Origin: a virus
Taxonomy: Duplodnaviria; Heunggongvirae; Uroviricota; Caudoviricetes
DNA length: 15,838 bases
Reading direction: 5' to 3' (one strand)
IMG/VR virus record: IMGVR_UViG_2724679293_000012
Shown here: one piece after another, positions 1-15,838 of the stretch
Layout: each line of letters begins with the position of its first letter
How positions within the stretch are numbered: position 1 is the stretch's first letter
Notes under the pieces: generated by a model
What the model was told of the DNA's origin: nothing
The model's database searches: none
The model's input: only the letters and a program-made list of their open reading frames with translations
Made by a program: the position numbers and the translations under genes

Positions 1-123
1 AAGACCTGGAAGGGACCGGCAATCAGCTACATCGGGCGCGATGAACTTGAGGCATGTGGTGAGGCCTTTCTGGCGCAGGTTCGCCAGCAGGCGGAAAAAC
101 TGGTCAGGGAGATGGCGGCATGA
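1..123 (+). CDS. 3' end of an upstream phage gene of unknown function (5'-truncated by the window edge)
   Basis: Frame starting at position 1 is open for 40 codons (KTWKGPAISYIGRDELEACGEAFLAQVRQQAEKLVREMAA) and stops at TGA 121-123, overlapping the next ATG (ATGA). The six-frame ORF 41..388 is in another frame and looks spurious. Confidence 0.4.
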   Translation, partial: KTWKGPAISYIGRDELEACGEAFLAQVRQQAEKLVREMAA

Positions 124-446
124 CGACGTTAACTCAATGCCAGCAGCAGGTGCTGGATATGCTGATTTCTTACCAGAAAGAGCGTGGCTTTCCGCCAACC
201 AATCAGGAGGTGGCAACCATGCTGGGATATCGTTCAGTGAATGCAGCGGTGGAGCATCTTCGCGCACTGGAGAAAAAAGGCGTCATCACGATAAAGCGTG
301 GTGTGGCCCGGGGGATAACGCTTCATACCGCGGTGAAGGACGACGACAGCGAGGCGGTCGGGATTATCCGCTCACTGCTTGCCGGTGAGGAAAACGCCAG
401 GCTGCGTGCAGCCCACTGGTTACATGAGAGGGGTCTGAAAGTATGA
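120..446 (+). CDS. LexA N-terminal-like winged-helix DNA-binding protein (no peptidase domain)
   Basis: 108 aa; N-terminus MTTLTQCQQQVLDMLISYQKERGFPPTNQEVATMLGYRSVNAAVEHLRALEKKGVI matches the LexA DNA-binding domain pattern. Too short to carry the S24 peptidase domain. Start overlaps the upstream stop; stop overlaps the rusA start (ATGA at 443-446). Confidence 0.7.
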   Translation: MTTLTQCQQQVLDMLISYQKERGFPPTNQEVATMLGYRSVNAAVEHLRALEKKGVITIKRGVARGITLHTAVKDDDSEAVGIIRSLLAGEENARLRAAHWLHERGLKV

Positions 447-832
447 AGCTGATTCTGCCTTTCCCGCCCAGCGTGAACACGTACTGGCGACACCCCAACA
501 AAGGGGCGTTTGCAGGTAAGAGCCTGATAAGCGCGGCGGGGCGCAAATTCCAGAGCGCGGCGTGTGCAGCAATAGTTGAGCAGTTACGTCGTCTGCCAAA
601 ACCAACGTCGGCACCTGCTTCAGTGGAGATCGTGTTGTTTCCTCCGGATAACCGGATCCGCGATCTGGACAACTATAACAAGGCGCTGTTTGACGCCCTG
701 ACCCACGCGGGTGTGTGGGAAGACGACAGTCAGGTGAAAAGAATGCTGGTGGAGTGGGGACCGGTTATCCCGGAAGGGAAGGTCGAGATCACTATCAGTA
801 AGTACGAGAAAACGGCGGGTGCAGCCGCCTGA
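443..832 (+). CDS. rusA: Crossover junction endodeoxyribonuclease RusA (Holliday junction resolvase)
   Basis: 129 aa; conserved RusA pattern (LPFPPSVNTYWRH, DNRIRDLDNYNKALFDALTHAGVWEDDSQV) alignable with E. coli RusA; usual position in the lambdoid nin region upstream of Q. Confidence 0.85.
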   Translation: MKLILPFPPSVNTYWRHPNKGAFAGKSLISAAGRKFQSAACAAIVEQLRRLPKPTSAPASVEIVLFPPDNRIRDLDNYNKALFDALTHAGVWEDDSQVKRMLVEWGPVIPEGKVEITISKYEKTAGAAA

Positions 833-851
833 TTAAGAGGAGAAACGAAGT

Positions 852-1649
852 ATGAATAATCTGATGGTCATTGATGGTATTGAAGTTCGTCGTGATGCTT
901 ATGGTCGTTACAGCCTGAACGATCTGCACAGGGCTGCCGGTTCTCTGGATAAGCATAAGCCTGCATTCTGGCTCCGCAATGAGCAAACTGAGCGTTTAAT
1001 AAGCGAGTTGCAGATTTGCAACTCGGTCAATATAGAGCCAGTTAACGTTATTCGTGGCGGAAATAACCAGGGGACGTATGTCTGCAAAGAACTGGTGTAT
1101 GCCTATGCAATGTGGATCAGCCCGTCATTCCATCTGAAGGTGATCCGTACTTTCGACATGGTAACCAGCGCACCGGAAAAATTATCCGAACAGGCTGCTG
1201 ACAAGATGCAGGCTGGTGTGATTCTGCTGGACTTTATGCGCCGGGAGTTAAATCTGTCTAACTCTTCAGTGCTTGGAGCCTGTCAGAAACTTCAGGAGGC
1301 TGTTGGCTTACCGAATCTGGCACCGCGCTATGCCATTGATGCTCCTGCTGATGCGCCTGATGGCTCAAGCCGCCCCACGCTGTCGCTGAGTGCACTGCTG
1401 AAACAGTATGGTATCCGCCTGACGGCTAATCAGGCATATCACCAGATGGTGAAGCTGGGGATCGTTGAACAACGCGAACGATACAGCCGTACCGCGATTA
1501 ACAACATCAAAAAATTCTGGTCGCTGACGGCGAAAGGCTGCATGTTCGGCAAGAACATCACCAGTCCTGCAAATCCACGCGAGACGCAGCCGCATTTCTT
1601 CGAATCCCGATTCCCTGAGCTGTTAAAGCTGCTCGATACCGTTCATTGA
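852..1649 (+). CDS. KilA-N domain DNA-binding protein (Roi-like)
   Basis: 265 aa; N-terminus MNNLMVIDGIEVRRDAYGRYSLNDLHRAAG fits the KilA-N fold signature. Good SD (AAGAGGAG) upstream. Position between rusA and Q matches roi-type genes of lambdoid phages. Confidence 0.7.
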   Translation: MNNLMVIDGIEVRRDAYGRYSLNDLHRAAGSLDKHKPAFWLRNEQTERLISELQICNSVNIEPVNVIRGGNNQGTYVCKELVYAYAMWISPSFHLKVIRTFDMVTSAPEKLSEQAADKMQAGVILLDFMRRELNLSNSSVLGACQKLQEAVGLPNLAPRYAIDAPADAPDGSSRPTLSLSALLKQYGIRLTANQAYHQMVKLGIVEQRERYSRTAINNIKKFWSLTAKGCMFGKNITSPANPRETQPHFFESRFPELLKLLDTVH

Positions 1650-1650
1650 G

Positions 1651-2646
1651 GTGACCGTGAGAGCACTACTGACCCCTGAAATTGCCCCGCGTATGGGGAT
1701 CGTATTGTTCAGGCCAGGTTCAGAGCTGATGCCCTTGTTTATGCAGGGGCGTGTCCTGCTGGAGCCTGAGCCGGAACGTTATTCATCTTTCGCCAGTGGT
1801 GCCGTTCCGGCGGCATCACAACCGCTGGCGGATGATCCTGTCGTTCGGGCCGTGTTCCGCAATGAGGCAGTGATCCGTCGTGCTGGTGGCGTGGAATGCC
1901 TTGAAAGCTGGTTACTTCGTGAAAAGGGCTGTCAGTGGCCTCATTCCGACTGGCACAGCGAGAACATGACCACAATGCGACACGCGCCGGGCGCAATCCG
2001 TCTGTGCTGGCACTGCGATAACCAGCTGCGTGATCAGTTCACGGAACGGCTGGAGTCAATGGCAACGGATAACTGTGCCCGCTGGGTGTTGTCTGTCGTG
2101 CGTCGGGATCTCGGTTTTGATGACAGTCACGTTGTGACAATGCCGGAACTGTGCTGGTGGCTGATTCGTAATGATCTGGCGGATGCCTTACCGGAAAGTG
2201 CAGCCCGTAAGGCACTGAGATTACCGAAGCCTGTTGTGCCGTCTGTCACCCGGGAAAGTGACCTTGTGCCTTCGGTTCCTGCCACCAGCATCATCCAGGA
2301 TAAGGCAAAAAAGGTGCTGGCGCTGAAAGTGGATCCGGAGTCGCCGGAGTCTTTTATGTTACGCCCAAAACGTCGCCGCTGGGTTAATGAAAAGTACACG
2401 CGATGGGTTAAGACGCAGCCGTGCGCATGTTGTGGAAAACCTGCTGATGATCCCCACCACCTGATAGGTCACGGTCAGGGTGGAATGGCTACAAAAGCGC
2501 ATGACCTCTTTGTGTTGCCTTTGTGCAGAAAGCATCACGACGAGCTGCATGCGGATACCGTGGCATTTGAAGAGAAGTATGGCTCCCAGCTGGAGCTGAT
2601 ATTTCGTTTTATCGATCGTGCACTGGCAATTGGCGTGCTGGCCTGA
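1651..2646 (+). CDS. DUF968-family protein (YdfU-like), Cys/His-rich C-terminus
   Basis: 331 aa ORF immediately upstream of Q, as ydfU lies next to the Q homolog in the E. coli Qin prophage. C-terminal motif CACCGKPADDPHHLIGHGQGG...LCRKHHDELH. Track start is GTG at 1651; the real start may be an internal ATG (1693 or 1729). Confidence 0.65.
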   Translation: MTVRALLTPEIAPRMGIVLFRPGSELMPLFMQGRVLLEPEPERYSSFASGAVPAASQPLADDPVVRAVFRNEAVIRRAGGVECLESWLLREKGCQWPHSDWHSENMTTMRHAPGAIRLCWHCDNQLRDQFTERLESMATDNCARWVLSVVRRDLGFDDSHVVTMPELCWWLIRNDLADALPESAARKALRLPKPVVPSVTRESDLVPSVPATSIIQDKAKKVLALKVDPESPESFMLRPKRRRWVNEKYTRWVKTQPCACCGKPADDPHHLIGHGQGGMATKAHDLFVLPLCRKHHDELHADTVAFEEKYGSQLELIFRFIDRALAIGVLA

Positions 2647-2663
2647 TTTTGTGGAGAAAGTTG

Positions 2664-3005
2664 ATGCGTGATATGTATGAAGTATTGGACCGCTGGGGTG
2701 CATGGGCTGCAGCAGATAACAGTGGTGTGGACTGGCAGCCTGTTGCTGCAGGGTTTAAAGGTTTACTACCTCATGGAAAGAAAACACGCCAACAATGCGA
2801 TGATGATGAAGGAATCATGATTGACAGCTGTGTTGCGCGATTGCGGAAATATAAGCCCGAAGAGTATGAGTTGGTTATTGCTCATTTTGTTATCGGCATC
2901 TCACTAAGAACTATTGCAAAGAAGCAGAAGTGTTCTGATGGGACAATAAGAAAAGAGTTGCAAACAGCTCTTGGTTTTCTGGATGGTGTGCTTTCAATGT
3001 TGTAA
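2664..3005 (+). CDS. Late-gene antitermination protein Q (phage 82/21-type Q family)
   Basis: Conserved N-terminal motif MRDMYEVLDRWGAWAA and overall resemblance to QuuD-type Q proteins of E. coli prophages. ATG at 2664 has a GGAG SD 8 nt upstream; the track ORF begins at an upstream TTG (2649). Confidence 0.85.
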   Translation: MRDMYEVLDRWGAWAAADNSGVDWQPVAAGFKGLLPHGKKTRQQCDDDEGIMIDSCVARLRKYKPEEYELVIAHFVIGISLRTIAKKQKCSDGTIRKELQTALGFLDGVLSML

Positions 3006-3010
3006 TATTA

Positions 3011-3037
3011 GGGGGAATTACCCCCCTTTTTTTCTCT
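3011..3037 (+). terminator. Rho-independent terminator just after Q (hairpin GGGGGAATTACCCCCC plus T-run)
   Basis: Near-perfect GC hairpin followed by TTTTTTT on the + strand, 6 nt after the Q stop. The hairpin also contains the stop codon of the convergent minus-strand gene 3018..3566. Confidence 0.6.
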
Positions 3038-3566
3038 GTTGCTTTAATAAAATTTTAATATTTTGTCTGATTATGATGAGGCAATGTAATAAAAGAAATA
3101 CCGTTAGTATTGCAAGCCATACGCAAAATAAGCATGCATATAAATTAGTTGAAAGTCCAATAGTGAATTGTGCAATTGCTGTTGTGATAGAACATAATAT
3201 TGATGTATTAATAAATGAGGATAAATTGTCTAAAGGTTTATAAAGTACACTATCATTGATTTTGTCAATAGGTATACCAGTGGCAATGCTATAAATTTCC
3301 TTATATTCCTGAGTTGCAAAAACCTTATCGCGTAAATTTATTATGACAAAGGTATGCAGGCTCAATAAAAATGAGCCCACGGAAATAAAACCGGAGAAGA
3401 GATAGCCTCGTAAGTTTTTATGATAAAACTCAAAAAAGTTAACACTTACTTTAGGTGTGTTTCTGTACAATAGGTAAAGTGCAAGCAATGCCAGGATCGA
3501 GAATGCAAGCAGTGTAAGGTACTGATACCTCAATCTTTTATTTATTAGCCATTCATATAAAGGCAT
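3018..3566 (-). CDS. Small four-helix membrane protein of unknown function (candidate membrane effector of a two-gene cassette)
   Basis: 182 aa; four hydrophobic helices (about residues 15-34, 53-76, 116-140, 141-165) and a basic tail RQNIKILLKQQRKKGG. Strongly AT-rich, Asn/Ile/Lys/Leu-rich composition unlike the flanking phage genes. Second gene of a minus-strand pair. Confidence 0.6.
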   Translation of the reverse strand: MPLYEWLINKRLRYQYLTLLAFSILALLALYLLYRNTPKVSVNFFEFYHKNLRGYLFSGFISVGSFLLSLHTFVIINLRDKVFATQEYKEIYSIATGIPIDKINDSVLYKPLDNLSSFINTSILCSITTAIAQFTIGLSTNLYACLFCVWLAILTVFLLLHCLIIIRQNIKILLKQQRKKGG

Positions 3567-3662
3567 TTTTATTCGTCCCGTTCAGCATTTCTTCTTTTAT
3601 CATATCAAAAACAGGGTTTGTTGTATAATTATCGTTTGTCAATCCATTGACTTTATCGGCAA

Positions 3663-4478
3663 TTATATCGAAATCGTATGTTTCAAAAAAACAGGGCAGT
3701 TCATAAAATCAATGGTTTTTTCTATTCCTGCATGGTTTACTGCAATAACCTGTGCTTTAGCAACTCCACTCATAGAATTATAAATATTTGAAAGATTCTG
3801 AGATAGTTGTTGCACTTTTGTTCTGTCGCTAGAATTAAAATTCATATCTATTGTGGTGGTGTTAACAAATTGTTCAAGCGCAGTCATTGGTCCACCTTTA
3901 AAATCTATATAATTAAATTTAAAGCTTGTGCTTTTAATCTCTTTGAATTGACATAAAACACTCTGAATGTTGTTTTTATTTGTCATAAGGCTGAAAGTCA
4001 GTCTTTCTTTGTATTTTTTATTTATTGCAGTTACTTCTTTTTGTTTTGGTTTATCACCAAGTTTTTTTATTTCTTCTTTATTTTGATTTCTGATAAATTC
4101 ATTACTTATTGTTTCTAAATGAGAAAAGAGAGTGTTCAGACTGCATGAACCGTGGTGATACATATAGAGACCAGAAAGATTAGATTTTTTAATTAAGAAA
4201 AAGTTGAAATTAGCAAGTTTGTCACTTCCTTGAAGATCTTCAATTTTAAGCTGGAATTTACCATCAACAAATTGCGACTTACAGTTCTTTTTTTGGTTTC
4301 TGAATGTGACAACTAATCCATAATAGAAATCATTCACATCCGAAATGAGAATTTTACGAGTATAGTCTGTGCGACTGTGTTCTCTGTTTGATGCGTTGAT
4401 AAAAGCATTCATTACGTCAACGGTATTAATATTTTTGTTATTGTTATTTATTGTAAATCCTATGCTTCTAACTTTCAT
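3663..4478 (-). CDS. Hypothetical soluble protein, AT-rich foreign gene (first gene of a two-gene cassette)
   Basis: 271 aa ORF, Asn/Lys/Ile-rich, no transmembrane segments and no motif I recognise (no clear Walker, nucleotidyltransferase GS..DxD or HEPN Rx4-6H). Same strand as the membrane gene with a 96 bp gap. Confidence 0.6.
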   Translation of the reverse strand: MKVRSIGFTINNNNKNINTVDVMNAFINASNREHSRTDYTRKILISDVNDFYYGLVVTFRNQKKNCKSQFVDGKFQLKIEDLQGSDKLANFNFFLIKKSNLSGLYMYHHGSCSLNTLFSHLETISNEFIRNQNKEEIKKLGDKPKQKEVTAINKKYKERLTFSLMTNKNNIQSVLCQFKEIKSTSFKFNYIDFKGGPMTALEQFVNTTTIDMNFNSSDRTKVQQLSQNLSNIYNSMSGVAKAQVIAVNHAGIEKTIDFMNCPVFLKHTISI

Positions 4479-4744
4479 GTGTATTCCAGGACCGACTAAA
4501 GATAGCGAGAATGGGGACGCATAGTTTATAAAAATCCTAACGCGTACGCAAAAAGTATTATATCGTGTTAAGAGTGGTTACTTCGCCACACAACTTAAAC
4601 CCGCCGCTGAGCGGTTTTTTGTACCTGTAAACCTTGTGCAGTACAGTAAACACGCTGGTGGTCGTGAATACTGGCTTTTTATCTTGCTGGCTTTTTAGAC
4701 AAGAGTTATTGGTATGTCACGTTAACCGGAAAGGGTAAAAAGAC

Positions 4745-4942
4745 ATGCTGAAACAGCAGGATATGACAGAAACCGCCAGAGTTGTGTTTGATGAATTAAG
4801 CGTTACCGAACCGGCGACAGTCGGGGAGATTGCGCAGAATACTTACCTTTCACGCGAACGCTGCCAGTTAATACTGACCCAGCTTGTTATGGCGGGTCTG
4901 GCAGACTATCAGTGCGGTTGTTACAGACGCCTTCAGTCCTGA
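4745..4942 (+). CDS. Small winged-helix regulator, FaeA/PapI-like
   Basis: 65 aa; pattern TVGEIAQNTYLSRERCQLILTQLVMAGL resembles the PapI/FaeA wHTH core. ATG at 4745 with a purine-rich SD. Divergent from the minus-strand cassette across a ~265 bp intergenic region. Confidence 0.5.
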   Translation: MLKQQDMTETARVVFDELSVTEPATVGEIAQNTYLSRERCQLILTQLVMAGLADYQCGCYRRLQS

Positions 4943-5075
4943 AGGCTTTTTATTTGTGGTGAATGGGCGGCTGGTGGGGGGCGACACCTGTCAGTCCTTT
5001 GCTTATGTGTTGATGATAATTTACCTTTTGGGGCTATAATTGAGCTAACCAATTGCTAATGAAAGTAAAATTATA

Positions 5076-5647
5076 ATGGCTGTTGTCTGTTCAGTTATCA
5101 TGGTTTGCTCCCCAATTAATATTTTTCTTGAAAAGGATACGTTGTCACTTAAGCCAGGCTCAGTTGTTCTGGCCACCAAATGCATCAGGGAGCTTTTCCT
5201 TATGCATTATGGCAAAGTTAAAATTGTNNNNNNNNNGAGGCCACGGATATGTTTCTTATGATGGCCTGCCTGTCTCTGTTTGAAACAGATGAACGGATGT
5301 CATTGTTTTTAAGTGGATGTTTATCCAGCATAAGTGTCAAAGTCAGGGCGATAATTCAGACAGATATATCAGCAAGCTGGACGCTTGGTGCGATTGCTCT
5401 ACAGTTGCATATGAGTGAGAGTTTGTTAAAGACAAAACTGAAAAATGAAGGGGGCATGTTCAGTCGCTTGTTGCTGGAAGAGCGGATGCGTGTTGCTGTA
5501 AATATGTTATGTTCCCGGTATGGATATGGACAGGCTGTAGCAGAAAAATGCGGTTATTCAAGCAGGTCCTACTTTATTTCTGTATTTCACCGCTATTATG
5601 GCTTCCCGCCAGACAGATATGTATCCAGGCAAGGGCTTGATTATTGA
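5076..5647 (+). CDS. AraC-family transcriptional regulator (Rns/CfaD/PerA-like), interrupted by an assembly gap
   Basis: C-terminal part (frame of 5249..5647) has a classic AraC HTH: SWTLGAIALQLHMSESLLKTKLKNEGGMFSRLLLEERMRVAVNMLCSRYGYGQAVAEKCGYSSRSYFISVFHRYYGFPP. N-terminal part (5076..5227, other frame) has ELFLMHYGKVKI, alignable with the Rns N-domain. The halves are separated by NNNNNNNNN, so length and frame across the gap are unknown. TATAAT at 5035-5040 upstream. Confidence 0.7.
5228..5236. other. Run of 9 N (assembly gap of unknown true length) inside the AraC-like gene
   Basis: Literal n characters in the sequence; reading frame differs on the two sides. Confidence 0.95.
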
Positions 5648-5675
5648 TTTTCATCTGATTATTATTTTTTGGCTC

Positions 5676-5751
5676 GGCCCTTTAGCTCAGTGGTGAGAGC
5701 GAGCGACTCATAATCGCCAGGTCGCTGGTTCAAATCCAGCAAGGGCCACCA
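5676..5751 (+). tRNA. ileZ: tRNA with CAU anticodon, tRNA-Ile2 (lysidine) type
   Basis: Cloverleaf folded by hand: acceptor GGCCCTT/AAGGGCC, D-arm GCTC..GAGC, anticodon loop CTCATAA, T-loop TTCAAAT, terminal CCA. Closely resembles E. coli ileX from memory. Confidence 0.85.
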
Positions 5752-5760
5752 TATCAGATA

Positions 5761-5837
5761 CCGCCATTAGCTCATCGGGACAGAGCGCCAGCCTTCGAAG
5801 CTGGCTGCGCGGGGTTCGGGTCCCCGATGGCGGTCCA
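5761..5837 (+). tRNA. argN: tRNA-Arg, anticodon read as UCG
   Basis: Cloverleaf: acceptor CCGCCAT/ATGGCGG, anticodon stem CCAGC/GCTGG with loop CTTCGAA, T-loop TTCGGGT, terminal CCA. Second member of the tRNA triplet. Confidence 0.8.
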
Positions 5838-5850
5838 TTATTGGTATTCA

Positions 5851-5927
5851 GCGTTGTTAGCTCAGCCGGACAGAGCAATTGCCTTCTAAGCAATCGGTCA
5901 CTGGTCCGAATCCAGTACAACGCGCCA
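5851..5927 (+). tRNA. argO: tRNA-Arg, anticodon UCU (reads rare AGA)
   Basis: Cloverleaf: acceptor GCGTTGT/ACAACGC, anticodon stem ATTGC/GCAAT with loop CTTCTAA (as in E. coli argU), T-arm ACTGG/CCAGT, terminal CCA. Confidence 0.85.
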
Positions 5928-6213
5928 CACCACACTTATCTGCCCTGACTCTCTTTTTCGGGCTTTTTATTACAGGAAAGACACCGGGCAGTGAAATGTT
6001 AAATGCCTCACAATTCAGGCAGTTGACTGTTGCCTGACATGCTGAGCGTTTGTTAAAAAAATCCTGCATGATGAATCCCCCTGGGCGGCGGGGCATAATG
6101 ACAGATGTTTGGTTGCGTATTGTATAGGCAAGTTGCGGATTCTGTCTGGTCATTGCAGAATTCACCGGGAGGCACCCGGCATCATGCTGTATACAGAGAT
6201 TAGGCATATATCC

Positions 6214-6240
6214 AGGCTCCTCATCGCAGGAGCCTTTTTA
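6214..6240 (+). terminator. Rho-independent terminator downstream of the tRNA cluster
   Basis: 8 bp stem AGGCTCCT/AGGAGCCT, loop CATCGC, followed by TTTTTA. Confidence 0.55.
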
Positions 6241-6245
6241 CATGC

Positions 6246-6270
6246 AAAAAAAGCCCGAGTAGGTTCGGGC
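6246..6270 (-). terminator. Minus-strand rho-independent terminator (convergent with the previous one)
   Basis: Hairpin GCCCGA-GTAGGT-TCGGGC preceded on the + strand by AAAAAAA, i.e. hairpin plus U7 on the minus strand. Confidence 0.5.
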
Positions 6271-6330
6271 AACAGCATGAGATACTTGCATTGTCATTTT
6301 TATCGTGTGGATTTTAACCAGGGTTTATAA

Positions 6331-6357
6331 GGCTGCGCAACTGCGCGGCCTTTTTCG
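6331..6357 (+). terminator. Rho-independent terminator upstream of the esterase gene
   Basis: GC-rich hairpin GGCTGCGC-AACT-GCGCGGCC followed by TTTTTCG. Confidence 0.55.
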
Positions 6358-6457
6358 TATTGCGGGCTGTAGTCTTCCTTCTGTCATTGTCCTGTAACTT
6401 CCGGACTTCAGCCCGCCCCTTATCTGACTCACAACATTATCCCGGCCGGGAGGATTC

Positions 6458-7453
6458 ATGGCATTTAAACACTATGACGTGGTCAGGGCGGCGTCGCCGT
6501 CAGACCTTGCTGAACGACTGACACAAAAACTGAAGGAGGGGTGGCAGCCATTTGGCAGCCCGGTGGCCATCACGCCTTATACTCTGATGCAGGCCATTGC
6601 GGCGGAAGGTGATGTCACCACACCTGTGTTGGTGAAGCCGTCGGATGGAGAAGGCACAGTAATCAGCGCCACCAGAGACCCGGAGTATTACTTTGTTGTG
6701 GTTCTGGCGGGGCAGTCAAACAGCATGGCATATGGTGAAGGCCTTCCGCTGCCGGAGACATATGACCGTCCGGACCCGCGCATTAAGCAGCTGGCGCGTC
6801 GCAGTACGGTGACACCGGGCGGTGTCGCCTGTAAATATAACGACATCATTCCGGCGGACCATTGTCTGCATGATGTGCAGGACATGAGCCGCCTTAACCA
6901 TCCGAAAGCGGACCTGTCAAAGGGGCAGTACGGAACCGTGGGGCAGGGGCTGCATATCGCCAAAAAACTGCTGCCGTTTATACCGGCGAATGCGGGCATT
7001 CTGCTGGTTCCGTGCTGTCGTGGTGGTTCAGCGTTCACCACCGGAGCTGATGGCACATACAGTGACGCGAGTGGTGCTTCGGAGAATTCAACCCGCTGGG
7101 GTGTGGACAAGCCGCTGTATAAGGACCTTATCGGTCGAACAAAAGCAGCACTGAAGAAGAACCCGAAAAATGTGCTGCTTGCCGTGGTGTGGATGCAGGG
7201 GGAATTTGATTTTGGCGGTACGCCTGTAAATCACGCAGCACAGTTTGGTGCGCTGGTTGATAAATTCCGTGCAGACCTGGCGGATATGGCAGGTCAGTGC
7301 GTCGGTGGCTCTGCTGGCGGTGTTCCCTGGATATGTGGAGATACGACGTATTTCTGGAAGCAGAAGAACGAATCCACGTACCAGACGGTGTACGGCAGCT
7401 ATAAAAACAAAACGGAAAAGAATATCCATTTCGTACCGTTCATGACNCAGTAA
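6458..7453 (+). CDS. nanS: NanS-p-like prophage sialate O-acetylesterase, N-terminal part (frame broken by the tandem duplication)
   Basis: Strong SD GGGAGG before the ATG; SGNH/SASA-type motif VVLAGQSNSMAYGEGLP; position (after tRNAs, before lysis genes) matches nanS-p of Stx phages. The ORF stops at 7453 only because the 791 bp duplication (791 mod 3 = 2) shifts the frame. Confidence 0.7.
   Translation: MAFKHYDVVRAASPSDLAERLTQKLKEGWQPFGSPVAITPYTLMQAIAAEGDVTTPVLVKPSDGEGTVISATRDPEYYFVVVLAGQSNSMAYGEGLPLPETYDRPDPRIKQLARRSTVTPGGVACKYNDIIPADHCLHDVQDMSRLNHPKADLSKGQYGTVGQGLHIAKKLLPFIPANAGILLVPCCRGGSAFTTGADGTYSDASGASENSTRWGVDKPLYKDLIGRTKAALKKNPKNVLLAVVWMQGEFDFGGTPVNHAAQFGALVDKFRADLADMAGQCVGGSAGGVPWICGDTTYFWKQKNESTYQTVYGSYKNKTEKNIHFVPFMXQ
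6657..7447. repeat. Copy 1 of an exact ~791 bp direct tandem duplication inside the esterase gene
   Basis: Identical to 7448..8238 over the full length; antisense ORFs 6688..7110 and 7479..7901 in the track are identical at offset 791. Boundaries approximate within 2-3 nt. Confidence 0.9.
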
Positions 7454-8238
7454 TCAGCGCCACCAGAGACCCGGAGTATTACTTTGTTGTGGTTCTGGCG
7501 GGGCAGTCAAACAGCATGGCATATGGTGAAGGCCTTCCGCTGCCGGAGACATATGACCGTCCGGACCCGCGCATTAAGCAGCTGGCGCGTCGCAGTACGG
7601 TGACACCGGGCGGTGTCGCCTGTAAATATAACGACATCATTCCGGCGGACCATTGTCTGCATGATGTGCAGGACATGAGCCGCCTTAACCATCCGAAAGC
7701 GGACCTGTCAAAGGGGCAGTACGGAACCGTGGGGCAGGGGCTGCATATCGCCAAAAAACTGCTGCCGTTTATACCGGCGAATGCGGGCATTCTGCTGGTT
7801 CCGTGCTGTCGTGGTGGTTCAGCGTTCACCACCGGAGCTGATGGCACATACAGTGACGCGAGTGGTGCTTCGGAGAATTCAACCCGCTGGGGTGTGGACA
7901 AGCCGCTGTATAAGGACCTTATCGGTCGAACAAAAGCAGCACTGAAGAAGAACCCGAAAAATGTGCTGCTTGCCGTGGTGTGGATGCAGGGGGAATTTGA
8001 TTTTGGCGGTACGCCTGTAAATCACGCAGCACAGTTTGGTGCGCTGGTTGATAAATTCCGTGCAGACCTGGCGGATATGGCAGGTCAGTGCGTCGGTGGC
8101 TCTGCTGGCGGTGTTCCCTGGATATGTGGAGATACGACGTATTTCTGGAAGCAGAAGAACGAATCCACGTACCAGACGGTGTACGGCAGCTATAAAAACA
8201 AAACGGAAAAGAATATCCATTTCGTACCGTTCATGACC
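7448..8238. repeat. Copy 2 of the ~791 bp tandem duplication; junction base 7447 is N
   Basis: Same as above; the single ambiguous base sits exactly at the copy junction. Confidence 0.9.
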
Positions 8239-9186
8239 GATGAGAACGGGGTGAATGTGCCGACGAACAAACCGGAAGAAGACCCGGACATTCCGGGTAT
8301 CGGATATTACGGTTCGAAATGGCGTGACAGCTCAGCCACCTGGACGTCACAGGACAGGGCGAGCCATTTCAGCGCCTGGGCACGCCGTGGGATTATTTCC
8401 GACCGTCTGGCAACGGCGATTTTGCGCCATGCGGGAAGAGTGGCGCTAAACGCGGGGGCATCATCGACAGTATCAGAGGTGCGCCCGTCATCGCCTTCCG
8501 GTGCAGAAGCCACAGGCGTCACAACACTGCTCTCTTACCTTGCCAGCGAGTCAGAGGGAAGCCTGAAAGTACAGGGATGGTCAGCCAGTGGCGGCAGGGC
8601 AGAAGTGGTCAGCGATGCGGAGGGAACCGGAGGTAAGGCAGTGAAGCTGACCAAGGAAGCCGGTAAAAGCAGCTGGGTGCTGGAGTACGCCGCGGGCAAC
8701 GGTGCGGCTCTGTTACAGAAAGGGGGGCAGATTCGCTGCCGCTTTAAGGTTTCGGGAGCGCTGGCTGCGAACCAGTATGTTATGGCGTTTTACTGGCCGG
8801 TATCTTCACTGCCACAGGGCGTTGCCCTGACCGGAGACGGGGGGAATAACCTGCTGGCAGCGTTCTACATCCAGACAGATGCAAAAGACCTGAATGTGAT
8901 GTACCACAATGCGAAAGTGGCGACAAACAACCTGAAACTGGGAACCTTTGGCGCATTTGATAACGAATGGCATACGCTGGCTTTCCGCTTTGCCGGGAAT
9001 AACAGCCTTCAGGTGACGCCGGTTATTGATGGTCAGGATGGCACACCGTTCACGCTGACGCAGTCACCGGTCAGTGCATTTGCGGCGGATAAACTGCATG
9101 TGACAGACATTACCAGAGGTGCGACTTACCCGGTGCTGATTGACAGCATTGCGGTGGAAGTGAACAGCACAGACACTGCGGCATGA
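7489..9186 (+). CDS. nanS: NanS-p-like esterase, esterase core plus C-terminal carbohydrate-binding-like domain (frame is open back to about 7448)
   Basis: 565 aa ORF whose first ~250 aa repeat the end of the previous ORF. Collapsing the duplication gives one continuous in-frame ORF 6458..9186 of about 645 codons. Confidence 0.75.
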   Translation: MVLAGQSNSMAYGEGLPLPETYDRPDPRIKQLARRSTVTPGGVACKYNDIIPADHCLHDVQDMSRLNHPKADLSKGQYGTVGQGLHIAKKLLPFIPANAGILLVPCCRGGSAFTTGADGTYSDASGASENSTRWGVDKPLYKDLIGRTKAALKKNPKNVLLAVVWMQGEFDFGGTPVNHAAQFGALVDKFRADLADMAGQCVGGSAGGVPWICGDTTYFWKQKNESTYQTVYGSYKNKTEKNIHFVPFMTDENGVNVPTNKPEEDPDIPGIGYYGSKWRDSSATWTSQDRASHFSAWARRGIISDRLATAILRHAGRVALNAGASSTVSEVRPSSPSGAEATGVTTLLSYLASESEGSLKVQGWSASGGRAEVVSDAEGTGGKAVKLTKEAGKSSWVLEYAAGNGAALLQKGGQIRCRFKVSGALAANQYVMAFYWPVSSLPQGVALTGDGGNNLLAAFYIQTDAKDLNVMYHNAKVATNNLKLGTFGAFDNEWHTLAFRFAGNNSLQVTPVIDGQDGTPFTLTQSPVSAFAADKLHVTDITRGATYPVLIDSIAVEVNSTDTAA

Positions 9187-9223
9187 TAAAAAAACCGCCA
9201 GCGACAGGAATGGACGCTGGCGG
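9187..9223 (-). terminator. Hairpin with A-tract upstream: minus-strand (possibly bidirectional) terminator after the esterase gene
   Basis: AAAAAAA then 9 bp stem CCGCCAGCG/CGCTGGCGG; reads as hairpin plus U7 on the minus strand; weak U-tract on the + side. Confidence 0.45.
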
Positions 9224-9321
9224 TGGTAATACCTATGGAGAAAAAATAAAGGAACGATACTTTCGTACTCTGGTTTTTTAATGAAAACAGTTCTTATTGT
9301 CAACAATAACGGAAAGAAATT

Positions 9322-9501
9322 ATGACATTTCTGAACCAGTTAATGCTGTACTTCTGTACGGTGGTCTGTGTGCTGTATCTCCTTTCGGGTGGATACCGGG
9401 CCATGCGTGACTTCTGGCGCAGACAGATTGACAAAAGGGCCGCTGAGAAAATCAGCGCCAGTCAGTCAGCCGGAAGCAAACCCGAAGAGCCGCTCATTTA
9501 G
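9322..9501 (+). CDS. Small hypothetical membrane peptide (59 aa, one hydrophobic helix)
   Basis: ATG at 9322 preceded by GGAAAG; MTFLNQLMLYFCTVVCVLYLLSGGY then a charged tail. Below the 60-aa cutoff of the ORF track. Confidence 0.35.
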   Translation: MTFLNQLMLYFCTVVCVLYLLSGGYRAMRDFWRRQIDKRAAEKISASQSAGSKPEEPLI

Positions 9502-9541
9502 CGGCAACTTTCTTAATCACACCTTTCGACGAGAAAATCCC

Positions 9542-9814
9542 ATGTCAGAAATTACATCCCTGGTCACTGCAGAGGCAGTGAAGGAAGTCCTGCGCTCTGA
9601 AGAAGTCCTGAGCGCACTGAAACAAAAACTCCGCCAGAATCTTGAGGCGCGTCTTGATGCAGAGGTTGATGCCATTCTGGATGAGCTGCTTGGTGTACAG
9701 GCAGAGCCACCGACTGAAGCGGGAGATACCACCGCAGAGAGCGGTGAAGTTCAGCCTGAATCACCGGTCGCCGATGCGACTGAACCTCAACCCGAATCGG
9801 TCATGATGCTGTAA
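9542..9814 (+). CDS. Hypothetical acidic protein (90 aa)
   Basis: Internal ATG of track ORF 9368..9814; predicted helical N-terminus and very acidic Glu/Pro-rich C-terminus; sits just upstream of the holin. Confidence 0.45.
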
Positions 9815-9890
9815 CGGGGAGTCAGGGCCATCAGTAAACAGCTGCTGGCCTTTTTCATGTTGTGAGCTTCCGGATTGCGGGAGGCGGGGT

Positions 9891-10106
9891 ATGAACCAGA
9901 TGGAAAAAATCACAACAGGTGTGTCATACACCACGTCAGCGGTGGGAACGGGCTACTGGTTCCTGCAGTTGCTGGACAGGGTTTCCCCGTCTCAGTGGGC
10001 GGCAATAGGCGTGCTGGGGAGTCTGCTGTTTGGTCTGCTGACGTACCTGACGAACCTGTATTTCAAAATCAGAGAGGACAGGCGTAAGGCGGCACGGGGA
10101 GAGTAA
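9891..10106 (+). CDS. S: Class II holin / pinholin, phage 21 S21 type, with dual-start motif
   Basis: 71 aa; [63 protein letters not shown] is near-identical in pattern to S21. Met1 and Met4 (MNQM) give the antiholin/holin dual start. Immediately precedes the endolysin. Confidence 0.88.
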
Positions 10107-10110
10107 GCTG

Positions 10111-10644
10111 ATGAGCAGGAAACTCCGCTATGGTTTATCGGCTGCCGTTCTGGCGCTGATTGCCGCAGGTGCTTCTGCGCCTGAAATCCTCGACCAGTTT
10201 CTGGATGAAAAGGAAGGCAACCACACCACGGCATACCGTGATGGTGCGGGTATCTGGACCATCTGCCGTGGAGCCACCCGGGTGGATGGTAAGCCTGTTA
10301 TTCCTGGCATGAAGCTGTCGAAGGGGAAATGCGACCAGGTTAACGCCATTGAGCGTGATAAGGCGCTGGCATGGGTGGAGAAAAACATCAAAGTGCCACT
10401 GACTGAACCCCAGAAAGCGGGTATTGCGTCATTCTGTCCTTACAACATTGGCCCAGGTAAGTGTTTCCCGTCGACGTTTTATAAACGAATTAATGCAGGA
10501 GATCGAAAAGGTGCCTGCGAAGCGATTCGCTGGTGGATTAAGGACGGTGGCAGAGACTGCCGTATTCGCTCAAATAACTGTTATGGTCAGGTATCCCGTC
10601 GTGACCAGGAGAGCGCGCTGGCGTGCTGGGGAATCGACAGATAA
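10111..10644 (+). CDS. R: SAR endolysin (lysozyme with N-terminal signal-anchor-release domain, R21-like)
   Basis: 177 aa; hydrophobic N-terminus LSAAVLALIAAGASA then lysozyme core (EGNHTTAYRDGAGIWTICRGAT). Start is 4 nt after the holin stop. Confidence 0.9.
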   Translation: MSRKLRYGLSAAVLALIAAGASAPEILDQFLDEKEGNHTTAYRDGAGIWTICRGATRVDGKPVIPGMKLSKGKCDQVNAIERDKALAWVEKNIKVPLTEPQKAGIASFCPYNIGPGKCFPSTFYKRINAGDRKGACEAIRWWIKDGGRDCRIRSNNCYGQVSRRDQESALACWGIDR

Positions 10645-10917
10645 GCAGAATATTTTGCTGAAAAATGACGTTGGCCAGCGCGGGCGGATAACACGAAATC
10701 CTGCGAACTGGCAAAATGTAAGTGAATAAAGTTAGGCAGATTATTTCACGCAGAGGCACCGTAATGGTGCCTTTGTCATTTCTGCGCTTCGCACAAGCGT
10801 AAATAAACCAAAGAACCTTTCAGGATGAGCCCTGGTGGATAACCGGCAGTGGTCTGGTTAACCCTCTTTGGGCTGGTTATTCCTGTGCGCAGGGTTCATC
10901 ACTAAAAGGAATCAACC

Positions 10918-11613
10918 ATGAAAGAGATGATTTCTGTCGATCATGAAATATCCATGAGTAGTCTGGATTTTCTGAATAACATTATTAATCCAGCCCGGGC
11001 AGAAGCCGGAGAAGTCCCTCATGAACCGCGTAAGTTTCTTGCAAAAATTGAGGATGAGCTAGAGCTTGATGGAACCGGAAAAAAATTCCGGTTAAACAAT
11101 AACCAGACAAGAACGGCATACTATGATCTGGATTTTGACCAGATGATGCTCGTTGGCATGAGGGAGTCAAAGGCCGTTCGTCGTTCTGTGCTGGCAAGAC
11201 TCAAAGCGATGCATGGTATTCAGATCCCCCGGACTTTACCTGAGGCGTTGCGATTTGCGGCAAAACTGGCTGAACAGAAAGCAGTGCTGGAAAATCAACT
11301 GGCAATAGCAGCGCCGAAGGCTGAATTTGTTGATAACTATGTTGAAGCATCTGGTCTGATGGGATTCCGGGAAGTTGCTAAGTTACTCGGTATCAAAGAA
11401 ACCGATTTCCGGCTGTTTTTGTTGGAGAACGGAATAATGTATCGCCTCGCTGGAAAAATGACGCCTTACTCGCATCACCTGGATGCGGGGCGGTTTAGCG
11501 TGAAAACGGGCGAGGCGGGCAATGGTCATGCTTTTACGCAGGTTAAATTCACCCCAAAAGGTGTTCAGTGGATTGCTGGTCTGCTTGCTGCATGGAGAGC
11601 TACCGCAGCATGA
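10918..11613 (+). CDS. Phage antirepressor-like protein with C-terminal KilAC (ANT) domain
   Basis: 231 aa; C-terminal region (APKAEFVDNYVEASGLMGFREVAKLLGIKETDFRLFLLENGIMYRL...TPYSHHLDAGRF) matches the KilAC/ANT pattern; SD AAAGGA before the ATG; lies between R and Rz as in Stx-phage lysis regions. Confidence 0.7.
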   Translation: MKEMISVDHEISMSSLDFLNNIINPARAEAGEVPHEPRKFLAKIEDELELDGTGKKFRLNNNQTRTAYYDLDFDQMMLVGMRESKAVRRSVLARLKAMHGIQIPRTLPEALRFAAKLAEQKAVLENQLAIAAPKAEFVDNYVEASGLMGFREVAKLLGIKETDFRLFLLENGIMYRLAGKMTPYSHHLDAGRFSVKTGEAGNGHAFTQVKFTPKGVQWIAGLLAAWRATAA

Positions 11614-11850
11614 AGATGATAAAAATGGACTGGAAATTTTTGCTGGTCTGGCTGATTCCGTTTTTATGGGTGGTTGCCCGGTTAATTACTGCTATTAAGA
11701 GGTAAAGATGTCAGACAAACTCATAATGCTGGCGAAGGGCCTTTGTGTAATCGTCGGTATTTCATTTTCACTAATGCTGGTTGCTCTTTTTCTTTCCATA
11801 ACCTGGATGGCGTTGACTTCGGCAGGGCTGGTGGGGTGAGCATAAACCGA

Positions 11851-12309
11851 ATGCTTTCCGCGTTTACCGTTATTCTGCTGGTGGTCTGTAGTGCGCTGTG
11901 GCTGGCAACAGACCATTACCGTGATAACGCCATCACCGACAAAGCGCAGCGCGATAAAAAAGCCAGAGAGCTGGAGCTGGCAAACGCAACCATTACTGAC
12001 ATGCAGCAGCGCCAGCGTGATGTTGCTGCGCTTGATGCCAGATACTCAAGGGAATTAGCCGATGCGAGAGCTGAAAATGAAACTCTGCGTGCTGATGTTG
12101 CCGCTGGTCGTAAGCGCCTGCGGATCAACGCCACCTGCTCCGGTACCGTGCGTGAAGCCACCGGCACCTCCGGAATGGATAATGCAACCGGCCCCCGACT
12201 GGCAGACACCGCTGAACGGGATTATTTCACCCTCAGAGAGCGGTTGATGACAATGCAGAAGCAACTGGAAGGGGCGCAGGAATATATCCGCACTCAGTGC
12301 CTGAATTAA
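11851..12309 (+). CDS. Rz: Rz i-spanin (inner-membrane spanin subunit)
   Basis: Aligns along its length with lambda Rz (HYRDNAIT.KAQRDK.AREL.LANA.ITDMQ.RQRDVAALDA...RLADTAERDYFTLRERL.TMQKQLEG). Start taken at ATG 11851; an in-frame GTG at 11836 is an alternative. The track ORF starts upstream at 11743. Confidence 0.85.
   Translation: MLSAFTVILLVVCSALWLATDHYRDNAITDKAQRDKKARELELANATITDMQQRQRDVAALDARYSRELADARAENETLRADVAAGRKRLRINATCSGTVREATGTSGMDNATGPRLADTAERDYFTLRERLMTMQKQLEGAQEYIRTQCLN
12062..12247 (+). CDS. Rz1: Rz1 o-spanin lipoprotein, embedded in the +1 frame of Rz
   Basis: MRELKMKLCVLMLPLVVSACGS has the lipobox LVVSAC; proline-rich mature part matches lambda Rz1 (CVKPP.PP.WIMQP.PDWQTPLNGIISPSE). 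Fully nested within Rz. Confidence 0.8.
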   Translation: MRELKMKLCVLMLPLVVSACGSTPPAPVPCVKPPAPPEWIMQPAPDWQTPLNGIISPSESG

Positions 12310-12384
12310 CAGAGCCAGCTTAATCGCTGGCTTTTTCATATCTGAATTTCATCGCGCATCTCACGCGCATATCACATCCCCGAG

Positions 12385-12476
12385 CCTTTCAGAAAGTTGA
12401 GCCTGAGAACTGTCGTATATGGTGGCGACCATCTCGGGGCGGCTTTTCTGTGAGACAGGCTCAATTTTCTGAAAGG
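12385..12476. promoter_or_regulatory. 21 bp inverted repeat (20/21 match) flanking a 50 bp spacer just upstream of rha; right arm covers the rha SD
   Basis: Left arm CCTTTCAGAAAGTTGAGCCTG (12385-12405), right arm CAGGCTCAATTTTCTGAAAGG (12456-12476); the right arm includes AAGG 9-12 nt before the rha ATG. A shorter CCCCGAG/CTCGGGG pair is also present. Confidence 0.5.
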
Positions 12477-12485
12477 TAAGACGCT

Positions 12486-13037
12486 ATGAACTATCCGACG
12501 ATTGTTAACGGTATTGATTTCCGCGATCTTGTTTTTGTGACAGGCAACGAGCCGGTGACGGATACCCGAAAGGTTGCCGTAGCATTTGGCAAAGAACACA
12601 AAGATGTATTGCGGAAAACAAGAGCCGTTGTTCAACAATGCTCAAAAGAATTTGCAGAGCGCAATTTTGCGCTTTGCTATGAAAACAATGAGTTACAGAA
12701 CGGTAAACCCCAGCCCATATATCGAATGACAAAAGACGGTTGGACGATGTTGGTATTTGGTTTTACGGGGAAAGCTGCTATGACCTTTAAGGAAGCGTAC
12801 ATTCAGGCTTTCAACTGGATGGCTGAGCTTATTCAGCAAGGTCTGGCGAATCTGGAGGCGGAGCGCAACGCTGTAATGCTGGAGTACATGAAAGAGAAAG
12901 ATGTCGCCAGTATGTCAGGTCGTTTGCTCAATCGCTGGGGCAGGGTGAAGAAGCCTCAGTTGCTGGCAAGGCTGGACAGGCTGGAGCAGCAGGGGCAGAT
13001 TGCGTTACCCGGATTTGATAAAGGCATTTCAGCCTGA
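12486..13037 (+). CDS. Phage regulatory protein Rha family
   Basis: 183 aa; N-terminal region (VFVTGNEPVTDTRKVAVAFGKEHKDVLRKTRAV) fits the Rha (Phage_pRha) signature. Confidence 0.7.
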   Translation: MNYPTIVNGIDFRDLVFVTGNEPVTDTRKVAVAFGKEHKDVLRKTRAVVQQCSKEFAERNFALCYENNELQNGKPQPIYRMTKDGWTMLVFGFTGKAAMTFKEAYIQAFNWMAELIQQGLANLEAERNAVMLEYMKEKDVASMSGRLLNRWGRVKKPQLLARLDRLEQQGQIALPGFDKGISA

Positions 13038-13048
13038 CATAGCCATGC

Positions 13049-13078
13049 GCCGTATCGTCGCCGTATCGTCGCCGTATC
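13049..13078. repeat. 11 bp tandem repeat GCCGTATCGTC, about 2.7 copies
   Basis: Read directly: GCCGTATCGTC GCCGTATCGTC GCCGTATC, beginning 12 nt after the rha stop. Confidence 0.85.
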
Positions 13079-13376
13079 CCCGCATTAACAGAGACCGCAG
13101 CCCGACAGGGAGACTCCTCTACGAGAGTGTGCGGGATAATCAAAAACGATACACACCGGGGTTTACCGCGTTAACGGAGCGCGGCGTTGTCCCTCATGGT
13201 CGCTGGTCCGGTGCGATGGTGGAAGAAACCGGACGATGTGTTACCTCGCAAGCTCTGTGATGTCATGTGTCTGATTTGTGATTTAAGTCGGATAATTGTC
13301 GTTGCCATTAAGCAGAGGATTGATGACCGACAGGGTGGCATTGTTAGAATAAGACTTATTCTTATCTGTGCCGGGA

Positions 13377-13709
13377 ATGAAAATGAAAAGAAATCTTCCG
13401 TTAATTATTTTGTTGTCTTCTCTGGTTATGGGCTGTACGCAACATAAAACAGATATGCCCCGACAGTTGGTTAAGGCATTACCACAATATCCGGCCTATG
13501 CAGCGGCAAATTATATAAAGGGACGGGTTGATGTGAAGTTTGATATTGGTGCTGATGGTACTGTCACCCGAATTGAGTTTATCCGTTCAGAGCCGCACCA
13601 TTTGTTTGATGAGCAGGTTGTAAAGGCGATGGCAAAATGGCGATTTGAGAAGGACAGGCCGTGTAAAGGCGTGAAGAAAACGTTTATCTTTAGTCCTTCT
13701 GCACCCTGA
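13377..13709 (+). CDS. Lipoprotein with TonB C-terminal-like domain (moron candidate)
   Basis: Signal peptide plus lipobox (MKMKRNLPLIILLSSLVMGC), then a region matching the TonB C-terminal pattern (YIKGRVDVKFDIGADGTVTRIEFIRSEPHHLFDEQVVKAMAKWRFE). ATG 13377 chosen; the track ORF starts at GTG 13368. Confidence 0.65.
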   Translation: MKMKRNLPLIILLSSLVMGCTQHKTDMPRQLVKALPQYPAYAAANYIKGRVDVKFDIGADGTVTRIEFIRSEPHHLFDEQVVKAMAKWRFEKDRPCKGVKKTFIFSPSAP

Positions 13710-13840
13710 TTATTTCATCAGAAATTAATTATCACTCTGTTGTTATTCTGTACATCCCGGCAGGGTAAGTCTTGTTCCGTCGGATATGAAGATGAAATAT
13801 TGTTGGAGGACAGTGGGTACCTGCTCCTGTAACCGAACGT

Positions 13841-14041
13841 TCATTTCTCGTTATTTGTCATGCTGGCCGGGCGCAGATGCGTTGCATCTGTTGCCAGCCT
13901 TCTCCTGCAGGCTTCAATAACCCACGCTGAAAAGTTACCGGACCCTTTATGCTCAAGGGCTATGTTGATTTGTTCAATTATGTGATTGGGGAAACGGATA
14001 TTGCGGGTTGTGGTTCTGCGGGTCCGGTTTTTCGATGACAT
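13841..14041 (-). CDS. YlcI/YnfO-family small protein (DUF3950-like)
   Basis: 66 aa; MSSKNRTRRTTTRNIRFPNHIIEQINIALEHKGSGNFSAWVIEACRRRL resembles E. coli prophage ylcI/ynfO products (from memory); usual position just upstream of the terminase region, opposite strand. Confidence 0.6.
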   Translation of the reverse strand: MSSKNRTRRTTTRNIRFPNHIIEQINIALEHKGSGNFSAWVIEACRRRLATDATHLRPASMTNNEK

Positions 14042-14082
14042 TTTCTTTCCTCTGGTGACAAGTTATATGACGGGGATTTTAC

Positions 14083-14448
14083 ATGGCTGAGCTTCGTACA
14101 CTCCAGAGCAGAATCAAAACACTGAATACCCGACGGGTGAATATTCTGAAGGGGGAACAGCGTCGTGTCAGTGGCAGTGCCCGGGTTTCCCTCAAGCGTC
14201 ATATCTGGCTGAGGGATGCCGGGCAGTGCTGTCTCTGTGGTCGTGTGGTTGACCTCTGTGACAGTGAACTCGATCACCGCATTGCACTTCAGTTCGGTGG
14301 TGGTAATGAGGAGACGAATCTCTGGACGCTCTGCACCGAATGCCATCGACAAAAGTCTGCTCGTGAAGCGGCGGGTGGTATGCCGGACCCGACGCTGCCG
14401 GAGGTGTCCGGAGGTCATGGCAGGGCAGACGATATCATCGGACTGTGA
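14083..14448 (+). CDS. HNH endonuclease (terminase-associated, HK97-like packaging module)
   Basis: 121 aa with an HNH motif (CCLCGR...DHRIALQFGGGN...NLWTLCTECHRQK); placed directly upstream of the cos region and terS. Confidence 0.8.
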   Translation: MAELRTLQSRIKTLNTRRVNILKGEQRRVSGSARVSLKRHIWLRDAGQCCLCGRVVDLCDSELDHRIALQFGGGNEETNLWTLCTECHRQKSAREAAGGMPDPTLPEVSGGHGRADDIIGL

Positions 14449-14736
14449 CCCGCCCCGGGGGGGATCATCCGGCGAAAAAAACGATCGCTCCGGACACCGC
14501 CCCCCCTCTCACGCAGAGAAAAAATTCCCGTTTCAGGGCAGTTAACATGTTAACTGGCTGTCCGGGCATTTTTGCGGTTTTTATCTTTATTATTCAGTTT
14601 GTTGTGCGGAAAAAATGTTAACTGGCTTTTTCAGCAAATGTTAACCAGGCAGCAGTTAACATTTGCGGCATGAGACGCCGGGAAAAATGGGCTGAACCAT
14701 ACCCGGCTGAGTGCGTTCTGGACCCGGGAGGAGGCT
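14449..14736. other. Putative DNA packaging (cos/terminase recognition) region with repeated palindromic motifs
   Basis: G/C-homopolymer-rich segment (CCCGCCCCGGGGGGG ... CCGCCCCCCCTC) followed by a perfect 18 bp palindrome CAGTTAACATGTTAACTG (14540-14557) and three further half-site copies (ATGTTAACTG 14617-14626, ATGTTAACCA 14638-14647, CAGTTAACAT 14653-14662). Confidence 0.5.
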
Positions 14737-15300
14737 GTGCTGACAACGCAAAAACGAAAATTTGCGCTGGCGCTCATGTCCGGGAAAAACAAAACAGCGT
14801 CAGCCATTGCCGCTGGTTATTCGGCGAAGACCGCCAGGGTTAAAGGCTCGCAGCTGGCAAAAGATCCGGAGGTGCTTGCGTTTATAGCCCGTAAACAATG
14901 CGAGACGGTGGAGGTGGATGAGGTTCCTGTTTACCGGCAGAAAAAATCAGAGCAGGAGGATAAACCCCGTCGCCGTGAGGCGGCTGCAATACCACAGCCG
15001 GACGAAAACAATCCGGAGATGCCACCGTCCGCGGTGATGTCTCCTGGTATTGAATATATGGAGGATGGTCTTCCCGATCCGGTGAAAGCGATGGGGCGTC
15101 TTCTGGTGGAGAACATTAATACCGACCCCAGGCTGGCGCTGGATGCGGCTTATAAGCTGGCGCAGTTCACGCACCATAAAAAAGGGGATGCCGGTAAAAA
15201 ATCGGCAAAAGGTGACGCGGCGAAAAAAGCGGCTAACCGTTTTGCGGTGCCACCACCACCCCGCCTGGTGGTGAATAATGATAATGAGGGCAACGGATGA
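14737..15300 (+). CDS. Terminase small subunit (P27-family-like)
   Basis: 187 aa; N-terminus (QKRKFALALMSGKNKTASAIAAGYSAKTARVKGSQLAKDPEV) fits the TerS P27 pattern; GTG start after GGGAGGAGG; stop overlaps the TerL start (ATGA). Confidence 0.7.
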   Translation: MLTTQKRKFALALMSGKNKTASAIAAGYSAKTARVKGSQLAKDPEVLAFIARKQCETVEVDEVPVYRQKKSEQEDKPRRREAAAIPQPDENNPEMPPSAVMSPGIEYMEDGLPDPVKAMGRLLVENINTDPRLALDAAYKLAQFTHHKKGDAGKKSAKGDAAKKAANRFAVPPPPRLVVNNDNEGNG

Positions 15301-15838
15301 TACCTGTGTGGAGCACGGCCTGCCCGGACTGGGCAGAGCGCCTGAAAAAGGGGCTGTCGATTATTCCGGCTCCGATTTATCCGGACCAGGCTGCACATGC
15401 ACTGGCGATTTTTAAACAACTGCGAATTGTGGATGCACCGGGTAGCCCGACATTCGGGGAGTCCTGTGCACCGTGGGTGTTTGACCTGGTGGCGGCCCTG
15501 TTTGGCTCCTACGATGCGCAGACCGGTGTTCGCCATATCAAGGAAGTGTTTATCCTTATCCCCAAGAAAAACAGTAAGTCCACGCTGGCTGCGGGGATCA
15601 TGATGACGGCGCTGTTACTGAACTGGCGGCAGGCGGCGGGCTACACCATTCTGGCCCCGACCGTGGAGGTGGCGGCTAACGCCTTCAACCCTGCCAGGGA
15701 TATGGTACGACGGGACGATGATCTGGATGACCTCTGTCAGGTGCAGACACATATCCGGACCATCACCCATCGGGTGACGGACACCACCCTGAAGGTGGTG
15801 GCAGCCGATCCGAATACGGTGTCCGGTATCAAGTCCGT
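15297..15838 (+). CDS. Terminase large subunit, N-terminal part (3'-truncated by the window edge)
   Basis: Hand translation from ATG 15297 gives an open frame to the window end (MIPVWSTACPDWAERLKKGLSII...VFILIPKKNSKSTLAAGIMMTALL...) with a Walker-A-like PKKNSKST motif. Absent from the ORF track because it has no stop in the window. Confidence 0.85.
   Translation, partial: MIPVWSTACPDWAERLKKGLSIIPAPIYPDQAAHALAIFKQLRIVDAPGSPTFGESCAPWVFDLVAALFGSYDAQTGVRHIKEVFILIPKKNSKSTLAAGIMMTALLLNWRQAAGYTILAPTVEVAANAFNPARDMVRRDDDLDDLCQVQTHIRTITHRVTDTTLKVVAADPNTVSGIKS

What the first reader, a model, noticed from the sequence alone, without database searches (positions are those of the whole stretch)
4745..5647. 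Prophage-borne regulator pair: FaeA/PapI-like wHTH plus Rns-like AraC regulator
The AraC-like protein aligns with the Rns/CfaD/PerA virulence-regulator subfamily in both the HTH domain and the N-domain fragment, and sits next to a PapI/FaeA-like small regulator. Phage-carried AraC regulators can rewire host virulence or acid-resistance regulons. The ATG at 5076 gives an N-domain about 40 aa shorter than Rns, and a stop at 5046-5048 blocks upstream extension.
Basis: partly seen in the sequence, partly recalled or inferred. Interest (0 to 1): 0.55.

Follow-up and report, generated by a model that had tools for sequence, protein, structure and literature searches.

The report
Known prophage regulator PsrB, plus neighbour
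The AraC-type gene is a near-identical copy of psrB, an already studied prophage regulator that switches on E. coli acid-resistance genes and turns down type III secretion; the small gene beside it is a common phage gene of unknown function, not its dedicated partner.

Summary
Both ORFs exist at the stated coordinates. The 9-N run (5228-5236) stands for 151 bp in four complete E. coli genomes that match its flanks 100%. With it restored, ATG 5076 to stop 5647 is one intact 237-aa AraC/XylS protein. The "short N-domain" is mostly a gap artefact.

That protein is 235/237 identical to O157:H7 Sakai ECs_2191 and 90% identical to ECs_1087 (PsrA). O157:H7 has two copies, so this is PsrB. PsrB is published as an activator of gadE/hdeA that indirectly represses the LEE type III system.

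Its full-length core-genome relatives are GadW (35%) and YdeO (31%). Rns aligns only over the DNA-binding half.

The 65-aa ORF is a real gene (dN/dS 0.04-0.15) with a generic winged-helix signature. It is not a FaeA/PapI member: there is no PF04703 hit, while PapI itself scores 2.4e-31.

This small gene occurs about three times as often as psr in E. coli. In SfV, phiP27, cdtI, phiNP and a Klebsiella phage a DNA methylase follows it instead. A terminator hairpin and a promoter-like site separate the two genes. The psr cassette (about 5012-5665) replaces the methylase.

Verdict: already known, low interest.

The parts
4745..4942 (+). 65-aa winged-helix-like phage gene (PHROG 331, function unknown). 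It is the orthologue of SfV orf47, phiP27 L23, cdtI orf55 and phiNP_036.
   Evidence: ORF and translation. PHROG 331 at 6e-37. Weak wHTH Pfam hits in the query (TrmB 0.003), stronger in relatives (DprA_WH 1.3e-08). dN/dS 0.04-0.15. AlphaFold2 model pLDDT 78, with best Foldseek matches to wHTH domains of IclR, LexA, IscR and Z-alpha, none significant.
4929..4955 (+). Intrinsic-terminator-like hairpin (GCCTTCAG-TCCT-GAAGGC, then TTTTTATTT) overlapping the stop codon of the small ORF.
   Evidence: Pattern scan. RNA fold -10.5 kcal/mol, z -2.9. The outer stem (GCCTTC/GAAGG) is conserved in SfV, phiP27 and the Stx2k phage.
5013..5040 (+). Sigma-70 promoter-like site (ATGATA, 16 nt spacer, TATAAT; 10 of 12 matches) at the very start of the psr-specific cassette, 36 nt upstream of the ATG.
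   Evidence: Alignment A5 shows that sequence shared with methylase-carrying phages ends at about 5010. The psr-carrying loci (window, Stx2k phage, Sakai Sp4) share the sequence from there on, including TATAAT.
5076..5647 (+). psrB-type AraC/XylS regulator gene. True length is 714 bp (237 aa). Here it is interrupted by the N run.
   Evidence: Window-encoded residues 1-50 and 102-237 are identical to WP_000301787.1. 235/237 identical to Sakai ECs_2191 and 90.3% to ECs_1087 (PsrA).
5228..5236 (.). Run of nine N that stands for 151 bp (codons 51-101 of the regulator).
5676..5927 (+). ileZ (CAT anticodon), argN and argO tRNA genes. They mark the 3' boundary of the psr cassette.
   Evidence: Homology with phiP27, which carries a methylase in place of psr, resumes about 10 nt before ileZ.
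4598..4675 (+). Two weaker terminator-like hairpins (4603-4615, 4654-4675) at the start of the sequence block that is conserved with SfV, phiP27 and the Stx2k phage and carries the small ORF.
   Evidence: The first corresponds to the 'putative rho-independent terminator' annotated after Q in SfV.

Best explanation
The AraC-type gene is an orthologue of psrB (prophage-encoded secretion regulator B) of enterohaemorrhagic E. coli. It is a GadW/YdeO-like AraC/XylS activator carried as a self-contained cassette with its own promoter. The cassette sits in a lambdoid prophage between the Q antiterminator region and the ileZ-argN-argO tRNA genes.

By homology to the published protein, it is made in the lysogen and binds the gadE and hdeA promoters. 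It raises GadE/YhiF and glutamate-dependent acid resistance, and through GadE it lowers LEE type III secretion.

The 65-aa gene upstream is a separate, widespread phage gene of unknown function with a winged-helix-like fold. It belongs to a conserved block downstream of Q. The slot after that block holds a DNA methylase in some phages and the psr cassette in others. The two genes are neighbours by position, not a dedicated pair.

Shown here: the identity, the intactness in reference genomes, the cassette boundaries, and the independent distribution of the two genes. Inferred: promoter use, DNA targets and phenotype.
For: Gap and intactness:
- The N run equals 151 bp and the ORF is an intact 237 aa in JB2, one of four complete genomes that match the window flanks 100%.

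Identity:
- 235/237 identical to Sakai ECs_2191, 90.3% to ECs_1087 and 35.7% to the PatE candidate ECs_0287.
- ECs_1087 is named psrA in PMC13502914.
- The reviews state that PsrB is PsrA's closest homologue at 90% identity.
- O157:H7 genomes hold exactly two copies, and the better one is 99.2% identical in DNA to this gene.

Synteny:
- The order Q, small ORF, AraC, ileZ/arg tRNAs, esterase is the same in Sakai Sp4 and Sp11.

Family:
- Pfam HTH_AraC and HTH_18 are above threshold.
- Full-length similarity to GadW, YdeO and the NCBIfam YdeO model.

Cassette:
- The 5' boundary is at about 5012 with a promoter-like site. The 3' boundary is just before ileZ.

Small ORF independence:
- 4059 places for the small ORF against 1324 for psr.
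- A methylase is its downstream neighbour in five phages from four host genera.
- A terminator lies between the two genes.

Function:
- Taken from the reviews PMC10877973 and PMC8565820, which cite Tree 2011 and Yang 2015.
Against: - The 151 bp hidden by the N run were not seen for this genome, so a lesion there cannot be excluded.
- The equation ECs_2191 = Z2104 (PsrB) is deduced from copy number and percent identity. It was not read from a locus-tag table. The primary papers (Tree 2011, Yang 2015, Bender 2012) and the EDL933 record with Z tags were not available.
- The promoter and terminator are consensus matches only.
- In at least 96% of psr-carrying genomes the small ORF is the upstream neighbour (698 of 727 records). 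Some functional coupling is therefore not excluded.
Confidence: 0.88

Rival explanations
1. The two genes are a functional regulator pair. The small winged-helix protein would control psrB expression, or act as a co-regulator of PsrB in the way PapI assists Lrp.
For: The small ORF directly precedes psr in Sakai Sp4, Sakai Sp11, the Stx2k phage and the window. In 698 of 727 psr-carrying records at least one copy has the joint arrangement. Both proteins look like DNA binders.
Against: - The small ORF is three times as frequent as psr.
- It keeps the same position in front of a DNA methylase in SfV, phiP27, cdtI, phiNP and Kp4866-6.
- A terminator hairpin and a cassette-specific promoter-like site separate the genes.
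- At the psrA locus of Sakai the small ORF carries a 1-bp deletion that rewrites its C-terminus. Yet psrA is the copy with the clear deletion phenotype.
- There is no FaeA/PapI membership.
Confidence: 0.07
2. The AraC gene is a disrupted pseudogene in this particular genome, with the lesion hidden by the N run.
For: - The window as written is out of frame across the gap.
- The same window has other assembly or sequence defects. One is an exact 790-bp duplication around a single N. Another is two 1-bp indels relative to JB2, one of which frameshifts a neighbouring gene.
Against: - All 186 window-encoded codons on either side of the gap are identical to the intact reference protein.
- The frame offset is exactly what a 151-bp stretch replaced by 9 N produces.
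- Every one of the 727 records with the gene holds a place that covers at least 80% of it.
Confidence: 0.04
3. It is an Rns/CfaD/PerA-type virulence activator that directly switches on fimbrial or LEE genes.
For: Rns and CsvR are significant PDB sequence matches (E 7e-16 and 2.5e-14). All of these proteins are AT-rich-DNA-binding AraC members that counter H-NS (general knowledge).
Against: - The Rns match covers only residues 110-230, the linker plus the DNA-binding domain.
- The N-terminal domain aligns with GadW and YdeO instead.
- The GadX DNA-binding domain scores higher than Rns.
- The published effects of PsrA/PsrB on the LEE are repressive and indirect, through GadE.
Confidence: 0.02

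Closest known systems
PsrB (Z2104, OI-57 of EDL933; ECs_2191 on Sakai prophage Sp11) and PsrA (Z1789; ECs_1087 on Sp4)
   Same: 235/237 aa identical to ECs_2191 and 90.3% to ECs_1087. The length is the same (237 aa). The position is the same, between the small ORF and ileZ on a lambdoid prophage.
   Different: Two substitutions (A103V, V135A). The first lies in the part hidden by the gap and is inferred from JB2. The host is not O157: the genomes that match 100% are JB2, DEC9B, F2_407_2_2 and 7_33_46A.
GadW / YdeO / GadX (core-genome AraC/XylS regulators of the E. coli acid fitness island)
   Same: Full-length homology to GadW (35% over 234 aa, E 3e-40) and YdeO (31%, E 1e-33). 41% identity to GadX over the C-terminal 129 aa. 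The published targets are shared (gadE, hdeA).
   Different: Only 31-35% identical. Far below the NCBIfam equivalog cut-offs (105.7 bits against 348 for YdeO). Phage-borne rather than chromosomal.
PatE (Z0321, OI-8) and AppY (DLP12): other prophage-encoded AraC-like activators of acid resistance
   Same: The same idea: a prophage AraC/XylS member plugged into the AR2/GadE network. 35.7% identity to the Sakai Sp1 candidate ECs_0287.
   Different: Distant paralogues in different prophage contexts. ECs_0287 was taken to be PatE from its position in Sp1, and this was not verified.
Rns / CfaD / CsvR (ETEC fimbrial activators)
   Same: AraC/XylS family. Significant similarity over the linker and the DNA-binding domain (E 7e-16).
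   Different: No detectable N-domain alignment. Rns is 265 aa. The regulon is different.
PapI / FaeA family (PF04703), for the 65-aa ORF
   Same: A small stand-alone protein of similar size. The helix register of a winged-helix core can be aligned (hhalign probability 58%).
   Different: No PF04703 hit at E<=10, while PapI scores 2.4e-31. 21% identity over 39 aa, E 0.42. PapI is not among the top 50 Foldseek PDB matches. The C-terminal 'wing' region is modelled as a low-confidence helix. The genomic context is a phage late region, not a fimbrial operon.

Membership tests
Psr (prophage-encoded secretion regulators PsrA/PsrB) | Close sequence identity to PsrA/PsrB (the two are about 90% identical to each other) | tested here: met
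   99.2% (235/237) to Sakai ECs_2191 and 90.3% to ECs_1087 (named psrA in PMC13502914)..
Psr (prophage-encoded secretion regulators PsrA/PsrB) | Encoded only on prophages, in the late regulatory region | tested here: met
   The window is a lambdoid prophage: RusA, KilA-N, DUF968, Q, then tRNAs, holin and lysozyme. The gene order matches Sakai Sp4 and Sp11..
Psr (prophage-encoded secretion regulators PsrA/PsrB) | Activates gadE/yhiF/hdeA, raises acid resistance and indirectly represses type III secretion | not testable with these tools
   Known only from the literature on the O157 proteins, as summarised in PMC10877973 and PMC8565820.
AraC/XylS family | C-terminal DNA-binding domain of about 100 aa with two helix-turn-helix motifs | tested here: met
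   Pfam HTH_AraC 2.9e-13 (50 bits, cut-off 26.6) and HTH_18 2.4e-09 (37.8 bits, cut-off 33.6) over residues 155-230..
GadW/YdeO/GadX clade of AraC/XylS | Homology over the whole length, including the N-terminal domain | tested here: met
   GadW aligns over query residues 1-230 (35%, E 3e-40). YdeO aligns over 1-233 (31%, E 1e-33). The NCBIfam YdeO model matches residues 1-229. All are below the equivalog cut-offs, so this is a relative, not an orthologue..
Rns/CfaD/PerA subfamily | Homology in both the DNA-binding domain and the N-terminal domain | tested here: not met
   phmmer against PDB Rns chains aligns only residues 110-230 (E 7e-16). The N-domain is not aligned. The GadX DNA-binding domain scores higher..
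FaeA/PapI family (Pfam PF04703), for the 65-aa ORF | Match to the FaeA profile | tested here: not met
   No hit at E<=10 for the window protein. PapI of CFT073, run as a positive control in the same call, gives 2.4e-31. FaeA is not among the families matched by 26 relatives..
FaeA/PapI family (Pfam PF04703), for the 65-aa ORF | Located in a fimbrial operon control region, divergent from a papB-like gene | tested here: not met
   It lies downstream of phage Q, in front of psr or a DNA methylase..
Winged helix-turn-helix superfamily, for the 65-aa ORF | Three-helix core with a recognition helix, followed by a beta-hairpin wing | tested here: inconclusive
   - The query has only sub-threshold Pfam hits (TrmB 0.003).
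- Relatives reach DprA_WH 1.3e-08.
- The AlphaFold2 model (pLDDT 78) has the three-helix core. The top Foldseek matches are wHTH domains, but with E>=0.39.
- The C-terminal part is modelled as a low-confidence helix, not a wing.

The most novel reading that the evidence does not exclude
The 65-aa winged-helix-like protein (PHROG 331, uncharacterised) might be a dedicated regulator of the cargo slot immediately downstream of it. That slot holds either a Dam-like DNA methylase or the psr cassette. The protein would tie expression of that cargo, and hence PsrB output and host acid resistance and type III secretion, to the state of the phage late region.

The evidence does not exclude this. The small gene is conserved under strong purifying selection across E. 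coli, Shigella, Citrobacter and Klebsiella phages, always directly upstream of that slot.
Probability: 0.08. Interest if true: 0.4.

Novelty: already known. Interest (0 to 1): 0.12.

Why it matters
It matters little as a discovery. PsrA and PsrB were described in 2011-2015 as prophage regulators that hijack the GAD acid-stress system and damp type III secretion in EHEC. This window holds a 99%-identical copy.

The practical value is corrective. The apparent truncation and frameshift is an assembly gap. RefSeq names the gene only 'helix-turn-helix domain-containing protein', and it can be named psrB. The neighbouring small ORF should not be annotated as PapI/FaeA-like.

There is one modest by-product. 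The psr cassette occupies exactly the slot that holds a DNA methylase in related phages, behind a conserved small gene of unknown function.

Tried and rejected
- The primary papers could not be read: Tree 2011, Yang 2015 and Bender 2012. Function rests on two reviews and one 2026 paper.
- The EDL933 record with Z locus tags (NC_002655) is not in the collection. Z2104 = ECs_2191 was therefore deduced, not looked up.
- A PDB sequence search with the small ORF gave no match even at E<=10.
- Foldseek on its model gave no match at E<=0.001, only generic wHTH domains.
- A profile search of 1.84 billion representatives found only 88 relatives, all of the same small phage family, and no bridge to a named family.
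- PADLOC gave nothing for the AraC protein or for the two minus-strand genes, and only a marginal SWIM_XIII hit (E 0.0034) for the small ORF. It is not a known defence system.
- I considered whether the small ORF resembles a restriction-modification controller protein, because a methylase follows it in other phages. I rejected membership. From my own knowledge, controller proteins are Xre-type HTH proteins. This protein matches winged-helix profiles only, and no restriction gene is present.
- I looked for the late promoter upstream of the small ORF. The consensus scan found none there, so how the small ORF is transcribed is left open.
- HnrS, the sRNA reported to raise psrA expression, was not traced in this window.

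Full report
**1. What is in the sequence**

Window 4745-4942 (+) is a 65-aa ORF. An ATG at 5076 opens an ORF whose C-terminal part ends at the stop at 5645-5647. Nine N occupy 5228-5236. Read straight through the N run, the two halves are out of frame.

Three tRNA genes follow at 5676-5927: CAT (annotated ileZ in RefSeq), argN and argO.

**2. The gap**

Window 4500-5950 matches four complete E. coli chromosomes at 100% on both sides of the N run: JB2, F2_407_2_2, DEC9B and 7_33_46A. The matched stretch there is 142 bp longer. Alignment with JB2 shows that the nine N replace 151 bp.

With these restored the gene is 714 bp and encodes an intact 237-aa protein, WP_000301787.1. All 186 codons that the window does encode (residues 1-50 and 102-237) are identical to that protein.

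The 'N-domain about 40 aa shorter than Rns' is therefore mostly missing sequence. At 237 aa the protein is ordinary for its relatives: GadW is 242 aa and YdeO is 253 aa.

**3. Identity of the AraC-type protein**

Family assignment:
- Pfam HTH_AraC and HTH_18 are above their gathering scores over residues 155-230.
- Against NCBIfam the only full-length match is the YdeO model (residues 1-229, 2.9e-30, far below the equivalog cut-off). GadX, HilD and others match the C-terminal half only.
- Pairwise, GadW gives 35% identity over 234 aa (E 3e-40) and YdeO gives 31% over the full length (E 1e-33). GadX gives 41% over the C-terminal 129 aa.
- Against PDB sequences, the GadX DNA-binding domain is best (2e-18). 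Rns follows (7e-16), but only over residues 110-230.

The protein therefore belongs with the GadW/YdeO acid-resistance regulators, not with Rns/CfaD/PerA.

Match to the O157:H7 Sakai genes:
- ECs_1087 on prophage Sp4 sits in the same arrangement: Q, small ORF, AraC, ileZ-argN-argO, esterase. Read from its upstream ATG, it is 237 aa and 90.3% identical to the window-type protein.
- ECs_2191 on Sp11, next to ileZ5/argO5, is 235/237 identical.
- PMC13502914 names ecs1087 psrA.
- The reviews PMC10877973 and PMC8565820 state that PsrB (z2104, OI-57) is PsrA's closest homologue at 90% identity.
- ECs_1087 and ECs_2191 are 90.7% identical to each other.
- O157:H7 genomes hold exactly two copies, and the better one is 99.2% identical in DNA to this gene.

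The window gene is thus a psrB orthologue. The Sakai Sp1 candidate for PatE (ECs_0287) is only 35.7% identical.

**4. How it works (from the literature, not tested here)**

The following comes from the reviews, which cite Tree et al. 2011 and Yang et al. 2015:
- PsrA and PsrB raise GadE (YhiE) and YhiF and so indirectly repress LEE type III secretion.
- PsrB binds the hdeA (-132 to -45) and gadE promoters.
- PsrB increases survival at pH 2.5-3.5 and passage through the mouse stomach.
- psr genes occur only on prophages, together with effector loci and Pch regulators.

This concept extends to PatE and AppY.

**5. Anatomy of the cassette**

I aligned the window with SfV, phiP27 and phage phiSTEC1575-Stx2k.
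- A conserved block starts at a terminator hairpin (window about 4598; annotated as a terminator after Q in SfV). It runs through the small ORF to about 5010.
- From about 5012 the psr-carrying loci (window, Stx2k phage, Sakai Sp4) share one sequence. SfV and phiP27 carry another, which leads into a DNA methylase gene.
- The psr-specific sequence opens with the best promoter-like site of the region: ATGATA, 16 nt, TATAAT, at 5013-5040, with 10 of 12 matches.
- At the 3' end, homology between phiP27 and the window resumes about 10 nt before ileZ.

psr is therefore a discrete cassette of promoter plus gene, at window about 5012-5665 (about 800 bp when complete). It occupies the slot that holds an N6_N4 DNA methylase in other phages: SfV, phiP27, cdtI, Citrobacter phiNP and Klebsiella Kp4866-6.

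A hairpin with a T tract overlaps the stop of the small ORF (4929-4946; -10.5 kcal/mol, z -2.9). Own-promoter expression in the lysogen is an inference. It is consistent with the published deletion phenotypes in uninduced lysogens.

**6. The 65-aa ORF**

It is a real gene.
- Profile search finds a compact family: 88 clusters at 50% identity among 1.84 billion representatives. The motif RCQLILTQLVMAGL is conserved down to about 35-40% identity.
- dN/dS is 0.04-0.15 against the close phage orthologues and 0.46 against the distant cdtI copy.
- PHROGs places it in phrog_331, function unknown. NCBI calls relatives 'TrmB family transcriptional regulator'.

Its fold looks like a winged helix, but only weakly.
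- The query's own Pfam hits are sub-threshold winged-helix families (TrmB 0.003). Relatives reach DprA_WH 1.3e-08.
- An AlphaFold2 model (pLDDT 78) has a three-helix core plus a low-confidence C-terminal helix.
- Foldseek's best PDB matches are winged-helix domains of PcaR (IclR-type), LexA, IscR and Z-alpha. None is significant (E>=0.39), and PapI is not in the top 50.

Direct test of the PapI/FaeA idea:
- PapI of CFT073 scores 2.4e-31 on Pfam FaeA. The window protein has no FaeA hit even at E<=10.
- BLASTP gives 21% identity over 39 aa, E 0.42.
- hhalign probability is 58%, aligning only the generic helix register.

The result is the same broad fold class and size as PapI, but not a family member.

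**7. Pair or neighbours?**

In complete E. coli genomes the small ORF occurs at 4059 places in 2141 genomes. psr occurs at 1324 places in 726 genomes. In the phage collection the small ORF is in 55 records, and a close psr (92% identity) is in one.

Almost every psr genome has the joint arrangement (698 of 727 records). That follows from the slot being fixed behind the small ORF.

At the psrA locus of Sakai, the small ORF has a 1-bp deletion that rewrites its C-terminus. Yet psrA is the copy with the clear deletion phenotype.

I conclude that the two genes are positional neighbours. I leave a small probability that the small protein regulates whatever sits in the slot.

**8. Verdict**

It is imprecise on subfamily and wrong on PapI/FaeA membership and on the 'pair'. 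The gene is the already characterised psrB. Novelty: already known. Interest: low.

**9. Things that led nowhere**

These are listed under Tried and rejected. The main limits are two. The primary Psr papers and the EDL933 Z-tag record were unavailable. The hidden 151 bp of this particular genome cannot be seen.

Noticed in passing
window 6657-8237 (single N at 7447): An exact 790-bp direct duplication: 6657-7446 equals 7448-8237, separated by one N. It splits a SASA-family (nanS-p-like) esterase gene into two ORFs (6458-7453 and 7489-9186). The gene is a single 1938-bp gene in strain JB2. This looks like two overlapping contigs joined instead of merged.
   Followed up: yes
window 6037-6305: Two Rfam matches above their gathering scores lie just downstream of the tRNAs. 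STnc100 sRNA is at 6037-6245 (+), 175.6 bits. The anti-GcvB sRNA AgvB is at 6246-6305 (-), 56.2 bits against a cut-off of 56.
   Followed up: no
window 4598-5665; L003, L004, L011, L012, L013: The small ORF is followed about 150 bp later by an N6_N4 DNA methylase of about 1.05 kb in SfV, phiP27, cdtI, Citrobacter phiNP and Klebsiella Kp4866-6. The psr cassette replaces that methylase exactly, between about 5012 and the start of ileZ.
   Followed up: yes
window 3018-4478 (- strand): Two minus-strand genes lie between Q (2649-3005) and the small ORF. They have no Pfam or PADLOC match, and the larger one is phrog_2802, function unknown. Genes in the same position and orientation and of similar size (orf53, orf54) occur in phage cdtI; homology was not checked. 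In the window, the 308-aa gene is frameshifted near its C-terminus relative to JB2 by one of two 1-bp indels in window 1-5227.
   Followed up: partly
L002:28344-28583 (Sakai Sp4, ECs_1086): At the psrA locus of O157:H7 Sakai, the small ORF carries a 1-bp deletion that changes its last 16 or so residues and extends it to 79 aa.
   Followed up: partly
window 5676-5751: ARAGORN calls this tRNA 'Met (CAT)'. RefSeq annotates the identical gene as tRNA-Ile (ileZ), presumably a lysidine-modified CAT anticodon.
   Followed up: no
L002:28804-29391, L007:333-920 (Sakai ECs_1087, ECs_2191): The Sakai annotation starts both psr genes at an internal Met (195 aa). The ORFs extend to an upstream ATG that gives 237 aa, as PGAP annotates in newer genomes. 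The first 42 residues align with GadW and YdeO, which favours the long form.
   Followed up: partly
L001:477-971 (JB2, just upstream of the window's left end): The same prophage in JB2 carries a PerC-family (Pch-like) regulator gene in its early region. This fits the published association of psr genes with Pch regulators. It lies outside the window.
   Followed up: no

Follow-up and report, generated by a model that had tools for sequence, protein, structure and literature searches.

The tRNA-to-nanS-p region in related prophages

In the Stx2a prophage Sp5 of E. coli O157:H7 Sakai (933W type), the late region runs from the antiterminator gene Q through the tRNA triplet ileZ-argN-argO, the toxin genes stx2AB, and EcOnc27/AsxR to ECs_1207 (nanS-p) and the lysis genes S, R, and Rz. 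AsxR (= EcOnc02), which is found with EcOnc27, lies 282 bp 3' of stx2AB in Sp5 (PMC4104026), and the same layout was reported for the Sakai prophages Sp3, Sp4, Sp9, Sp10, Sp11, Sp15, and Sp17 (Tree et al. 2014, PMC4104026). The anti-sRNAs at these sites are 51-60 nt long and combine a conserved 3' region with a variable 5' region (Tree et al. 2014, PMC4104026); in AgvB, a CACAACA motif in the 5' variable region makes the RNA a mimic of GcvB (PMC4104026). An STnc100 prediction partly overlaps the Hfq-binding EcOnc27 (sRNA103), 3' of stx2B (PMC12711010), and STnc100 has been placed 75 nt downstream of stx2 (PMC12370729). An arrangement of pasD/STnc100, a sialic acid esterase gene, pasA/pasC, and genes for holin and lysozyme has been described more recently (Zhu, Shabalina, Storz 2026, bioRxiv 10.64898/2026.05.13.724894). 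Toxin-free kin of these phages are phage vB_EcoP_phi296 (Traversvirus), the PPwrbA records, and the Sakai prophages Sp3, Sp4, Sp9, Sp10, Sp11, and Sp17.

We analyzed a 15,838-nt stretch of viral DNA (IMG/VR record IMGVR_UViG_2724679293_000012), referred to here in its entirety as the window. The window is the late-gene module of a toxin-free relative of the Shiga toxin (Stx) phages of E. coli. We hold with high confidence that its interval between the tRNA genes and nanS-p is the standard cargo (moron) module of the late region of a lambdoid, Stx-phage-like prophage in its unoccupied state, with a pair of small RNA (sRNA) genes and terminators as described below. The identity, order, and strand of all elements of this interval and its breakpoints relative to Stx1 and Stx2 phages are established here; the layout as such is already known from Tree et al. 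2014, and the locus holds nothing conceptually new beyond that study and later work.

The order and orientation of the tRNA triplet, STnc100/EcOnc27, the anti-sRNA, a third terminator, nanS-p, holin, and endolysin in the window (Table 1) are those of Sp5. The window differs from Sp5 in three respects: 39 bp replace the 1341 bp that carry stx2AB, the anti-sRNA has a different 5' variable region, and Q is a different, shorter allele that is separated from the tRNAs by four genes (two on the minus strand, a small open reading frame (ORF), and an AraC-family regulator). As in the arrangement of Zhu et al. 2026, an STnc100-family sRNA gene is found directly upstream of the esterase gene, followed by those for holin and lysozyme.

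Table 1. Features of the window from Q to Rz, with positions numbered from the first nucleotide of the window
Feature	Position	Strand	Basis
Antiterminator Q, 113 aa	2664..3005	+	Pfam PF06530 Phage_antitermQ, E = 2.1e-45; RefSeq annotation of the identical DEC9B gene
Two overlapping genes, no assigned function	3018-3566 and 3553-4478	-	RefSeq CDS in DEC9B
Hairpin plus T-run element	4560..4625	+	81-82% identity to Sp5 and Sp15 just 3' of Q
Small 65-aa ORF, phrog_331, no assigned function	4745..4942	+	ORF list, RefSeq, PHROGs
AraC-family regulator, 237 aa when intact, broken by N run 5228-5236	5076..5647	+	Pfam HTH_AraC and HTH_18
tRNA, anticodon CAU, ileZ type, tRNA-Ile2	5676..5751	+	ARAGORN; Rfam tRNA, 72.5 bits
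tRNA-Arg (UCG), argN type	5761..5837	+	ARAGORN; Rfam tRNA, 53.1 bits
tRNA-Arg (UCU), argO type	5851..5927	+	ARAGORN; Rfam tRNA, 65.8 bits
Weak hairpin plus T5 after argO	5942..5968	+	Fold -6 kcal/mol, z = -1.8
Vacant cargo (moron) junction	5969..6007	.	stx2AB here in Sp5; stx1AB of Stx1a phages nearly here
STnc100/EcOnc27-family sRNA gene	6037..6245	+	Rfam RF02076, 175.6 bits (gathering 47), full length 1-206
Terminator 1	6214-6235 plus T-run	+	Consensus scan
AgvB/AsxR-family anti-sRNA gene, 60 nt	6305..6246	-	Rfam AgvB RF02702, 56.2 bits (gathering 56)
Terminator 2	6270-6253 plus T-run	-	Consensus scan
Third intrinsic terminator	6329..6362 (hairpin 6329-6352 plus T-run)	+	10-bp stem, -18.8 kcal/mol
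nanS-p-type sialate O-acetylesterase gene, split in the window	6458..9186	+	Pfam DUF1737 + SASA + DUF6645 on the intact 645-aa DEC9B protein
Class II holin (S)	9891..10106	+	Pfam PF04971
Endolysin (R), lysozyme	10111..10644	+	Pfam PF00959
Antirepressor gene	10918-11613		Annotation
Rz spanin	11851..12309	+	Pfam PF03245

Relatives and gene order of the window

Four complete E. coli genomes (DEC9B, F2_407_2_2, 7_33_46A, and JB2) contain a prophage to which the entire window is 100% identical, apart from two differences that both look like assembly artefacts. At the first, nine Ns at 5228-5236 replace 151 bp (approximately residues 52-101) of the AraC-family gene, with DEC9B as the reference. At the second, position 7447 is a lone N, after which 790 bp are repeated exactly (6657-7446 = 7448-8237), so that nanS-p is split into 6458-7453 and 7489-9186; this repeat is probably a scaffolding artefact, because the four otherwise identical genomes lack the duplication. 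The matching DEC9B prophage is ~53 kb long (chromosome 752265-805298), is inserted in and splits fimD, the gene for the type 1 fimbrial usher, and has tccP2, an effector gene, at the far end.

An early reading of the backbone as a late region of Stx-phage type agrees with these alignments. The tRNA block is 91% identical to that of Sp5, and sequences downstream of it are 85-98% identical (85% for 6008-7446); the window flanks are 97-99.5% identical to the Stx1a prophage of the O103 strain RM8385. As in Sp5/933W-type late regions, Q is found upstream and the genes for NanS-p, holin, endolysin, and Rz downstream, though Q lies 2.7 kb upstream. All of the genes predicted in the order nanS-p, S, R, and Rz were found by their Pfam domains, but R and Rz are not adjacent, as an antirepressor gene separates them.

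ARAGORN predicts exactly three tRNA genes in the window, and the Rfam tRNA model agrees, so the three tRNAs with CAU, UCG, and UCU anticodons that had been read from the sequence stand as a triplet of the Sp5/933W type. The first is called tRNA-Met by ARAGORN from its CAT anticodon; the identical gene is tRNA-Ile in RefSeq, and its homolog in Sakai Sp5 is ileZ2.

The first-pass annotation had Q directly preceding the tRNAs, but the two are separated by 2.7 kb that contain other genes. Two minus-strand genes, of 182 and 308 aa, separate Q from a hairpin element that is the counterpart of the sequence 9-75 nt past the Q stop codon in Sp5 and Sp15; this element also contains a terminator-like site at 4603-4615. 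Neither gene has a match in Pfam, NCBIfam, or PADLOC, and PHROGs gives only phrog_2802, to which no function is assigned; they could be an uncharacterized accessory or defense cassette. The remaining content of this region is the 65-aa ORF and the AraC-family regulator, for which the nearest NCBIfam models are YdeO and GadX, with scores far under their cut-offs. The regulator gene is directly 5' of the tRNAs, and several viral contigs (L034, L036, L058, and L111) also have it beside their tRNAs.

A search of the window by homology for the late promoter (PR') and for tR' (StxS) placed neither, and the sole piece shared with the reference prophages was the hairpin element 3' of the two minus-strand genes. 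The position of PR' in Sp15 was worked out from the coordinates in PMC7547250. PR' is unplaced in the window because this shared piece maps upstream of PR' in Sp15, and the element was dropped as a candidate for tR'/StxS for the same reason.

A convergent sRNA pair and three terminators upstream of nanS-p

The ~530 bp between argO and nanS-p had been described as an empty slot, but it holds a convergent pair of sRNA genes, which are the two matches above the Rfam gathering score inside the interval. One belongs to the STnc100/EcOnc27 family over its full length. The other is a 60-nt gene of the anti-sRNA family, with a 3' region and terminator nearly identical to the consensus; it reaches the AgvB model only at threshold (56.2 versus 56 bits) and scores 44 bits with the AsxR model (RF02703), below the gathering score of 63. 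The two genes abut at 6245/6246, terminator 1 being the 3' end of STnc100 and terminator 2 the 3' end of the anti-sRNA. RefSeq annotates the tRNAs here and neither sRNA.

The absence of an ORF of toxin size from this interval was confirmed, as the largest in 5928-6457 encode 116 aa (minus strand) and 73 aa (plus strand, TTG start). The 116-aa ORF (5857-6207) was rejected as a gene: it overlaps both argO and STnc100, is unannotated in RefSeq, and lies in a region with many indels between relatives.

Like the moron-site pairs of Tree et al. 2014 (PMC4104026), the window pair consists of a 60-nt anti-sRNA with a conserved 3' region, antisense to the late operon, that is convergent with a longer sRNA, and the pair follows the cargo position and precedes the conserved esterase gene. 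Unlike AgvB and AsxR of that study, the window anti-sRNA has a 5' variable region, CGAUAAAAAUGACAAUGCA, that matches neither type. This region does not contain CACAACA, the GcvB R1 motif, and the RNA is therefore not AgvB in the strict sense of a GcvB sponge; by its score with the AsxR model, it is not AsxR in the strict sense of an FnrS sponge either. The anti-sRNAs of the loci examined (L004, L030, L058, L098, and L120) have at least four different kinds of 5' variable region. The type present in the window (6285-6305, minus strand) is also found 3' of stx1B in the Stx1a prophage of O103 RM8385. The anti-sRNA may be a functionally distinct member of its family that sponges a core-genome sRNA different from both GcvB and FnrS, with an effect common to toxin-free and Stx1a prophages, a proposal that we advance tentatively and with somewhat less than even confidence. 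If it is true, toxin-free and Stx1a prophages exert a common, uncharacterized regulatory effect on the host.

All three of the stacked and convergent terminators noted earlier were recovered in place by a consensus scan, and each is predicted from its sequence to be an intrinsic terminator with a G+C-rich hairpin followed by a T-run. The fold energies of terminators 1-3 are -13.6, -13.9 (for the entire anti-sRNA), and -18.8 kcal/mol, with z-scores of -4.3, -2.4, and -2.6, respectively. Terminator-like sites are enriched in the surrounding sequence, with 10 found in 4500-7000 compared with 2.8 ± 1.8 in shuffled sequences. The third terminator has no gene of its own and lies ~95 bp upstream of nanS-p; its core is invariant across four aligned loci, Stx1a and Stx2a phages included.

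A promoter-like pair of hexamers can be read on the minus strand, TTGCGC (6340-6335) and TAAAAT (6316-6311) with an 18-nt spacer. Since this pair is at a suitable distance from the 5' end of the anti-sRNA, the hairpin of the third terminator appears to overlap the -35 element of the probable anti-sRNA promoter.

The occurrence of three terminators in a stretch of 150 bp that precedes nanS-p and the lysis genes, and the fact that the third is not assigned to a gene would also be expected if the 530 bp were a noncoding spacer with stacked terminators that serves for insulation alone and has no RNA genes. We regard that explanation as extremely improbable: STnc100 is matched over its full length and exceeds the gathering score by 128 bits, the anti-sRNA family has a match of 60 nt, and experiments in Sakai and EDL933 have detected the homologous RNAs as transcripts bound by Hfq (PMC4104026, PMC12711010). 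The preferred reading remains a cargo module that contains an sRNA pair. Its order is the ileZ-argN-argO tRNAs, a 39-bp vacant junction, convergent Hfq-type sRNAs (STnc100/EcOnc27 on the plus strand and the anti-sRNA on the minus strand, each with its own terminator), the third terminator, nanS-p, and the lysis genes, with the junction as the site that is occupied by stxAB in Stx phages and by other small cargo genes in other relatives.

The literature on Sp5 and lambdoid phages suggests how such a module would work. In a lysogen, the tRNAs and both sRNAs would be made from their own promoters, and the terminators would keep transcription of the tRNAs and sRNAs, and from any cargo promoter, from running on into nanS-p and the lysis genes. 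Once the prophage is induced, RNA polymerase modified by Q would be expected to read through all of the terminators. The proposed role of the anti-sRNA is that of a sponge for an sRNA of the core genome. By analogy with these systems, we infer promoter activity, Hfq binding, and read-through in the window prophage, and we assign a putative role to the third terminator on the same footing.

Arrays that differ from the single STnc100 gene of the window were seen in some viral contigs, in which three to five STnc100-family genes are arranged in tandem with a period of ~254 bp (L016 2265-3380; L022 342-1038; L066 4349-5513). An isrI-family match lies inside the array of L066.

The stx position and its occupancy among relatives

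The site at which toxin is present or absent was located by alignment with Stx phages. Window 5672-5968, containing the tRNA triplet plus 35 bp, corresponds to 2262-2552 of the Sp5 locus (L008), and the sequence that forms a weak hairpin after argO is the final part that Stx2 phages have in common with the window ahead of stx2, since homology to both Sp5 and the Stx2a phage Stx2_EH0505 stops at 5968. Homology resumes at 6008, where window 6008-7446 corresponds to 3894-5323 of the Sp5 locus, starting 46 bp past the stx2B stop codon. Sp5 thus has 1341 bp, including stx2A (2608-3567) and stx2B (3579-3848), at the position of the 39 bp at 5969-6007 of the window. The breakpoints relative to Stx2_EH0505 are identical to those relative to Sp5, and for the Stx1a prophages (O103 RM8385 and Sakai Sp15) the match starts again at window 5994, 40 bp past the stx1B stop codon. 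The site of toxin presence or absence is 5969-6007 and not the whole 530-bp interval of the first-pass annotation.

A four-way alignment shows that the stxB-to-nanS-p stretch of the Stx1a phage, like that of the Stx2a phage, contains STnc100, the anti-sRNA, and the third terminator. Because the 6008-6457 block is also found 3' of stxB in Stx1 and Stx2 phages, these alignments identify it as the normal stxB-to-nanS-p spacer and not as a marker of a missing toxin. In lambdoid prophages of pathogenic E. coli, what separates the tRNAs from nanS-p is an sRNA locus that was already known rather than the scar of a lost toxin, and the sRNA genes can be added to annotations of this locus, from which they are lacking in RefSeq.

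No stxA and stxB lie between the tRNA block (or Q) and nanS-p in the window. When Stx1A/B and Stx2A/B were used as tblastn queries (E up to 10), no match fell below E = 0.04 and none lay inside the interval, and a blastn search (word size 7) with the Sp5 stx2 cassette found no stx remnant. The 39-bp filler of the junction is found in toxin-free phi296 and several viral contigs (96-98% identity) and is absent from Stx loci; when the filler and its surroundings were searched in Stx loci with up to five mismatches, for a case of stx as a clean insertion, only phi296 matched. Phage phi296 is contiguous with window 5672-7446 at 83-90% identity. It shares with the window and other toxin-free kin the tRNA triplet, the vacant junction with the same filler, the sRNA, and nanS-p, and has no recognizable copy of the anti-sRNA variant of the window.

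The first-pass annotation had left two possibilities, a toxin-free relative or a phage that had lost stx. The comparisons support the former, and nothing in them points to toxin loss. A recent derivation from an Stx phage, with stxAB either precisely deleted or lost as the phage recombined with a toxin-free prophage that shared its cell, would fit the 97-99.5% identity of the flanks to an Stx1a prophage and the 96-98% identity of the tRNA block to that of some Stx2 viral contigs, and partners for such recombination exist, as host genomes have several lambdoid prophages bearing the module (median 2, up to 15 places per genome). We nevertheless consider this derivation unlikely. No stx remnant is found at either the protein or the DNA level, and the junction sequence, with the filler that is missing from Stx loci, is widespread in toxin-free prophages. 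Relative to the closest Stx1a prophage, the entire Q-to-stx1 module has been exchanged, with a Q of another family and no tRNAs in the relative, which is not the outcome of a deletion. The flanks are just 85-91% identical to those of Stx2 phages, and no record of the phage collection matches the query in one contiguous stretch, the best-ranked Stx-phage matches being 84.5% identical. An older recombinational loss of stx is conceivable, but nothing indicates it. In a third relative, strain 6883, the same Q is present, but genes for a methyltransferase and iraM replace the AraC gene, the tRNAs, and the sRNAs. Judged from these alignments, the relatives differ in the mosaic fashion that is usual for lambdoid phages. 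The supported reading is thus a toxin-free relative, and toxin-free, Stx-like prophages should not, per se, be taken to show that stx was lost.

Vacancy of the junction is common: argO and STnc100 are contiguous across it in 455 of 5426 complete E. coli genomes. We also fetched 120 IMG/VR loci with a common 20-nt STnc100 core, 43 of which have both argO and the core; the counts that follow are those of this sample. In the loci with a vacant junction, argO and the STnc100 core are 186-256 bp apart, a distance that is 235 bp in the window. Among the matches listed, the junction is vacant in 22 of 43, contains other cargo of 0.6-0.75 kb in 17, and contains stx2 in four. Most relatives have no cargo at the toxin position, a narrow junction whose commonest state is vacancy, and the census describes one polymorphic cargo site.

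Other cargo at the argO-STnc100 junction includes, for example, a 143-aa ORF or a 108-aa ORF (L011 6288-7096; L071 4459-5413, and similar loci). From its sequence, the 143-aa ORF may be the TerB-domain protein named in the Storz-lab preprint.

What the first reader, a model, noticed from the sequence alone, without database searches (positions are those of the whole stretch)
13377..13709. Moron-like lipoprotein with a TonB C-terminal-type domain downstream of the lysis genes
It occupies the position of lambda bor-type morons and combines a lipoprotein signal (LVMGC) with a domain matching the TonB C-terminal pattern. A periplasm-facing lipoprotein mimicking the TonB C-domain could interfere with TonB-box-dependent receptors (FhuA, BtuB), giving superinfection exclusion against TonB-dependent phages or colicins, or altering iron uptake. 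This is a hypothesis.
Basis: partly seen in the sequence, partly recalled or inferred. Interest (0 to 1): 0.55.

Follow-up and report, generated by a model that had tools for sequence, protein, structure and literature searches.

The report
Prophage lipoprotein copying TonB's C-terminal domain
A small prophage gene, carried by up to about 30% of complete E. coli genomes, encodes an outer-membrane-type lipoprotein that is essentially the receptor-binding end of the host energy-coupling protein TonB and probably acts as a decoy blocking TonB-dependent entry of phages and colicins, though this has not been tested.

Summary
It has a lipoprotein signal (LVMGC, Cys18, Thr at +2) and a 7-residue linker. 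The rest is a complete TonB C-terminal domain: Pfam TonB_C E=1.3e-14, and 39-42% identity to E. coli and Salmonella TonB. The AlphaFold model superposes on TonB bound to BtuB and FhuA at 1.0-1.2 Å. It has no TonB membrane anchor or proline-rich spacer, so it cannot transduce energy.

It belongs to a conserved phage and plasmid family, PHROG 1267, whose label "Rz-like spanin" does not fit. The gene usually sits just after Rz/Rz1 and lies beside bor/iss in phage 21-type prophages. It is under purifying selection (dN/dS 0.12). Clade A is in 414 and clade B in 1221 of 5426 complete E. coli genomes.

No functional study turned up in the searched literature. The best explanation is an outer-membrane-tethered TonB-box decoy acting as a dominant-negative. 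This is inferred from published work in which the overexpressed periplasmic domain of TonB inhibits TonB-dependent iron import. I rate it a new variant of a known kind, of moderate to high interest.

The parts
13383..13709 (+). CDS of the 108-aa lipoprotein with a TonB C-terminal domain. Stop codon included. An alternative upstream ATG lies at 13377.
   Evidence: ORF list and sequence. RefSeq CDS WP_000828068.1 maps to these coordinates. Pfam, NCBIfam and PHROG hits. dN/dS 0.12 against the phage 21 orthologue.
13383..13436 (+). Signal peptide with lipobox L-V-M-G-C. The Cys18 codon at 13434-13436 is the predicted acylated first residue of the mature protein.
   Evidence: A PROSITE-type lipobox regex matches here and in nearly all family members, and +2 is T/S/A/V, never D. 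AF2 pLDDT is below 50 for residues 1-4 and 10-21, as expected for a cleaved signal.
13437..13457 (+). Short linker, residues 19-25 (TQHKTDM), between the lipid anchor and the folded domain.
   Evidence: The alignment to TonB begins at P26, equivalent to TonB P153. Linkers are 6-14 aa in other family members.
13458..13697 (+). TonB C-terminal domain, residues 26-105, with predicted elements beta(28-30), alpha1(38-42), beta1(47-55), beta2(61-70), alpha2(76-84) and beta3(94-103). It covers the part of TonB that is ordered in the BtuB and FhuA complexes.
   Evidence: PF03544 E=1.3e-14. PDB phmmer E about 1e-16. AF2 block-mean pLDDT 96-98 over residues 31-100. Foldseek: 2gsk_B rmsd 1.0 Å over 79 of 81 residues, and 2grx_C rmsd 1.2 Å over 76 of 78.
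13323..13350 (+). Weak sigma-70 promoter-like site (ATGACC-16-TAGAAT) with an extended -10 (TGT-TAGAAT), 33 nt upstream of the start codon. It is a candidate for the gene's own promoter.
   Evidence: Consensus scan, 9 of 12 matches with TG. The block ATTGT(T/C)AGAATAAGAC is conserved in phage 21 within otherwise diverged sequence. Function is not shown.
13373..13376 (+). Shine-Dalgarno-like GGGA, 6 nt before the ATG at 13383.
   Evidence: Read directly from the sequence. The equivalent AGGA in phage 21 is annotated as an RBS.

Best explanation
The gene encodes a small lipoprotein that is sorted to the periplasmic face of the outer membrane. [quoted passage not shown]

It lacks TonB's inner-membrane anchor and its periplasm-spanning proline-rich rod, so it cannot deliver proton-motive force. 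Tethered beside the transporters, it would occupy TonB boxes non-productively and compete with the scarce genuine TonB. That would act as a dominant-negative decoy.

Expected consequences are reduced irreversible adsorption of TonB-dependent phages (T1, phi80 and similar) and tolerance to TonB-dependent colicins, microcins and sideromycins. The cost would be lower siderophore and B12 uptake.

Shown here: the gene, the lipobox, the TonB-C sequence and fold, absence of the energy-transducing parts, family conservation, purifying selection and genomic position. Inferred: lipidation and outer-membrane localisation, TonB-box binding, the competitive effect, and the timing of expression (late transcript, own promoter in the lysogen, or both).
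For: Domain identity:
- Searches give the sequence matches, and searches give the model, which superposes on TonB as seen in the BtuB and FhuA complexes.
- Identity is 39-42% to E. coli and Salmonella TonB C-terminal domains.
- P161, Y163, P164, F180, G186, F202, W213, Y215 (as Phe) and F230 are retained. Numbering is by my count from the TonB C-terminus.

Not an energy transducer:
- The full-length TonB equivalog models score 49-74 bits against cut-offs of 265-448 and match only the C-terminal part.
- The N-terminus is a lipoprotein signal, followed by a 7-aa linker.

Outer-membrane targeting: the lipobox is conserved and +2 is never Asp, read against the established E. coli +2 rule.

Functional gene:
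- dN/dS is 0.12 with dS 1.46 between the two E. coli clades.
- The two clades occur in 414 and 1221 of 5426 complete genomes, nearly all at 99% identity or more within a clade.

Autonomous cargo:
- The gene sits after Rz/Rz1 in very different phages, beside bor/iss, and alone between IS elements on Klebsiella IncF plasmids.
- It has lower GC than its flanks.
- A strong terminator follows the gene in L014.

Mechanistic precedent from papers:
[quoted passage not shown] Both are cited in PMC9841981 from Howard et al. 2001 and Tuckman & Osburne 1992.
- The outer-membrane inner-leaflet lipoproteins Llp and Cor block FhuA (bioRxiv 10.64898/2026.03.26.714494).
Against: There is no experimental evidence for any phenotype, and none was found in nine literature searches.

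Residues equivalent to TonB Q160 and R166 are not conserved: Q160 is L or Y, and R166 is Y. These positions are implicated in TonB-box or receptor contacts. Q160L and Q160K are themselves functional suppressor alleles of TonB (my own knowledge), so this is not disqualifying.

The 7-residue tether may be geometrically awkward. In TonB the N-terminus of the domain points toward the inner membrane. I could not check this without the complex coordinates.

A decoy would have to be abundant to compete at 10^4-10^5 transporters per cell, and the expression level is unknown.

Blocking iron and B12 uptake would be costly if the gene is expressed constitutively in lysogens.

The promoter evidence is weak (9 of 12 matches), and no terminator was found after the gene in this window.

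PADLOC has no matching defence model.
Confidence: 0.5

Rival explanations
1. It is a lysis-accessory or spanin-type protein, as the PHROG 1267 label 'Rz-like spanin' implies. On this view it is a late-expressed outer-membrane lipoprotein that takes part in, or times, outer-membrane disruption at the end of infection.
For: PHROG 1267 matches at E=5.7e-43 and carries that label. In many unrelated phages the gene directly follows Rz/Rz1 on the same strand. It will be transcribed as part of the late operon.
Against: The window already has a complete two-component spanin: Rz PF03245 E=2e-49, with embedded Rz1 PF06085 E=1.5e-19. So do the other loci. The protein is a folded TonB_C domain, not a short proline-rich o-spanin, and it has no C-terminal membrane helix as a unimolecular spanin would. 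In this window it is separated from Rz/Rz1 by a Rha gene. In phage 21 it is separated by the oppositely oriented bor. It also occurs on IncF plasmids with no lysis genes nearby. The PHROG label looks like annotation by position.
Confidence: 0.07
2. It is a lysogenic-conversion envelope factor of the Bor/Iss type. The TonB-like domain would be used for something other than TonB-box capture, for example binding peptidoglycan, Lpp or OmpA to stabilise the outer membrane, or contributing to serum or host-stress resistance.
For: It lies next to bor/iss in phage 21-type prophages, in a two-gene lipoprotein islet between the lysis and packaging genes. It is common in pathogenic lineages, including EHEC and the ATCC 11775 type strain. 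From my own knowledge, the TonB C-terminal domain has been reported to cross-link to Lpp and OmpA and to associate with peptidoglycan.
Against: The residues conserved across the family are those of the TonB signature around the TonB-box groove, namely the YP motif, the aromatic positions and beta3. The domain is most similar to TonB from the hosts' own order. No independent evidence for any other ligand was found here.
Confidence: 0.15
3. It is a decoy aimed mainly at incoming TonB-box-bearing toxins, the group B colicins and possibly phage proteins, rather than at the cell's own transporters. It would trap their N-terminal TonB box as it emerges at the periplasmic face. This is a sub-variant of the main model with a different primary target and little cost to nutrient uptake.
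For: The fold and localisation evidence is the same as for the main model. Colicins B, D, Ia and M carry TonB boxes (PMC11658791). The most variable stretch between the two E. coli clades is the region equivalent to TonB R158-Q160, KAL against TVY. That would fit diversifying specificity.
Against: Nothing found here distinguishes this target from the transporters' TonB boxes. The binding mode, backbone beta-augmentation, is generic.
Confidence: 0.15
4. It is a non-functional captured fragment of a host tonB gene, as some database names suggest ('TonB fragment', 'partial tonB-like membrane protein').
For: Records carry such names. Some genomes carry frameshifted or truncated versions, for example P0012 (130 member sequences) and P0010, P0013, P0018.
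Against: dN/dS is 0.12 at near-saturated dS. A purpose-built lipoprotein signal replaces the TonB N-terminus and is conserved across members only 33-49% identical to one another. The intact gene is present in more than 1600 complete E. coli genomes, mostly at 99% identity or more within a clade. GC content (about 0.43) and 39-42% identity to host TonB exclude a recent capture.
Confidence: 0.03

Closest known systems
C-terminal domain of E. coli/Salmonella TonB (PDB 1U07, 1XX3, 8RD6; in complex: 2GSK with BtuB, 2GRX with FhuA)
   Same: The Pfam/TIGRFAM domain is the same, at 39-42% identity over 79 residues. The predicted fold is the same (rmsd 1.0-1.5 Å). The YP motif and all five aromatic positions are conserved. 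An intact beta3 is present, which is the strand that pairs with the TonB box (PMC11658791).
   Different: There is no N-terminal transmembrane anchor and no proline-rich rod, so no link to ExbB/ExbD is possible. The protein is predicted to be anchored to the opposite (outer) membrane by an N-terminal lipid. It is four residues shorter than TonB after beta3: the tail is SPSAP where TonB has KINGTTEIQ. Q160 is replaced by L or Y, and R166 by Y.
Overexpressed periplasmic domain of TonB (Howard, Herrmann, Stratilo & Braun 2001, J Bacteriol 183:5885; summarised in PMC9841981)
   Same: This is a TonB periplasmic or C-terminal domain uncoupled from the inner-membrane motor and present in the periplasm. 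It is reported to inhibit TBDT-mediated iron import, which is exactly the dominant-negative logic proposed here.
   Different: Those are laboratory constructs that are soluble in the periplasm. This is a natural, mobile-element-encoded protein, predicted to be lipid-anchored at the outer membrane, only about 40% identical to TonB, and evolving as its own family. I could not read the original paper because it is not held.
Superinfection-exclusion lipoproteins Llp (T5) and Cor (phi80, N15, HK022, T1)
   Same: [quoted passage not shown] They act on a TonB-dependent transporter (FhuA) from the periplasmic side to block phage entry (bioRxiv 10.64898/2026.03.26.714494).
   Different: There is no sign of homology. 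The Pfam scan hit only TonB_C and TonB_2, and no FhuA:Llp (8A60) chain appears in the top 50 Foldseek PDB matches. According to that preprint, Llp binds the FhuA plug and barrel allosterically and is receptor-specific. A TonB-domain decoy would act through the generic TonB box and could affect all TonB-dependent transporters and colicins.
Lambda Bor / Iss outer-membrane lipoprotein moron
   Same: The genomic niche between the lysis cassette and cos/terminase is the same. Both are small lipoproteins. The two genes are physically adjacent in phage 21 and in the ATCC 11775 prophage.
   Different: The sequence and fold are unrelated. Bor/Iss is on the opposite strand and is known for serum resistance, with no connection to TonB.
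Rz1-type o-spanins (the label carried by PHROG 1267)
   Same: Both are outer-membrane lipoproteins encoded in or next to the lysis cassette.
   Different: o-Spanins are short and proline-rich, lack a globular domain, and are encoded within or overlapping the i-spanin gene. Here a separate Rz/Rz1 pair exists, and this protein is a globular TonB_C domain.

Membership tests
TonB_C domain family (Pfam PF03544 / TIGR01352) | Profile-HMM score above the curated threshold. | tested here: met
   PF03544 scores 54.8 bits against a 24.6 cut-off, E=1.3e-14. TIGR01352 scores 54.5 bits against 27.1.
TonB_C domain family (Pfam PF03544 / TIGR01352) | Alpha/beta fold with a three-stranded sheet packed on two helices, superposable on solved TonB C-terminal domains. 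| tested here: met
   The AF2 model has block-mean pLDDT of 96-98 over residues 31-100. Foldseek top hits are all TonB C-terminal domains: 1u07, 2gsk_B (rmsd 1.0, TM 0.92) and 2grx_C (rmsd 1.2, TM 0.92). The MSA used for AF2 contained TonB homologues, so this is not independent of the sequence homology.
TonB_C domain family (Pfam PF03544 / TIGR01352) | Conserved YP motif and aromatic core residues (TonB Y163-P164, F180, F202, W213, Y215, F230). | tested here: met
   Y36-P37, F53, F75, W86, F88 and F103 align to these positions. They are conserved or nearly so across the lipoprotein family.
TonB energy transducer (full-length TonB; NCBIfam equivalogs NF008080-NF008084) | N-terminal inner-membrane anchor that couples to ExbB/ExbD. 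| tested here: not met
   The N-terminus is an 18-residue lipoprotein signal ending in LVMGC. The equivalog models match only their C-terminal ~80 positions and score 49-74 bits against cut-offs of 265-448.
TonB energy transducer (full-length TonB; NCBIfam equivalogs NF008080-NF008084) | Proline-rich periplasm-spanning spacer (Pfam TonB_N / PF16031 region). | tested here: not met
   Only 7 residues (TQHKTDM) separate Cys18 from the domain. There is no PF16031 hit, whereas true TonB fragments recovered carry it.
Bacterial outer-membrane lipoproteins (signal peptidase II substrates, Lol-sorted) | Signal peptide with a lipobox [LVI][ASTVI...][GAS]-C near residues 15-35 and a positively charged n-region. 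| tested here: met
   A PROSITE-type pattern, written from memory, matches the window protein (LVMGC, Cys18, K2 and R3) and 15 of the other 18 family members and relatives tested. One more (P0127) has a clear LSAC box. Two (P0225, P0199) have ordinary signal peptides instead.
Bacterial outer-membrane lipoproteins (signal peptidase II substrates, Lol-sorted) | No Asp at +2, the Lol-avoidance or inner-membrane retention signal. | tested here: met
   +2 is Thr here. It is S/T/A in the members scanned with the lipobox pattern and V in the L012-L017 members. It is never D.
Bacterial outer-membrane lipoproteins (signal peptidase II substrates, Lol-sorted) | Actual acylation and outer-membrane localisation. 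| not testable with these tools
   This needs globomycin sensitivity, palmitate labelling and membrane fractionation.
Spanins (PHROG 1267 label 'Rz-like spanin') | An o-spanin is a short proline-rich lipoprotein encoded within or overlapping its i-spanin partner. A u-spanin is a lipoprotein with a C-terminal transmembrane helix. | tested here: not met
   A separate Rz (PF03245) and embedded Rz1 (PF06085) lie at 11851-12309 and 12062-12247. This gene starts 1074 bp after the Rz stop, beyond a Rha gene. The protein is a globular TonB_C domain whose C-terminus, FIFSPSAP, is not a membrane helix.
Llp/Cor FhuA-blocking exclusion lipoproteins | Sequence or fold relatedness to Llp/Cor. | tested here: not met
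   Pfam at E<=1 gave only TonB_C and TonB_2. PHROG hits were 1267 and 34172 plus weak, unrelated families. The top 50 Foldseek PDB matches contain no FhuA:Llp (8A60) chain.
Llp/Cor FhuA-blocking exclusion lipoproteins | Blocks phage adsorption or injection through a TonB-dependent transporter. | not testable with these tools
   This requires plating and adsorption assays.
Moron (autonomous promoter-gene-terminator cargo in a phage late region) | Own promoter and terminator, composition distinct from neighbours, and patchy distribution among related phages. | tested here: inconclusive
   GC dips to 0.41-0.45 against 0.53-0.57 in the flanks. Distribution is patchy: 15 of 50,697 phage records, many prophages, and plasmids. 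There is a weak extended -10 promoter-like site, partly conserved in phage 21. No terminator was found here, but a strong one follows the L014 orthologue. No expression data are available.

The most novel reading that the evidence does not exclude
[quoted passage not shown] This mimic would act as a general dominant-negative inhibitor of TonB-dependent transport. One small gene would then give cross-protection against TonB-dependent phages, group B colicins, microcins and sideromycin-type antibiotics (albomycin and possibly cefiderocol-like drugs). It would also lower iron uptake. In Stx1a phages that could feed back on Fur-regulated genes, including stx1.
Probability: 0.4. Interest if true: 0.75.

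Novelty: new variant of a known kind. Interest (0 to 1): 0.6.

Why it matters
If the decoy model is right, this would be a natural example of a mobile element disabling a host energy-coupling system by copying its receptor-binding domain and tethering it to the other membrane. That is a different route to the outcome achieved by Llp and Cor, and potentially far broader, because it could affect every TonB-dependent transporter and toxin.

The gene is very common: clade A is in 414 and clade B in 1221 of 5426 complete E. coli genomes. It occurs in EHEC Stx1a phages, in classic phage 21, next to the virulence marker iss, and on Klebsiella IncF plasmids. It is either unannotated or mislabelled, for example as 'Rz-like spanin' or 'TonB fragment'.

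It could influence phage-therapy host range, colicin and microcin competition in the gut, susceptibility to siderophore-conjugated antibiotics, and iron-regulated virulence. It can be tested with standard plating, colicin and transport assays. Even if the decoy model fails, correcting the PHROG 1267 label is useful.

Tried and rejected
1. Fur-box regulation. The sequence around the putative -10 matches the 19-bp Fur consensus at only 11-12 of 19 positions. The window holds 73 such matches against about 37 expected in mononucleotide shuffles, so this is not evidence.

2. The perfect 8-1-8 palindrome at 13346-13362 as an operator. Its right half is deleted in phage 21, so it is not a conserved element of the family.

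3. Known defence systems. PADLOC gave nothing meaningful.

4. Viral structural relatives. BFVD gave no match at E<=0.001.

5. The spanin reading implied by the PHROG label was rejected (see rivals).

6. The pseudogene or captured-fragment reading was rejected on dN/dS and the conserved lipobox.

7. Literature. Nine full-text searches found no functional study of this protein. Candidate papers that mention TonB with prophages turned out to be irrelevant. The key precedent paper, PMC99666, is not held and is cited second-hand.

8. The search for related loci with the broad family alignment failed because no stretch was conserved enough. A narrower alignment found only 6 loci among species-representative genomes, in Raoultella, Erwinia and more distant TonB_C proteins, so the host range is under-sampled.

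9. A model of the complex with a TonB box could not be run, because chimeric or foreign sequences are not accepted by the structure tool.
Full report
**1. What is there**

The window is part of a lambdoid prophage or phage of enterohaemorrhagic E. coli. Positions 13100-14000 are 100% identical to Escherichia phage Lys8385Vzw, to four Stx1a-converting phages, and to many O103, O111 and O26-type chromosomes.

Gene order around the finding is as follows (RefSeq annotation of an identical stretch):

| Coordinates | Strand | Gene |
|---|---|---|
| 10111-10644 | + | lysozyme |
| 10918-11613 | + | antirepressor (KilAC domain) |
| 11851-12309 | + | Rz |
| 12062-12247 | + | Rz1, embedded in Rz |
| 12486-13037 | + | Rha-family regulator |
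| 13383-13709 | + | the finding |
| 13841-14041 | - | YlcI/YnfO (DUF3950) |
| 14083-14448 | + | HNH endonuclease |
| 14737-15300 | + | terminase small subunit |

The ORF has two in-frame ATGs, at 13377 and 13383. The second is the likely start. It has a GGGA Shine-Dalgarno 6 nt upstream, RefSeq uses it, and the first ATG does not exist in the phage 21 orthologue.

**2. Anatomy of the protein (108 aa)**

*Signal peptide.* Residues 1-18, MKRNLPLIILLSSLVMGC, form a lipoprotein signal peptide. They fit a PROSITE-type lipobox pattern (written from memory), with Cys18 as the lipidated residue and Thr at +2. [quoted passage not shown]

*Linker.* Residues 19-25 form a short linker.

*TonB C-terminal domain.* Residues 26-105 are a complete TonB C-terminal domain.
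- Pfam TonB_C gives E=1.3e-14, well above the gathering threshold, and TIGR01352 gives E=1.1e-14.
- phmmer against PDB returns only TonB C-terminal domains, at E about 1e-15 to 1e-16, aligned gap-free over residues 28-106.
- Identity to the E. coli and Salmonella TonB C-terminal domains is 39-42%.

*Structure prediction.* An AlphaFold2 model was built on a 30-sequence alignment of the family plus enterobacterial TonB fragments. Its block-mean pLDDT is 96-98 over residues 31-100. Foldseek places it on TonB C-terminal domains. The best superpositions are TonB as seen bound to BtuB (2gsk_B: rmsd 1.0 Å, 79 of 81 residues, TM 0.92) and to FhuA (2grx_C: rmsd 1.2 Å, TM 0.92). The phage protein therefore corresponds almost exactly to the part of TonB that is ordered in the transporter complexes.

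*Conserved and changed residues.* In TonB numbering (my count from the C-terminus), the family keeps P161, Y163-P164, F180, G186, F202, W213, Y215 (as Phe) and F230, together with beta3. Q160 is L in this clade and Y in the phage 21 clade, and R166 is Y. After beta3 the tail is SPSAP rather than TonB's KINGTTEIQ.

**3. What it is not**

- *Not TonB.* The full-length TonB equivalog models match only with their last ~80 positions and score far below their cut-offs. There is no inner-membrane anchor and no proline-rich spacer. The protein therefore cannot connect to ExbB/ExbD or transmit energy.
- *Not a spanin.* PHROG 1267, to which it and all relatives belong (E=5.7e-43 here), is labelled 'Rz-like spanin'. 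However, the window and all other loci examined already contain a canonical Rz/Rz1 pair. This protein is globular and has no C-terminal membrane helix.
- *Not a decaying gene fragment.* Between the two E. coli clades (72% amino-acid identity) dN/dS is 0.12 at dS 1.46. The lipobox is conserved in relatives only 33-49% identical.

**4. The family and its distribution**

An exhaustive HMMER search found a set of proteins of about 107-133 aa with the same architecture at 33-49% identity, with a lipoprotein or, rarely, an ordinary signal peptide followed by TonB_C. Beyond these come thousands of ordinary TonB_C-containing proteins.

In IMG/VR contigs, relatives sit immediately after Rz/Rz1 and before the packaging genes in several unrelated lysis-cassette types. 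The same holds in a Klebsiella phage and in a prophage within a Salmonella plasmid.

In classic phage 21 the orthologue is annotated 'TonB C-terminal domain protein' (CPT_21_73). It follows S21, R21, Rz, Rz1 and the oppositely oriented bor, just before cosQ. In the E. coli type strain ATCC 11775 the arrangement is essD-rrrD-rzpD-iss(-)-[TonB family protein](+)-terminase.

Prevalence:
- The window's clade is in 414 of 5426 complete E. coli genomes.
- The phage 21 clade is in 1221 of 5426.
- Nearly all copies are at 99% identity or more within a clade. Overlap between the two sets was not determined, so the total is at most about 30% of genomes.
- Only 15 of 50,697 deposited phage genomes carry a member.

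A member also occurs on many Klebsiella IncFIB/IncFII plasmids as a lone gene flanked by IS elements, with no phage genes nearby. This points to cargo with an autonomous benefit to the cell rather than a component of the lysis machinery.

**5. Expression signals**

The gene is on the late-operon strand between the lysis and terminase genes, so it should be transcribed late in lytic growth.

A weak promoter-like site with an extended -10 (TGT-TAGAAT, 13342-13350) lies 33 nt upstream. This short block is conserved in phage 21 within otherwise diverged sequence.

GC content dips to 0.41-0.45 against 0.53-0.57 in the flanks. No intrinsic terminator follows the gene here, but a strong one follows the orthologue in L014. 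Moron-type autonomous expression is thus possible but unproven.

A Fur box was considered and rejected. A perfect 8-1-8 palindrome overlapping the -10 is not conserved.

**6. Most likely mechanism (inferred)**

[quoted passage not shown] According to PMC9841981, which cites Howard et al. 2001 and Tuckman & Osburne 1992:
- a TonB-box pentapeptide reduces TonB-mediated colicin killing and phi80 infection.

Phage T5 Llp and prophage Cor proteins show that small lipoproteins in the inner leaflet of the outer membrane can shut a TonB-dependent transporter from the periplasmic side (bioRxiv 10.64898/2026.03.26.714494).

Taken together, the best-supported model is a TonB-box decoy. This is a TonB C-terminal domain tethered beside the transporters, which binds their TonB boxes, or those of incoming group B colicins, without being able to pull. 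It would compete with the scarce authentic TonB.

Predicted phenotypes are exclusion of TonB-dependent phages and tolerance to TonB-dependent colicins, microcins and sideromycins, with reduced siderophore and B12 uptake.

Caveats:
- The Q160 and R166 equivalents are not conserved.
- The 7-residue tether could be geometrically limiting.
- Expression level and timing are unknown.
- Constitutive expression would cost iron uptake.

I put about 0.5 on this mechanism. That includes a sub-variant in which the main targets are toxin TonB boxes, which is listed separately among the rivals. The domain and lipoprotein identification is near certain.

**7. Comparison with known systems, and novelty**

It works like an overexpressed periplasmic TonB domain and, in outcome, like Llp and Cor. 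It is a member of the TonB_C domain family. It is not a member of the TonB energy-transducer, spanin or Llp/Cor families (see the membership table).

The gene is present in databases under generic or misleading names. I found no functional study in nine literature searches.

I rate it a new variant of a known kind: a phage-encoded outer-membrane lipoprotein acting on TonB-dependent uptake, but by mimicry of the host transducer. It is clearly testable, and its prevalence gives it practical relevance for phage host range, colicin ecology, siderophore-antibiotic uptake and iron-regulated virulence.

Noticed in passing
window 6657-6956 and 7448-7747 (ORFs 6458-7453 and 7489-9186): There is a perfect direct repeat with 791-bp spacing inside a NanS-p-like sialate O-acetylesterase gene (DUF1737 + SASA + DUF6645). 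The spacing is not a multiple of 3, and the gene is split into two ORFs that each carry a SASA segment. This is either a real tandem duplication that disrupts the gene or an assembly artefact.
   Followed up: partly
window 13346-13362: A perfect 8-1-8 palindrome, AGAATAAG-A-CTTATTCT, overlaps the -10-like TAGAAT just upstream of the gene. Its right arm is deleted in phage 21, so it is clade-specific. It could be an operator for an unknown regulator or a chance occurrence.
   Followed up: partly
window 13537->13510 (- strand); L018 4155->4128: A strong antisense promoter-like site lies inside the coding sequence: TTCACA-16-TATAAT, 11 of 12 matches. The same gene position in phage 21 carries TTAACC-16-TATAAT with TG. 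It overlaps the conserved ANYIKG codons, so the conservation may simply follow from the protein sequence.
   Followed up: no
window 13208-13260; L018 3846-3983: The conserved block CCGGTGCGATGGTGGAAGAAAC marks the start of a small ORF upstream of the gene. In phage 21 this is the annotated 45-aa hypothetical protein CPT_21_72. In the window it is cut to 14 codons (MVEETGRCVTSQAL*). Its function is unknown, and it may be part of the same cargo unit.
   Followed up: partly
PHROG 1267 (all family members: window protein, P0007, P0122, P0124 and others): This PHROG is annotated 'Rz-like spanin' in the lysis category. Its members are TonB_C lipoproteins that sit next to genuine Rz/Rz1 pairs. The label looks like annotation by position and will propagate into phage annotations.
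   Followed up: yes
L027 5956-6291 and 3634-3780 (Klebsiella pneumoniae IncFIB/IncFII plasmid pKP43_vir_amr): A 111-aa family member (MKTGFIGTLFLCGMLLGCSS...) sits alone between IS elements on a virulence/AMR plasmid. A second short 'TonB family protein' fragment lies 2.3 kb upstream. About 43 Klebsiella plasmid records matched the family protein in the tblastn search, though a few of these hits are authentic tonB.
   Followed up: partly
window 13662-13664 (codon 94) and family proteins P0001, P0007, P0009: Position 94, in the loop before beta3, is Cys in the window protein and in P0007 but Arg in the large cluster P0001 and in P0009. It is the only Cys in the mature domain apart from the lipidated one, so it could form intermolecular disulfides in the periplasm.
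   Followed up: no
proteins P0010, P0012, P0013, P0018, P0019, P0021 (E. coli, phage 21 clade): Several recurrent variants have frameshifts that replace beta3 and the C-terminus. P0012 alone stands for 130 member sequences. The gene is therefore being inactivated in part of the population.
   Followed up: no
window 5249-5647 and 5676-5927: A 132-aa AraC-family HTH protein is encoded immediately upstream of a tRNA-Met/Arg/Arg cluster in the late-region leader. Prophage-borne AraC-like regulators in EHEC can act on host virulence or acid-resistance genes. This was not examined.
   Followed up: no
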